DNA of 64,000 bases, taken from assembly GCA_963789955.1 (NCBI GenBank), contig CAWBMV010000014.1, positions 28,693 through 92,692 on the forward strand, written 5' to 3'. The notes beneath the pieces were generated by a model. It searched no databases. It worked only from the letters and a program-made list of their open reading frames with translations, and had not been told where the DNA came from. This stretch comes from an uncultured Candidatus Rokubacteria bacterium. GTDB taxonomy: Bacteria > Methylomirabilota > Methylomirabilia > Rokubacteriales > CSP1-6. The first letter of the stretch is position 1. Every line of letters begins with the position of its first letter. Position numbers and translations under genes: made by a program. This document shows, in pieces, positions 1 through 64,000 of the stretch.

Positions 1-889
1 AGATACCCGCGAGGTCGCTGATACCCTGGACCAGACTGATTTCCCACTCCGTGACCGACCGCCGCGCCGTCCACCAGATCACGAAGAAGCCGCCGACCGG
101 CCGGTCCTTGACGCGGATCGGGACGAAGAGGTCGGACTGGTGCGGGAAGTGCCGAAACGTCTCCGGATCGACGCGCGGGTCGCGTGGCATGTCGTCGGTC
201 CACACCGCGCGCCGGTGAACCCACGCCTCCTCGATTGCCCGGTGGCCTTTGATCGGAATCGGAATCCGCCGAAACGAATCGAGCATGTCGAGGGGCACGC
301 GATAGCCTGCCGTTGGCCACAGGCTGACGCGCGACGGGTCGGCGAGGTAGGCGCCGACCATATCCGCGCCGAGCGCCAGAGCGATTTCTCGCGCGACTCG
401 CCGCATGGTTTCCGTAGGGTCCCGCGTCGCGCTCAACGCGCGACTCACGGCGAGCAGTGTCTCTGTCTCGCGCAAGCGCAGCTGCTCTCGCCTCTGCAAC
501 TCTGACCGCTCCGCCTCTGCCAGTTTACGGCCGGCGATATCCCGCAGGATGGCGAGGTGGCGACCGGCTACGAACCGCGCCGTCGCACTGTACTCGACGT
601 GCCTTACCTCACCGTCGGGGCGAATCATGCGCAGCTCTCCGGCCTGCTCGCCGGAGTGGAGAAAGCTCTGCCACGCTGTTTCGAGATTCACGCCGGGCTC
701 GAGGAAGTCATCGAAGCAACGGCCGAGCAGATCGGGCGCGGACACACCAAGCAGTCGGCAGGCGGCAGGATTGACGTCAACGAACGTCCGCGCGTCGTCG
801 ACGACGATCACGGCGTCGCGGGCAGCCGCGAGGAGCGCCTCGAACTGTTGCTGGCTGGACACCCAGACTAGAGCTACTGCCGCCTCCAT
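1..889 (-). CDS. PAS + GAF domain sensor protein (3' end outside window, probably a histidine kinase)
   Basis: Hand translation, absent from the ORF track because it has no stop in the window. PAS-like DAVIVVDDARTFVDVNPAACRLLG...LRDIAGRK, then GAF-like TETMRRVAREIALALGAD...LFVPIRVKDRPVGGF. Start is ATG 889 or GTG 862. Confidence 0.75.
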   Translation of the reverse strand, partial: MEAAVALVWVSSQQQFEALLAAARDAVIVVDDARTFVDVNPAACRLLGVSAPDLLGRCFDDFLEPGVNLETAWQSFLHSGEQAGELRMIRPDGEVRHVEYSATARFVAGRHLAILRDIAGRKLAEAERSELQRREQLRLRETETLLAVSRALSATRDPTETMRRVAREIALALGADMVGAYLADPSRVSLWPTAGYRVPLDMLDSFRRIPIPIKGHRAIEEAWVHRRAVWTDDMPRDPRVDPETFRHFPHQSDLFVPIRVKDRPVGGFFVIWWTARRSVTEWEISLVQGISDLAGI

Positions 890-919
890 CGACAGTCAAG
901 GCGACCTAAGGCGTAAGCG

Positions 920-2627
920 CTACCTCCCCGCGGCGAGAGGGCCCCGGAGGACGCGGCCGGGATGGGCGCCGGTGTGCTCGCCGTCGCGCAGCACCACCTG
1001 GCCGTTCACGATCGAGGCGCGGAAGCCGGTGGCCTTCTGGCGCAGGCGCCGCGCGCCGGCGGGCAGGTCGTTCACCACCTCGGGCATGTCCGGCGCCACG
1101 CGGTCGGGATCGAAGACGATCACGTCGGCGGCCAAGCCCTCGCGCAGCAGCCCGCGCTCGTGGAGGCCCCAGGCCGACGCCGGCTCGAAGGTCAGCATCC
1201 GCACGCCCTCCTCGAGGGTGAGCGCCTGGCGGCGGCGCACCCAGTAGGCGAGCACGTGCGTCTGCAGCGACGAGTCCATGATCTGGGAGACGTGGGCGCC
1301 GGAGTCGGAGAACGTCACCACCGAGCGCGGGTGCTGCATCATCTCCAGCACGTCGTCGAGGTTCTCGTTGAAGAGCGGCTGGACGAAGAACGCCCTGAGA
1401 TCGCGCTCCAGCGCGAGCTGGATCAGCGCCTCCACGGGATCGACGCCACGCTGCGCGCGCGATCTCGGCGATCGACCGGTGCGGCCCGCACGGATCCTCC
1501 ATCAGCATGATCCAGTCGTAGTCCGGCTTCCGGGCCTCGGCGCCGACGCCGCGGCCATACTCGGCCTCGGCGGCCGCCTTCACGAGCCGCCGGCGCACCT
1601 CGGGGTCGCGCAGGAGCGCGCGCTGCTCGTCGAGCGGGCGCTCCCGCAGCTCGCGCCACTCGGGCAGGCGATCGAAGGGCAGCCGGGTCTCGAACGAGAG
1701 CACGACGGAGAGGGCGCGGCTGTGCACCTGGGCGAACATGCGCCCGCCGGCCCGCGCGGTCTCGTCGAGCGTCGCGAAGTACGCGCGCCAGACGTCCGGC
1801 ACCAAGCGCGAGCTGAACATCCCCCACGTGACCGGCACGCCGGTCTCCACCGCGAGGTCGCGCAGCCGGCCGAGGTAGTCGCGCTGGCGATCGAGGTCGC
1901 GGCCGGTGTCCTCGCCGGCGATCTCGAAGATGCCGGCGCCGAGGTCGCCCATCACCCGCACCAGCTCGCGCACCTCGTTCCACTCGGCGACGCGGCTGGC
2001 GACGGGCCGGCGGTCGGCCGTCTCGTGGTTGCGCGTGCGCGACGTCGTGAAGCCCATCGCGCCCGCGGCCAGCGCGTCGGCCAGCTCGCGCTTCATCACC
2101 GCCAGGTCCTCGGCGGTGGCCGGCTCGGAGAAGGCGCGCTCGCCCATGGCGTAGGTGCGCAGCGCCGAGTGGCCGACGTAGCCCGCGTAGTTGATGCCCT
2201 TCGGCCAGCGCGCGACGGCGTCGAGGTACTGCGCGTACGTCTCCCACGTCCACTCGATGCCCGCCTGCATGGCCTCGGCGGGGATGTCCTCGGCGCGCTC
2301 GAGGTTGCGCACGACCAGGTGCTTCTCGCCGGGCCGGCAGGGCGCCAGGGTGAAGCCGCAGTTGCCCATGACGACGCTGGTCACGCCGTGCCAGCACGAG
2401 CACGTGCCGAGCGGATCCCAGGCCACCTGCGCGTCCATGTGGGTGTGGCCGTCGATGAAGCCGGGCGCGACGACCCGATGGCGCGCGTCGATCTCCTCGC
2501 GGCCGCGCTCGTGGATGGTGCCGATGCGCGCGATGCGATCGCCACGGACGCCGACGTCGGCGCGGTAGCGCGGGAGCCCAGAGCCGTCGACCACGGTGCC
2601 GCCGCGGATCACGAGGTCGTACGTCAT
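920..2627 (-). CDS. N-acyl-D-amino-acid deacylase / amidohydrolase family protein (frameshift near 1445)
   Basis: MTYDLVIRGGTVVDGSG, PGFIDGHTHMD, SDSGAH, ADVIVFDP. The C-terminus lies in ORF 920..1435. Confidence 0.9.
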
Positions 2628-2638
2628 GTCTGGCTCTC

Positions 2639-3781
2639 CTACGCGGGTGCGAAGATGCCTTGCGTCGCCGACGGCGTGTCGGGGCCGACGGGGCTCTCGG
2701 TGCGCGCGAACGCCGAGTCGCGCTGCAGCACGGGCACCACGCGATCCGCGAAGAGGCGCATGTTGAGCTCGGCCTCCTCGTGCGGCATACCGCCGAAGCC
2801 GAACTCGGTGACGAGATGGTCGACGCCGGTGAGCCGTCGCAGCTCGGCGACCTGCTGGATGCAGTCGTCGGGCGTCCCCGTCACCTGAATCTTCACGTAG
2901 AACTCCGTCGCCTTCTTGCGGTAGCTCTCGTCCTTCATCTTCGAGTACGTCTTCGCCATCCCGCCGTAGAACTCGTAGCCCTTCACGCTCGCGAGGTGGC
3001 CGTCCGAGAAGTGGTAGTGCGTGTCGATCGAGTCCCACTTCCGCGCCAGGTAGCGCTCGGCGCGCTCCTGCGCCTCCGCGCGGCTCGATGCCACCGACAC
3101 GTTGGTGAGGATGACCGGCGGACGCGGCGCGTGACCGACGCTCAGCGAGAGCTCCTGGTAGCGCTGGATGTCCTGGGCGGCCTTCGGCCACTCGTTCTGC
3201 ATGATGACGAGGATGCCGAAGCCGAGCTTGGCCATGATCTCCGCGGACTCCGGGCTCACCGACGACGCGTAGAAGCGGCGCTCGGGGTGCGAGATCGGGC
3301 GCGGACGGATCGACGTGCGCGGGATCTTGAAGAACTCGCCCTCCCACTCGAACGAGTCGTTGGTGAGCGCGGTGACGATGATCTTCGCGGCCTCCACGAA
3401 GCGCGGTCGCGCCTCCTCCATCGGGATGCGGAAGCCGGCGTATTCGACGCTCGCGGCGCCGCGCCCGAAGCCGAACAGACAGCGGCCACCCGACATCACG
3501 TCGAGCAGCGCGATCTGCTCGGCCACACGGATCGGATCGTGCCAGGGCAGCACGATGACGGCGGTGCCCAGGGTGATGCGCTTCGTGCGTCCGGCGTAGT
3601 AGCTGAGCAGCTGCGTCGGCGAGGGAGACATGGCATAGCCGGTGAAGTGGTGCTCGAGGGCGAAGAGTGAATCGAAGCCCAGCGGCTCGGCGAGATCGCC
3701 GAGCGCCATGTGCTCGGCGAACACGGCCGCGTCCGACAACCCGGGCTTCTGGAGCATGTTGAGGGCGACGCCGACCTTCAC
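2639..3781 (-). CDS. LLM class flavin-dependent oxidoreductase
   Basis: EHHFTGY, LGTAVIVLPWHDPIRVAEQ, GFGRG. The GTG start overlaps the upstream TGA and has a GGAGG RBS. Confidence 0.9.
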   Translation of the reverse strand: MKVGVALNMLQKPGLSDAAVFAEHMALGDLAEPLGFDSLFALEHHFTGYAMSPSPTQLLSYYAGRTKRITLGTAVIVLPWHDPIRVAEQIALLDVMSGGRCLFGFGRGAASVEYAGFRIPMEEARPRFVEAAKIIVTALTNDSFEWEGEFFKIPRTSIRPRPISHPERRFYASSVSPESAEIMAKLGFGILVIMQNEWPKAAQDIQRYQELSLSVGHAPRPPVILTNVSVASSRAEAQERAERYLARKWDSIDTHYHFSDGHLASVKGYEFYGGMAKTYSKMKDESYRKKATEFYVKIQVTGTPDDCIQQVAELRRLTGVDHLVTEFGFGGMPHEEAELNMRLFADRVVPVLQRDSAFARTESPVGPDTPSATQGIFAPA

Positions 3782-4899
3782 GATGCGCCTCCTGCCGCCG
3801 GCGCGGCGCCGAGCCCGTAGAGCTCGGCCACGTTGTCGTGGAGCACGAGGTCGCGCTCCTCCTCGGTCAGGTGCGCGGCCTGCTTCGCCAGCACCTCCTG
3901 CGAGTTCGGCCACGTGGAATCGCTGTGCGGGAAGTCGTTCGCCCACATGAGCCGGCGGACGTTGCAGAGATCCTTCACCTGGAAGGCCACCCAGTCGTCC
4001 TGGAACGTCGTGTAGACGTGCTCGCGGAAGTATTCGCTCGGCATCCGCGTGATCGCGCTCCCGGTGAGCCAGTATCGGTGCCGCTCGTACGCGTGGTCCA
4101 TGCGGTACATGAAGTGGGGTACCCAGCCGGCGTCGGCTTCGACGCAGACGAGCTTGAGCTTGGGGTGGCGCTCGAACACGCCGCTGAAGATGAACATGCC
4201 GATGATGTCCTGGCAGCCGCGGATGATCGACATGAATGCGTTGAGCTTGGGCCCGCGTGTCTTGAACGTGTCGCTGCTGCTCGTGAGGATGTGGAACGAC
4301 AGCGGCAGCTTCAGGTCGACGGCGGCCTCCCAGAACGGATCGTACATGGGTCGTCGTAGTCCGCGACCGCGGGGTTCCCCGGCATCATCACGCCGCGCAG
4401 TCCGAGCGCCTTGATGCGCTGGAGATCGCGGATTCCGTCGTCGACCGAGCGCATCGCGGTCTGGCCGATGCCGAGCAGACGATCCGGATGCGCCGACGCG
4501 TACTCGCCGATCCAGTCGTTGTAGGCCGTCGAAGCACGCGTGCTTGAAGTCGAAGTCCGGATGGTTGCACAGCATCATGCCGACGGTCGGGTACAGGATC
4601 TCCGCGGCCACGCCGTCGCGATCCTGATCGGCGAGCCGGGCGTGCGGATCCCAACCGCCGCGATGGAGATCCTCGAACCGGATGCCGAACACGGTCAGCT
4701 CCTCGGCACGCTTCCCGGCCGCGGCCACGAGGCCCATCGGAACCGGCTTCGACAGCCCGTCGATGACGAAGAGATCGCCGCGCTGCGGATCGCGCACGAC
4801 GTGCGGCGCGCGGTCGCGGAACTTCGCGTCGATCCGGTCGACGTACGTGGTCGGCGGCTCGGTGATGTGCGAATCGGCGGAGATGATCGGTTTCGCCAT
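3778..4899 (-). CDS. Amidohydrolase_2 family protein (two compensating frameshifts near 4530 and 4350)
   Basis: ISADSHITEP, ADQDRDGV, EADAGWVP, WANDFPHSDSTWP. The middle segment (YNDWIGEYASAHPDRLLG) reads in another frame. Confidence 0.88.
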   Translation of the reverse strand: MAKPIISADSHITEPPTTYVDRIDAKFRDRAPHVVRDPQRGDLFVIDGLSKPVPMGLVAAAGKRAEELTVFGIRFEDLHRGGWDPHARLADQDRDGVAAEILYPTVGMMLCNHPDFDFKHACFDGLQRLDRRVRVGASGSSARHRPDRDALGRRRNPRSPAHQGARTARRDDAGEPRGRGLRRPMYDPFWEAAVDLKLPLSFHILTSSSDTFKTRGPKLNAFMSIIRGCQDIIGMFIFSGVFERHPKLKLVCVEADAGWVPHFMYRMDHAYERHRYWLTGSAITRMPSEYFREHVYTTFQDDWVAFQVKDLCNVRRLMWANDFPHSDSTWPNSQEVLAKQAAHLTEEERDLVLHDNVAELYGLGAAPAAGGAS

Positions 4900-5070
4900 G
4901 TGAACTCCCCTCGCCAACCGCGCGCCTCGAGGCCCGGCCGGAGTGTCGTTGACCAATCGTTTGGTGGGTCCAGGACAGTAGGATACCGAGAGCCGTCTCT
5001 CAACTCAACGGCGCAGGGGCAAAGGCATCGACTAACCCGGCGCGCTTGAGTCGAGCAGCGCCATCCAACT

Positions 5071-5529
5071 TCACTCAATACGCTTTTCGTAGCACAGGCT
5101 GACGGGGTCGTTTCGGTAGCTTCCAAACGGCGGAATACGGGTGAACCCCTCCCGTTCGTATAACCGGATGGCCGCGTGTTGATGGATGCCGGTCTCCAGA
5201 CGCAGTATCCCCACCTCGTGAGTCCTGGCGTAGGCGGCCAGGTGGTCGAGCATCAACTTGCCGTAACCCAAGCCGCGAAACTGCGGTCGCACCCACATGC
5301 GTTTGATCTCGCCATACTCCGTGCCGAACAATTTGATGCCGCCACAACCGGCCGGAGCACCGCTATCGCGGATGACGAAGAACGCGACAGCGTCGGCAAT
5401 CAGCTTTTGCACGCTAAAACCATGTCGGCTCTCGCGCGGATAGAGCGGTGTCAGATGCGCGTCGAGCTCCGCGATCAACGCTGTGGCGTCGGAGCTGGCA
5501 GGATGTTCCGGCGTTATGACCGTTGCCAT
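5071..5529 (-). CDS. GNAT family N-acetyltransferase
   Basis: EIKRMWVRPQFRGLGYG acetyl-CoA motif, LETGIHQHAAIRLYE, GGAGG RBS. Confidence 0.9.
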   Translation of the reverse strand: MATVITPEHPASSDATALIAELDAHLTPLYPRESRHGFSVQKLIADAVAFFVIRDSGAPAGCGGIKLFGTEYGEIKRMWVRPQFRGLGYGKLMLDHLAAYARTHEVGILRLETGIHQHAAIRLYEREGFTRIPPFGSYRNDPVSLCYEKRIE

Positions 5530-5568
5530 ATGTAGTGCCTCCGCACGACGGTACTGACGACGATCCGG

Positions 5569-6870
5569 CTATGGGACGCGGGTAGCCTGAGCAGGAGCGG
5601 CAGGCCGACTCACCATAGCCGCGGCCGCTCGCTGACGCTCGTACCAGCGGGACATCAACTCCATCGCAAGCCACGCCGCCGAGCAGCCGACCAGGAGCGA
5701 TAGCCGTCCCGTTCCCCAGCCCCATCGGTCCACGATCCAGGCGAATATTGTCGGGGAAGCGGCATTCACCACGAGCACGGGCGTGGCGATCAGGCCGAGC
5801 ACGGCGCCATACCCCTGGACGCCGAACAGCGCGAGCGGAACCGCGCCGCGGACAATCGTGATCACACCCTGCGACGCGCCCATGAGCAGTGTGAACGCGA
5901 CGACCAGCGGCAGGCTGCCGGTGCCCACCAGCAGTAGGGCCAACGCGGGAGGCAGGATGCCGATCGCAATGCGGCCTACGGTGATCGCGCGCAAGTTCCG
6001 CGCGAAGGCGATCTCGACGACCCGCCCACCGAACTGCGCCACGCCCTTCAGGGAGGCGATCCAGACCGCGGCCGCGGTCGCCAAACCCGCTGCCTCCAGC
6101 AAGGGGACGAGCTGCACCGAAATCACACCGAACACGAACCCGTTCAGCGACATGATGAGCGCGAAGAGCGCGATGGCGATCGAGCGGGCCGTGCCCTCCA
6201 GCGGAGGCCCGTCTGCCGACTCCACGGCGCCGCTCGCCCGCCCAGTGCTTCGGTCCGATTCTCGTCGCGCGAGACCTAACCAGTGCAGCGGCAAGCAGAC
6301 TGCCAGGTTGATGAGTGCGAACACGACCAGAGTCTGCCGCCAGCCCAGCTGTTCGTTGAGCGCCTGGCCGACCGGCCAGAACACTGACGAGGCGAACGCT
6401 CCGAACAACGTCAGGTAGGAAATCGCCTTCCGCCCGCGCGACGGCACGATCTGCACGAGCGCGGCAAACGCCGCGTCGTACAGGCACAACCGCATCCCGA
6501 CGCCCAGGAACGCCCAGACCACCAGGTAGGCGGCTTCGTGGCGCACCTGCGACAGCGCGAAGAGACCGATGGAGACAAGCGCGGTGCCGAGCGTCATCAC
6601 GGCGCGCCCGCCGTGCCGGTCGATCGCACGGCCGACTGCATTGGAGAAGACGCCCATCGCGAGCAGCGCGACGGTAAAGCCGAGGAAGACGAAACCACGG
6701 CTCCAACCGGTGTCTCGACTGATCGGCCCCGCGAGGACTCCGAGGCAGTAGTAGCTGGTCCCCCAGGCCGTGATCTGCGTGATGCCGAGCGCCACCACCG
6801 CGCCGACCATGGGATCGCTGAAGCGCGTGAGCCAAGCGGCGCGCTGGTTCGCGCGTGGTGCGGCGCTCAT
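5569..6870 (-). CDS. arsK: MFS transporter, ArsK-like arsenical efflux pump
   Basis: About 12 TM segments. LGITQITAWGTSYY, LYDAAFAALVQI and ISYLTLFGAFASSVFWP resemble ArsK-type MFS proteins. Directly downstream of arsR-arsI. Confidence 0.7.
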   Translation of the reverse strand: MSAAPRANQRAAWLTRFSDPMVGAVVALGITQITAWGTSYYCLGVLAGPISRDTGWSRGFVFLGFTVALLAMGVFSNAVGRAIDRHGGRAVMTLGTALVSIGLFALSQVRHEAAYLVVWAFLGVGMRLCLYDAAFAALVQIVPSRGRKAISYLTLFGAFASSVFWPVGQALNEQLGWRQTLVVFALINLAVCLPLHWLGLARRESDRSTGRASGAVESADGPPLEGTARSIAIALFALIMSLNGFVFGVISVQLVPLLEAAGLATAAAVWIASLKGVAQFGGRVVEIAFARNLRAITVGRIAIGILPPALALLLVGTGSLPLVVAFTLLMGASQGVITIVRGAVPLALFGVQGYGAVLGLIATPVLVVNAASPTIFAWIVDRWGWGTGRLSLLVGCSAAWLAMELMSRWYERQRAAAAMVSRPAAPAQATRVP

Positions 6871-6949
6871 CGCGTATCGCCTCTACCGGCCGCTCGTACG
6901 AGCGTCGCGCTGAGGGGTGGCGCGGGTGACGCGCCGCGCCGCCCTCGCA

Positions 6950-7411
6950 CTACGACGAGCAGCTGCTGGTGCCCCCACAGCACGAGCTCGCACCGACCAC
7001 CGCCAGGCTCGGCCGCTTCGCCATCACGTCTTCCTCGCCCTCGAGGTCGTAGTTGAGGTGGTACACCTCCCACTCGACGCCGTCCGGATCCTTCACCCAG
7101 AACTTGTCCTGGTTGGCGTGGCAGCAGTTGACCCCCATCTCTTCCTTTACCGGAAGGCCAGCCGCCTTGACGCGGGCGAGCTGCGACGTCACGGTCTCGA
7201 CCGAGTCGACCTGGACACCGACGTGGTCGATGGTCCCCGCCCCGATCGGGCCACCGGTAGAAAGCGCGAGGTTGACGGGCGCCCATTCGGGCAGGAACTT
7301 GACGTAGCCTTGCTTCACCTTCACCGGGTCCCCGCCCAGGAACTTTTCGTAGAAGTCGCGGCTCTTGGTGAGGTCCGACACGTGCATGTGGAGATGGACC
7401 TTTGCGCTCAT
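6950..7411 (-). CDS. arsI: ArsI/CadI family VOC protein (C-As lyase-like)
   Basis: HLHMHV, DHVGVQV, vicinal Cys pair in NCCHANQDKFWVKDPDGVEWEVY, Cys-rich tail. Confidence 0.85.
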   Translation of the reverse strand: MSAKVHLHMHVSDLTKSRDFYEKFLGGDPVKVKQGYVKFLPEWAPVNLALSTGGPIGAGTIDHVGVQVDSVETVTSQLARVKAAGLPVKEEMGVNCCHANQDKFWVKDPDGVEWEVYHLNYDLEGEEDVMAKRPSLAVVGASSCCGGTSSCSS

Positions 7412-7419
7412 GGCTCCCC

Positions 7420-7728
7420 CTAACAGCAGGCGGTGAGCAGGCGTACCAACGCAGTCACCCGCTCCCGCTGCACCGAATAATAGATGTACCGCTCTTCCTT
7501 CCGACTCTCGACCAGGCCGGCCCGACGCAGGACGTCGAGATGATGGGACAGCGTCGGCCCTGGGATCTCGACCGCCTCCTGGATCTCGCCCACGGACATC
7601 TCCCGGCCGGCCTTCACCAGCAGGAAGAACACCTGCAAACGACTGAGATGGGCGAGCGCCTTGAACGCCTCGACGTGCGTCTCATCGGCCGACAACCGCG
7701 CCACCGGCAAGCGGGCTATCGTCTTCAT
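7420..7728 (-). CDS. arsR: ArsR/SmtB family repressor with C-terminal Cys-Cys
   Basis: FKALAHLSRLQVF, PTLSHHLDVLRRAGLV; ends LLTACC. Confidence 0.9.
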   Translation of the reverse strand: MKTIARLPVARLSADETHVEAFKALAHLSRLQVFFLLVKAGREMSVGEIQEAVEIPGPTLSHHLDVLRRAGLVESRKEERYIYYSVQRERVTALVRLLTACC

Positions 7729-7729
7729 A

Positions 7730-7764
7730 TTTCGAAGTATATGGAACTATCGAAAACTTGTCAA
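7730..7764 (-). promoter_or_regulatory. sigma-70 promoter with overlapping inverted-repeat operator for the ars operon (leaderless arsR)
   Basis: Minus strand reads TTGACA-17 bp-TATACT-7 bp-ATG. Inverted repeat TTTCGA-N14-TCGAAA at 7730-7755. Confidence 0.8.
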
Positions 7765-8073
7765 GGGCCGCGGCGCCGGCCGTGGAGCAAAGCGCAGGCG
7801 AGCTCGCCAAGCGTCTCGAGGCCCTTTTCGATCCGCGGATGCCAGGCCGAGCCGCAGCTGAGTCGCAGACAATTCGCGTAGCGGTCGCTCGCGGAAAACA
7901 CGTCGCCCGGCACGAAGCACACCCCCTCCTTCAACGCCGCCGCGAAGAGCTCGCGGCGCGCAAGAGGCTTCGGGAGCTGCAGCCACAGCACGAAGCCGCC
8001 GTCCGGCCGGCTCACTCTCGTGCCCCGCGGGAACACCCGGTCGATGTTTTCTCTGAACGTCCGTCGAACCCGG
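7761..8073 (-). pseudogene. C-terminal remnant of a MocR/GntR PLP-dependent aminotransferase-like regulator
   Basis: RVRRTFRENIDRVFPRGTRVSRPDGGFVLWLQLP...FVPGDVFS...CLRLSCG. The HTH and most of the PLP domain are missing. Confidence 0.75.
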
Positions 8074-8075
8074 AC

Positions 8076-8118
8076 AACAACTGTTATGGTTCTACATTGA
8101 ATGATCTGTAACTGTTTC
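8076..8118. promoter_or_regulatory. AT-rich divergent promoter region with CTGT repeats (MocR-type operator-like)
   Basis: aaCTGTTATGGTtctacattgaatgatCTGTaaCTGTtt, between the MocR remnant and the phzF-like gene. Confidence 0.45.
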
Positions 8119-8192
8119 CCCGGGTGCCGCTCTGCTAGATTCCGATCGTGGCATCAACCTGGGGTCGACCTGGCCGCGAAGAGGAGCTCGCG

Positions 8193-9047
8193 ATGAATAC
8201 GCTCGCCTTCCAGCAAGTGGATGTCTTCACCGCCGTGCCGTTCAAGGGCAACCCCGTCGCCGTCGTGCTCGATGGCGACGAGTTACCGAGCGCGCAGATG
8301 CAGTCGATCGCCGCCTGGACCAACCTGTCCGAGACGACGTTCGTCTGCACGCCGACGGACCAGCGGGCCGACTACCGCCTGCGCATCTTCACGCCCAAGC
8401 GGGAGCTCCCCTTCGCCGGACATCCCACGATCGGATCGGCCCACGCCGTGCTACGCCATGGCCTCAAACCCCGGGTCGCCGGTAATCTGGTGCAGGAGTG
8501 CGCCAAGGGGCTCGTCGACATCAAGATCGACGGCGAGCGCCTGCTTCTCGCGCTGCCCGAGCCACATTTCCGCGAGCCCACCCCGCAGCAGGTCGCCGCG
8601 GTCGCCGAGGGGCTCGGCGTCATGACGGCGCAGATTCAGCGCGCGGCGATCATCGACGTCGGACCGGTGTGGTTCACCGTCCAGCTCGCGAGCGGCGACG
8701 GCGTCAGTGCGCTCGCGCCCGATATGGCCAAGCTCGCGGCGCTGAGCCCGATCGGCATGACGGGAGTCAACGTGTTCGGCCTGTATCCCCGGGGCGGAAG
8801 CGCCGACATCGAGGTGCGCTCGTTCGCCCCGGGCGAAGGCGTTCCCGAGGATCCGGTGTGCGGGAGCGGTAACGGGTGCGTGGCGGCGCTCGTGCGCCGG
8901 GACGGCGTGTTGAAGACGCAGGCATATGTCGCCAGTCAGGGCCGGTGCCTCGGCCGTGACGGTCAGGTCACCGTCGAGTTCGACGGCACCACGATCTGGC
9001 TGGGTGGCCACGCCGTCACCTGCGTGGAAGGTGTGCTGCAACCCTGA
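8193..9047 (+). CDS. PhzF family isomerase/epimerase
   Basis: QVDVFT..PFKGNPVAVV, NLSETTF, ELPFAGHPTIG, EDPVCGSGN; GAGGAG RBS. Confidence 0.92.
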   Translation: MNTLAFQQVDVFTAVPFKGNPVAVVLDGDELPSAQMQSIAAWTNLSETTFVCTPTDQRADYRLRIFTPKRELPFAGHPTIGSAHAVLRHGLKPRVAGNLVQECAKGLVDIKIDGERLLLALPEPHFREPTPQQVAAVAEGLGVMTAQIQRAAIIDVGPVWFTVQLASGDGVSALAPDMAKLAALSPIGMTGVNVFGLYPRGGSADIEVRSFAPGEGVPEDPVCGSGNGCVAALVRRDGVLKTQAYVASQGRCLGRDGQVTVEFDGTTIWLGGHAVTCVEGVLQP

Positions 9048-9066
9048 TTTGCAGAGGAGTCGAGGA

Positions 9067-10137
9067 TCACGACCGCGCGATCAGATGCTCGTCGCCCACG
9101 TTCCAGCCGACCGTGACCGTCGCGCCCTCGCGGACCGCGTCGGGCTGCGCGCCCGCGATACGGACGCGCACGCTGTGACCTCCGGCGTCGCCGATGATGA
9201 GTACGCTGTCGCCGTAGTTGACGATCACGCCAATCTTGACCGCCAGGCGGTTCAGAAACGTCGCGCCGTCGCGGACCAGCTGAAGACGCTCGGGGCGCAG
9301 GAGCACGTCGGCGGGCGCGCCCGCAAGGCGCCGGCAAGCGCCCTCATCCGCCTGAATGGGCCCGAGGCCGTTGAGCTCCACGCGCCCCGGCGCGGCAGAG
9401 TCGACGCGACCGGTGAAGAAGTTGCTGTCGCCGATGAACTCGCCCACGAATCGGGTGCGCGGGCGGTGATACACCTCGAGCGGCGGCGCCGTCTGTTCGA
9501 GCGTACCGTGGCTGAAGACCGCGATGCGATCGGACATCGTCATCGCCTCGGTCTGGTCGTGTGTCACGTACACCATCGTGATGCCGACCTCCCGGTGGAT
9601 GCGCTTGAGCTCGACCTGCATCTGCTCCCGTAGGTTCTTGTCCAGGGCGCCGAGTGGCTCGTCCAGCAGGAGGACGTCAGGATTGAAGACGAGGGCGCGC
9701 GCGAGGGCGACGCGCTGCTGCTGGCCGCCCGACATCTCCCGCGGATGCTTGTCGGCGAACCGGCGCAGCCCGACCAGATCGAGGATCTCGCGAACGCGCT
9801 CCGCCTGCTGCGCGCGCGGAAACGCGCGCATGCGGAGCGGAAAGGCGACGTTGCGCTCGACCGTCATGTGGGGGAACAGGGCATAGTTCTGGAAGACGAC
9901 GCCGATGTTGCGCTCGTACGGCTTGCGGCGCGTCAGATCCTCGCCGCTGAGCTCGATGGCGCCGCTGGTCGGCTCCTCGAAGCCCGCGATCATCATCAGC
10001 GTCGTTGTCTTGCCCGAGCCACTCGGGCCGAGCAAGGTGAGGAACTCGCCCTTCGCGATGTCGAGGCTGATCCCGTCGACGGCGTTGACGCGGCCGTCGT
10101 AGGACTTCACGAGCCGGTCGAGCTTCAGGTATGCCAG
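9067..10137 (-). CDS. ABC transporter ATP-binding protein (PotA-like)
   Basis: GPSGSGKTT, MSGGQQQR, LLLDEP. Start uncertain: CTG at 10137 after GGAG. Confidence 0.9.
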   Translation of the reverse strand: MAYLKLDRLVKSYDGRVNAVDGISLDIAKGEFLTLLGPSGSGKTTTLMMIAGFEEPTSGAIELSGEDLTRRKPYERNIGVVFQNYALFPHMTVERNVAFPLRMRAFPRAQQAERVREILDLVGLRRFADKHPREMSGGQQQRVALARALVFNPDVLLLDEPLGALDKNLREQMQVELKRIHREVGITMVYVTHDQTEAMTMSDRIAVFSHGTLEQTAPPLEVYHRPRTRFVGEFIGDSNFFTGRVDSAAPGRVELNGLGPIQADEGACRRLAGAPADVLLRPERLQLVRDGATFLNRLAVKIGVIVNYGDSVLIIGDAGGHSVRVRIAGAQPDAVREGATVTVGWNVGDEHLIARS

Positions 10138-10139
10138 TG

Positions 10140-12251
10140 TCAGGCTCCGGCGCGCGGCACGATAAGCGCGTCCACGACGACGCAGCCCGCGCCCGTTTCC
10201 CTCACCACGATCGGGTTCACGTCGAGCTCCCCCACACTCTCGCGTTCCGCCCACGCGAGGTCGCCGATCGCCTCGAGTGTGCGGGCGAGCCCGCCGACGT
10301 CCCCGGGCGGCCGACCGCGGAAGCCGCCGAGCAGCGCCGCGACGCGGGTCTCGGCGATCATCCCCTCCGCGTCACCGGCGCGCAGGGGCAACGGGCGCAG
10401 CGCGACGTCGTCCAGCGCCTCGATCAGTACGCCCCCGGCGCCGAACGCCAGAACCAGTCCGAAATCGGGGTCGCGGCTGACCCCGGCGAAGACCTCGAGG
10501 ATCCCTTGCGCCATCTCCTGGATCAGGTACCCGGCGACGTCGTTTCGCCGGCCGAGATCATCGACGCGGCGCGAGAACCGATGCCACGCGGCGCCCAGCT
10601 CGGTCTCGTCTCGGAGCCCGACCTCGACGAGACCGACATCCGACCGGTGCGGAATCGCGTCGGACACGACCTTCAGCGCGACGGGATAGCCGATGGTTTT
10701 CGCGGCGGCGCGCGCGTTATCAAGCGACGCCACGAGCTGCTCACGGACGACGGGCACGCCCCACGCCGCGAGCAGGCGCTTGGCGTCGTGCTCGTGGATG
10801 GTCGGCCGCGCGCGACCTTTCAACATCGTCTGGATCGCGCCTCCCGCGCCGCGCGCTGGGCGCGGCGCCGCCAGGGGCTCACTCCAGCGCGCAAGCCGAT
10901 CCACCGCCCCGAGGCCCGCCCGCGTGCCACCGATCACCGCGATCCCCTGCTCGCGCAGGAACGTCGCGACGTCGCGGCGGAAGACGCCCGAGCGGGTCGT
11001 CATCAGATAGAACGGCTTCGTCGACTGCCGCGCACCCCCGGCGAGGGTCTTGCCGTAGTCCAACGCCCGCGCGGGCGAGCCCATCGGCTGGTCGTCGAAG
11101 CCGTCGGTGCAGAACGCGATCGCGTCGTAGCCGGGATCGCTTCCGAGCACCCGAAGCCCGTGTGGGAAGTTCGTGGTGAAGTCGCCGTTGCCCCACGCAT
11201 CCAGCGGGTTCCCGTCGCCGGTGACGCGCCCGATGACGCGCTCGACCTCCGCGCGCGAGGCGGGCGCCAAGGGCGGCAGCTGAAGATTCGCCGTGCCGGC
11301 CAGGTCGAGGATCAGCTCCGCCTGCCCGCCCGACGCCGTCATCACCGCCAGGCGTCGCCCGCGCGGCCAGCGCTCGGCCTGGCAGGCCGCGATCACTTCG
11401 GTCAGCTCGTCCATGTCGGCGACCTCGATGGCGCGATGCGCGCGCAGCATCGCCGAGAAGACGCGCGCCTCGCCGGCCAGACCGCCGGTGTGACTGCTGA
11501 TCGCACGCCGGGTCCGGTCGCTGCGCCCGACCTTGAGAACGACGACGGGCTTGCCGCGGTCGGCCGCGCGATCCAGCACGGCCACGAATCGCTCGGGCTG
11601 GCGCACCGTCTCGAGGAACATCGCGATCACGCGCGTCGCCGCGTCGTCGACGAGGTACTCGAGGAAGTCGACGGCCGCGACGACCGCCTCGTTGCCGGAC
11701 GAGATCACCTGGCTCCAGCCGAAGCGCCGGCAATCCGTCAGGAGGCCGATGCAGATCGACCCGCTCTGCGAAATCAGCCCCACGTTGCCGGCGAGCCGGG
11801 TCGGATCGTGCAGTGCCTGGATATAGACGAGGCTCGGCACGTGCGGACTGATCACGCCCATGCAGTTCGGCCCGCAGAGCGCGATCGATGCCTCGCGGCA
11901 GATCGCCGCGATCGCCTCCTGCCGCGCGCGGCCCTCGGCGTCCGCCTCCGCGAATCCGCCGTCGAATATCACCGCCGCGCCGACGCCCCGTTCGGCCGCG
12001 GGTTGCATCTGCTCGAGCACACGCGCGTGATTCACGCAGAACGCCAGCACGTCGACGTCGCGCGGCAGGTCGGCTACCGAGGCGTAGCAGCGGCGGCCGA
12101 GCAGGCTCTCGTACCTCGGATTGATCGGATAGACCTCGCCACGAAAACCGATGCCGTCGAGTGCTTCGACGAGGGTCCGGCCGATCGACGGGCGCTCGGA
12201 GGCGCCGACGATCGCGATCGAACGGGGACGCAGCAGCCGGTCAAGCGACAT
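10140..12251 (-). CDS. Acetate-CoA ligase (ADP-forming) family protein, fused alpha/beta
   Basis: PRSIAIVGAS, GPNCMG, SQSGS, SHTGGLAG phospho-His motif, ATP-grasp C-terminus ELDVNP. Confidence 0.92.
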   Translation of the reverse strand: MSLDRLLRPRSIAIVGASERPSIGRTLVEALDGIGFRGEVYPINPRYESLLGRRCYASVADLPRDVDVLAFCVNHARVLEQMQPAAERGVGAAVIFDGGFAEADAEGRARQEAIAAICREASIALCGPNCMGVISPHVPSLVYIQALHDPTRLAGNVGLISQSGSICIGLLTDCRRFGWSQVISSGNEAVVAAVDFLEYLVDDAATRVIAMFLETVRQPERFVAVLDRAADRGKPVVVLKVGRSDRTRRAISSHTGGLAGEARVFSAMLRAHRAIEVADMDELTEVIAACQAERWPRGRRLAVMTASGGQAELILDLAGTANLQLPPLAPASRAEVERVIGRVTGDGNPLDAWGNGDFTTNFPHGLRVLGSDPGYDAIAFCTDGFDDQPMGSPARALDYGKTLAGGARQSTKPFYLMTTRSGVFRRDVATFLREQGIAVIGGTRAGLGAVDRLARWSEPLAAPRPARGAGGAIQTMLKGRARPTIHEHDAKRLLAAWGVPVVREQLVASLDNARAAAKTIGYPVALKVVSDAIPHRSDVGLVEVGLRDETELGAAWHRFSRRVDDLGRRNDVAGYLIQEMAQGILEVFAGVSRDPDFGLVLAFGAGGVLIEALDDVALRPLPLRAGDAEGMIAETRVAALLGGFRGRPPGDVGGLARTLEAIGDLAWAERESVGELDVNPIVVRETGAGCVVVDALIVPRAGA

Positions 12252-13011
12252 GGGGACTCCTTCTGCGCAAGGACATCGCGATCAGCACGCCGAGGACGAC
12301 AGCGCTCACGAGCAGAGTCGACACGACGGCGATGACAGGATCGGACTCGAGACGGATCGATTCGTACATCTTCTTGGGCAGCGTGACGGCGCCGCGGCCC
12401 CCGATGAAGAGCGCCACGACCGCCTCGTTGAACGACGAGAGAAACGCGAACAGCGCGCCGACGAGCATGCCCGGACGCAGCACGGGCAAGGTGACGTGCA
12501 CGAACGTCCGGACGGGGCCGGCGCCCGAGCTCATGGCCGCCCGCTCTAGGTTCTGATCGAAGCCCTTGAGCGTGGCGGAGATCACCAGGAAGGCGACGGG
12601 TACCGCGAGCATCCCGTGCGCGACCATCACGCCGAGCAGCGTGCCGGTGAGCTTCGCGCGTCCGAGGAACCCATAGTAGGCGAGCGCGCTCACGACGTGC
12701 GGCACGATGAGCGGCGCCATGATCAGCAGATTGACGAGGGCCTTGCCGCGGAACCGGTAGCGGACGTAGCCGAAGGCCGCGGGCACCACGAGCAGCATGG
12801 TCAACGTCATGGCGCCGAGCGCGATGACGACGCTGTTCAGGGTCGGCTCGAGCCACTCCTCGCTGGTGAAGTACTTGGCGTAGTAGCCGAGCCAGTAGCC
12901 CGGCGGCGGGAACGCGAACGAGATCGCCGTGCTGAAGGACATCGGCACGACGACGAGAATCGGCGCGAGCAGGAAGATCGCGCCGAGGGCCGCCAGGATG
13001 ACCGGCAGCAT
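12241..13011 (-). CDS. ABC transporter permease (PotC-like)
   Basis: Hydrophobic; EAA-like LERAAMSSGA; FLSSFNE. Confidence 0.88.
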   Translation of the reverse strand: MLPVILAALGAIFLLAPILVVVPMSFSTAISFAFPPPGYWLGYYAKYFTSEEWLEPTLNSVVIALGAMTLTMLLVVPAAFGYVRYRFRGKALVNLLIMAPLIVPHVVSALAYYGFLGRAKLTGTLLGVMVAHGMLAVPVAFLVISATLKGFDQNLERAAMSSGAGPVRTFVHVTLPVLRPGMLVGALFAFLSSFNEAVVALFIGGRGAVTLPKKMYESIRLESDPVIAVVSTLLVSAVVLGVLIAMSLRRRSPHVA

Positions 13012-13018
13012 CAGGCAC

Positions 13019-13867
13019 TCAGCCCCACAGCCGGTCGAGGCCGGCGTAGTGGTTGTAGATCGCGAGGACGGCGCCGGTCGCAACGAGGAGCACCACGGCG
13101 ACGGCCGAGGCGAAGCCAAACGCGAGCAGCTCCTCGATCTGCTGGTTGATGAGCTGCGAGATCATCATGTCGCGCGGCGTGCCCAGCAGCACCGGCGTCA
13201 CGAAAAAGCCGAGGCACGTGACGAACACGAGCAGGCTGCCGTTGACGACGCCGGGCAGGCTCAGCGGCAGGAACACCTCGCGGAATGCCGCCGCGGGACG
13301 CGCGCCGAGGCTCGCCGCCGCCTTCAGGTGGTTCGCATCGATCTTCTTCATCGCCGCGTAGAGGGCCAGGATCATGTACGGCAGCAGGATGTGCGTCATC
13401 CCCAGGGTCGAGCTGAACGTGCTGAAGAGGAGCTGCGGCGATTGACCAAGCCCGAGCGCGCCGTACGCCGCCGCCACGGGCCCCTTGCTGCCGAGGATCA
13501 CGAGCCAGGCGTAGGTGCGGACCAGGAAGCCGGTCCAGAAGCTCATCGCGACGATCGTGAGCAGCACCGTCGACACCCAGCCGGCGCGCCGCGCCATCAC
13601 GTACGCGACCGGATAGCCGATGACGAGGCAGAGCGCGGTGACGATCAGCGAGGTCACGAACGTGTTGACCATCACGCGCGTGTAGACGGGCACCGTGAAG
13701 ATGCGCCGATAGTGCGCGAGCGAGAGCCGCGGGTCGGTGACGCTCAGCACCAGCACGTAGGCGATCGGCACCACGAAGAGCAGCACGAGCGCCAGGCACG
13801 ACGGGGCGAGCAGGAGCCAGGCGGTCGCGTTCCGGCCGGCGCCGCGAACGGCGCTGACCGGACGCAC
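13019..13867 (-). CDS. ABC transporter permease (PotB-like)
   Basis: IGYPVAY, LVRTYAW, KAAASLGA. Start approximate; the ORF track fuses it to the binding-protein N-terminus through a frameshift. Confidence 0.85.
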   Translation of the reverse strand: MRPVSAVRGAGRNATAWLLLAPSCLALVLLFVVPIAYVLVLSVTDPRLSLAHYRRIFTVPVYTRVMVNTFVTSLIVTALCLVIGYPVAYVMARRAGWVSTVLLTIVAMSFWTGFLVRTYAWLVILGSKGPVAAAYGALGLGQSPQLLFSTFSSTLGMTHILLPYMILALYAAMKKIDANHLKAAASLGARPAAAFREVFLPLSLPGVVNGSLLVFVTCLGFFVTPVLLGTPRDMMISQLINQQIEELLAFGFASAVAVVLLVATGAVLAIYNHYAGLDRLWG

Positions 13868-13878
13868 CGCGGCCGCGC

Positions 13879-14929
13879 TCAGCTCGCCAGCCACTGCGTG
13901 AAGCGCTCCTGGATCCTGGCGGTCTGGTCCGCTTCGGCGACGGTGTCCGGCTTGATCGAGACCTTGACGTTCTCCGGATAGGTCGGGAGCTGACGCGACA
14001 CCTCGGGCGAGATGTACTTGAACGCCTCGGGGTTCGTCGGGCCGTAGTACAGCTTGTTCGCGAAGTCGGCCTGCGGCTTGGGCTGGACGGCGAACTGGAG
14101 AAACTCCCAGGCGAGCTTCCGGTTCGGCGCGCCCTTCGCCACCCCCCACATCGTCGTCGTGATGGTGGCGCCGTGCCACACCAGCTCGACCGGCACGCCC
14201 TGCTGCTGGAGCTCGCTGGCGCGCGCGTTCCAGATCACCATCATGTCGACTTCGCCGTCGCGCAGGAGCTGCTGCGACTGGTTGCCTTGCGTCCACCAGA
14301 CCTTGATGTGCGGCTTGATCTGGTCGAGCTTGCGGAAGGCGCGATCGACGTCCAGCGGGAAGACCTTGTCGACGGGCACGCCGTCCGCGACCAGCGCGAA
14401 CTGCACCGTGCGCACCGCGTTGTTGAGCATCGAGCGATTGCCGGGGAACTTCTTGACGTCCCAGAAGTCGGCCCAGCTCTTCGGTCCGCCCTGCGGGAAC
14501 TTGTCCTTGCGGTAGGCCAGGTTGGTGCCGAGCGCGCAGTAGCCGAGGCCGTTGGCGTACACGGCGTCCGGGAACAGCTTGTCCTTCTTCACGACCGTCC
14601 AGTCGACCGGCTCCACGCAGACCTTCGCGATCGGCGCGCAGAAGGTCGGCCTGGGTGATCGCCGTGATGTCCCACTCGTAGCTGCCGCTCTGCACCTGCG
14701 CCTTCAGCTTGGCGTACGACACCGGCGCGACCGTCCGCACGCGGATGCCCGTCTGGTCGGTGAACGGCTTGAAGAAGGCGGCCTCTTCCGCGGCCGTCCA
14801 GCTCCCGCCCCAGGTGTTGACGTAGATCGTGCGCGTCTGCGCGATCGACCGATCCGTGATGATCAGCGGCCCGACCGACGCCGCCGTTGCGGTGGCCGCG
14901 ACTCCTTTGAGGAACGTGCGACGTCGCAT
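13879..14929 (-). CDS. ABC substrate-binding protein, PotD-like, Tat signal (frameshift near 14620)
   Basis: MRRRTFLKG Tat motif, TWGGSW, WADFWDVKKFPG, WNAR. Confidence 0.88.
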
Positions 14930-14994
14930 GGTGAATCCTCCGTAGCTTCATCCGTCTCGATGGTGGTCGAGATTTTGCCATAATCCTCCCCGTG

Positions 14995-17353
14995 ATGAGC
15001 CAACGCCTGATCGGCCGGCGGCTCCTGCGGCAGGAGGATCCCAGACTCGTCGCCGGCAAGGGCGCGTACGTGACGGACCTCGCCCTGCCCGGCATGCTGC
15101 ACCTTGCGCTGCTGCGCAGCCCGCACGCCCATGCGCGCATCGCGTGTCTGGACGTCGACCGCGCGCGTCGCGGTGCCCGGCGTCGTCGCCGTCTTCACCG
15201 CCGGCGATCTTCGCGACGTCGGGCTGCTGCCGGTGCTCGCCCACCCGCCGGGTCAGCGCCAGACCGACTTCGCCGTGCTGCCGGCCGACCGGGTGCGCTA
15301 CGTCGGTCAGCCGCTCGCCGCCGTCGTGGCCGAGACTCCGTACGCCGCCCAGGACGGCGTCGATGCCCTCGACGTGACGTACGATCCGCTGCCGGCCGTC
15401 GCGAACGTCGCGCAGGCCTTAGCACCCGGCGCGCCGAAGCTCTACGACGACTGGCCGGACAACGTGGTCGTCGCGCGGGAGATCGGCGGCGGCGATCCGG
15501 ACGCCGTGCTCGCGACGGCGGCGACGGTCGTGGAGGCGCGCTTTAGGATGCCGCGGCAGACGGCGGCGCCGATGGAAGGGCGCGCAGTCTGCGCCCGCTT
15601 CGACCGCGACACCGGCGAGCTGACCGTGTGGGCGTCGAGCCAGGCGCCGCACCTCTTCCGCACGGTGCTCGCCGGGGTGCTGCGCGTCGACGAGGAGCGC
15701 ATCCGCGTGATCGTCCCCGACGTGGGCGGCGGCTTCGGCGTCAAGCTCCACTACTACCCGGAAGACGTACTGGTGGCGGTCGCCGCGATGCGGCTCGGCC
15801 GGCCGGTGAAGTGGGTCGAGACGCGCAGCGAGCACTTCGCCGCGACGGTGCACGCGCGCGAGCAGCACGTCCACGCACGGGCCGGGTTCGACGCGCAGGG
15901 GACGTTGCTGGCCCTGCGCGTGCACGTGCAGGGCGACGTCGGCGCGCACCTGCACACCAAAGGCGCCGGACCGATCTTCCTCGGCGGCGTCGTGCTGCCG
16001 AACGTGTATGCCGTCCGTCATTTCAAGGCGAAGCTGGAGGCCGTCGTCACCAACAAGGTGCCGTTCGGCGCGTATCGCGCGTTCGGCATGCAGCAGGCGG
16101 CGTTCGTCACCGAGCGGTTGATGGACATCGCCGCCGTGCGCCTCGGGATCGACCCCGTCGAGATCCGCCGCCGCAATTACGTGCCGGCGGCGGCGTTCCC
16201 CTATCGCAGCATCGCCAATCTCGTCTACGACAGTGGCAACTACGTCCGCGCGCTCGACGAAGCGCTGCGCATCGCCGACTACGCCGGACTCCGGGCGATG
16301 CAGACGCGCGCGCGCGCGCAGGGTCGGCTCCTCGGTATCGGCGTCGCCAACTACGTCGAGGTCACCGGCATGGGGCCGACGAAGCTGATGGCCGCGATGG
16401 GCAACCGGCAGGGTGGCTACGAGAGTGCGACCGTCCGCGTCGAGCCCTCGGGGCGCGTCACCGTCGCGACCGGCATCATCGAGCTCGGTCAGGGCATTCG
16501 CTCGGCGCTCGCGCAGGTCGCCGCCGACGTGCTGTCGCTCCCCTACGATCGCGTCGGCGTCGTGCTCGGCGACACCGCGCGCACGCCGTACTCGTGCTAC
16601 GGCACGGCGGATAGCCGAGGCTCGGTCACCGGCGGGGCCGCGGTGCTCCAGGCCACGCGTGCCCTCAGGCAGAAGCTGCTCCGTGTGGCGGCGCAGCTGC
16701 TCGAGGCCGACGAGGCGGACCTCGAGGTCGTCGACGGTCAGTGTCGTGTGCGCGGCGCGCCCGGCCGCGGTCTTTCCTTCGGCACGCTCGCCCAGGAGTC
16801 GCTCCGCGGACAGAAGCTGACCGACGGGATGGAGCCCGAGCTCGAGGCGCGGTTCACCTACAACCCGGAGAACTGGACGTTTCCCTACGGCGTGCACATT
16901 GCCGCGGTCGAGGTCGCGCCTGACACCGGCGCGGTTCGGGTGCTCGGCTACTGGGTCGCGCACGACTGCGGCACGATGCTGAACCCGATGCTGGTGGACG
17001 GTCAGCTCCACGGCGGCCTTGCCCAGGGTATCGGCGGCGCGCTGAGCGAGGAGCTCCGCTACGACGAGGCGGGCCAGCTCCTGTCGCGCACGTTCATGGA
17101 CTACGCGATCCCGACGGCGGAGACGATGCCGCCGATCACGATCGGTCACGTCGAGACGCCGTCGCCGCACACGCCGGGCGGGATGAAGGGCATGGCCGAG
17201 GGCGGCACGATCGGCGCCCCCGCGACGATCGCGAACGCCGTCGCTGACGCGCTGGCGGGTGCCGGCGTCGACGCCGCGGCCGTCAGCGCCTACCCGCTCA
17301 CCGCGTCGACAGTGTTCGCGCTCCTCCAGAACGCCCGCGTGACCCATGGCTGA
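14995..17353 (+). CDS. Xanthine dehydrogenase/CoxL-like molybdopterin-binding subunit (frameshift near 15165)
   Basis: RQEDPRLVAGKG, LRSPHAHARI, VGGGFGVK, AYRAFG, KGMAEGG. Confidence 0.9.
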
Positions 17354-17618
17354 CGCGGCCGCGACGCGGCGCCGAGCGATCGCACTGGTTCTCTCGGGAA
17401 TCTTTCCGGGACTGGGCCAGTTTTACAATCGTCAGCCCGCGAAGGGCGCGATCGGCCTTGCCGCCGGAGCCGTGCTCAGCTGGCTCGCGGGCCGGGCCAT
17501 GCCGACCGACCCGCTTGCACTCGACCAGGCGGGATTCGCCCTCTTCGGTCCCTTGTGCGCGCTCCTCGTCGTGTGGACGTGGTCCATCATCGACGCGTGG
17601 CGCGCCGCCGGCCGCTGA
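17346..17618 (+). CDS. Small membrane protein (PGLGQFYN motif)
   Basis: LSGIFPGLGQFYN..KG, three hydrophobic segments, overlaps the upstream stop. Confidence 0.7.
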   Translation: MADAAATRRRAIALVLSGIFPGLGQFYNRQPAKGAIGLAAGAVLSWLAGRAMPTDPLALDQAGFALFGPLCALLVVWTWSIIDAWRAAGR

Positions 17619-17716
17619 GCGCGGTCCACGCGGCGGCGATCGGGTCCATGAGTTAAACTTGTCCAGGCGTTGCAAGGCTCGAGCGGCTGCGCAAACCGAG
17701 CACGGGAGGTATACCG

Positions 17717-18142
17717 ATGCCCAAGATCAAGCACATCGCGCTGTCAACCCAGGACGTCGAGAAGACCGCGAAGTTCTACGTGGAGACGTTCGGCATGAAG
17801 GAAGTCGGCAAGATCGACGATCCGGGGACACGCGGCGTCTTCCTCACCGACGGCGACATCAACCTCGCCATCCTCAATTTCAAGAACGATACAGCGGCCG
17901 GCAGCGAGCGCGGCAAGAGCTTCTCCGGCATTCACCACATCGGCTTTCAGGTCGAGAGCCTGGAGAAGATTGCCGAGCGGCTCACCACAGCAGGGTCGCG
18001 CCGTCGTCACGACGTCGAGCAGGCACTCGGCGTCGCGCCGGGCACAGAGGGCAATGTCGAGGTGAAGTGGACCGGACCGGACGGCATCATGCTCGATGTC
18101 TCGAAGACCGGCTGGCTCGGCACGCCCACGTTCGGTCACTAG
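17717..18142 (+). CDS. VOC/glyoxalase family protein
   Basis: KIKHIAL, GIHHIGFQV, GPDGIMLDVS; GGGAGG RBS. Confidence 0.9.
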   Translation: MPKIKHIALSTQDVEKTAKFYVETFGMKEVGKIDDPGTRGVFLTDGDINLAILNFKNDTAAGSERGKSFSGIHHIGFQVESLEKIAERLTTAGSRRRHDVEQALGVAPGTEGNVEVKWTGPDGIMLDVSKTGWLGTPTFGH

Positions 18143-18161
18143 AGTCAGGCATCATCGCGGC

Positions 18162-20214
18162 ATGATCTCATCTGGGCCCCGAACCGTGCGGACGATGTGT
18201 CCGATGAACTGTCATCCCACCTTGTGCGGCATGCTGGTCGACATCGAGGACGGCCGCGTGCTCGGGGTGCGGGGCGATCCTGACAACCCGGACAGCCAGG
18301 GGTTCCTCTGCGTACGCGGTCAGGCCTCCCACGAGATCATCGGCAATCCGGCGCGCCTGCTGCATCCCCTCGTCCGCGCGCAGCCGCGAGGACGCCTTCC
18401 GCGAGGCGTCATGGGACGAGGCGCTCGATCTCGTCGCCGAGCGCATGCGGACGCTGGGCGGCGAGCGGGTTGGCATCTGGACGGGGCACGGGCTGGCGGC
18501 CACCAACTACGGCACGCGGCTGTCGGGGCACCTCGCGCGGCGCTTCGCCAACCTGTGGGGCTGCCAGTCGTGGAGCGGCACGATGATCTGCTGGGGACTC
18601 GGCGCCTACGGGCTCGGGTTCACCGGAATCCTCGAGACCAACACCAAGGAAGACATGGCCGCGCACGCGAACCTCGTCGTGCTGTGGGGCGCGAACCTTG
18701 CCTCCCAGCCGAACACGGCCCGGCATGTGGCGGCGGCGCGGCGGCGCGGCGCCTCCATCATCACGATCGACATCCGGCAGACCGAGGCCGCCGCCCAGTC
18801 CGACGAGACCTTCATCGTGCGCCCGGGCAGCGATGCCGCGCTGGCGCTCGCGATGATGCACGTGATCGTCGCGGAGGAGCTGTGGGACCGCGAGTTCGTG
18901 GCCCAACACACGGTTGGCTTCGACGTCCTGGCCGGCCACGTCGCCGGTCACTCGCCGGCGTGGGCGGCTGAGATCACCGGCGTGCCGGCCGATCGTATTA
19001 CCGCGCTCGCGCGCCGCTACGCGCGGACCCGCCCCGCGATGGTCGTGCTCGGCGGCAGCAGTCTGCACAAGGGCGCCAACGGCTGGAACGCCGCCCGCGC
19101 GATCGGCTGCCTGCCGGCCCTCACCGGCAACGTCGGCATTGCGGGGGGCGGCCTCGGGCCTCGCCACGGCAGCGCCTCCCACGGCCAGGGCCTATCGAGT
19201 ATCACCGCGGAAGACCGGCGGCCGCGTGGAGCCTGGATCCCGAGCCAGATGCCGCTCGTGACCGAGGCCATGCTCGACGGCCGCGTGCGGGCGATGCTTC
19301 TGCTCGGCACCAACATGCTGTCGTCCTATGCCGATGCCGGCCGGGTGGCGGAGGCGCTCGCCAGGCAGGACCTGGTGGTGTCGTACGATCTGTTCCTGAA
19401 CGACACTGCGCGGCGCTTCGCCGATGTCGTGCTCCCGGCCACCGCGTGGCTCGAGGAGCTCGGGTGCAAGAGCACCAACACGCACCTCTATCTCATGCCG
19501 AAGGTGCTCGACCCGCCGGGCGAGGCTCGACCAGTTGTCTGGGTCCTGCGCGAGCTGGCGCAGCGGCTCGACATGGCCGACTACTTCCCGTGGGACAGCG
19601 AGAGCGGTCCGCTCGACGCCATCCTCGACCATCCGGCGACCGGCCATGCTACCGCGGCCGCGCTGGCGGCGGAGGGCGGCATGCGCGCCCTGCGCATCTC
19701 CCACGTCGCGCACCCGGACCTGAAATTCCCCACGCCGTCCGGAAAAATCGAGCTGGACTCCCCGCGAGCGGCCGAGCTCGGCCTGCCCTCGCTCCCCGTG
19801 CACGCGCCGCCGGCCTCCTCGTCCTATCCGCTCACCCTGTGCCAGGGCCGCACTTTGAATCACTTCCACGGCTTCTATGATCACGGTCGCGCGCTGCCCA
19901 GCCTCGCCAAGGCCGATCCCGAGCCCGTGCTCTGGATCTCACCGGCCGATGCGGCAGCCCGCGGCGTGACCGACGGCGCCGCCATTCGCATTGTGAACGC
20001 GCGGGGCGCGATGCCAGCCATGGCCCGCGTCACCGAGCGCATCCCGGCGGGCACCGTGTGGATGCGCGACGGCTGGCTCGGTCTCAACGATCTGACGCAA
20101 GGCGACCGCACCGTCCCCGATGCCGCCGTGGACGAGTTCCACGCCCTGGGATTCTCGGGCGGCCAGGCGACCTTCGATGCGCGCGTCGAAGTCCAAGCTG
20201 CACCTTCGCGCTAA
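18162..20214 (+). CDS. Molybdopterin-dependent oxidoreductase, DMSO reductase superfamily (frameshift near 18380)
   Basis: N-terminal Fe-S motif CPMNCHPTLC...LCVRG, LWGAN, ADVVLPAT, TPSGKIE. No Tat signal. Confidence 0.88.
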
Positions 20215-20218
20215 CCCC

Positions 20219-20600
20219 GTGAGGACACCTGCTCGCGACGTTTAGCACGATTCTCCGACGGTTCAGGCGGATGAGGGCTTCCTCATGGCCTCGGCGTTGT
20301 CCTTTGCGGCCCTGCTGTGTCTGGCGCCCCTCACCCTCATCCTCTTCTCGCTGGCGGGGTACCTCCTGGAGTCGGATCGGATCGCCGACTATCTATTCGA
20401 CGCCGCCACGCTGCTGATCCCGGCCTATGGTCGCGAGCTCGGCGAGTTCTTTCCTTCCTGACCAGGGAACGCGCTGTCGCCGGCCTCGTAGGCATCCTGA
20501 GCTGGATCATCTTCGCGACGCAGTTCTTCTCGCTGATGCGCACAGTCTTGAACCGCATCTTCCGCGCACCGGCCAGGCGCGGCATCGTCCATGGGCCTGC
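20219..20600 (+). pseudogene. Truncated YihY/BrkB family membrane protein
   Basis: DEGFLMASALSFAALLCLAPL...FFSLMRTVLNRIF; similarity ends near 20600; internal frameshifts. Confidence 0.6.
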
Positions 20601-20667
20601 GAAGCGCGAGCGGACTCGCGGCCGCGAGATCAGGCCTGGCGCTCGATCATCGGCCGGGGCATTTGTA

Positions 20668-20686
20668 TATCATGTCATGATACACT
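20668..20686 (+). promoter_or_regulatory. Palindromic MarR-type operator overlapping the -10 box
   Basis: TATCATG-T-CATGATA (20668-20682) overlaps TACACT, which lies 6 bp before GTG/ATG. Confidence 0.65.
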
Positions 20687-20695
20687 CACTCCGTG

Positions 20696-21205
20696 ATGCA
20701 TCGATCGCGCCGCGCGCGGGCCCGCGCCCGCCCGATCGACTACGAGACGCTTGCCGAGCTGCGCTACCAGGTGCGCCGATTCCTGCGCGTGCGCGAGCTG
20801 GCCGCCCGCGCGTCCGGCGTGGCGCCCCAGCAGTACCTCGTCTTGCTCCAGATCCGTGGGGTTGTGGCGCTCCGGCCGGTGACCATCAGCGTTCTCGCCG
20901 AACGGCTTCAGATCCACCACCACTCCGCCGTGCAGCTCGTCGATCGACTGTCGCGACAAGGGCTGGTCGAGCGACGGCGCGATGGGCGTGATCGACGTTC
21001 GGTGATCGTCGAGCTGCGGCCTCGAGGAGAGGCATTGCTGCAGAAGCTCGCGCTGTACTCGATGGCCGAGCTCAAAACCGAAGGCCCCGCACTCGCGTCG
21101 TCGCTGAGACGACTGGTGATGAATGCCAGCCGGCGGTCATCCGCCTCGCATCAGATGACCCGTGACAGGGCGCGCAGCCGAAGCGCGCTCCCAGGAGGTG
21201 TGTAA
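20696..21205 (+). CDS. MarR family transcriptional regulator
   Basis: DYETLAELRYQVRRFL, HHSAVQLVDRL, DGRDRR. Confidence 0.88.
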   Translation: MHRSRRARARARPIDYETLAELRYQVRRFLRVRELAARASGVAPQQYLVLLQIRGVVALRPVTISVLAERLQIHHHSAVQLVDRLSRQGLVERRRDGRDRRSVIVELRPRGEALLQKLALYSMAELKTEGPALASSLRRLVMNASRRSSASHQMTRDRARSRSALPGGV

Positions 21206-21801
21206 TGACAGTCCCGCGTTGGTTCGTGTTCGGTGGGCTCGCGATCGCAGGCGCCACGGTGGCGTCGTTGGCTCTCGCCCAGAACCGTGCTCCGCAAACA
21301 GCCCCGAGCCCGGCACCCATCCGGGTCACGATGGAGCAACTCCATGCCCAGGGCGGCGTCCCGCGGAACTGGAAGTTCCTCTTGCCGCCCGGAAACGCCA
21401 CCGAGGGACGGAAGGTGTTCGTAGCCATGGAGTGCTTCGCTTGTCATGAGGTCAAGGGCGAGCAGTTTCCCGACACGTCCAAGACGCCTCGGGGAGTCGG
21501 TCCGGATCTCACCGGAATGGGGGCTCACCATCCGGCGGAGTACTTCGCCGAGTCCGTCGTGAATCCCAATCGCGTCATCGTGCTCGGCACCGGCTATACC
21601 GCCCAGGATGGCCTGTCGAAGATGCCGAGCTATGCCGACACGATGACGCTGGGCCAGCTCGTCGATATCGTGGCCTACCTGAAGTCGCTCACGGCCGGCG
21701 AGATGCCGCACCACCACATGAGCGAGTCACCGAAGACGAGCGGCACCACGACGAAATCGGGAGACATGAAGATGGGAGACATGAAGATGGGCGGGAAGTG
21801 A
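21205..21801 (+). CDS. Exported monoheme c-type cytochrome with His/Met-rich tail
   Basis: Signal peptide, CFACH, GPDLT, distal SKMP Met, tail MPHHHM...MKMGDMKMGGK. Confidence 0.85.
   Translation: MTVPRWFVFGGLAIAGATVASLALAQNRAPQTAPSPAPIRVTMEQLHAQGGVPRNWKFLLPPGNATEGRKVFVAMECFACHEVKGEQFPDTSKTPRGVGPDLTGMGAHHPAEYFAESVVNPNRVIVLGTGYTAQDGLSKMPSYADTMTLGQLVDIVAYLKSLTAGEMPHHHMSESPKTSGTTTKSGDMKMGDMKMGGK
21759..21791 (+). repeat. 15-bp tandem repeat GGGAGACATGAAGAT x2, encoding (GDMKM)2
   Basis: Seen directly at 21759-21773 and 21774-21788. Confidence 0.85.
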
Positions 21802-21817
21802 AGCCGAGGCGCCCTTC

Positions 21818-23584
21818 GTGAGCCGAACCTCACCGACCGTGTTGCGGCTGCACGATCTGCTCCTTCGGACACCGACCGGCCTGGTGATCCTCGCGCTAAC
21901 GGTGGGATCGGGCGCCGGCCTCGGCGCGGTCGCCTTCCGCTATTTGATCCTCTGGTTCACGTGGCTGTTTAGCGGCCACGCGGACTACAGCGCCGCGGGT
22001 CATGCCCCCCACCCCCTGGCACCCTGGCTCGGGCCCTGGTTCGTCGTGCTGGCTCCGATCGCGGGTGGCCTCCTCTACGGGCCGCTCATCGATCGCTTCG
22101 CTCGCGAGGCCCGCGGTCACGGAGTGCCGGAAGTCATGTTGGCCGTCGCCGAGCGCGGCGGGCGGATTCGACCACAGGTGGCCGTGATCAAGTCGCTCGC
22201 GTCCGCCATCTGCATCGGCTCTGGCGGCTCGGTCGGGCGCGAGGGCCCGATCGTCCAGATCGGTTCCGCTCTCGGGTCTGCGATAGGACAGGCGTTACGC
22301 GTCCCCGAATCACGCCTTCGTCTGCTGGTCGCCTGCGGGGCCGCCGGCGGAATCTCCGCGACCTTCAATGCGCCGATCGCCGGCGTCATCTTCGCGCTCG
22401 AGCTCATCCTCCGTGACTTCGAGGCTGAGTCCTTCGGCGTCGTGGTGCTGGCATCGGTCGTGGCCAACGTCATCGGCAGGGCTGTCTTCGGATCGGCGGC
22501 GTTTCTGCCGCTTCCGTCGTTCGCCGTGACCTCGCTGTGGGAATACGGCATGTACGCCGGCCTCGGCCTCTGCGCGGCGCTCGTCGGCGTGGCGTTCATC
22601 CGCGTGCTCTACGGCCTCGAGGACATCACTGACAGCCTCTGGCGCGGACCTGAATGGCTGCGGCCCGTCGTCGGAGGTGGAGTCCTTGGTCTGCTGCTCC
22701 TCGCCTTGCCCGAGATGTATGGCGTTGGCTACCCGGTGCTGGAGGGGGCGATCAGGGGCGAATACGTCTTTGGCTTTCTCGTCCTGTTGCTGGCCGCCAA
22801 GATCGTCGCGACCAGCCTGACCATCGCCATCGGCGGCTCGGGCGGTGTGTTCGCGCCGTCACTGTTCATGGGCGCGATGCTGGGCACCGCCTACGGGCAG
22901 CTGCTGCACTGGACGCTTCCCGGTAGCGTCGGGTTAGCCGGAGCCTATGGCCTCGTCGGTATGGGCGCCGTCTTCGCGGCAACCTCTCGAGCCCCCATTA
23001 CCGCCGTCATCATCATCTTCGAGCTGACCGGGGAGTATCAGATCATCCTTCCCCTGATGTTCGCCGTAGCTCTCGCCGCGTTCATCAGCAATTTGCTGAG
23101 CCGGGACACGATCTATACGCTCAAGCTGTGGCGCCGCGGCATCGACGTCACGCGCGGACGCGGTCCCAATCTGATGCAGCTGTTGACGGTGGGCGAGGCG
23201 ATGCAACCGGTGCCCGACGCAATCGCTCAGGACCGCCCCCTGACCGAAGTGATCGCGCGGTTCGCCGATGAGGACGTCGAGGCGCTGCCGGTCGTGGATC
23301 CCGAGGGCCGGTATCGTGGCACCGTCATGGCCCGTCAAGTCGAGCAGAGTCTCCGCGACAACGCCACCGACGGCAGCGCTGGCAATGCGGCCCAAGAGAC
23401 GCCGACGCTGGTGGCCAGCCAGACGCTCGAACAGGCTCTCGCTGAGCTCGTGCGCAGTAACGCGCCGGGACTTCCCGTGCTCGATACCGCGGGTCGGAGC
23501 CTCGTCGGCTGGCTCGACCACCGTGACGTGTTGAGGCTCTACAGCGAACGACGCGAGCGACTCTCGCGGCCAGGCCACACCTAG
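21818..23584 (+). CDS. ClC chloride channel/antiporter with CBS domains
   Basis: GHGVPE, GREGP, FNAPIAG, GGVFAP, TIYT and a C-terminal CBS pair. Confidence 0.92.
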   Translation: MSRTSPTVLRLHDLLLRTPTGLVILALTVGSGAGLGAVAFRYLILWFTWLFSGHADYSAAGHAPHPLAPWLGPWFVVLAPIAGGLLYGPLIDRFAREARGHGVPEVMLAVAERGGRIRPQVAVIKSLASAICIGSGGSVGREGPIVQIGSALGSAIGQALRVPESRLRLLVACGAAGGISATFNAPIAGVIFALELILRDFEAESFGVVVLASVVANVIGRAVFGSAAFLPLPSFAVTSLWEYGMYAGLGLCAALVGVAFIRVLYGLEDITDSLWRGPEWLRPVVGGGVLGLLLLALPEMYGVGYPVLEGAIRGEYVFGFLVLLLAAKIVATSLTIAIGGSGGVFAPSLFMGAMLGTAYGQLLHWTLPGSVGLAGAYGLVGMGAVFAATSRAPITAVIIIFELTGEYQIILPLMFAVALAAFISNLLSRDTIYTLKLWRRGIDVTRGRGPNLMQLLTVGEAMQPVPDAIAQDRPLTEVIARFADEDVEALPVVDPEGRYRGTVMARQVEQSLRDNATDGSAGNAAQETPTLVASQTLEQALAELVRSNAPGLPVLDTAGRSLVGWLDHRDVLRLYSERRERLSRPGHT

Positions 23585-24096
23585 GTCGCAGACGCCTCGA
23601 CTCCTGCCGCTTCTCGAAGCGCGATCGTCTGGTCGCCGATGCGAACCGTGGCGTCCCAGGTGATCGCGATCGCGTCCTTCACACTCTGGTGTGCCGGACA
23701 TCCCTCGGGATGGAGGCGGAGCGCCCGTTCGGTGGCTTCCCGCGCGTCGACGGGCACCGCCAGATCGTAGTGCACGTGAATCGACTTGATCCGGATCGTC
23801 TTACCGATCCCGGAAATACGCCCAGCGACCGTGGCTTTGAAGGCATCACGATCGAACGCCACTTTGCGCCCTGCCAGGGCGCCCCGAAGGGTGCCGTACA
23901 TTCAGCCGGCAACCGCGGCCACGATGTGATCGAGCGTCGAGGCGATCGGCGGCCCTTCCTTCGCGCCGTAGTACTGGCGAAGGGCGCCCTGGACTCCGTA
24001 CACCACCGGTTCGGCAATTTCGCCGAGATAGGCGTGACGATAGCCGTCGCGATACTCGAGGCGGGCTTGTGAGATGTATTCGAAATCTTCGGGCAT
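23581..24096 (-). CDS. OsmC-like selenoprotein (Sec at TGA 23902-23904)
   Basis: ORFs 23902..24099 and 23581..23901 are contiguous and in frame: HIVAAVAG-U-MYGTL...GCPAHQSV. AAAGGAG RBS precedes only the first part. Confidence 0.82.
23866..23882 (-). promoter_or_regulatory. Candidate SECIS hairpin of the OsmC-like gene
   Basis: GCGCCCU-GGC-AGGGCGC starting 19 nt after the UGA. Confidence 0.55.
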
Positions 24097-24150
24097 CACT
24101 TGTCTCCTTTCGACTCGTCCGGACGGATCTGTCGAGAGGATACAGCATCA

Positions 24151-24941
24151 TCAGAGCCCGGCAGCGCGCGCGAGCAGTAGCAACCCTGCCCCGACGACGA
24201 CGACCCCGATGGCTCGCGCGACACGCTCACCGGCCGGTGCGAGACGTTCGACGGTGATGGCCGCCCCCACGACAGCCATCGCGCGAAGGTCCATGACCCC
24301 GATGACCAGGAGGACCACCATCAGACCGGCACAGCAGTGGCTGCACTGGAGGCCGAGGCGCAGGCCGTGTCGCCAGGCCGTGGCGACGTCGGCCGCCAGC
24401 GTACGGTCGCGCCCGGGCGTCGTTCCGGCAGCAGGCAAGGGAACGCGCCTTCCACGCTGTGAGTTGCAGAGCGCCGACGACCAGCACGACCACACCGATC
24501 GCGATCGGTACGGCGCGCGCCAGCGCCGGGTGTTGCATCTCGATCGCAGTCAGTGCGACGCCGAGCGGGAAAACGGCAATTCCGAACACCGTCCAGACAA
24601 AGAAGTACCCCGACGCCCACGACCGCGGTCAGCCGACCGAGGGGCGTCTCGCCAGTGCTGCCAACGGCCCGGCGGTAGCGCCACAGCATCGGGACCAGGG
24701 ACGGCAGCATCATCGCCACCATCATCACGACCCACATGCCGAGGAACGACGCCGCCGCGCCGGGCGACGTCTGTCCGGGCATCCGCATCCACGCCATCGA
24801 CATCGCCCAGCCGCCGGGCATCGGCATCTCGCCCATCGCCGACATCGACGCGCACCAGACGGTCGTCAGCGCCGCGCTGGCGGCGAAGAGCAGCGCTGAG
24901 ACCGCAAAGAAGGCGTGGTGGGACGCTCGCTCGGAAGCCAT
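24151..24941 (-). CDS. DUF2182 predicted metal-binding integral membrane protein (frameshifts near 24610 and 24430)
   Basis: MPMPGGWAMSMAWM, MWVVMMVAMMLPS, QLTAWKARSLACC, GVMDLRAM. Confidence 0.82.
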
Positions 24942-24951
24942 GCGATGTCGC

Positions 24952-25715
24952 TCAGCCCTTGTTGTACTCGTCGTGGCGGCGCCACCAGAGGCCCGTCTCG
25001 TTGCGCCCCTTGGGTGCGCGGTCGAGCCACTGGTACATGCCCCAGAGGCCATCCAGTCCGCGCGCATAGGTGGAATAGGTGTGGTAGACGACGCCATCCT
25101 CGAGCGCGAACGCGCTCATGCCCGGCCTCTCGCGCGTGTACGTCGCCGCGTCGGTTCCGGCCGAGGCCGCGAACTCGGCGACCGGCCCCTCGTCGCCGGC
25201 TTTCACCTGCCACGCCGCCTCGCGCTGGTAGTTGTACTCGATCCCCCCGCGCGCTGTTGCTCCTCGGTGAACCGGACGTTGAAGTCGACGTTGAAGTCGC
25301 CGCCGAACGAGGACGCCCAGGGGAACGTCCACCCCATCCGCCGCTTGTATGCCTGCAGCTTCGCGAGCGGCGCCCGCGACACCGCCCAAAGCATGACGTC
25401 GTGGTTGGCCAGGTGCGCGGCGAACCCGTTGAAGCCGTCCGCGATTGCCGAGCAGGACGGGCACCCCGCCGTGTAATCGGGCCCGAACATGAAATGGTAG
25501 ACGAGGAGCTGCGAGCGCCCTCGAAAGAGGTCCTTCAGCGAGGCGCTCCCCTCGTCGGTCTCGAATCGATACTCCTTGTCGATCCGAACCCACGGCAGCT
25601 CCTGTCGCCGCCGCGCCAGCTCGTCACTGCGCCGCGTCAGCTCCTTCTCAGCCTTGAGCAGCTCGAGCCGCGCTGCGAGCCACTCGTTACGTGTCCCGGT
25701 CATGTGCTTCGTCAT
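24952..25715 (-). CDS. DUF899 thioredoxin-like protein (frameshift near 25250)
   Basis: EWLAARLELLKAEKELTR, GRSQLLVYHFMFGP, GCPSCS, HTYSTYARG, LDRAPKGRNE. Confidence 0.88.
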
Positions 25716-25848
25716 CGCTTTTCTCTCCTCTGTTGGGTGTTCTGCCTTGCCACCACGCTTCTCGATGCGGCTTGGCAGTGGTTGCTCATGCGATACATTT
25801 AGCGCCGGGTATCCGAACGGTGGGAGTGACAAGTGTGACGGGATTCCG

Positions 25849-27070
25849 ATGGACTCGCTGATCACCGCCGCGGCGCGCGCACTCGCGGCGGGCGATCCCC
25901 TCGGCGCACTTGAAGCGGATCGCCCTGCGCGACGACGCGCCGGCTCTCGCCCTTCGCGGCATCGCGATGGCGCAGCTCGGCGATCTCGTTCGAGCGAAGG
26001 CCCTCCTGCGACGTGCTGCGCGTGCCTTCGGTCCGAAAGAGGCCGTGGCCCGCGCGCGGTGCGTCGTCGCCGAAGCCGAGGTCGCGCTCGTCTCGCGCGA
26101 CCTGGGTTGGCCCGCGAAGGCGCTCGACGCGGCGCGGGCGACGCTCGAAGAGCACGGCGACCTGGTCAACGCCGCGTACGCGCGGTATCTCGAGGTCCGG
26201 CGCCTCCTCCTGATCGGGCGCATCGACGAGGCCGAGCGTACGCTCGCCGAGCTCGACCCCGCGCCCTTCCCTCCCGCATTGAAGGCCGCCCACGAGCTGG
26301 TCGTCGCGGGGATCGCGATGCGGCGTCTCCAGACGAAGGCGGCGCGCGCTGCGCTCGCCCGGGCCGAACGCGCGGCGCGCTCCGCGAGGATCCCGGCCCT
26401 GACGGCGGAGGTCGAAAGCGCACTCGTTGTCCTGAACACGCCCGCCGCGCGCCTGATGACGAAAGGCGAGGAGCGACTTCTCCGGCTCGAGGAGGTCGAA
26501 GCGTTGCTGGCGTCGAACGGATTCGTCGTCGACGCCTGCCGTCATGTCGTGCGTCACGCACGCAAGGTGGTCTCGCTCGCCAGGCGTCCGGTGCTGTTCG
26601 CGCTCGCACGCGCGCTGGGCGAAGCATGGCCCGGAGACGTACCGAGGGACACGCTCGTCGCGCGCGCCTTCGGATCGAAGCGCGCCGACGAATCGCATCG
26701 CGCGCGCCTGCGAGTCGAAGTCGGGCGGCTTCGCAAGATGCTTCGGACGCTGGCCGGCGTGAGCGCGACGAAGCGAGGTTTTGCGTTGGCGCCGCGCCGC
26801 GCACGCGAGGTCGTCGTGCTGGCGGGGCCCGTCGATGAGGAGCATGCCGCGGTGCTCGCCTTCCTTACCGACGGTGAATCGTGGTCGAGCTCGGCCCTTG
26901 CGCTGGCGCTGGGAACGAGCCAGCGCACCGTGCAGCGGGCGCTCGACTCGCTGGCGGCAGCCGGCAAGGTGCAGTCGTTCGGCCGGGGGCGAGCTCGTCG
27001 TTGGATGACCCCGCCCGTGCCGGGATTCACGACGACCTTGTTACTCCCCGCTCCGCTGCCGACTGGCTAA
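25849..27070 (+). CDS. Helix-turn-helix domain regulator (frameshift near 25910)
   Basis: MDSLITAAARALAAGDPLGAL..RIALRDD; C-terminal wHTH WSSSALALALGTSQRTVQRAL. Confidence 0.82.
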
Positions 27071-27079
27071 GGTGGACGC

Positions 27080-27748
27080 ATGAACCAATCAACGGCCGAG
27101 ATCGTTCGTGAGTATGGCCCTTTCCCGGGTGCCGACAGCGTGCATGGGGTCACGTATGACGGTCAGCACGTCTGGTTTGCTTCCGGGGACAAGCTGAACG
27201 CCGTCGATCCCGCGAGCGGGAAGATGCTGCGCTCGATCGATGTCGCCGCGCATGCCGGCACGGCCTTCGACGGCCAGCACCTGTATCAGCTCGCCGAGGA
27301 TCGCATCCAGAAGATCGATCCGAAGACCGGCCGTGTGCTCGCCACGATCCCGGCGCCCGGCGGCGGCGGTGACTCGGGGCTCACGTGGGCCGAAGGGACG
27401 CTCTGGGTCGGACACTATCGGGACCGAAAGATCCATCAAGTCGATCCCCAAACAGGGGCGATTCTTCGCACGATCGAGTCCAAGCGCTTCGTCACCGGAG
27501 TCACCTGGATCGACGGAGAGCTCTGGCACGGCACCTGGGAAGGTGACGAGAGCGATTTGAGGCGGGTCGATCCTCGCACGGGAGAAGTTCTGGAGACGAT
27601 CGAGATGCCGCGTGGAGTGAACGTTTCGGGGCTCGAGTCCGATGGCGGCGATCACTTCTTCTGCGGAGGAGGCGGGAGCGGGAAAGTGAGGACCGTCCGC
27701 CGGCCCAGGCGAACCTCCGCGCGAGCGATTGACCGTCCTTTGCCTTGA
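27080..27748 (+). CDS. Glutamine cyclotransferase-like beta-propeller protein
   Basis: Repeated propeller blades: VHGVTYDG, AGTAFDG, SGLTWAEG, VTGVTWIDG, VSGLESDG. Confidence 0.8.
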   Translation: MNQSTAEIVREYGPFPGADSVHGVTYDGQHVWFASGDKLNAVDPASGKMLRSIDVAAHAGTAFDGQHLYQLAEDRIQKIDPKTGRVLATIPAPGGGGDSGLTWAEGTLWVGHYRDRKIHQVDPQTGAILRTIESKRFVTGVTWIDGELWHGTWEGDESDLRRVDPRTGEVLETIEMPRGVNVSGLESDGGDHFFCGGGGSGKVRTVRRPRRTSARAIDRPLP

Positions 27749-27774
27749 CACTCGCCGCCACTCCCGCCTAGTCT
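27745..27774 (+). promoter_or_regulatory. sigma-70-like promoter for the peptide ABC operon
   Basis: TTGACA-18 bp-TAGTCT upstream of GGAGG and GTG 27792. Confidence 0.5.
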
Positions 27775-27791
27775 CCTGCTCGCGGAGGATC

Positions 27792-28619
27792 GTGACGAAG
27801 AGTCTGCGGCGGGCGGCGCGCAGCACCGTGGTGGTGGTCGGCGCGGTCTTCGCGTTGGTGATCGTCGGTATGGCGTTGTTCGCCGGCGGGCTGGCGCCGC
27901 ATCCCCCTGATGAGCAGAACTTCGACCTGATCGAGGCGAAGCCAGGAGCGCAGGCGTTTTTCGGCACCGACCGCTTCGGCCGCGACGTGCTGAGCCGGGT
28001 GATCTACGGCGCACGCGTCTCCCTCTACGTCGCGGTGACGTCGATCGGGCTGGCGATGCTGGTCGGCGGGGCGCTGGGGCTGACGGCGGGCTACGCCGGG
28101 GGCGTGTGGGACAACGCGATCAACCGCGTCATGGACGTCTTCTTCAGTATCCCGGGGTTGTTGCTTGCGGTCGGAGTGGCGGCGCTGCGAGGACCAGGAG
28201 TGAACAGCGCCGTCGTGGCCATCACGATCGTGTACACGCCACTCTTCGTCCGCGTCATGCGGGGGCCGGTGCTGGTCGAGCGCGAGAGGGAGTACATCGA
28301 GGCGGTGCGGGCGCTGGGCGCCGGCCGCCTGGTCGTGGCGCTCAAGCACCTCCTTCCGAACGTGCTGTCGCCGTTCGTGGTTCAAGGCACAGTCGCCTTC
28401 TCGCAGGCCATTCTCATCGAGGCCTCGCTGAGCTACCTCGGGCTGTCGGCGCAGCCCCCCACACCGTCGTGGGGGAACATGCTGAACGAGGGGCGGACGT
28501 ATCTGGAGACCGCGCCGTGGATCTCGGTGTTCCCGGGCGTGGCGATCATGACCGCCGTGCTGGCGTTCAACCTGATCGGCGACGGACTTCGCGACATTCT
28601 CGACCCGAACGCATCATGA
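27792..28619 (+). CDS. Peptide/nickel ABC permease (DppC-like)
   Basis: GTDRFGRDVLSRVIYGAR, EYIEAVRALGA, EASLSYLGL. Confidence 0.92.
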   Translation: MTKSLRRAARSTVVVVGAVFALVIVGMALFAGGLAPHPPDEQNFDLIEAKPGAQAFFGTDRFGRDVLSRVIYGARVSLYVAVTSIGLAMLVGGALGLTAGYAGGVWDNAINRVMDVFFSIPGLLLAVGVAALRGPGVNSAVVAITIVYTPLFVRVMRGPVLVEREREYIEAVRALGAGRLVVALKHLLPNVLSPFVVQGTVAFSQAILIEASLSYLGLSAQPPTPSWGNMLNEGRTYLETAPWISVFPGVAIMTAVLAFNLIGDGLRDILDPNAS

Positions 28620-28692
28620 GGCAGTGCGCGCTGCAGGCCGTCGCGGGGCTGGGGCCCCGCTGGCCGAGGCGCGCTGAAAAGAGGAGACGAGC

Positions 28693-30228
28693 ATGAGCCA
28701 GTTGACTCGCCGCCAACTGTTGAAATCCGCCGGCCTGACCGCCGGCGCCTTCGCGCTCCCCCGTCGGACCGGCGCCCAGACAAAGCCCGGCACTCTGATC
28801 TCGGCCCAGACGACGGAGGCGACCGGCCTCGATCCCCAGCTCGTGCCGGCGCTGTCGCGCAGCCGCCGCTCTCCCCTGACCTACAACCAGCTCGTGCGTT
28901 TCGAGCCCGACATGACGCCGGTGCCGGAGCTGGCCGAATCGTGGCAGGTGAGCCCGGACGGGCTCACCTGGACGTTCAAGCTGCGCCAGGGCGTGAAGTT
29001 CCACGACGGCCAGGAGTTCACCTCGGCCGACGTGAAATTCTCGTTCGATCGCCTGCTGGAGAAGTCGGCCGCCGGCAAGTCGGACTTCAACGCGGTGGAC
29101 AAGATCGAGCCCGCCGGCAAGTACGCGGTGAAGTTCGTCACCAAGGAGCCGTTCGCCGCGCTGGTGGCGGCCCTGGGCGGCTTCTGGGGCTTCATCGTCA
29201 GCGAGGCGGGCGTCAAGAAGTACGGCGACCTCAACAAGTCGGCGCTCGGCACCGGCCCGTTCATCCTGGAGGACTGGAAGGTCGAGCAGCAGATGGTTTT
29301 CAAGCGCAATCCCAACTACTGGAAGAAGGGGCTGCCGCACGCCGACGAGCTGATCGTACGCGTCATCCCCGACGAGGCCAATATCGTCGCGGCGCTGCGC
29401 ACGGGGCAAGTGCATCACGCGTTCATCGAGGACAACAAGAACTACAACCTTCTGAAGGACGAAAAGTCGCTGACCGGCTATCGCTCTTCGCGGCTGGGCT
29501 ACGACTACCTCAACATGAGCGCCAACCGTGGTCCGCTCGGGGACGTCCGCGTGCGCCAGGCCATCTCGTGGGCGGTCGATCGCTCCCAGGTCATGCGCGT
29601 CGCGACCGCCGGCTTCGGGCGCCTGACCGCGCCGTGCACGGCGCCCATGAAGCAGTGGCAGCTGCCCGAAGAACAGTGGATGAAGTACTACAAGCCCGAC
29701 CTCGACCGCGCCAAGAAGCTGATGGCCGAGGCCGGCGTGCCCAACGGCTTCAGCGTGAAGTGCTCGGTGATCCCCACGTTTCCGACCATGGTGTCCGGGG
29801 CGCCGGTCATCGCCGCCCAACTCAAGCGCATCGGCATCAATATGGAGATCGAGAACGTCGAGTACGCCGTGTGGATCAAGCGCTGGCTGGCCCACGACTT
29901 CGATATGACCATGAACAGTACGCCCGGCTACGCCGATCCCGACGTGGCGTTCTTTCGCCCGCTGCACTCGACCAAGGGGCAGAACTGGAACTCGTGGAGC
30001 GTGCCGGCGGTCGACGCAATGCTGGAAGAGGGCCGGCGCACCATGGACGTCAAGAAGCGCAAGGAGATCTACGACCGGCTGCAGATCTCGATCCTCGAGA
30101 ACGTGCCACACCTCTGGCTGTACTCGGCCGATCTGATCGACTTCACGCAGGCCACCGTCAAGGGGTTCCGCCAGCACCCGACGGCGCTGCTGTACGGCCT
30201 GGAGGGCGCGTCGGTCGACAAGGCGTAG
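28693..30228 (+). CDS. Family 5 ABC substrate-binding protein, Tat signal
   Basis: TRRQLLK, PELAESW, LRQGVKFHDG, GTGPF. Confidence 0.93.
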   Translation: MSQLTRRQLLKSAGLTAGAFALPRRTGAQTKPGTLISAQTTEATGLDPQLVPALSRSRRSPLTYNQLVRFEPDMTPVPELAESWQVSPDGLTWTFKLRQGVKFHDGQEFTSADVKFSFDRLLEKSAAGKSDFNAVDKIEPAGKYAVKFVTKEPFAALVAALGGFWGFIVSEAGVKKYGDLNKSALGTGPFILEDWKVEQQMVFKRNPNYWKKGLPHADELIVRVIPDEANIVAALRTGQVHHAFIEDNKNYNLLKDEKSLTGYRSSRLGYDYLNMSANRGPLGDVRVRQAISWAVDRSQVMRVATAGFGRLTAPCTAPMKQWQLPEEQWMKYYKPDLDRAKKLMAEAGVPNGFSVKCSVIPTFPTMVSGAPVIAAQLKRIGINMEIENVEYAVWIKRWLAHDFDMTMNSTPGYADPDVAFFRPLHSTKGQNWNSWSVPAVDAMLEEGRRTMDVKKRKEIYDRLQISILENVPHLWLYSADLIDFTQATVKGFRQHPTALLYGLEGASVDKA

Positions 30229-30236
30229 CCGGCGCG

Positions 30237-31190
30237 GTGGGACGCTACGTCATCATCCGGCTGTACTCGATGGCCGTCACCCTGGTGGGCCTCTCGGTGC
30301 TCGTGTTCCTCATGCTGCGCCTGGTCCCCGGCACCGTCGTCGAGCAGATGATCGGCGCCGACGCCATCGCGAGTCCGGCGATGGTGGCGGAGCTGAAGCG
30401 GTTCTTCGGCTTGGACCAGCCGTGGTGGCAGCAATACGGACGCTGGGTTGCGGCGCTCACCCACGGCGATCTCGGTACATCCTGGCGGACAGGCAAGCCC
30501 GTGGTCGCGCTGATTCTCGAGCGGCTGCCGGTGACGATCGAGCTGACCGCGCTGGCCGTCGGCTTCGCGATGCTGCTGGGTGTCCCGGCCGGGATCCTCT
30601 CCGCGACCCGTCGCGACCGGGCGATCGACAACGTCACGCGCGTGGGCACGCTACTCGGGCTGTCCGTCCCCGTGTTCTGGCAGGGCACGATGCTGATCCT
30701 GTTCTTCTCGATCTACCTGCGCTGGATGCCGCCGGTCATGTGGGTCGACTTCTTCGCCGACCCGGGGCGCAACCTCACGATCATGGCGCTGCCCGCGCTG
30801 TGCCTGGGCACCGCCAGCGCTGCCAACATCGCGCGGACGACTCGGGCCTGCATGCTCGACGTGCTGCGCTCGGAATACATCCGCACGGCGGCGGCCAAAG
30901 GTCTCGCGGACCGCCTCGTCGTCCTCAAGCACGCCCTCAAGAACGCGCTGATTCCGATCGTGACGGTGGCCGGGCTGCAGATCGGGATCCTGCTCGGCGG
31001 TACCGTCGTCGTGGAGGAGGTCTTCACCCTGCCCGGCATCGGGCGTCTGGTGCTGTGGTCGATCTACCAGCGCGACTACCCGTTGACCCAGTCGACGATC
31101 CTGTTCGTCGCGGTGATGTTCATGGCCATCAACCTCGCCGTGGACGTGCTGTACGGATACCTCGATCCGCGCATCCGCTACAGCGCCTAG
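30237..31190 (+). CDS. Peptide/nickel ABC permease (DppB-like)
   Basis: GDLGTSW, YIRTAAAKGL, HALKNAL, DPRIRY. Confidence 0.92.
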   Translation: MGRYVIIRLYSMAVTLVGLSVLVFLMLRLVPGTVVEQMIGADAIASPAMVAELKRFFGLDQPWWQQYGRWVAALTHGDLGTSWRTGKPVVALILERLPVTIELTALAVGFAMLLGVPAGILSATRRDRAIDNVTRVGTLLGLSVPVFWQGTMLILFFSIYLRWMPPVMWVDFFADPGRNLTIMALPALCLGTASAANIARTTRACMLDVLRSEYIRTAAAKGLADRLVVLKHALKNALIPIVTVAGLQIGILLGGTVVVEEVFTLPGIGRLVLWSIYQRDYPLTQSTILFVAVMFMAINLAVDVLYGYLDPRIRYSA

Positions 31191-31215
31191 CGGACAACGC
31201 CTCAAAGGAGACGCT

Positions 31216-32307
31216 ATGCGGGCCTCGGTCCTGTTCGAGCAAGGCAAGCCGCTCTCGATCGAGGAGCTCGAGCTGGAGCCACCGCGCACCGGCGAGGTGC
31301 GCGTGCGCATGGCGGCCAGCGGCGTTTGCCACTCCTGCCTGCACGCCGCCGACGGCTCGTGGAAGGGCGTGCCGGTGCCGATCGTGCTCGGCGACGAGGG
31401 GGCGGGCGTGGTGGAGGACGTCGGACCCGGCGTCGACGAGCTGCAGCCCGGCGACCACGTGATCCTGTCGTGGGCGCCGACGTGCGGACGCTGCCACTAC
31501 TGCGTGATCGGCCGACCGAACCTGTGCGAGCGCCGGCAGCCGGGCCGGGGCGTGCTGCCGGACGGCACCACGCGGATGTCGCTGCGCGGCCGCGCCGTCT
31601 ACCACTACGGCCACGTGGCGACGTACGCGTCGTCGACCGTCGTGCACGAGTCGTGCGCGATCAAGATCGACAAGAGCGTGCCGATCGACCGCGCGGCGCT
31701 CATCGGCTGCTCGGTGATGACGGGCGTCGGCGCCGTCATCAACACGGCGGCGGTGCCGCCGGGCGCCAGCATCGCCGTGTTCGGCGTGGGCGGCGTCGGG
31801 CTCAACGTGGTACAGGGCGGCGCGCTCGTCGCCGCGCACCCGCTGATCGCGGTCGACGTCAAGGCCGCCAAGCTCGAGCACGCGCGCGCGCTGGGCGCCA
31901 GCCACGGCGTGGACGCCTCGCGCGAGGACGCGGTCGCCGCCATTCGCCGCCTCACGCGTCTCGGCGCCGACTACACGTTCGTGGCGGTCGGCGACACGCG
32001 CGCGGTGAGCCAGGCCATCGACGCTCTGGCGCCCGGCGGCACCTGCGTGCTGATCGGCGTGCCAGAGACCGGCGCCATGGTCCCGATGGATGTGCGGCCG
32101 CTCGTGACCGCCGAGCGCGTGATCCGCGGCTGCAGCTACGGCAGCGCGCGAACCCGCGAGGATTTACCGAGGCTGGCCAATCTCTACCTGGCCGGCAAGC
32201 TGAAGCTCGATCAGCTCATCACGCGCCGCTACAGCCTGGACGAGGCCAACGAGGCCTTCCGCGCACTCGCCGCTGGTGAGCTGGCGCGTGGCCTGATCGT
32301 GTTCTGA
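31216..32307 (+). CDS. Zn-dependent alcohol dehydrogenase (MDR, class III-like) with atypical catalytic site
   Basis: CGRCHYC...C structural Zn site, GVGGVG, GCSVMTG. Has CHSC and GDEG instead of CHSD and GHEG. Confidence 0.9.
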   Translation: MRASVLFEQGKPLSIEELELEPPRTGEVRVRMAASGVCHSCLHAADGSWKGVPVPIVLGDEGAGVVEDVGPGVDELQPGDHVILSWAPTCGRCHYCVIGRPNLCERRQPGRGVLPDGTTRMSLRGRAVYHYGHVATYASSTVVHESCAIKIDKSVPIDRAALIGCSVMTGVGAVINTAAVPPGASIAVFGVGGVGLNVVQGGALVAAHPLIAVDVKAAKLEHARALGASHGVDASREDAVAAIRRLTRLGADYTFVAVGDTRAVSQAIDALAPGGTCVLIGVPETGAMVPMDVRPLVTAERVIRGCSYGSARTREDLPRLANLYLAGKLKLDQLITRRYSLDEANEAFRALAAGELARGLIVF

Positions 32308-32390
32308 CCATGGCCGGGGGGCTCGCTCACCCGCGGGAAAAGCCGTGCTTCGCGCAGCGACACCGGAGCGGTTGAACGCGATCTCTCCCG

Positions 32391-32748
32391 GTGACGCCGC
32401 GCCTGATGTGGTTCACTTTCGCGCATCTCTTTTCCGTGTCGCTGCTCCCGCTCTCGGCCGCCTGGATGGCCATGAGCGAATTGGCTCCCCAGCCGGTCTC
32501 CTTCTACGCGACGATCTTCTTCCTGGCGAACGGGGACGCACATATTTCTGATCGGGAGCTCATTGACCGCCACCCGGTCCATGACGTGCCGCCGAAGGTA
32601 CGCAGGATCATGCGCGTCCGATCGACCATGACCCTGTGTCTGATCGGAGCGGCCGCGGTCGTGGCGCTAAAGTTCCTCTCGTTGGATTGAGAGCGTGTGT
32701 GTGCTGCTTGGCTGTTTATCTGAAGCCGGAGGCTCCGCACGCGTCCTA
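32391..32748 (+). pseudogene. C-terminal remnant of a TMEM175 family membrane protein
   Basis: TPRLMWFTFAHLFSVSLLP...ELAPQPVSFYA...RRIMRVRS...VYLKPEA; N-terminus absent; frameshifted. Confidence 0.6.
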
Positions 32749-33486
32749 ACCGATGACGATACCCGCCGTCTCGCGGCGCAACATCGCGATCAGGCTCGCC
32801 GCGACGGTGTGGATATCCTCCGCGCGTACGACGCGCGGCCTGGCCATCAGCTCGAAGACGCCGGCCCGCGAGCGCACCGTGAAGCCCATCGTGCGCCCGG
32901 CGCTTCCACGCGGGGGACGCATGACGCGGACGTGAGTGGCGTCGAGTCCCGGGCCGGCCAGGGCCGCCGCGATCACGACGTTGACACCCTCGGGGAAGCG
33001 CAGCCCGACCTCCCGCGCGGTTCCCTCGAATAGTAGCTCGGGCTCGGACGCCTCCCCGGCGCCGAGATCGATGAAGACGTCCAGGCTCTCCAGGCCCCCG
33101 GCCATGGCGGTCGCGATGCCATCGAACGCGGCAAGCGCACCCGGCGCGATGCGCAGCGCGTGTCCAGTGGACGCCGAGATGCCGCGGATCTCGCGCTCGA
33201 GGACCGGATCGGCGAGAGGGATCGGACTCACCGCCCACACCTCGCAGCGCTCCAGCGCCGCCGGCACGAGGGCGCGGAAGGCCGCCGGACCGCCCGCCTC
33301 GATGATCAGATCGTGGCCGCCCGCGAGGAACTTGTCGGCGATATCGGTCACCGGGAAGCCATCGAGATCGCGTGGGGCACGAGCGAGCACCGCCGCCAGC
33401 GAATGCGATCCGGCCTTTCCGGCCAGCAGCGCGCGTGCCACGGGACGGCCGATCGCCCCGCACCCGATGAGGCCGACCCGCTTCAT
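32746..33486 (-). CDS. Aspartate dehydrogenase-like (DUF108/NadX-like) NAD(P)-binding protein
   Basis: VGLIGCGAIG, LIIEAGG, LFEGTAREVGLRFP..VNV. Confidence 0.75.
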   Translation of the reverse strand: MKRVGLIGCGAIGRPVARALLAGKAGSHSLAAVLARAPRDLDGFPVTDIADKFLAGGHDLIIEAGGPAAFRALVPAALERCEVWAVSPIPLADPVLEREIRGISASTGHALRIAPGALAAFDGIATAMAGGLESLDVFIDLGAGEASEPELLFEGTAREVGLRFPEGVNVVIAAALAGPGLDATHVRVMRPPRGSAGRTMGFTVRSRAGVFELMARPRVVRAEDIHTVAASLIAMLRRETAGIVIG

Positions 33487-33495
33487 CTGTCTAGC

Positions 33496-34871
33496 CTATC
33501 GACTCCCCGGACCGCGCCGCGGATCGGAAGCGGCATCGATGTAGCGCGTCGACGATGGTCCGACGCCGGTTATCTGCACGATCACAGATTCATCGCGGGT
33601 TTCCGCGAAGTGCGTGCGATTGGACGGTTCGGTGTAGAAGCTTCCGGGCGGCAGCGCCTTCAGCTCGACGCTGTCAAACGAGTCGCCGTAGCCGATGTAC
33701 CAGGTCCCCGAGACAACCGTCGCCACCCGATCGTCCTGATGGTCATGGGCGGCAATGCGCGTGTGCGCCGGAATCTCGCAGCATGATCGTGTAGAGACCG
33801 GCGCGGTCCGGGTCTCCTTTCAGCACAACGGTTCGGATGCCGGAGATGCCCGAGGTGCCCGTGCCGGCCCCCGCACCGTCGGGAAACTTGAATTCGCTCG
33901 GCGTGACGCGCCGCTCGTCGGCCGAAGGGACGGGCTGCGCGGCCGCCGGAGTGCGATCCTTCAGGAAGTCCTGGATCAGGGCAACGGTGAACGCGGGGCT
34001 CTCCTCCATCAACCAATGCCCGGCGCCGGGGACCACGGCTTCGCGCACATTCGTCGCGACGTTGCGCATGACGACAGCCTCGGTCGCGCCAAACGACTTC
34101 TCGCCCGCCGACGGCAAGTACGGGCATGCGTCAACTTGGTTCGCTGGAAGATCTTGTTGTCCTCGACATCCTGCGAGAAGGCGGTGAACTGCGCGAATCC
34201 GGCTCGCATCGCCCCGGGCAGCGCGTACTGCGCCGCGTAGTATTTCCGCGTCGCCTCGTCGGGCTTGCGTCGGATCGCCGGAGAAGGCGTTCCAGATGCG
34301 GTCAAGATAGATTCGCTCGCGTCCTTGCACCAGGCGCTCGGCATCGGGACCGTTGAAGGAGAAATGCCACAGCGCCGGATTTCGCACGATGTCATCCCAC
34401 GGCGCGATGCCCGGGATCGGCGCGTCCATGACGACGAGCCGTTCGACCTTGTCCGGGTAGCGCGCCGCATACGCGTAGGCGACCATGATGCCGATGTCGT
34501 GCGAAACCACGGACGTCCGATCGTACCCGAGCGCCGTGACGACGGCTCTGATGTCCGCGGCCTGCGTTTTCTTGTCGTAACCTCCCGCCGGCTGAGACGA
34601 GCGTCCCATCCCCCGCAGGTCCGGCACCACGACGGTGTAGCTCTTGGCGAGTTCAGCCGCAAGCGGGCGCCCAGGAATCGCTGGTTTCGGCATAACCATG
34701 GAGAAGGACGACCACGGGGCCGGAACCACCGGAGCGGACGAAAATGTTCGCGCCATCCGGGCTGGCGACTGTCTGCGACTTGAACGTCGAGGGCAGCGAA
34801 GGTTGCGCGACGGCGGCGCTCGCGAATACGACGATGCCGAGCGTGGCCATGACGAGATTCCGTCTGATCAT
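33496..34871 (-). CDS. Exported alpha/beta hydrolase fused to a C-terminal cupin (several frameshifts)
   Basis: Signal peptide, LLHGY, DLRGMG, SHDIG nucleophile, GHWLMEE, then VLKGDPDRAGLYTI...HDHQDDR...PPGSFYTEP. Confidence 0.75.
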
Positions 34872-35186
34872 GAGGTCTCCGTGTATGCACCTGCGATGGG
34901 CGCAAGGGCCCATGCGGGCAGCTATGAACCTAGTCTCCCCGTCATCGCCAACGCGCGACCAACCCCTCCGGTCGCGGCCGGGCTGAGACTACGCTACCAG
35001 GATCCTGATCCGTTGCGAGTCTGAAGCGCGTCGGGGTGCGTGGCCGCGATAACGCGTACCATGTCTTCTCGTTGTTCAGTGGTGTTTACGACTAAAGTCC
35101 GATTGCTCGCCGAGACGGATCCCTTCTACGATCCCGAGACACACCCCTTTCTACGTCGTGGTCGTGCTCTTGAAATAGGAGGCCGT

Positions 35187-35484
35187 ATGAAATCGAAGGT
35201 CGTGTCTTCAAGTCGGCATTTTGACTGTGGCGCTAACAGTGCCGGGCATCGTGATCACGCCCATGGTCGGATACGCGCAGACCGACTCGAAAGAGCGGCG
35301 GGACGACCGGCAGGGTGATCGGAAGGACTCGCGGGACACCAAGCAGGAAGGCCGCCAGGACGCCCGTACGAACAAAGCGGAATGCAAAAAAGGGGATGAG
35401 AAAACGCGGTCCGAGTGCCGGCAGGACAAACGCGACACCAAGCAAGACTCGCGCGGGACGGCCAGGGACATCAAGAAAGACTAG
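35187..35484 (+). CDS. Small secreted, highly charged repeat protein (frameshift near 35210)
   Basis: AGGAGG RBS, signal peptide ending GYA, R(D/Q)xKQ-like repeats, two Cys. Confidence 0.65.
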
Positions 35485-35502
35485 TCGCAAACCCTGTTCG
35501 CG

Positions 35503-36060
35503 TCAGGCCGGCTTCCAGAACCCTTGCGAGGGGATGCGGAACGCCCGGTTGAAGCGCGAGGATGCGTTCTCCCACGCGATGATCATCGTCAGCTCCGCGA
35601 TGGTATCGTCGTCGTAGTGCCGTTGCACGCGCGCGAACAGCTCGTCGTCGACGTCCCGGCGCGTTTCCGTGATCGCGTCGGCGTATTCGAGCGCCACCTT
35701 CTCCGCGTCGCTGAAGAGCGGGCTCTTCGCGTAGTCGTTGAGCGCCTTGATCTTCTCCGTCGAGACGCCAAGTCTGCTGCCCACGGCAGCATTGGAGTCC
35801 TGTCAGAACTCGCAGCCGTTCCACCAGGCGACGCGACGGTTGAGCAGCGCCCTGAGCGTGCCGGGCACCCGCGTCGTGTGTTGCTGGAGGGCAGTCCACA
35901 TCCCCTGCGCGGCGCGGAAATACGCCGGGTTGCGCGCGTAGAAGAGGTACGGATGGAGCGGCGCGCCCCGGAGCTTGCGCTGCTCCTCGAGCACTTCGCG
36001 CAGGTCGTCCGGGAGCGTCTCGACGTCGACCGGCGGGATGCGTGTTTTCCCCTCTAGCAT
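35503..36060 (-). CDS. AhpD/carboxymuconolactone decarboxylase-like selenoprotein (CxxU, TGA 35803-35805)
   Basis: ORFs 35803..36060 and 35503..35784 are in frame: RRVAWWNG-C-E-F-U-QDSNAAVG...EKVALEYADAIT...WENASSRFN. Confidence 0.88.
35764..35799 (-). promoter_or_regulatory. SECIS hairpin of the AhpD-like gene
   Basis: UGCUGCC-GUG-GGCAGCA 11 nt after the UGA, plus lower stem GACUCCAA/UUGGCGUC. Confidence 0.75.
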
Positions 36061-36166
36061 GGTCCCCTCTCGTCAGGCACAGTGTGGCGTGACGCCGACA
36101 CGAAGCGTTCACGGGTCACGATGGCGGTGATCATATCGTCGAAACGGTCGGGCGCGCCGATCGACA

Positions 36167-36184
36167 CTTCGATGGTGATCGAAG
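36167..36184. promoter_or_regulatory. Palindromic operator CTTCGAT-N4-ATCGAAG
   Basis: Perfect inverted repeat directly after the ArsR-like gene and upstream of the AhpD-like gene. Confidence 0.6.
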
Positions 36185-36186
36185 CT

Positions 36187-36882
36187 TCAGCCGGTGGGCG
36201 CGTCGACGCCGAAGGTCTTCAAAAAGCCCCGCCGCCCCACCGGGGTGACGATCACCGCGTGGCTGCGGTTCACCCGTTCCATCCAGCCGAGATCGAAGTA
36301 GCGCTCGGCCAACGCGGCCCCGAGCGAACCCGCGAGGTGTGGGCGTCGCTCGGTCCAATCGAGACACAGTCGGCACGAGTGGCGGCGGGTCGCACGCCGC
36401 GAGGGAAGCTCGATCCCGAGCTCGGTGAGAAAATGGGTGCCGGCTCTCGTGATCTCGGCGACTTCGCCGTCGAGCACGACGTAGTCGCGGGCGACGAACG
36501 AATCGGTGAGATCAACGCTGAGGCGACCCGCAAGGTGGTCGTAGCACATCCGGGCCGCATTCAGTGCGCGTGCTTCGCGAGAGAGCGGGCGGTATCGCGG
36601 TCTCTTCTCGAGAGCGACGGCCACGATCGCGTCGATCATGTCGGTCACTGTCGCCGAGGCAAACCGGAAATAGCGATGCCGCCCCTGACGGGCCATCGAG
36701 AGTAAGCCCGCCGCCGTCAGCTTTGCGAGATGGGCGCTCGCAGTTTGCGGCGTGATTCGTGCCGCCACGGCGAGCTCGCCCGCGGTGAGGGCGCGGCCAT
36801 CGAGAAGCGCCCACACCATCGTCGCTCTCGCAGGGTCCGCGAGCAGCGCCGCGATCTCGGCGACGATAGGGCCCGTGATCAT
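36187..36882 (-). CDS. ArsR/SmtB winged-HTH regulator with C-terminal Cys domain
   Basis: IAALLADPARA, TPQTASAHLAKL, ARMCYDHLAG, CLDWTERRPHLAG. Confidence 0.88.
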   Translation of the reverse strand: MITGPIVAEIAALLADPARATMVWALLDGRALTAGELAVAARITPQTASAHLAKLTAAGLLSMARQGRHRYFRFASATVTDMIDAIVAVALEKRPRYRPLSREARALNAARMCYDHLAGRLSVDLTDSFVARDYVVLDGEVAEITRAGTHFLTELGIELPSRRATRRHSCRLCLDWTERRPHLAGSLGAALAERYFDLGWMERVNRSHAVIVTPVGRRGFLKTFGVDAPTG

Positions 36883-36918
36883 GTCCGTTATCTAGTGATC
36901 CGGCGCACTCCCATCCCT

Positions 36919-37455
36919 CTACTTCTTCGCGCAGCGAGCATCGGCCTGCTGGAGCGCGGCGATTGCCTGATCGTTGAACGGGATCGGCGCGCAGCCATGG
37001 CCCTTCTCGCATACGAAGTCGAACTTGGCCGCCGGCTGATGACAGCTCAGGCACGTCTTGCCTTGGGAGAGATTGACGACGCTGTCGCCGCGGTCGCGGA
37101 TCTTCGTGCCGGCCGCGGAGATCTCCAGCGCGAAGAATTCCCAGCCGTTGGTTTTCGGGAACTTCTCACGCGAATGCTTCACCATGGCTTCGAACGGAAC
37201 CAGCTGCAGGATGGTGCCGACGGGATACTCCGTGTTGGGGACGCTGTCCCGGAAGATGCGCGTCGCCTCCGCCAGCTGCGTGGGATCCGCGTGCTTGATG
37301 CGCGTGTTCCGGACCTGGGGCCAGTCGAGGATGCATCCAAAGGTCCGCTCGGACACGGAGACGTCAGCCGAGGACGCGACGGATACCATCACGAAGGCAA
37401 ACGCGACACCCACTCCGATGACGGCACCGAGGAACACGAGAAGGCTGGCTCTCAT
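36919..37455 (-). CDS. Exported c-type cytochrome, P460-like
   Basis: Signal peptide, YPVGT, MVKH...TNGWEFF, CLSCH..A..DFV. Confidence 0.7.
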   Translation of the reverse strand: MRASLLVFLGAVIGVGVAFAFVMVSVASSADVSVSERTFGCILDWPQVRNTRIKHADPTQLAEATRIFRDSVPNTEYPVGTILQLVPFEAMVKHSREKFPKTNGWEFFALEISAAGTKIRDRGDSVVNLSQGKTCLSCHQPAAKFDFVCEKGHGCAPIPFNDQAIAALQQADARCAKK

Positions 37456-38037
37456 TCACCGCCTCCCGTAGTCCGTGAAAACGTAGTCTCTCGTCTTGAC
37501 GATCGTGTGGCACGCGAGCCCGCACTTGGCATCGTTCCCCTGCGGCGGCGCGTCAGCCTGGGTGGCGGGCGTGAATGTATCGGACGCGGCGACATACTTG
37601 AACGCGCCCCACCCCCATCCGCCGCTGTCCGCAAACCTCTTACTGTCCTTCACCATGAAGTCGACGTCATGCAGACTTGCCGGCACCGTCGCGGTGGGCA
37701 GCGCCTCGAGCAGCTTCGGGTTCCAATGAACCTTCGCCATCTTGGAACCGTCAGGAAACGGCTTGCCGTTGCCGGGAATGCCAGACTTGTAGGCGTTGAT
37801 CATCACCGGATTGGCAAGGATCACCGCCATCACCTTTTCGTTGTGACTGACCGCGACCGTCTGCCAGCTTTCGTATCCTTTGAACTCAGAGAACGCGAGC
37901 CCATTCGGCACTCGCACGGTGTACTTGGCCTGGCCGGTGTCCTGCGCGGAAGTGGCCCGGCTGCCCAGGACGGCGAGCACCGAGACAGCGAGCGAGACCA
38001 CAACGATCGCAACCGCCGGGATCCTTTTGCGCCTCAT
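37456..38037 (-). CDS. Cytochrome P460 family protein
   Basis: Signal peptide, FPDGSKMAK, MVKDSKRFADSGGWGW, CGLACH, DYVFT. Confidence 0.88.
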   Translation of the reverse strand: MRRKRIPAVAIVVVSLAVSVLAVLGSRATSAQDTGQAKYTVRVPNGLAFSEFKGYESWQTVAVSHNEKVMAVILANPVMINAYKSGIPGNGKPFPDGSKMAKVHWNPKLLEALPTATVPASLHDVDFMVKDSKRFADSGGWGWGAFKYVAASDTFTPATQADAPPQGNDAKCGLACHTIVKTRDYVFTDYGRR

Positions 38038-38507
38038 CGCCGCTCCCCTCGTTGGTGGTGGTTGCCTGTGAGCTGCCGGAAGGATTGGGACGACGCTCAG
38101 ACCACGTTGATCCTAAAGTCGATGTATGGGGAGCTCGATAACGCTGCGTTTGGTTCCATGCGGGATCGGCACCGCCCCTATGATAAGCATTCCGTCCAGC
38201 GACTGCATGGTCGAGCGCGCGGCGGCATGGCACCCGAGACCGTCCGAGGAACCCCGCCCATGGACGGAGCGTTCTGGCTACCGTCCCGGTCGAACTTGAG
38301 CATGACTCTCGATTCTCGTGCGCCACTCCAATAGTGGAGGACGTTGCCGCCGTCCGAACGGACCAGTATCAGCCACCCCAGCGACACGGAGAAAGACCGG
38401 CGGCGAATCCTCGATGATCCATCGAGTGCGGGCCCCTATTGATCTCGGACTCCCCCGGTCCTGGGATACCGGGCTGGATGCCGGAGATTCTCTCGCTCGA
38501 TTCGCGC

Positions 38508-39065
38508 TCAGCCCGTTCTGGTGTGGGCGGTCGCCGTGAGCGCCGCCGTCAGCGACTCGGCGTCCCAAGGTCCATCGTGACGGACACCGTCGACGAACAT
38601 TGTCGGTGTACCGTTGACGCCGCTTCGCACGCCACTCATGAAGTCTTCGTGGACGCGTGACGCATATGTTTCCGCGCGCAGCTCGGATCGGAAGCGTTCG
38701 ACATCGAGGCGCAGCGACTCTGCGTATCGCGCCAGGCTGCGCTCGTCCAGGGCATCCTGATGCTCGTACAGCAGATCATGCATCGGCCAGAACTGGCCCT
38801 GCGCGCCCGCCGCTTCGGCCGCCATGGCGGCTTTCAGGGCGTGAGGATGCATCTCCGTCAGCGGGAAGTTGCGGAACACGAAGCGCAACCGACTCCCGAG
38901 ATGCCGCTGCACCGTCTTGATGATCGGATAGGCCTGCCCGCAGAAAGGACACTCGTAGTCGCCGTACTCGACGAGGGTCGCCTGCGCATCCGGTGGTCCC
39001 TCGATGTGATCGCGCTCGCCGACGGGAAGCACGAGCCGCGCGACTCGCGATTGACCGGTGGTCAT
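38508..39065 (-). CDS. DsbA family thioredoxin-fold protein
   Basis: EYGDYECPFC, FRNFPL, GVNGTPT. Confidence 0.92.
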   Translation of the reverse strand: MTTGQSRVARLVLPVGERDHIEGPPDAQATLVEYGDYECPFCGQAYPIIKTVQRHLGSRLRFVFRNFPLTEMHPHALKAAMAAEAAGAQGQFWPMHDLLYEHQDALDERSLARYAESLRLDVERFRSELRAETYASRVHEDFMSGVRSGVNGTPTMFVDGVRHDGPWDAESLTAALTATAHTRTG

Positions 39066-39077
39066 GGGCGGCTCCTT

Positions 39078-39590
39078 TCAGGCGACGCGCCGCTTCGACA
39101 GCGACTCCAGCGCCTCTAGAATGCCGTCGGCGCCGGGGTTCACCCCGACCGGCGACAGATAGTTCCAGTAGATGAGTCCCTGCTCGTCGATGACGAACAG
39201 TGCTCGCTCCGTGGTGCCCTCGATCGGCCGGTATGCACCGTAGGCTTGGGCCACTGCACCCTTCGGTTCGAAGTCGGACAACAACGGAAAGTGCAGCTTT
39301 CGATTGGCGGCGAAGGCCGCGTGGCACCACGCGCCGTCTACCGAAATCCCGATCAACGTCGCCTGGTGCCGGTGGAACTCGGGAAGAATCTCGTTATACA
39401 ACGCCATCTGATCGCCACACACCGGGCTCCAATCCGCGGGATAGAACGCCAGAACAACGGGCTTGCCGCAGAAATCCGATAGCGACACCTTTTGGTCCGG
39501 CGTCGCGTTCAGCGTGAAGTTCGGCGCCGGGGTCTTGGGTGTGAGCATGCCGCGTGACTGCTGTGCAAGCGGAGCGGAATCGGTCGCCAT
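39078..39590 (-). CDS. AhpC/TSA (AhpE-like) peroxiredoxin
   Basis: FYPADWSPVC, GISVD, LLSDFEPKG, ERALFVID. Start is 39590 or 39548. Confidence 0.9.
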   Translation of the reverse strand: MATDSAPLAQQSRGMLTPKTPAPNFTLNATPDQKVSLSDFCGKPVVLAFYPADWSPVCGDQMALYNEILPEFHRHQATLIGISVDGAWCHAAFAANRKLHFPLLSDFEPKGAVAQAYGAYRPIEGTTERALFVIDEQGLIYWNYLSPVGVNPGADGILEALESLSKRRVA

Positions 39591-39944
39591 GGTTCCAAGT
39601 ACCTCCAGTGGGACGAACGATACACCCAGGGCTGGCGCGCGAGAAACGAAGCGGTTGCGCCTGACACGTCGCCCGGCACGCCGATCATTCTCCAAGGTGG
39701 CGACCAACGGTGGTCGTGGCGGTCCGGTGCCTCGATGGGCACCCGGCCGCGACGTGACGCTCGACACGGGTTGGCGTATTCTCGGCCGCGACGGCGACGA
39801 GCCAGCATTCAGGCGGTCCACGGTGGTCGAGGCTGCGACGGGGCTCGGGCTACGAGCCGATGGTCGCGGCAATGCCCGTGCACTCGGCACCCTCGGCAGG
39901 GAGATTGCCGCCGAGATCCGGACACTGCCGGAAAGAAGTCGACG

Positions 39945-40433
39945 ATGAGCGCACAAGGCACGAAGGCACCCCGCGGAGCCGAGCCACGAGACGTCGTGGT
40001 CTACGGCAATGCGCGAGGATTCACGCAGGACATCGCGGTCGGTGGTCACGAGCTCGTCGCCGACGAGCCTATCGCGGAGGGCGGAACGGATACCGGCCTT
40101 GGGCCCTACGACCTCTTGCTCGCCGCGCTGGGGTCGTGCACATCGATGACCATCGGTCTCTACGCTCGGCGCAAGCAATGGCCCCTCGAGGCTGTCCGAG
40201 TACGCCTTCGGCACTCGAAGATACACGCGGCCGACTGCGAGGCCTGCGAGACCAAGGACGCCATGATCGACCGAATCGACTGTGACGTCGAGCTCATTGG
40301 ATCCCTGGATGAGAGTCAGCGAGCACGTCTGCTCGACATCGCCAACAAGTGCCCGGTTCACCGGACTCTGACGTCCGAGATCGCGATCCGAACTCAGCTG
40401 GCTCCTGAGGGTTCCGGGCCAATCCCGAATTGA
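39945..40433 (+). CDS. OsmC family protein (Cys form, YhfA-like)
   Basis: ADEP..GG.D.G.GPYDLLLAALGSCTSMT, KCPVHRTL. Confidence 0.9.
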   Translation: MSAQGTKAPRGAEPRDVVVYGNARGFTQDIAVGGHELVADEPIAEGGTDTGLGPYDLLLAALGSCTSMTIGLYARRKQWPLEAVRVRLRHSKIHAADCEACETKDAMIDRIDCDVELIGSLDESQRARLLDIANKCPVHRTLTSEIAIRTQLAPEGSGPIPN

Positions 40434-40440
40434 GTATTCG

Positions 40441-41868
40441 ATGACCGCGATGACCGCGTACCCGCGTGAATCCATCGTCTCCGTGCGTGCGCTCGCCGAG
40501 CAGGCGTTCTCGCGGGCCTCCGGCGCGCCGCTCGTGCCGGGGAACAGCATTCGCCTGCTGAAGGACGCGCGCGAGAACTATCCGGCGTGGCTCGACGAGA
40601 TCGCGCGCGCGACGCGGTGCATCCATTTCGAGAGCTACATCATTCACGATGACGCCGTGGGTGAGCACTTCAGCGACGCGCTGATCGCCAGGGCACGCGA
40701 TGGCGTGCACGTGCGTGTCATCTACGACTGGATGGGCGGATTCGGCAAGACCTCGCGCCGGTTCTGGAAGCGACTGCGGGCGGGAGGCGTCGAGGTGCGC
40801 TGCTACAACGCGCCGACTCCGGCCAGTCCGCTGGGTTGGCTCAGCCGCGATCACCGAAAGATGCTGGCCGTGGACGGCACGGTGGGCTTTGTCAGTGGCC
40901 TCTGCGTCGGACAGGCCTGGGTCGGCGACGCCTCGCGCAATATTCCGCCGTGGCGCGATACCGGCGTGGAGGTGCGTGGCCCGGCGGTGCGGCAGATCGA
41001 GGAGGCGTTCGCGCAGATGTGGGCTCTGATGGGTGAGCCGCTCCCCGACGACAGCGCGGCGATCGTAGATGCGAAAGCGCCGGCCGGAGAAATCGCCTTG
41101 CGCGTCGTGGCGACTGTTCCAAACACGGCCGGCTTGTTCCGTCTGGGTCAGCTCGTCGCCGCGATCGCCCGCGAGCGCCTCTGGCTCACCGACGCCTACT
41201 ATGCGGGCACTCCCACCTACGTGCAGGCGCTCCGGTCGGCCGCTCGAGACGGCGTGGACGTCAGGCTGCTCGTGCCGAACGGAACCGACATTCCACTGCT
41301 CCGACCGCTGTCGAAGGCCGGCTATCGCACGCTGCTGGAGGCCGGCATACGCGTCTTCGAGTGGAACGGCTCGATGCTGCACGCGAAGACCGCCGTCGCG
41401 GATGGGCGGTGGGCGCGCGTGGGCTCGACCAATCTCAACCCCGCGAGCTGGCTCGGCAACTGCGAGCTCGATGTGCTCATCGAGGACGACGCGTTCGCGC
41501 GCCAGATGGAAGCGATGTACCTCGAGGATCTGACCAACGCCACCGAGATCGTCCTGGACGAGCGATCCAGGGTCCGGCAGCTCGCCGGGCAGCCGGATCC
41601 GCCCGCGGCGGGAGGCGGAGGGAGCGCCGGGCGCGCAGCCGCCGGCTTGCTTCGCCTCAGCAACACCGTCGGCGCGGCGGTCACCAACCAGAGGAAGCTC
41701 GAACCCGTCGAGACGCGGATCATGCTCGCCGCCGCGATCGTCCTCGTGATCGTGGGCGTCCTGGTCGCTGTCTTTCCGCGATTGGTCGCGTATCCGATCG
41801 CGGCGGTGGCGACCTGGATCGCCGGAGCCCTGTTCTATCGAAGCTATCGCCTGCGGCGAAAGGAGTAG
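40441..41868 (+). CDS. Phospholipase D family / cardiolipin synthase-like protein
   Basis: Two HKD motifs: HRKMLAVD and HAKTAVAD. Confidence 0.9.
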   Translation: MTAMTAYPRESIVSVRALAEQAFSRASGAPLVPGNSIRLLKDARENYPAWLDEIARATRCIHFESYIIHDDAVGEHFSDALIARARDGVHVRVIYDWMGGFGKTSRRFWKRLRAGGVEVRCYNAPTPASPLGWLSRDHRKMLAVDGTVGFVSGLCVGQAWVGDASRNIPPWRDTGVEVRGPAVRQIEEAFAQMWALMGEPLPDDSAAIVDAKAPAGEIALRVVATVPNTAGLFRLGQLVAAIARERLWLTDAYYAGTPTYVQALRSAARDGVDVRLLVPNGTDIPLLRPLSKAGYRTLLEAGIRVFEWNGSMLHAKTAVADGRWARVGSTNLNPASWLGNCELDVLIEDDAFARQMEAMYLEDLTNATEIVLDERSRVRQLAGQPDPPAAGGGGSAGRAAAGLLRLSNTVGAAVTNQRKLEPVETRIMLAAAIVLVIVGVLVAVFPRLVAYPIAAVATWIAGALFYRSYRLRRKE

Positions 41869-42000
41869 CTCTCGCGAATGACGGAAAATTCTTGCCGATC
41901 ATGCTTCCAGTCCAGGTGCCTGCGACATCGGCGTTCGGCGCGTCGAGCGCGGCCTGCCGGGCCTCCCAGGTGGCGCTGCAGCCGGTTGAAACAACGGCCG

Positions 42001-42735
42001 CTAACGGGCCGAGGGCAGAAAATCAACCACTCCGGACTCCAGGTTGTACATCGCACCGGCGATCTTGACGGCGCCCTTGGTCTCCAGCGCGGCGATGACG
42101 GCACTACGACTGTGGATCCCAGCCATCGTGAGCTCGACATTCTTCCGAGCAACCGCGTCGACGAAAACATAGTTCTTCGCGGAGCGCTCGCCCTGATACG
42201 TGGTGGCATCGACTGCCGGCTGGATCTTTGTGAGCAGGCCGGTGAGGTTGCCGAGCTGGGCCCGGTCGATGGCGCCCTTGATCGCGCCGCAGGCCGTGTG
42301 GCCCATCACCAGGATGACCTTCGCTCCGGCGAGCTGGCAGGCGAACTCCATGCTGCCGAGGATGTCGTCGTTGGCGACGTTGCCAGCCACGCGCGCGTTG
42401 AACACGTCGCCGATGCCGAGGTCCATGATCGTCTCAGCCGGCGCGCGAGAATCGATGCAGCTCAGGAGCACCGCGGCCGGATACTGTCCCTTCGCACTCG
42501 CTTTTTGCTGGGCCAGGTAGTCTTGCGCCGTCTTTTGGCCCATTCGGAATCGCTCATTGCCTTTCTTCATCAGCTCGATGATCTCGTCCGGCGTCATTCG
42601 GTCGCGCTCTGCCTTGGTCAGTGCGGCCGCCCAGACGATCCGGTTCGGGAGTGCGGACGCCACGAGGGTGGCGCCACCGGCCACGGCGGCGGTTTTGAGG
42701 AATGCTCGGCGATCGATACCCGCCGGATCGCTCAT
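42001..42735 (-). CDS. Beta-class carbonic anhydrase, Tat signal
   Basis: DRRAFLK, CIDSR, RVAGN, GHTACGA. Confidence 0.92.
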   Translation of the reverse strand: MSDPAGIDRRAFLKTAAVAGGATLVASALPNRIVWAAALTKAERDRMTPDEIIELMKKGNERFRMGQKTAQDYLAQQKASAKGQYPAAVLLSCIDSRAPAETIMDLGIGDVFNARVAGNVANDDILGSMEFACQLAGAKVILVMGHTACGAIKGAIDRAQLGNLTGLLTKIQPAVDATTYQGERSAKNYVFVDAVARKNVELTMAGIHSRSAVIAALETKGAVKIAGAMYNLESGVVDFLPSAR

Positions 42736-42926
42736 GCGGATCTCCTTCGGTCGAGTGAAAGGGCACAGAGAAAGTAAGAACGCCACGCCGCTGTTTATTG
42801 AAGCCTAGCCAAGAGATCGGTCTCAATAGGACGAAGGTCGGATGCCCCACCTTGGAGCGCGATCGTGACGCTCCATGCGGGAGTAAGATAGCGCGGTCGC
42901 CACCAAATTCTATCCGGAGGCCCGCC

Positions 42927-43367
42927 ATGCAGAAGTCCGAGTTCACGCAGTCGCTGCTCGTCAAGCACTACGAGGACACGACGTTCGCGACGCTGGAGGC
43001 GAACAACGGCGCGCCGCGGCCGCAGTTCCTCTACCGTCAGCTCGGCGTCGAGGAAGCTACCGGCGGCGCGTACGACGCGCACGTGATCAAGGGTGTGCCG
43101 GGCTCGAAGCCACCGATCGCCGAGCACAAGCACACCGAGCTCGACTTCCTCTTCGTCTATGTCCTCAAGGGCTGGATGAGCTTCCACTACCACGGCCACG
43201 GCGAGCACAGGCTGAAGGCCGGCGACTGCCACATCATCCCGCCGGGTCTGTCGCACACGGTGACCGGCTGGTCGGAGGACGTCGAGATCCTCGAGATCAC
43301 CGCGCCCGGCCACTACAAAACGATCGACACGGTGAACGGCGTGGAGGTCGCGCCGGCCACCGCCTGA
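42927..43367 (+). CDS. Cupin domain protein
   Basis: HKH...VYVLKGW...PPGLSH; GGAGG RBS. Confidence 0.85.
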   Translation: MQKSEFTQSLLVKHYEDTTFATLEANNGAPRPQFLYRQLGVEEATGGAYDAHVIKGVPGSKPPIAEHKHTELDFLFVYVLKGWMSFHYHGHGEHRLKAGDCHIIPPGLSHTVTGWSEDVEILEITAPGHYKTIDTVNGVEVAPATA

Positions 43368-43417
43368 AGCGGAGCGCCTGGGCCAGATACAAGCGGACGA
43401 GCGGAAGATCCGGAGGG

Positions 43418-43515
43418 CGAGCGGATCGAGGTCGCGGCCGTGTCAAGGACGGGTCCGCGGAGGTATCAGTGAGCGACACCGGGGTCGGCATTGCGCCGGA
43501 GGAACATGAGGTTCG
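43418..43515 (+). pseudogene. Fragment of a histidine kinase HATPase domain
   Basis: RIEVAAV..KDGSAEVSVSDTGVGIAPEEHE (G1 box) with no flanking coding context. Confidence 0.55.
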
Positions 43516-43580
43516 AAGGATGCGCGAGCGGCGCGCCTGCCGTCGGGGACGCACCGGGCACCCGCGTAGAGGCCGCGTTG

Positions 43581-43994
43581 CTACTTCACGGGCACGGCGA
43601 TCGGTTGGCCTTTCGGTGCGATCATGATGACCAGGCTCTTGTAGGGTTCGGTGGTGCTCGCGTTGCGAGGCACCAGCACCGTCCGGGGCGGGACGCAGTG
43701 CGCATCACCGGCCCTGAGGTGGGCCGCCGGTTCTCCCTCCTTCTCGAGGTTCAAGGCGCCCTCCAGAACGTAGATGCATTCGGTGCCCGGGTGGTAGTGC
43801 TTCGCCCCGATCACCGCTGCGGGAATATCGGTTCGCCAGATCCGGATTTCGTATCCATCGAGCCCCTTCAGGTCGCTTGTCAGGAGGACCGTCCGGTTCT
43901 CGGATGGTTGCTGAGCGGCGACGATGTAGCTACCGAGCGCACCGAGCGTACCCGCAACCAGAGCGGCGGCAGCGATTCCAACCCGTGCGTTCAT
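43581..43994 (-). CDS. Exported cupin domain protein
   Basis: Signal peptide, HYHPGTECIYVLEG; GAGGAGG RBS. Confidence 0.85.
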   Translation of the reverse strand: MNARVGIAAAALVAGTLGALGSYIVAAQQPSENRTVLLTSDLKGLDGYEIRIWRTDIPAAVIGAKHYHPGTECIYVLEGALNLEKEGEPAAHLRAGDAHCVPPRTVLVPRNASTTEPYKSLVIMIAPKGQPIAVPVK

Positions 43995-44112
43995 CGCATC
44001 CTCCTCGAGGGTGCTCATGCGGAAACTGCTAGAACGTCACCATCCGGTCACGCCCTCGACCTCGACGAGTCGGCGTATCTTCCGCCGGGATGACCACAAT
44101 CGACCGATCCGT

Positions 44113-45258
44113 TTACGCGCTTCCCAGCCCGTAGAGCGCGGCCGCATTGTCGTGAGTCAGCTTGCGGCGCATCTCCGGCGACAGGTGCCGCATCTGCCGC
44201 TCGATCGCTTGTCGGGAGTTGGGCCAGACGCTGTCGGGGTGCGGATAGTCCGACGCCCACAGCAGGTGGCCGTCGCCGAAGAACGGAATGAGCGACATCG
44301 CCACGTGGTCTTCCTGGAAGGTCGCGTAGATCTGCCGCTTGAAGAGCTCGCTCGGCTTCGTGACGAGGGCGCTGCCGCCCTTGTCGGCCCAGAACTCCTT
44401 CGCCTCCCAGAGCCGCCAGTGGCGATAGTCGAGCTCCTCGACGAGCCAGGGCAGCCATCCCGTGCCGGCCTCGGCCATCACCATGCGCAATCTCGGATGG
44501 CGTTCGAGGATGCCCCAGGCGAAGAGGTCGACGAAGGGCTCGAGGAAGTTCGCGAGGAAGAACTTGGTGTTCTCGAAGACGCTCGCCGCCTTGCCGGCGA
44601 CGCGATCGCCCGGCTTGCCGACGAACACCGTGATGTGCCAGGAGAGGACGATGCCGCTCTCCTCGAGCGCCTGCCAGAGCGGCTCCCAGGCCGGGTCGTC
44701 GAGCTTGGGGTTGACGTTGGCGATCATGAGATTCACCTGGCGCACGCCGCCCTTTGCCCTCACCCGCTCGAGCTCGGCGAGCGCGCCCTCGGGCGTCTCC
44801 GGCAGCATCGGCAGGCCGATGAGCCGGTCGGGCGCCGCCTTGCAGAAGTCGAGCAGCCAGTCGTTGTAGACGCGATAGCAGGCGGTGCGTAGCACGGGAT
44901 CCTCGGTCGAGATCTGGAAGATCGGCCCGAAGATCACCTGCGTCGCGACGCCGTCGCGGTCCATGTCGGCCAGACGCAGCTCGGCGACGGCCGGGCGGCG
45001 CGCGCTCGCGTCGTGGATGCCGGCGCGGTCGAAGGCGTTATAGAGCGCCTTGATCGGCCGCGCTGAACCCGTCGCCGGCGGCTTGCCGTCCCAGCGGCCC
45101 CACACCTTCCCGTCGCACACCCAGACCGCCTGGCCGTCGCGCTCCTCGACGTGCGGCGCACGGTCGAGCAGCGACGCGGGCAGCCGCGTGGTCCACAGAT
45201 CTGCGGGCAGTTGGCTGAGGTCCATGTGGTCGTCGCAGGAGATGAGCCGGTCAGTCAT
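44113..45258 (-). CDS. Amidohydrolase_2 family protein
   Basis: ISCDDHMD, ADMDRDGV, EAGTGWLP, WASDYPHPDS. Confidence 0.92.
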   Translation of the reverse strand: MTDRLISCDDHMDLSQLPADLWTTRLPASLLDRAPHVEERDGQAVWVCDGKVWGRWDGKPPATGSARPIKALYNAFDRAGIHDASARRPAVAELRLADMDRDGVATQVIFGPIFQISTEDPVLRTACYRVYNDWLLDFCKAAPDRLIGLPMLPETPEGALAELERVRAKGGVRQVNLMIANVNPKLDDPAWEPLWQALEESGIVLSWHITVFVGKPGDRVAGKAASVFENTKFFLANFLEPFVDLFAWGILERHPRLRMVMAEAGTGWLPWLVEELDYRHWRLWEAKEFWADKGGSALVTKPSELFKRQIYATFQEDHVAMSLIPFFGDGHLLWASDYPHPDSVWPNSRQAIERQMRHLSPEMRRKLTHDNAAALYGLGSA

Positions 45259-45380
45259 GTGATCCTCCGGTCGTTACCGCGCCGCCGGGCGGCGACTGGG
45301 CCGATCCTACCGCGTCCCGCCGCCGGCGCAAGACATTTACCCCGACCTGCATTCGCTCTCCTCGAAGTACGATCTGCCCC

Positions 45381-46685
45381 GTGCGCATCCACCTGATCAC
45401 CGCCGAGTCGTCCGGGTCGCGGCGACTCCGTCGTGGACGCCTGATCCAGTTTCCCCAGCTCACCATGCCATTGATCGGAGCGCTCACCCCGCGTGCGCAC
45501 CATGTCTGGCACACGGACGAGATCGTTGAATCGGTGCGTTTCGATGCCCCGGCCGACCTCGTTGCGATCACGTCGCCCACGCCGTCCGCGCTCCACGCCT
45601 ATGACCTCGCGCGGGAGTTTCGCCGCCGCGGCGTGCCCGTCGTGATCGGCGGACCCCATGCCACCGGTCTTCCCGAGGAGGCCGCCCGCCATGCCGACGC
45701 CGTCGTCGTGGGCGAGGCCGAGGACACATGGCCGCGCGTCCTCGACGACGCTCGTCGCGGGAAGCTCGAGCAAGTCTACGTCTCGACCCGACAGGCGCCG
45801 CTCGCCGGGATGCCGGCTCCACGATGGGATCTCATCAAGGGACGCCGATACGGGAAGTCGGTCACGATCGCGACGCGTGGCTGTCCGCACCGCTGCGACT
45901 ACTGCTCGATTCCGCTCCTCTACGGGCCGGGCACCTACCGGTACCGCCCCATCGACGAGGTCGTTCGCGAGGTCGCCACGAGCCCGACGCGCGCGGTCGT
46001 GTTCTGGGACGACAACATCGGCGCGCGCCCGCGCTACGCGAAGGATCTCTTCAGGGCGCTTACGCCACTCGGGAAGTGGTGGACGAGTCAGTGTACCGCC
46101 CACGCGGCGAGCGACGAGGAGCTCGTCGCGCTCGCGGCGCGAAGCGGATGCAAGGCGCTGTTCCTGGGCTTCGAGTCGATCTCGCAGGAGAGCCTCGTCG
46201 CCACGAACAAGGGACACAACCGCGTCGACGACTATCGCCGGCTCGTCGCGTTGCTCCACCGGTACGGGATCGCGGTCCACCTCGGGATCATGTTCGGCTT
46301 CGACCAGGACGACCGCGGCATCTTCCGCCGCACCGCGGAGTTCCTCGACGAGGCGTGTGTCGACGTCGCGACGGTGAGCATGGTCGTGCCCATGCCCGGG
46401 ACTCCGACGTTCCGGCGGCTCCAGAACGACGGACGGATCCTGACGACCGACTGGTCGAGGTACGACGGAAAGAAGCACTGCGTCTTCCAGCCGGCCCGTA
46501 TGTCGCCCGCGGAGCTCGAGGCAGGGACGGAGTGGGTCGCCCACCGCTTCTACTCGCCGCGATCGATCGCTCGCCGGCTCGCGAGCTCACGCGTGGGACT
46601 CTGGTGGAGTCTCCCGCGGAACGTCGGCTACATGCTCGCGGGTCTTTCCAATGCGGCACCGTCGTGGGACCCAGCTACATCCTGA
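45381..46685 (+). CDS. B12-binding domain radical SAM protein
   Basis: GGPHAT, VVVGEAE, TRGCPHRCDYC, GFES, PMPGT. Confidence 0.92.
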   Translation: MRIHLITAESSGSRRLRRGRLIQFPQLTMPLIGALTPRAHHVWHTDEIVESVRFDAPADLVAITSPTPSALHAYDLAREFRRRGVPVVIGGPHATGLPEEAARHADAVVVGEAEDTWPRVLDDARRGKLEQVYVSTRQAPLAGMPAPRWDLIKGRRYGKSVTIATRGCPHRCDYCSIPLLYGPGTYRYRPIDEVVREVATSPTRAVVFWDDNIGARPRYAKDLFRALTPLGKWWTSQCTAHAASDEELVALAARSGCKALFLGFESISQESLVATNKGHNRVDDYRRLVALLHRYGIAVHLGIMFGFDQDDRGIFRRTAEFLDEACVDVATVSMVVPMPGTPTFRRLQNDGRILTTDWSRYDGKKHCVFQPARMSPAELEAGTEWVAHRFYSPRSIARRLASSRVGLWWSLPRNVGYMLAGLSNAAPSWDPATS

Positions 46686-47569
46686 GCCTCACGCCCGCGC
46701 GCTCCTCCTGGAGCGTCGAGGCCTTGAGACGATCCGCGTCGCCCCAGCCACGGTTCATCGCCTCCTGCAGCTCCATCTGGCAGAGATCGAGCAGGCGCGT
46801 GGGCACGTCGTGGACCCGAGCGAGATCCGCCGCCAGACCGAAGTCCTTGTGGGCGAGAGCCAGCGCGAAGCGCGCGGTGAAATCGCCGCGAAACAGGGTC
46901 GCCGGCATGCGCTTGGTGAAGGTCATGTTCTGGCTCACGATGCACCCGGCGCCGAACGCTTCCACGAGTCGCGGCATCGCCACGCCCGCCTTGACCCCCA
47001 GGGTCAGGCACTCGGCGATCAGCAAGTCGATGCTCATGGCCAGCGCGTTGTGGACGATCTTCGCGATCGATCCCGCGCCGAGCTCGCCCACCCAGACCAC
47101 GGCGCGCGAGAACGTATCGAGAATGGGCTTCACGGCGCTGCAGGATCGCCGCGTCGCCACCGACGAACAGTGTGAGCTGACCTTCGACGGCGCCCTCGCG
47201 CCCGCCGTCCAGCGGCGCGTCGAGCAGCTGGGCCCCGCGCGTGGCAAGCGCGGCGCCAACGTCGCGGACGACGCCGGGATCGTTGGTCGTGTGATCGATC
47301 ACGACGAGTCCCGATCGCGCGCCTTCGAGAACGCCTCCGGCACCCAGGATCACGGCGCGCATCTCCGGAGGACCGGGGACACAGACACAGACGACGTCGC
47401 ACTGCGCCGCGACGTCCCGCGGCGAGTCCGCCCAGACCGCGCCGCGCTCGAGTACGCCGGCGGCGGCACTTCGCCGCAGGTCGTGGACCGCTAGCGAAAA
47501 CCCTGCCCGGCGCACGAAGCCCGCCATGGGCGCGCCCATGTTGCCGAGGCCGATGAACCCAACCCGCAT
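46675..47569 (-). CDS. 3-hydroxyisobutyrate dehydrogenase-family NAD(P)-dependent oxidoreductase (frameshift near 47135)
   Basis: GFIGLGNMG, LDAPLDGG, GSIAKIVHN, KDFGLA. Confidence 0.9.
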
Positions 47570-47586
47570 CGCGTTGTCCTCCCCTG

Positions 47587-48475
47587 TCATGCCGACCCCG
47601 GCTTCTCCGGGAGCAAGCCTTCCGGACGCCGGATCATCATCGCCACGAGCACCACGCCGACCAGGATCTGCTGGGCGGCCGCGAGCCGCACACCCGTCAA
47701 AAACGGGATCACGTCCTTCGCGAACCGGCTGCCCTCGAGCAGCCCGAGAAGCACCAGCGACCCGAGGAGCGCGCCGCGATTGTTCCCACTACCGCCGAGG
47801 ATCAGCGCGAGCCAGACGTAGAGGCTCTCCTGCGGGAGAAACATGTTCGGCTCGACGTACGCGAGATAGTGCGCGAAGAGCACGCCGGCAAGGCCCGCCA
47901 CGCCGGCGCCCATCGCGAAGGCCTGCACCTTGAAACGGAAGACCGGCTTGCCGGCAACGGCCGCGACCACCTCGTCCTCGCGGATCGCGCGCAGCACGCG
48001 GCCGAAGGGCGAGCGGCGCACGCGCTCGAGTGCTCCGTAGACGAGTGCGACCGCCACCAGCACGAGGATCAGGTAGAAGAGATCGTACCGGCCCGGGAAA
48101 CCACGCGTGGAGCGGGCGCGGGATCGCGGTCACCCCGTTCGCACCGCGCGTGAGCCACGCCTCGTTCAGGAGGAACAATCTCAGGACCTCGGCGAAGCCG
48201 AGCGTGACGATGGCGAGATAGTCCTCGCGCAGTCGCAGCGCCACGAGCGCCACCGCCGCGCCAGCGACGGCGGCAAGTACCACGCCCGCGGGCCACGCCA
48301 GCAGCAGCGGCACGCCGCCAACGGCCAGCAAGGCGGACACGTAGGCGCCGACGGCGAAGAATGCGACCACACCGAGGTTCACCAGGCCGGTCAGCCCCCA
48401 CTGGACGTTCAGGCCGAGGGTCAGGAGCGCGCGCACGCCGACGAGCGTGAGGATGGCGGTGAGGTACGCGATCAC
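47587..48475 (-). CDS. livM: Branched-chain amino acid ABC permease (frameshift near 48090)
   Basis: LREDYLAIVTLGF, GRVLRAIREDE, RPEGL. Confidence 0.88.
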
Positions 48476-48485
48476 GTGCGCGTGC

Positions 48486-49347
48486 TCACGAGCGCGAGCC
48501 GGCGAGGCCGCTCGGCCGTACCAGCAGGACCGCCAGGATGATCACGAAGCCGATCGCCGTCTTGTAGGTCGGGGGCACGAACAAGGTGCCGGTCTCCTCC
48601 ACGATGCCGACGATCATGGCGCCGGCGAGGGCGCCGGGCGCCGAGCCGATGCCGCCGAGAATGGCCGCCGCGAAGACCGAGATGATGAGCCCGCCGCCCA
48701 TCAAGGGGTCGATGCTCGCGTCGAGCCCGAGGAAGACGCCGGCGCCGCCCGCGAGGGCACCGCCGCCGAACGTGGCGACCGCGATCACGCGATCGGTGGG
48801 GACACCCTTGACCGCGGCGAGCAGCGGGTTGTCGGCCGTCGCGCGCATCGCGATGCCGAGCCGGGTGCGGAGCAGGAACACCTGGGCCAGCATCATCAAG
48901 ACCACGGCGGCGCCGAGGATCAACAGCTGGTCCCGGCCGATCCGCAGCCCGGCCACGCTGGCGGCACGCGTCACCGGCACGTCGTAGGCGCGGAAGTCGT
49001 TGCCCCAGGCGAAGCGCACGACGATTCTCCAGGACGAAGGCGACGCCGATCGACGCGATGGCGAGCGAGAACGGCCGCCGATCCCGCATCGGACGAAACG
49101 CGATGCGGTCCACCACGAGGGCGACGGCGCCCGTGGCCGCCAGCGCGCCGAGCCAGGCCACCTCGAGAGGGGCGCGCGCGCCGGCGTTCAGCGCGAGGGC
49201 GGTGTAGGCGCCGACCGTCAGGTACGTGCTGACGGCGAAGTTGGGAAAGCGCAGGAGCCGCCAGAGCAGCGAGAAGGCGACGGCCGGCAGGGCGAGGATG
49301 CCGCCCGTCATGATCCCGTTGAAGACGTATTGCGCGATAGGCGGCAT
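48486..49347 (-). CDS. livH: Branched-chain amino acid ABC permease (frameshift near 49025)
   Basis: TRLGIAMRATADN, AAILGGIG, RPSGL. Confidence 0.88.
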
Positions 49348-49362
49348 CCGCGCGCGAGCCGA

Positions 49363-50578
49363 TCAGGGATTGATGACGGTCACGAGCTCGGACTTGCCCT
49401 TGCGCACCTGCTGTACGGCGAAGGGCGCGGAGAGGATGTCGCCGATCGCGTCGAAGTCGCACGACCCCGACGCGCCCTCGTAGTTGATTTTCTTGCCCTC
49501 GCCGAGGAGCTTGGCGCCTTCGGCGAAGGAGTACACCGCGGTGCCCGGGCGGGTTGGCGACCGCGCGCAGGTGGTCCTTGATCACGGTGCCCGACGCCTC
49601 GCCCTTGCCGGCCGCCAGGGCAAGCGCCACGATGGACATCTGGTCCCAGGCCTGCGGCGCATAGGGGCTCGTGTCGTTGCGCGGCACCGCCGCGGAAAAC
49701 TCCTTGTACGCGGGCGAATCGAACAGCGGCGCGCGGTCCATGTTCCAGATGCCCTCCGCCACCTCCGGGCCCGTGCCTTCGATGAACTTCGCGTTGACGG
49801 CGAAGCTCGGCGCCAGGATCGCGCCCTTGTAGCCGGCCTTGTAGATCTCCTTGGCCATGACGACCGAGTCGGGGGTGTAGCCCTCGAGCATGATCAGGTC
49901 GGGATTCGTCGCCAGGATGCGCGTGACCTCGCTGCGGTAGGACGGCTTCTTGTCCTCGTAGACGAGGTCGTCGGTGATCGTCGCGCCGGCCGCCTTCACG
50001 ATGCCGCTGAAGGCGTCGCCGAACGAGCGCGCGTAGGGCGTCTGCAGCGCCAGATAGGCGACGCGCTTCCACTCCTTCTTCGAGACGACGAACTTCGCGT
50101 ACATGCTCCCCTGGAGCTTGGTGTTGGGCTGGGTGCGCGCCACGTAGCCCTTGTGCTCGCCCTGCGTCACGGCGTCGGCGCCCGAGACGCCGATGAGAAA
50201 CACCTGCGACTCCACGCACAGAGGCTTGACGGCCAGGGTGACGGCCGAGGCCCACGTGGCGACGATGGCGACCACCTTGTTGACGTCGATCAGCTTGCGC
50301 GCCGCGCGCACGCCGGCCTCGGCGTTGGTCTGGTCGTCCTCGTGGAAGAGCTGCACGGGCCGGCCGAGGATGCCGCCCGCCTTGTTGATCCGCTCGACGA
50401 CGGCCACCACCGAGCGCTGCATGTCCGGGCCGTAGGAGCCGCCCGCGCCGGTGAGCGGGCACAGGGTGCCGATGTTGATCGGCTGCTTCGACTGCGCCGA
50501 GAGAATCGCCGGCGCCCCGAGCACCAGTCCCGCCGTCGCCGAGCACTTCAAGAGCTCACGTCGTGTCATCGTCGCCAT
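49363..50578 (-). CDS. Branched-chain amino acid ABC substrate-binding protein, Tat signal (frameshift near 49545)
   Basis: TRRELLK, PLTGAG, INKAGGILGR, NYEGASGSCDFD. Confidence 0.88.
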
Positions 50579-50599
50579 GTCTGACCCTCCACGTGATGC

Positions 50600-51308
50600 C
50601 TAACCGCCAAGATAGAGACGTTGGATCTCGGCGATCGTCGCGCAGCACGTCGCCCGGTCCCTCCGCGCGGACGCGCCCCATCGCCAGCACGTACGCCCGC
50701 CGGCACAGGCCGAGCGACTCGCGCGCATTCTGCTCGACGAGGAGAATGCCGAGCCCGCGCGCGTTGATCTCGCGCACGCGATCGAACACGAGGCGCTGCA
50801 GCGCCGGTGCCAGGCCGGCGGAGGGCTCGTCGAGGAGCAGCAAGCGAGGCTCCACCATCAGCGCCATCGCCATCGCGAGCATCTGCCGCTCGCCGCCGGA
50901 GAGGGTGCCCGCCCGCGCGCGCCGCCGCTCGGCGAGGATCGGGAAGAGCTGGACGACGGCGCCCGCCCGCTCGTCGAGCGAGCGGCTCGCGGTCCACGCG
51001 CCGATCGTGAGGTTCTCCCACACGCTGAGCGACGGGAAGACGTTCGCCTCCTGCGGCACGTAGCAGAGGCCGCTCTCGACGATGCGCCGCGTGCCCGCGC
51101 CGGTGATATCGGCGCCCTGCAGCACGATCCGACCCCCGCGCGGCGGCACCAGGCCCGCCAGCGCCTTCAGCAAGGTCGATTTGCCGGCGCCGTTGGGTCC
51201 TATGACCGCGACCAGCTCGCCGGCCTCGACGCGCAGTGAAAGGCCGCGGAGGATCTCGTGATCACCGTAGCCGGCCGAGAGCTCGTGCACTTCGAGCAGT
51301 GCCGTCAC
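50600..51308 (-). CDS. livF: Branched-chain amino acid ABC ATPase (frameshift near 50630)
   Basis: GPNGAGKST, LSGGERQM, LVEQNA, YLGG end. Confidence 0.88.
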
Positions 51309-52090
51309 GCGGCGGTTCCCAGATAGGCCTCGAGCACGCGCGGATCGCGCCGCACCTCGGCGAACGGCCCTTCCAGGAGGGTGCGTCCTTGGGCCATCAC
51401 GATCACGGGGTCGCAGAGCTCGGTGACGAGGTCCATATCGTGCTCGATGAGGAGGAACGTCCGCCCGGCGGCGCGGAGCGCGCGGATCGTCTCCACGAGC
51501 GAGCGCATGAGCGTGGGGTTCACGCCGGCGCCGGGCTCGTCGAGGAGGATGACGCGCGGGTCGCCCATCAGCACGCGCGCCAGCTCGAGAAGCTTTTTCT
51601 GGCCGCCGGAGAGCGTCTCGCGCCCGCGCGCCGGCCAGCGGCCCGAGATCCACGGACTCGAGGATCTCGTGGGCGCGCTGACGAAGACGCCGCTCCGCGG
51701 CCGTGACGCGCGCCGGCGAGGCGAAGACGCGCGCGAGCCCCTCGCCCGGCTGCGCGTGGGCGTAGACCAGCACGTTCTCGAGCACGGTCATCCGACCGAG
51801 CGGCCGCGGGATCTGGAACGTTCGCGCCAGGCCTCGTCGCGCGATCGCGTGCGCGGAGAGCCCGTCGATCCGGTCGCCGGCCAGGCGGATCTCGCCGTCG
51901 TCGGCCGGCGTGAGACCGCTGATCACGTTGAAGAGCGTCGTCTTGCCGGCGCCGTTCGGTCCGATGAGGCCGGTGATGGAGCCCCCGTGCACCGAGAGCG
52001 TGCACCCGGCAAGGGCCTCTACGCCGCCGAAGCGCTTGGTGATCCCGGTGACCGAGAGCAGCGGGGTCGTGGCGGAGTCTCCCGTGGCAC
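51305..52090 (-). CDS. livG: Branched-chain amino acid ABC ATPase (frameshift near 51620; start region damaged)
   Basis: KRFGG, GPNGAGKTT, ARTFQ, LDEPGAG, IEHDM, EAYLG. Confidence 0.86.
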
Positions 52091-52214
52091 CGGATCATAC
52101 GTCAGACGCGGCGCGAACGGCAGGGCGAGCCCTTTACATCGCCGCGGCACCGGTCGCGCGGTTTCGTGGTACGGTCGGGCCGTTCGCGGCGGCACGCGCG
52201 GAAAGGAGCAAGCG

Positions 52215-53465
52215 ATGACCGACCGACCCGACCTTGTGATCGACGGCGACGGACACGTGATCGAGGTCGACGAGACCTACGAGCGGATCGACCCCGCGTA
52301 CCGTGAGCGGCGTCCGCGCTACACGCAGGCGGGCCGCGGCTACATCGTGCGGCTCATCGACGGCAAGGTGTGGGGCCCCGAGACCGACATCGGATTCGTG
52401 GGCGTGAACGGCAACCTGCCCCCGCCGAAGGGCAAGGCCATCCACTATCGCCGGATGGGGACCTACAATCCCTGGGCGCGGCTCGCGGACATGGACCGTG
52501 ACCAGATCGACACGGCCGTCATCTATCCGACCGACGAGCTGCCGCTCACGGTGACCCGCGACGCCGGCTTTGCCGCGGCGCGCGCGCAGGCGTACAACGA
52601 CTGGCTCCACGACTACTGCGAGGTGTGCCCGTCGCGGCTCAAGGGCGTCGGCCTGGTGGCGCTCCAGGACGTGCCCGGCGCCATCGATGAGATGCACCGC
52701 GCGGTGAGCCGCCTGAACATGGTGGCCATCCAGATCGGCTGCACGGTGCGCGAGGACACGTTGCTGAGCGACGCGCGGCTCACCGACTTCTGGGCCGAGG
52801 CCGACCGCTTGGGCGTGCCGATCGCGGTCCACGGGCCGGCGCTGCCGTCGCTGTTCCGGAGCTACTTCGACCTCAATCGCCCGGACCACATGCTCGAAGC
52901 CTCGCACATGGCGCACACGTTCGCCCAGATGCTCGCGTGCTCCAACATCGTGACGAGCGGCCTGCTGGAGCGGTTCCGCAACCTGAAGGTCGCGTTCCTG
53001 GAGGCGGGCGCGGGCTGGGTCCCGTACTGGATGCACCGCATGGACGAGTACAACGAGGTCGCGCCCGAGCGCTGGGCGCACATCTCGGCGAAGCCGAGCG
53101 AGTACATCAAGGGCGGCCGCGTGTTCTTCAGCTGCGAGCCCGGCGACGAGTTCATCCCGTTCTTCGTCGATCACGTCGGCGAGGACGCGATGGTGTTCGC
53201 CTCCGACTATCTGCACTTCGATGCGCTGTTCGTCGGCGAGCCCGGCCACGACGGCAACCCGTATCCCGGCACGGTCGCCACCTTGCTCGGGCGCAAGGAC
53301 GTGCCCGATTCGGCCAAGCGCAAGATGCTGCTCGACAACAGCCTGCGCTTCTACGACATGGACAAGGCCAAGCTCGGCCGCCGCGGCGCCCCGGTCGCGC
53401 GACCCGAGCCGCCGGAGGCGCGCCGGAACACCGTGCCAGGGACGATCTCGGCGCGGGACGACTGA
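52215..53465 (+). CDS. Amidohydrolase_2 family protein
   Basis: IDGDGHVIE, ADMDRD, EAGAGWVP, FASDYLHFD; AAAGGAG RBS. Confidence 0.9.
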   Translation: MTDRPDLVIDGDGHVIEVDETYERIDPAYRERRPRYTQAGRGYIVRLIDGKVWGPETDIGFVGVNGNLPPPKGKAIHYRRMGTYNPWARLADMDRDQIDTAVIYPTDELPLTVTRDAGFAAARAQAYNDWLHDYCEVCPSRLKGVGLVALQDVPGAIDEMHRAVSRLNMVAIQIGCTVREDTLLSDARLTDFWAEADRLGVPIAVHGPALPSLFRSYFDLNRPDHMLEASHMAHTFAQMLACSNIVTSGLLERFRNLKVAFLEAGAGWVPYWMHRMDEYNEVAPERWAHISAKPSEYIKGGRVFFSCEPGDEFIPFFVDHVGEDAMVFASDYLHFDALFVGEPGHDGNPYPGTVATLLGRKDVPDSAKRKMLLDNSLRFYDMDKAKLGRRGAPVARPEPPEARRNTVPGTISARDD

Positions 53466-53478
53466 GCGCGACTTCGCG

Positions 53479-55038
53479 TCAAGCGTGGACGCCGATGATC
53501 TTCGCCCAGTCGCTCGCGTGCTGGTAGGCGTACGCGACCCGCATCAGGAGCGGATCGTCGAAGAAACGCCCGACGAGCTGCATGCTGACCGGAAGACCCG
53601 CTGGCGACTTGCCCACGGGCAGCGCGAGCGCGGGGTGACCGGTGTAGTTGAAGGGCTGCGTGTTGCGGGAGCCGGCCCTGCTCGCTGACGCGAGATTGTC
53701 CTCGACGGCCTCGAGATAGCTGCCGGGCGTGTGGTTCTTCGGTGCAGTCATGATGCAGGTCGGCATCACGAGCACGTCGACGTCGGCCAGCGCCGCGTCG
53801 TAGGCCTTGATGTAGGTGGGCCGTACGTTCTGGGCCTTGGCGTACACGCCGCCGTGATAGTTGCGCCGGCTCAGCTCGGAGGCGATGAGCGACAGCTTGG
53901 TGCGCGGCGCAAGCACGTCCGCCTGCGAAGCCCAGAGCTTGTTGATGGCCGCGATGACAGAAGCGGGATAGTAGGTCCTCGTGAAGGCGCCGAAGAACCC
54001 GGTCTTGAATAGCGCCAGCGCGCCCTCGCCCGAGAGCGCGGCCTGCGCGGTTCGGATGGCATGGTGCGCGGGGATGGAGACCTTGGCCACGCCGGCACCC
54101 GCCTTGGCGAGAACGTCGACCGCCGCCAGCACCAGGTCGCGCACGTCGTCCTGCGCCTCGTCGAAGCCTTCCTGGAGCACACCGATGCGCAGCCCGGCGA
54201 CTCCGTCGGCCAGCCGGCCCAGCACATCGACGCGCGCAGGAACATCGCGCGTCGAGCGGGGATCGTACGGGTCGTACCCGGCCGTGGCCTGGAGCGCCGC
54301 CGCCGCGTCCTCCACGGTGCGGGTCATCGGCCCCGTGTAGTCGATCGACTGGTCCGAGCCGAACCCGATCCCGAAGTGCGATACGAGCCCGAACGTGGGC
54401 TTGTGGCCGACGATCCCGCAGAACGCCGCCGGGATGCGGATGGAGCCGCCCTGGTCGCCGCCGAACGAGATGTCGACCTGGCCGGCGGCCACGGCCGCGC
54501 CGGAGCCCGACGACGATCCGCCGGTCACGTGCTCGCGGTTGTGGGGATTGAGGGGACGGCCGTAGTCGCCGATGGCGCCGCCGGTGCCGAATCCGCCACT
54601 CAGCCCGTTCATCACGTTCTTGCCGACGATGGTGCCGCCTGCCTGCAAGACGCGGGTGACCACGGTGGCGTCAAAGTCGGGGACGAAGCCGTCGAGGGCG
54701 AAGGAGCCGAAGCTCATCGGCATGCCGGCGATCGCGATGTGGTCCTTGAAGCTGACCGTCTTGCCCTTCAGCAAACCGTCGGCGGCTCCCTCGATCCGGC
54801 ACTTCCACATCCAGGCATTGAGGGGGTCTTCCTCTGCGCTCGGTCGCCGGCCGGGTGTCCGGCCGGCCGAGACCATCGGCGGCCTGGGCTCCTCGATCCG
54901 TGCCTGCACGAAGGCATCGAGCTGGCTCAGCTGTTCCATGAGGTGCTTGCGGTACAGGACGGCCTCCTCCGGACTCAGGTGGATGCCCAGCTCCTTGGCC
55001 ACCGCCACGACTTCATCGACGTCAGGCACCGCGTACAT
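53479..55038 (-). CDS. Amidase (amidase signature family)
   Basis: FKD, TGGSSSGS, GDQGGSIRIPAA. Confidence 0.92.
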   Translation of the reverse strand: MYAVPDVDEVVAVAKELGIHLSPEEAVLYRKHLMEQLSQLDAFVQARIEEPRPPMVSAGRTPGRRPSAEEDPLNAWMWKCRIEGAADGLLKGKTVSFKDHIAIAGMPMSFGSFALDGFVPDFDATVVTRVLQAGGTIVGKNVMNGLSGGFGTGGAIGDYGRPLNPHNREHVTGGSSSGSGAAVAAGQVDISFGGDQGGSIRIPAAFCGIVGHKPTFGLVSHFGIGFGSDQSIDYTGPMTRTVEDAAAALQATAGYDPYDPRSTRDVPARVDVLGRLADGVAGLRIGVLQEGFDEAQDDVRDLVLAAVDVLAKAGAGVAKVSIPAHHAIRTAQAALSGEGALALFKTGFFGAFTRTYYPASVIAAINKLWASQADVLAPRTKLSLIASELSRRNYHGGVYAKAQNVRPTYIKAYDAALADVDVLVMPTCIMTAPKNHTPGSYLEAVEDNLASASRAGSRNTQPFNYTGHPALALPVGKSPAGLPVSMQLVGRFFDDPLLMRVAYAYQHASDWAKIIGVHA

Positions 55039-55067
55039 GGATGTCTCTCCTTCTCACCTTCGCTGCG

Positions 55068-55785
55068 TCATGCCTTGTCCGGGGTCCCCAGCCAGAACGG
55101 GCTGGTCTTGCCGATCAGCTCGAGATAGGCGCGGCGCTCCTCGCCGCGACGCGGGTACCACGTCGACAGATAGTCGGCGTCGAGCATGTGGTGGCGCGAT
55201 TCCGTCGCGAAGAAGCCGGCCAGCTCCGCGAGACCGATGAAGCCTTCTTCCGAGCGCGCCTGAAAGGCCGGCCAGCGTCGCGCGTGCTCTTCCGACCGGA
55301 AGAGGTTCATGCCGGTTCACAGGAACGGCGGCCGGCCTCGGGAAGGCACCGAAGCCGTAGTTGAGGTGTCCCACGACTCCGGGCGGATCGACCCACACGA
55401 TCCGGCCGTCCCGCATCTCGACGCTCACCGGATCGCCGCAATCGAGGCACGGGGCGTCGACGCGCACCGTCTCACCGGGAAACAGCCAGGTGACCGAGGT
55501 CGCCTCGAACCCGCACTGGGCGAACCAGCGCTGCGCGCCGCGCACGGTGATCCGGTACTGCGTCGGCAGGTTGTTCAGCGGCGGGAACGACGCGATGTAG
55601 TCCGTCTCGGGGTGCAGCCAGCCGATCGGATAGGCGCGCATCACGTCGTGGAGGAGCAAGCGTCCCTCCTCGACGCCGAGGCCCAGCGCCCGAGCGAGCT
55701 CCGCGTAGTGCGGCGCGGTCCCGGTGTCGACGAGCCCGCGCATGATGCGCTGGAACATCCGGTCCATGAGAAGCGCGTCGGCCAT
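55068..55785 (-). CDS. MerB-like (organomercurial lyase fold) selenoprotein; Sec at TGA 55317-55319; 1-nt insertion near 55345
   Basis: N-terminal wHTH-like part, FPPLNNLPTQYRI, WFAQCGFEA, VDAPCLDCGDPV, VGHLN, then PPFL-U-TGMNLFRSEEHARRW once one base is removed. Confidence 0.75.
55287..55304 (-). promoter_or_regulatory. SECIS hairpin of the MerB-like gene
   Basis: CUCUUCC-GGUC-GGAAGAG 12 nt after the UGA. Confidence 0.75.
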
Positions 55786-55925
55786 CGCTGCCTCCCCCGG
55801 CGAGTATATGTCACGCGCCGTCGGCCGGGCCGGCCGGCGACAAACGCCCGGAGAGTGCTAAAGTTGCCGTGGCTCGGCGCGGTGACATGAGCTCGATGCC
55901 GCGGGCTCACGCGGAGGGTGAGGCG

Positions 55926-56987
55926 ATGGATTTCGGGATCTTCAATCTGATGGGGGCGCGCCAGCCGGACAAGCCGACGGCGCAGGTGTTTGGCGAAGTC
56001 GCCGAGCAGACGAAGCTGGCGGACACGCTCGGCTACACGATCGCCTGGTTCGCCGAGCACCACTTCTCGAACTATTGCCTGTGCGCGTCGCCCTTGATGA
56101 TGGTGGCGCATTGCGCCTCGATCACGAAGCGGATCCGGCTCGGCACCGCCGTCGTGGTCTTGCCGCTCTACAACCCGGCCCGGCTGGCCGCCGAGATCGC
56201 CACCGCCGACGCGCTGTCGAACGGCCGGCTGATGCTCGGTATCGGCGCCGGATATCAGCCCTACGAATTCGAGCGGTTCGGCGTCGACATCGCCCGGAAT
56301 CTCGAAATGACCGACGAGTTCTGCGACATCCTCGACCTGGCCTTCAGTCGGGAGTTTTTCAGCTACCACGGCAAGCACTACCAGATGCCGGACACTCACA
56401 TCCCCGCCCGCCCGGTGCAGAACCCGCTGCCGATCTACGTCGCCGGCCATACCCAGGCGATGTTCCGCGCGGCCGCGCGGCACGGCTATCGCGTGCTGAC
56501 GTCGGGCCGGGTCGGCGGGATCAAGCTGCTGGCCGAGCAGTATGCCGACATCGTCGCCGCCTTCGCCGCCGAGAAGGTGCCGCTGTCGCGGGCGCATCTC
56601 ACGCTCAACCGCTTCGCCCACATCACCGGCAGCCGTGAGGAAGGAATGCGGTTCGCGGAGAACGCGCGCTATCAGTCGCGGCTCGCGTCGAGCCTCCGGC
56701 GCCGGCAGGAGGTCATGCAGGGAACCATTCTGGTCGATGTGCCGTTCCCCGACGAGCCGCCGCTCGACACCATCTACGAAGACCTGTTGATCGGCGACGT
56801 CGAGACCGTGGCCGAGAAGCTCGTCGCCGAGATCCACGCGACCAAGCCCGAACACGTGTGCTTCTCGTTCAAGGTCGGCGACACGCCGCACGCTTCGGCG
56901 ATGCGCTCGATGGAGCTGATGATCGGTGAGGTCAAGCCGATGGTCGAACGGGCGCTCGGGCCGGTCGAGCACGTGGCAGCGGAGTGA
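55926..56987 (+). CDS. LLM class flavin-dependent oxidoreductase
   Basis: WFAEHHFSNY, RLGTAVVVLPLYNP, GIGAGYQ. Confidence 0.92.
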   Translation: MDFGIFNLMGARQPDKPTAQVFGEVAEQTKLADTLGYTIAWFAEHHFSNYCLCASPLMMVAHCASITKRIRLGTAVVVLPLYNPARLAAEIATADALSNGRLMLGIGAGYQPYEFERFGVDIARNLEMTDEFCDILDLAFSREFFSYHGKHYQMPDTHIPARPVQNPLPIYVAGHTQAMFRAAARHGYRVLTSGRVGGIKLLAEQYADIVAAFAAEKVPLSRAHLTLNRFAHITGSREEGMRFAENARYQSRLASSLRRRQEVMQGTILVDVPFPDEPPLDTIYEDLLIGDVETVAEKLVAEIHATKPEHVCFSFKVGDTPHASAMRSMELMIGEVKPMVERALGPVEHVAAE

Positions 56988-56990
56988 CCC

Positions 56991-57902
56991 ATGGCACTTG
57001 AAACCCGCGATCCTCGTCTCCACGACCTCGTCGCCCCCGACGCGCCGATCGATCGCGTCGCCGGCGGGCTCACGTTCACCGAGGGCCCGATCTGGCGTGG
57101 TGGAGCGCTGCTGTTCAGCGACATCCCCAACAAGCGCATCGCGCGCTGGCGACGGCTGCCCGAGGGGCCCGAGCTGACGACGTATGCCACGGGCATGTCC
57201 AACGGCCTCACCGTGGACCGCCAGGGCCGCGTGCTGGCGGCGGAGCACGACGGCCGCCGCGTCACGCGCGTCAGCGACGACGGCGCACGCGCGGTGCTGG
57301 CCGAGCGCTTTCAGGGCAAGCGGCTCAACAGCCCCAACGACATCGTCGTGAAGTCCGACGGCTCCATCTATTTCACGGATCCGCCCTACGCCGTCCGGCC
57401 CCTACCGCCGGGGACGGTGCGGCCGGCCGGATGGTGGACGCAGCCGATCGAGGGCAAAGAGCAGTCGATTCACGGCGTGTACCGGATCACTCCCGACGGG
57501 ACCCTTCACCTGCTCGTCGACGACTTCGCACTGCCGAACGGCCTGGCCTTCTCGCCCGACGAGTCGGTGCTCTACATCGACGATTCCGCTCACAAGCACA
57601 TCCGGGCGTTCGAAGTGCGGCCGGACGGCACGCTGCGTGGAAGCCGAATCCTGCTGGACATGGCCTCGGCGGATCCCGGGGTACCCGACGGTCTCAAGGT
57701 GGACGTCCACGGCAACGTGTTCTGCACCGGGCCCGGTGGCGTCTGGGTGTGCCGGGCCGACGGGACACTGCTCGGGCGGATCGTGCTGCCCGAGCTGCCG
57801 GCGAACCTGGCCTGGGGCGAGGACGGGACCGTGCTCTTTTTCACGGCCCGGACCAGCGTCTACCGGATGCCGACGAAGACGCGGGGCACGCTGCTCGGCT
57901 GA
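56991..57902 (+). CDS. SMP-30/gluconolactonase/LRE family protein
   Basis: FTEGPIW, NSPNDIV, PNGLAFSPDE, PDGLKVD. Confidence 0.92.
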   Translation: MALETRDPRLHDLVAPDAPIDRVAGGLTFTEGPIWRGGALLFSDIPNKRIARWRRLPEGPELTTYATGMSNGLTVDRQGRVLAAEHDGRRVTRVSDDGARAVLAERFQGKRLNSPNDIVVKSDGSIYFTDPPYAVRPLPPGTVRPAGWWTQPIEGKEQSIHGVYRITPDGTLHLLVDDFALPNGLAFSPDESVLYIDDSAHKHIRAFEVRPDGTLRGSRILLDMASADPGVPDGLKVDVHGNVFCTGPGGVWVCRADGTLLGRIVLPELPANLAWGEDGTVLFFTARTSVYRMPTKTRGTLLG

Positions 57903-58076
57903 TCAACCTCGACGTGGCCCGGGATGAGACGTGGCGCATCTTTCCGGCGCTCACCGCCGCTTACGTCGTGTGCCGCTGCGTCCGGTGTCATCCTTGATCC
58001 ACGCCCCGAAGATCGTCGCGACCCCGGCGGTCAAGAGGACCAGCACGAGGGCGAATCCGGTCATCGGCGGGCCCTT

Positions 58077-58451
58077 TCACTCCTTGGACGCGAGCACTTT
58101 GGCGCACTCGTCGGCGACGCGGCTATCCGGATCGTTGTCGCCCGGCATGGTCGCCCATCCAGCCTTCTTCACGTACTCCGGCCGCTCCCACTCTCCGGTA
58201 TCTCGGAGCGCCTTGAGCTTCTGCTGCTGACCGGGATCGTGATGTGCCGCCGCGACGCAAATCGACGTCAGGCGATGCACCACCGCGTCTTCGGCCATCG
58301 CCTTGGCGTTGGCTTGCGCAGTGCCGCCTGTCACCCATCCACCCCATCCGAAGCCGACGATCATGGTCACCACGACGGCGGCGACGGTAAACCAGAACAT
58401 GAGCGTCTTCGTCGGGCGCGCTTGGCTCCATCGTTCACTGAGATTGGCCAT
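58077..58451 (-). CDS. Conserved hypothetical membrane-anchored protein
   Basis: One TM segment, GFGWGGWVTGGTA, two Cys, GWATMPG; GAGG RBS. Confidence 0.8.
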   Translation of the reverse strand: MANLSERWSQARPTKTLMFWFTVAAVVVTMIVGFGWGGWVTGGTAQANAKAMAEDAVVHRLTSICVAAAHHDPGQQQKLKALRDTGEWERPEYVKKAGWATMPGDNDPDSRVADECAKVLASKE

Positions 58452-58509
58452 GTTTCACCTCGTTCGAGTTACGTGTCGGCGCAACTCCGCGTCTAGTCAA
58501 CCGCCGAGA

Positions 58510-58525
58510 TGCAAGTTCAGCGCCG
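58510..58525 (-). promoter_or_regulatory. sigma-54 promoter for 58451
   Basis: CGGCGC-TGAAC-TTGCA (GG-N10-GC). Confidence 0.65.
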
Positions 58526-58601
58526 CAGTAGCCGAAGGCCGCACCAGTACGTGGCGCCGCGACAGCCCGCGAACTGGACACCGCTACGGAAGATGCGCGA
58601 C

Positions 58602-58635
58602 GCGACAGGATGTCGGCATAGCGACATGCTGTCGC
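58602..58635. promoter_or_regulatory. Tandem enhancer (UAS) palindromes
   Basis: GCGACAggaTGTCGG and GCGACAtgcTGTCGC, 19 bp start-to-start. Confidence 0.7.
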
Positions 58636-58657
58636 CTGAAACTGGAGCTCCGGCCCG

Positions 58658-59993
58658 TCACGACTCCGGCAATCGGAACATGCGCTGCAGGGTCCGGACG
58701 CTGACACCGAGAATCCGGGCGGCGGCGTTCTTGTCCCCCTTGGTCTCGGCGAGCACGCGATCGATGTACTGCTTTTCGATCTCGCCGAGGGTCGGACGGA
58801 CGTGATCGCCGGTCGCCCCTGGAACGCCGAAATCGGTGGTCAAGTCGGCCGGTGTGATGGTCGCTTGCTTGGTAAGCGTGGCCGCACGCTCGACGACGTT
58901 CTCGAGCTGCCGCACATTGCCCGGCCATGGCTGCTTGACGAGCCAGTCCATCGCCTCGTCGGAGAAGCGCAGGGCCGATTTGCCCAGGCGGGCCGCGGCA
59001 CGCTCAAGGAAGTGCTGGGCGAGTAACGGTATGTCGTCACGCCGTTCGCGCAGGCTCGGGAGCCGGATGGGAATCACCGCGAGTCGATAGTAGAGATCCT
59101 CGCGGAAGGTTTCGCCGCTCACCCGGCTCGCCAGGTCGCGATTCGTCGCGCTGATGACACGCACGTCGAGCCGCGTTTCCTCGTTGCCCCCCACCGGTCG
59201 AACCGTCTTGTCCTGAAGGGCTCGCAGAAGCTTGGCCTGCAGCGCCAGCGACATGTCCGCGATCTCGTCCAGGAAGAGCGTGCCGCCGCTCGCCTCGGCG
59301 AACAGTCCGCGCCGGCGGCGCTCGGCGCCGGTGAACGCTCCCCGCTCGTGACCGAACAGCTCCGACTCGAGCAGCGTGTCGGGAATCGCCGCACAATTGA
59401 CGGCAATGAACGGTCGCGCGCGCCGGGGCCCGTTCCAGTGGATGGCTCGAGCCACGAGCTCCTTGCCGCTGCCGCTTTCCCCCATCAGGAGCACCGTCGC
59501 CTCACTGCCGGCGACGGCGGCGATCTGATCGAGCACGTTTTGCATCGCGCGCGAGTCGGCCGAGCAGGTTCGTCACGGCGTATTGCCGGCCGACTTCCTC
59601 GCGTAGTCGCCGGTTCTCTTCGCGCAGCCGCTGATCCTCGAGCGCGCGACGGACGGCGATGGTGACTTCCGCCATCTTGAATGGCTTCGAGAGATAGTCG
59701 TAGGCGCCTTGACGCAGGGCCGCGATGGCCGTTTCGAGGCTCGCGAAGGCCGTCATCAAGATGACGCGGGCTCGGGGCTGCAGTCGCTGCGCTTCCCGGA
59801 GCACCGCCAGGCCGTCGATCTCGTCCATGACGAGATCGGTCACCACGACGTCGTACTCGTCGCGCGCCAGCGCCGCGAGCGCCTCGGCGCCAGAATGGGC
59901 GGGGGTGACCGCGAAGCCCTCGCCCTCCAGGTGACGCTGTATCAGCTTCACCATTTCCTGTTCGTTGTCGACCACCAGCACGTGCCGCGTCAT
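58658..59993 (-). CDS. sigma-54-dependent response regulator, NtrC/AtoC family (frameshift near 59550)
   Basis: REC domain (VTDLVM, SKPF), [22 protein letters not shown], Fis-type HTH. Confidence 0.92.
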
Positions 59994-61459
59994 GCCTCGC
60001 ACGCTCCATCCTCGGCCAGCCAGACAACGAACGTCGCGCCGGCCCCGGGCTCACTCTGGAGGGTGAGCTCGCCTCCGAGCCCCTTGAGGATATCGCGGCA
60101 GATAGGAAGCCCCAGCCCGGTTCCCTCGCCCGGCGGTTTGGTGCTGAAGAACGGCTCGAAGACCCGCGCCTGGATCGCCGTCGGAATACCGGGCCCGCTA
60201 TCCTGGACGGCGATCTCGACGCCCGCCCGTGTGCCCCGGAAGGTTCGACGCGCGGCGAGCTGGACATGGCCGGTCGGCCGGGCCGCCTCGAAGGCGTTCA
60301 TCAGGATATTGATCAGAACCTGCTGCAGCTGATTGCGGTCAGCCCGCACGGCAGGCAGATCGGCCGGGATCGACACCTCCAGCGTGACGCCGTGTCGGCG
60401 CGCCGCGTACTCGAGCAGAAGCAAGAGGCGATCGACGAGGTCCTTGAGGACGACCGACCGGATCTCGGGCTTGACCGGCCGCACGGTATCCAGTAGCGAG
60501 CGAATCATGGCGGTGATGCGATCGATCTGCCCGACGATCACGTTGAGCTCATCGCGCCGGGCGTCGCCGGGCGGCAAGTTCTGCAGGATGAACTCGGCGC
60601 GGCCGGAGATGATGTTCAGCGGTGTGCCGATCTCGTGGGCGAGGCCGCTGGCCAGACGACCGGCGACGGCGAGCGTCGCCGAGTGGCGAAGCTGCTGCTC
60701 GAGATCGAGCGTGTGCTCGGTCTCGCGCAGCAGATCCTGACGGGCGGCCTGAAGCTGCGCCGCCATCGTATTGAACGCCTCGGCCACTCGACCGAGCTCA
60801 TCGCGCCGGTCGACCGGCAGCGGTGTCGCCGACTCGCCCCGCCCCAGATGCGTGATGCCCTCCATCAGGCGTGACAGCGGGCGAAACACCTCACGCTGCA
60901 GCACGAGCCCCGTGAGAACGGTCATCGAGATCACGAGCAGACTCAGCCGGACGACGATGTCCCAGGTGGCGCTGCGCACGCGCTCGTCGATCGGCGACAC
61001 GAGATGCGCCACCTCCATCGTCCCGACGACGCCACCTTCATTCGCTCGAATCGGCAAGACATACGAGAAGAGTCTCTGCTTGCCGCTGCCGGAGGAGAGC
61101 CCCTCGGGCTGCCCGGTCTCGGCCACGCGCCGCAGCACGTCGGCCGGCACGGCGTCGGCGGCCGGAAGCCGGTTCGATACGAACAGAGCATTCAGCGAGC
61201 GATCGAAGATCCGGATGCGATCGACCTGCTCCTGATCCTTCACGACCTCGGCCAGCATGCCCTGCAGGTCCGAGTCGCGCGGCCCACGAAGGCCCCGCTC
61301 GACACTGGCGCGGATGGCCTTCGCGACGAGGATCACGGTCCGCTCGGTGTCGGCAAGGAGCTCACCGCGGCCGGTCCGGACACGGATGAGGCCATACACG
61401 CCGACGACGAGGATCGGCGGGATCATCAAGACCAGGATCAGCCGGAGTCTCAGCCCCAT
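59990..61459 (-). CDS. HAMP-domain sensor histidine kinase
   Basis: Two TM segments, DELGRVA, LAHEIGTPL, QDSGPGI, FFSTK, GTGLGL. Confidence 0.93.
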   Translation of the reverse strand: MGLRLRLILVLMIPPILVVGVYGLIRVRTGRGELLADTERTVILVAKAIRASVERGLRGPRDSDLQGMLAEVVKDQEQVDRIRIFDRSLNALFVSNRLPAADAVPADVLRRVAETGQPEGLSSGSGKQRLFSYVLPIRANEGGVVGTMEVAHLVSPIDERVRSATWDIVVRLSLLVISMTVLTGLVLQREVFRPLSRLMEGITHLGRGESATPLPVDRRDELGRVAEAFNTMAAQLQAARQDLLRETEHTLDLEQQLRHSATLAVAGRLASGLAHEIGTPLNIISGRAEFILQNLPPGDARRDELNVIVGQIDRITAMIRSLLDTVRPVKPEIRSVVLKDLVDRLLLLLEYAARRHGVTLEVSIPADLPAVRADRNQLQQVLINILMNAFEAARPTGHVQLAARRTFRGTRAGVEIAVQDSGPGIPTAIQARVFEPFFSTKPPGEGTGLGLPICRDILKGLGGELTLQSEPGAGATFVVWLAEDGACEA

Positions 61460-61504
61460 CTGGCCGGGTAGGATACTCCCGGAGCGACCAGGCGTGCGCT
61501 CAGG

Positions 61505-61891
61505 TCAGGACGCGGACCTCTCGAGCACGGACTGAACGGCCTCCACGACGGCTGCCACTCGAAACGGCTTCTCGATGTAGAGCCACGCGCCGCGCCGACG
61601 CGATTCGTCCTCGTCGTCGCGCCCTCCGAACGCCGTGATGAAGATGATCGGCAATCGCGGACAGCGATGCCGGAAGAACGACAGGACGTCGAGCCCATTC
61701 ATTCCCGGCATTTCCTTGTCGAGGATCACGGCGTCGATGGGCTCGGACTCCGCGGCGACGATGCCCTCCTGGCCATTCGCGGCCTCGACGACACGATAGC
61801 CGCTGCGCTGAAGGAAGTCGCTCAGCACATGGCGCATGTCGGGATCGTCGTCGATCACGAGGACGGACGGAGGACTGTCCCTGCCCACCAT
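61505..61891 (-). CDS. Single-domain response regulator
   Basis: VLVIDDD, ILDKEMP, ITAFG, EKPF. Confidence 0.9.
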   Translation of the reverse strand: MVGRDSPPSVLVIDDDPDMRHVLSDFLQRSGYRVVEAANGQEGIVAAESEPIDAVILDKEMPGMNGLDVLSFFRHRCPRLPIIFITAFGGRDDEDESRRRGAWLYIEKPFRVAAVVEAVQSVLERSAS

Positions 61892-61911
61892 GAAGTCCGC
61901 TCATCGAGGTG

Positions 61912-61927
61912 TGCAACACGGATACCA
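61912..61927 (-). promoter_or_regulatory. sigma-54 promoter for the response regulator operon
   Basis: TGGTAT-CCGTG-TTGCA. Confidence 0.7.
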
Positions 61928-62014
61928 CCGGAACCGCTTCCTTGAACGCCCCGCGTTGCGCCCCTCGCCGAGGCCGGCCCAGAGATCCTCGATCAGGCTG
62001 GCGAGGTCACGGCG

Positions 62015-62048
62015 GCGACAGTCTGTCGTCGTGACGACGTCGTGTCGC
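62015..62048. promoter_or_regulatory. Tandem enhancer (UAS) palindromes between divergent sigma-54 promoters
   Basis: GCGACAgtcTGTCGT and ACGACGtcgTGTCGC, 19 bp start-to-start. Confidence 0.7.
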
Positions 62049-62113
62049 GTTTGGAATCCCGCGACCATCGAGGCGGCCACGGAATGTGAGCGATTCAGGC
62101 TTCGGTCGGCGCT

Positions 62114-62129
62114 TGGTATCAGCTTTGCT
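62114..62129 (+). promoter_or_regulatory. sigma-54 promoter for 62153
   Basis: TGGTAT-CAGCT-TTGCT. Confidence 0.7.
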
Positions 62130-62152
62130 CAGCGGCGCTGACAGGCTTACAG

Positions 62153-62350
62153 ATGACCACGGTTGAAAGCCTCGCCGTCTGGATCGCCCTGGCGTTCGCG
62201 TTGTGGCTGGCCATCACGCTCGCGTCGTACCTCCTTCGGCTGAGGGGAGCGGGTGTCGTCGCGGCAGTCCTGAGCTGGCTCATTGCTCGGGCCGCGATAT
62301 CGGTGGTTCCCCCATTGCTCCAGTGGCTCCAGAGCCATCTGCGCATATGA
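62153..62350 (+). CDS. Small hydrophobic protein (65 aa, two TM segments)
   Basis: Hydrophobic ORF directly after a sigma-54 promoter; weak RBS. Confidence 0.5.
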   Translation: MTTVESLAVWIALAFALWLAITLASYLLRLRGAGVVAAVLSWLIARAAISVVPPLLQWLQSHLRI

Positions 62351-62432
62351 CGACGGACTCGATCACCGCACCGCGTAGCCCGGGCGGCCGCGTCATTCCG
62401 GCGACGGGCTCGCCCTACCGGAGGCGAAAGAC

Positions 62433-63992
62433 ATGAGCAATCGAGCGCTTCGATCACTCGGATTCGTCGGTCTGGTCGGTGGGCTGTGGCTGGTGGGCAC
62501 GCTCCTCCCGGCGACACCAGCTCGGGCCGCCGGCCCGACCGGCGAAATCAAGTGGGGCGTACACGTCTCGCTGGCCACGACGTGGTTCGATCCGGCCGAA
62601 ACGCCGGGCATCATCACGCCCTTCATGATTCTCTACGCCCTCCACGACGCGATGGTGAAACCCATGCCCGGCAACCCGCTGGCGCCGAGTCTCGCGGAGT
62701 CGTGGAGCGTGTCGCCGGACGGGCTCGCCTACGAATTCGTGCTGCGCAAGGGAGTGCGATTCCACAACGGTGAGCCCGTCACCGCGGACGACGTCAAGTT
62801 TTCCTTCGAGCGCTATCGCGGCGCGGCGGCGACCAGCCTCAAGCAGCGGGTCAGCGGCGTCGATGTGATCGATCCCCGCCACGTCCGATTCCGCCTGAAA
62901 GAGCCGTGGCCGGACTTCATGACCTTCTACGGAACTCCGGCGACCGGCGCGGGATGGATCGTACCCAAGAAATACGTGCAGGCGGTCGGCGACGACGGAT
63001 TCAAGAAAGCCCCGATCGGCGCGGGACCCTATCGATTCGTCTCCTTCACACCCGGCGTCGAGCTGGTTCTGGAGGCGTTCGATCAGTACTGGCGCAAGGT
63101 GCCGCACGTGAAGCGCCTTGTCTTCAAGGTGATCCCGGACGAGGTGACACGGCTTGCCGCGCTCGAACGCGGAGAGGTCGACATCGTCTACTCGATCCGA
63201 GGGGAGCTCGCCAAGGAGCTGCAGCGAACGCCGGGCCTATCGCTGAGGCCGACCGTCATTCCCGCTCCGTTCTGGCTCGTGTTCCTCGATCAATGGGATC
63301 CCAAATCGCCCTGGCATGACCAACGGGTCCGGCTGGCCGTGAACGTCGCGATCGATCGCAATACGATCAACCAGGCCGAGACACTCGGCTTCTCGAAGAT
63401 CGCCGCGAGCATCATCCCGAGTAGCTTCGACTTCTTCTGGCAGCCGCCGCCATACGCCTTCGACCCGAGCAAGGCCAAGCAGCTCCTGGCGGCGGCGGGC
63501 TATCCGAACGGCTTCGACGCCGGCCATTACTATTGCGACGCGTCGTACTCGAATCTGGCCGAGGGCGCTGTGAACTACCTCGGCGCCATCGGGATCCGCA
63601 CGGACATCGTGCCACTCGAGCGCGCGGCATTCTTCGCGCAGTTCCGCGAGAAGAAGCTGAAGAACATCGTGCAGGTTGGCAGCGGAGCGTTCGGCAATGC
63701 CGCGACCCGAGTCGAAGCGTTCGTCGCCGCCGGCGGCGCGTACGTCTACGCGAGCTACCCGGATATCGACGGCCTGTTCCGTGAGCAGGCCGCGGACACC
63801 GACCGGCGCCGGCGCGAAGCGACGCTCCAGAAGGCGCAACAGCTCATGCACGAGAAAGCCATGTTCGCGCCGATCTGGGAGCTCGGCTTCCTGAACGGCG
63901 TCGGGCCGCGAGTCGCCGAGTCGGGACTCGGGTTGATCACGGGGCATGCCTACTCGGCGCCCTACGAGGATCTGACACTCAAGGCCAAGTGA
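62433..63992 (+). CDS. Family 5 ABC substrate-binding protein
   Basis: Signal peptide, WFDPAETPG, PSLAESW, VRFHNG, PIGAGPY. Confidence 0.93.
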   Translation: MSNRALRSLGFVGLVGGLWLVGTLLPATPARAAGPTGEIKWGVHVSLATTWFDPAETPGIITPFMILYALHDAMVKPMPGNPLAPSLAESWSVSPDGLAYEFVLRKGVRFHNGEPVTADDVKFSFERYRGAAATSLKQRVSGVDVIDPRHVRFRLKEPWPDFMTFYGTPATGAGWIVPKKYVQAVGDDGFKKAPIGAGPYRFVSFTPGVELVLEAFDQYWRKVPHVKRLVFKVIPDEVTRLAALERGEVDIVYSIRGELAKELQRTPGLSLRPTVIPAPFWLVFLDQWDPKSPWHDQRVRLAVNVAIDRNTINQAETLGFSKIAASIIPSSFDFFWQPPPYAFDPSKAKQLLAAAGYPNGFDAGHYYCDASYSNLAEGAVNYLGAIGIRTDIVPLERAAFFAQFREKKLKNIVQVGSGAFGNAATRVEAFVAAGGAYVYASYPDIDGLFREQAADTDRRRREATLQKAQQLMHEKAMFAPIWELGFLNGVGPRVAESGLGLITGHAYSAPYEDLTLKAK

Positions 63993-64000
63993 CATGTGGA

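Follow-up and report, generated by a model that had tools for sequence, protein, structure and literature searches.

On the reverse strand of the window, the 64,000-nucleotide stretch of DNA analysed here from an uncultured Candidatus Rokubacteria bacterium, two open reading frames (55054..55785 and 55068..55310) lie where a hidden MerB-like organometallic lyase had been predicted, with selenocysteine at the second catalytic cysteine and outside any mer operon. The question is whether these frames represent two short proteins, a damaged gene, or one gene that crosses an extra base and an in-frame TGA, and what the product might do. Both frames are present as originally described, the span 55068-55785 is 718 nt long (3n+1), and writing the break as X and the TGA as U yields one frame of 238 aa with U156. 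As judged from the sequence, this is almost certainly one gene behind two apparent breaks, encoding a selenium-containing relative of MerB. The genome assembly carrying the window is 87% complete, with 5% contamination. The features of the locus are as follows.

55068..55785, minus strand: putative MerB-fold selenoprotein gene, 238 aa across the extra base and the predicted selenocysteine codon
55791..55795, minus strand: Shine-Dalgarno-like GGAGG, 5 nt ahead of the ATG at 55785, read from the sequence
55504..55515, minus strand: Cys91-Gly-Phe-Glu94, aligned to MerB Cys96-x-x-Asp99
55438..55449, minus strand: Cys113-x-x-Cys116, with C113 aligned to the MerB structural Cys117
55341..55349, minus strand: frame-shifting stretch with the extra base, a base missing in aligned relatives and public contigs
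55317..55319, minus strand: in-frame TGA, predicted to encode selenocysteine 156 in the position of MerB Cys159
55308..55310, minus strand: internal ATG (Met159), the start of the second ORF for gene callers
55287..55304, minus strand: SECIS-type hairpin with a 7-bp stem and GGUC loop, the loop 19 nt past the TGA
53479..55038, minus strand: amidase (PF01425), a local neighbour 29 nt downstream of the MerB-like gene
55926..57902, plus strand: LLM monooxygenase and SMP-30/lactonase genes, divergent local neighbours

Most local details of the original prediction held. The internal ATG at 55310 has no purine-rich ribosome-binding site, and GGAGG precedes the ATG at 55785. The hairpin pairs 55304-55298 perfectly with 55293-55287 around its GGUC loop, 12 nt from the TGA at 55319-55317. 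The amidase is as close as described, although the gap to its ATG is 29 nt, not 30 bp. An intact homologue of 241 aa (L001) is 96% identical to the window protein, and the closest named matches of the locus are at 92-96% identity. An Rfam scan of window positions 50000-60000 gave no matches at E up to 1, and no promoter or terminator was found in a scan of 54900-56000. Contigs of the RNA run X15 span the gene, and contigs of this kind cannot show transcription.

Origin of the extra base

One base at 55341-55349 was missing in five aligned relatives. It was also missing in all four covering contigs, which came from three of four public runs (the fourth had no coverage) and represent related strains, not the source sample. 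When 13,465 bases of the window were compared with relatives, further single extra bases appeared at 47135, 48100, 49024, 49549, 50634 and 51620, the evidence coming from two relatives at two of these sites and from a single relative at the other four. In the same assembly, neither rpoB nor rpoC runs in a single frame, the second of the tuf copies is one base longer than the other, and there is a change of frame within selD. The relatives that lack the base, together with the splitting of rpoB, rpoC and one tuf copy, make an assembly error much likelier than a pseudogene, and the frameshift in the window is very probably such an error.

It is improbable that the family encodes a selenoprotein while the window copy is a genuine frameshifted pseudogene. 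Damaged copies do occur among its kin, with internal deletions in G004 and G014 (L090 and L089), one additional base in G137 (L151) a few codons from the shift in the window, and an early TAG in L048. Against this stand the other single extra bases, at least six in neighbouring coding regions within the 13.5 kb compared, the essential genes split in the same assembly, and the window copy itself, in which every motif and the hairpin are intact. Programmed frameshifting was ruled out, since 79 of 79 complete loci run in one frame.

Several other regions of this genome showed similar irregularities. Branched-chain ABC transporter genes at 47100-52100 of the window carry single extra bases relative to relatives, and the segment 48400-53470 has a second copy, 90% identical, at G000:C6:11180-16225. 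The selD gene (G000:C6:164300-165326) has a Cys-x-x-Sec motif, soon after which its frame changes. A sigma-54 response regulator at 58658-60002 is seemingly split over two frames, probably through another assembly error.

Probable recoding of the in-frame TGA

A search of species genomes gave 140 loci, the best 80 of which were analysed; one was cut by a contig end, leaving 79 complete loci, many of them close kin and with two genomes contributing two loci each. All 79 were in a single frame with TGA at the site, and TAA, TAG, Cys or Trp codons never occurred there. Their titles include Acidimicrobiia, Dehalococcoidia, Nitrospinae, Tectomicrobia, Deltaproteobacteria and Burkholderiales. Natural homologues with Cys at this position were also found, among them the Cys/Cys proteins P0007, P0010, P0016, P0075 and P0164, one at 45% identity.

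The hairpin that follows the TGA had been proposed as a SECIS element, and its codons proved to be frozen: CTC, TTC, CGG and GAA were each present in 79/79 loci and TCG in 75/75, compared with background frequencies of 0.46, 0.85, 0.28, 0.17 and 0.47, respectively, in those genes. Two more distant Cys-form genes with DNA at the site (L153 and L158) had no hairpin. By chance, a perfect hairpin with a 7-bp stem and 4-nt loop lies 10-14 nt downstream of 179 of the 157,628 TGA triplets of the genome, and 12 of those 179 have a loop starting with GG. Because the stem is invariant, covariation cannot support the hairpin. Folding energy as proof of a SECIS was dropped, with unremarkable z-scores of -0.63, -0.23 and -2.23 for three spans. 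The SECIS of E. coli fdhF has a similar GGUC loop at a similar spacing. The bacterial consensus in the available part of PMC13188914 calls for a loop of 3-9 nt that has G as its first or second base and lies 16-37 nt from the UGA, and for an energy of -7.5 kcal/mol or lower; the window hairpin agrees with it, having a 4-nt GGUC loop 19 nt from the UGA and -11.9 to -15.7 kcal/mol.

The machinery for selenocysteine insertion is present in the genome: selA, selB and selD pass their cut-offs, and there is a tRNA-Sec (selC). More broadly, selA was over cut-off in 45 of 50 carrier genomes, which represent 50 of the 80 loci picked for spread, versus 1 of 14 controls. Recoding of UGA156 as selenocysteine, under a SECIS-type hairpin and in a selA/B/C/D genome, is in our assessment close to certain.

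Database proteins generally miss this reading: among the 120 listed matches (of 910), 102 stop before the site, 16 read Trp and 2 read Cys. Genetic code 4 (TGA as Trp) was ruled out, as window genes end normally in TGA and no DNA sequence had a Trp codon at the site. That the TGA is a true stop between two short proteins, the second starting at the ATG 6 nt downstream, is extremely improbable: that ATG is retained in 79/79 loci and 102 of the 120 listed matches do terminate early, but TAA or TAG occurs in 0/79, spacing and frame never vary, the Met is also kept in the continuous Cys homologues, the hairpin codons are frozen, and the break would strike a catalytic residue within one domain.

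Predicted fold and active site

The assignment to the MerB fold was borne out by profile and structure. The read-through protein scored 54.2 bits with PF03243, versus a cut-off of 27, and the N-terminal frame 35.9 bits. An AlphaFold2 model of the intact homologue L001 had a pLDDT of 90.6, and all 11 of its Foldseek matches at E up to 0.001 were MerB or MerB2 (best 3e-10). In a wide structure search with the same model, MerB2 ranked first (Z 17.2, rmsd 3.5 A, 190 residues aligned); the next match had Z 15.5 (4.1 A, 188 aligned), and the one after that Z 5.8.

The key residues of MerB are Cys96, Asp99, Cys159 and Cys117 (PMC8261052, available in part). Profile alignment to PDB MerB chains placed C91 at Cys96, E94 at Asp99, C113 at Cys117 and U156 at Cys159, in agreement with the predicted Cys-x-x-Glu plus Sec active site; C91 and E94 were invariant in 42 of 42 alignment rows. 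The CxxC motif, which had been put forward as a distinctive addition, is not one: C113 corresponds to the structural Cys117 of MerB, and the motif also occurs in both SaoL matches and in a Methylobacterium merB within a mer operon. Its C116 is missing in some family members. Five Poriferisodalis-like proteins (L069, L071, L074, L075 and L077) have no Cys116 and carry a C-terminal extension, for a total length of 357-381 aa.

Breadth of the family and double-Sec forms

Beyond what had been predicted, the family is large and cross-phylum and includes double-Sec members. Within the phylum, 119 of 251 genomes had a match at E up to 1e-8 (including the unpublished G232 and G115) and 74 of 251, by hand count, at E under 1e-69 (including G232); the family was also found in several other phyla. 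Nothing else in the analysis draws on these two unpublished genomes. In a representative search, many matches ended at profile position 90, right before C91. A metagenome scan built from such fragments gave at least 572 loci. Among the best 80 of these, the first site was TGA in 78 and Cys in 2, and the second site was TGA in all 69 that reach it, the other 11 being cut or frameshifted. Since this set was chosen for truncation, it establishes that double-Sec forms exist and not how frequent they are. A second hairpin follows the first TGA, with all 6 pairs present in 79/80 Sec91 genes versus 12/79 Cys91 genes. Mean energies after the first site are -8.7 for Sec forms and -8.0 for Cys forms, so that the pairing register alone separates them.

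A tree was built by a quick method from 79 rows (one short row was dropped) and rooted at the midpoint. A branch with SH-aLRT 98 separated all 46 rows of the Glu group, including L140, which has Asp, from SaoL and the mer-operon MerB proteins; several basal rows are long branches. Several Asp-type branches also contained genes with selenocysteine codons, two of them additional genes of the genome that carries the window. These two (L107 and L108, at G000:C2:3584-3961 and C36:159610-159987) are MerB-like: they have Cys-x-x-Asp, their second catalytic site is an in-frame TGA, and the hairpin core is the same; their loci are 91% identical and perhaps derive from two strains. A second double-Sec MerB-like clade, with Sec-x-x-Asp, comprises 13 rows (L258, L260, L261, L264, L265, L268, L270, L271, L273, L274, L276, L277 and L279) on one branch with SH-aLRT 100, apart from both SaoL and the Glu clade.

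Gene neighbourhood

The catabolic surroundings of the window gene had been offered as a clue to its substrate. This did not hold across the family: of 78 related loci, one has the amidase next to the gene, one the lactonase and five an LLM gene. The most frequent neighbours were quinone oxidoreductase, RidA, acyl-CoA ligase and enoyl-CoA hydratase, which came from one lineage block. A conserved operon was sought and rejected, with none in the 78 single-Sec loci and no cluster above 8/92 in the double-Sec loci. In two close relatives, L002 (3437-4888) and L003, a 484-aa protein without a Pfam or NCBIfam match lies between the LLM and MerB-like genes.

The predicted independence from a mer operon stood. 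Annotation covered 119 neighbouring proteins, one for each of the 81 recurrent clusters and a further 38 from the 49 unique adjacent ORFs. No mer gene, metal transporter or MerR was found among the annotated neighbours of the 78 loci, and no MerA or MerP motif among 586 neighbour ORFs. No MerA or MerR over cut-off was found in the 87% complete genome that carries the window, and MerA was over cut-off in 2 of the 50 carrier genomes. Some loci did have selenoprotein neighbours. AhpD-like CxxU genes, for which no NCBIfam model reached cut-off, stand directly upstream in 5/78 loci (L026, L040, L041, L046 and L051), a UGSC-family selenoprotein occurs in 4/78 and precedes the AhpD-like gene in L040, L041 and L051, and a short GrdB/PrdB-like selenoprotein occurs in 2/78 (L009 and L055).

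Proposed function and alternatives

By analogy with MerB, the protein may cleave or capture an organometal or organometalloid independently of a mer operon, a reading to which we assign a probability of about 0.45. SelB would bind the hairpin and insert selenocysteine at UGA156; the Cys thiolate and the selenolate would then clamp the soft metal or metalloid centre of an organometallic substrate, Glu94 would relay a proton, probably from water, to carbon, and the hydrocarbon would be released with the metal held as in MerB. The absence of a mer operon, and usually of MerA, suggests a stand-alone, high-affinity trace scavenger whose substrate need not be mercury.

Several points count against a lyase. 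Glu replaces the Asp that MerB needs. Selenolates, with a pKa near 5, are poor proton donors, and here one would replace the proton donor Cys159. In the favoured MerB path, as given in the accessible part of PMC10114901, Cys159 donates its proton to Asp99. No metal transporter, MerR, or MerA or MerP motif was found among the neighbours, and some neighbours are redox selenoproteins. Mercury binds selenium very tightly, which, with MerA in only 2/50 genomes, makes mercury turnover hard to see; where MerA is absent, the Hg-Se product would not easily be freed.

A close rival, which we consider possible though less probable, is that the MerB fold here carries a selenium-based redox enzyme. In this reading, residues 91 and 156 would cycle through a selenenylsulfide (a diselenide in double-Sec forms) while an organic substrate is reduced or reductively cleaved, Glu94 would act as acid-base, and no heavy metal would take part. 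The double-Sec forms, common among the 80 selected metagenome loci (first site U in 78), suggest redox cycling, and the AhpD-like, UGSC-family and GrdB-like neighbours and the rarity of MerA in carrier genomes point the same way. Most uncharacterised selenoproteins are, moreover, thought to be redox enzymes (PMC13188914, in its accessible sections). The literature search, however, yielded no MerB-fold protein with such activity, the two MerB residues bridge the metal and have no direct bond to each other (PMC10114901, available part), and the selenoprotein neighbours come from few lineages.

Less likely still is a non-catalytic metal sink, chaperone or sensor, in which the Cys/Sec pair would bind Hg, Cu or another soft ion and an N-terminal winged helix would read its state. 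MerB variants without Asp99 have low activity or bind Cu, according to the available parts of PMC8261052 and PMC10114901, and the structure of residues 1-70 is similar to winged helices of the LexA type (Z 5.8 and 4.8). These scores, however, are in the range of common arrangements, the same stretch is also covered by the MerB alignment, the second long helix varies, and the acid at position 94 is invariant, as expected for catalysis.

Novelty and implications

In the accessible literature, including parts of PMC9312934 and PMC10778597, SaoL was the only MerB-type selenoprotein found, although other catalogues could list the clade. The 119-family selenoprotein table in the accessible part of PMC13188914 gives only SaoL for MerB, and a term search of the available text of PMC2398784, PMC12013277, PMC13326102 (with its supplement) and PMC13745706 found no mention of MerB. 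No model of NCBIfam (June 2026) reached cut-off with the window protein. The homology search of BSepDB may file family members under SaoL. Surveys of methylmercury demethylation, as described in the available portions of PMC8261052 and PMC12484752, retain only MerB with Cys96, Asp99 and Cys159; the family would be doubly invisible to them, being cut at the UGA and having Glu instead of Asp.

We tentatively propose, with somewhat less than even confidence, that the gene marks a cross-phylum clade, so far uncatalogued, of MerB-fold selenoenzymes (Cys/Sec and Sec/Sec) that stand alone and carry out new chemistry. If this is true, the clade would represent hidden, MerA-independent demethylation of trace organomercury or other organometals and organometalloids in soils and sediments, or else the first redox catalysis on a MerB fold, and the superfamily would be one that mostly uses selenium, with the enzyme of the mercury operon as a minor side branch. 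The existence of natural Cys/Cys, Cys/Sec and Sec/Sec forms on one scaffold allows a direct test of what selenium contributes at a metal-binding catalytic site. The family also bears on the role of MerB-like proteins in genomes without MerA, a question left by PMC8261052 in its accessible part.

Comparison with known MerB-type proteins

Canonical MerB (EC 4.99.1.2; PDB 1S6L, 3F0O and 3F2G) shares the fold over about 190 residues, and its triad positions and Cys117 equivalent align with the window protein. Identity is only 17-22%, however, and the window protein has Glu94 for Asp99, Sec156 for Cys159 and extra C-terminal helices. It scored 25.9 bits against a cut-off of 193 and 22.7 against 200 with the canonical equivalogs NF009710 and NF033555, and its family lacks linkage to merR, merT and merA. 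MerB2 of Bacillus megaterium (PDB 5C17, 99Ser variant) is the best structural match and likewise has a non-canonical third residue, but this is Ser instead of Glu; it also has Cys instead of Sec and is located in a mer operon.

SaoL, a MerB-like organometallic lyase selenoprotein (NF040728), also has Sec at the Cys159 place (Haft and Gwadz, bioRxiv 10.1101/2022.07.06.499078, available in part). The two share the PF03243 fold, the position of Sec and truncation in annotation. The expected distance from SaoL was nevertheless clear: the window protein scored 33.2 bits with the SaoL model against a cut-off of 140, whereas two true SaoL matches elsewhere scored 165-176, and it lacks the CU motif. 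Where SaoL has Cys-Sec and Cys-x-x-Asp, the window protein has Leu-Sec (Leu, Arg or Ala-Sec in the family) and Cys-x-x-Glu. Its neighbours are the amidase, LLM and lactonase genes and not the nine-gene SAO locus; a search of the genome for SaoC gave no match, and the controls of that search were likewise empty. The family occupies a separate branch of the tree, includes double-Sec members, and has hosts that include soil Rokubacteria and Acidimicrobiia, not only anaerobes. On sequence grounds, the protein is neither SaoL nor canonical MerB and belongs to a separate Glu clade, which includes forms with predicted selenocysteine at both catalytic sites.
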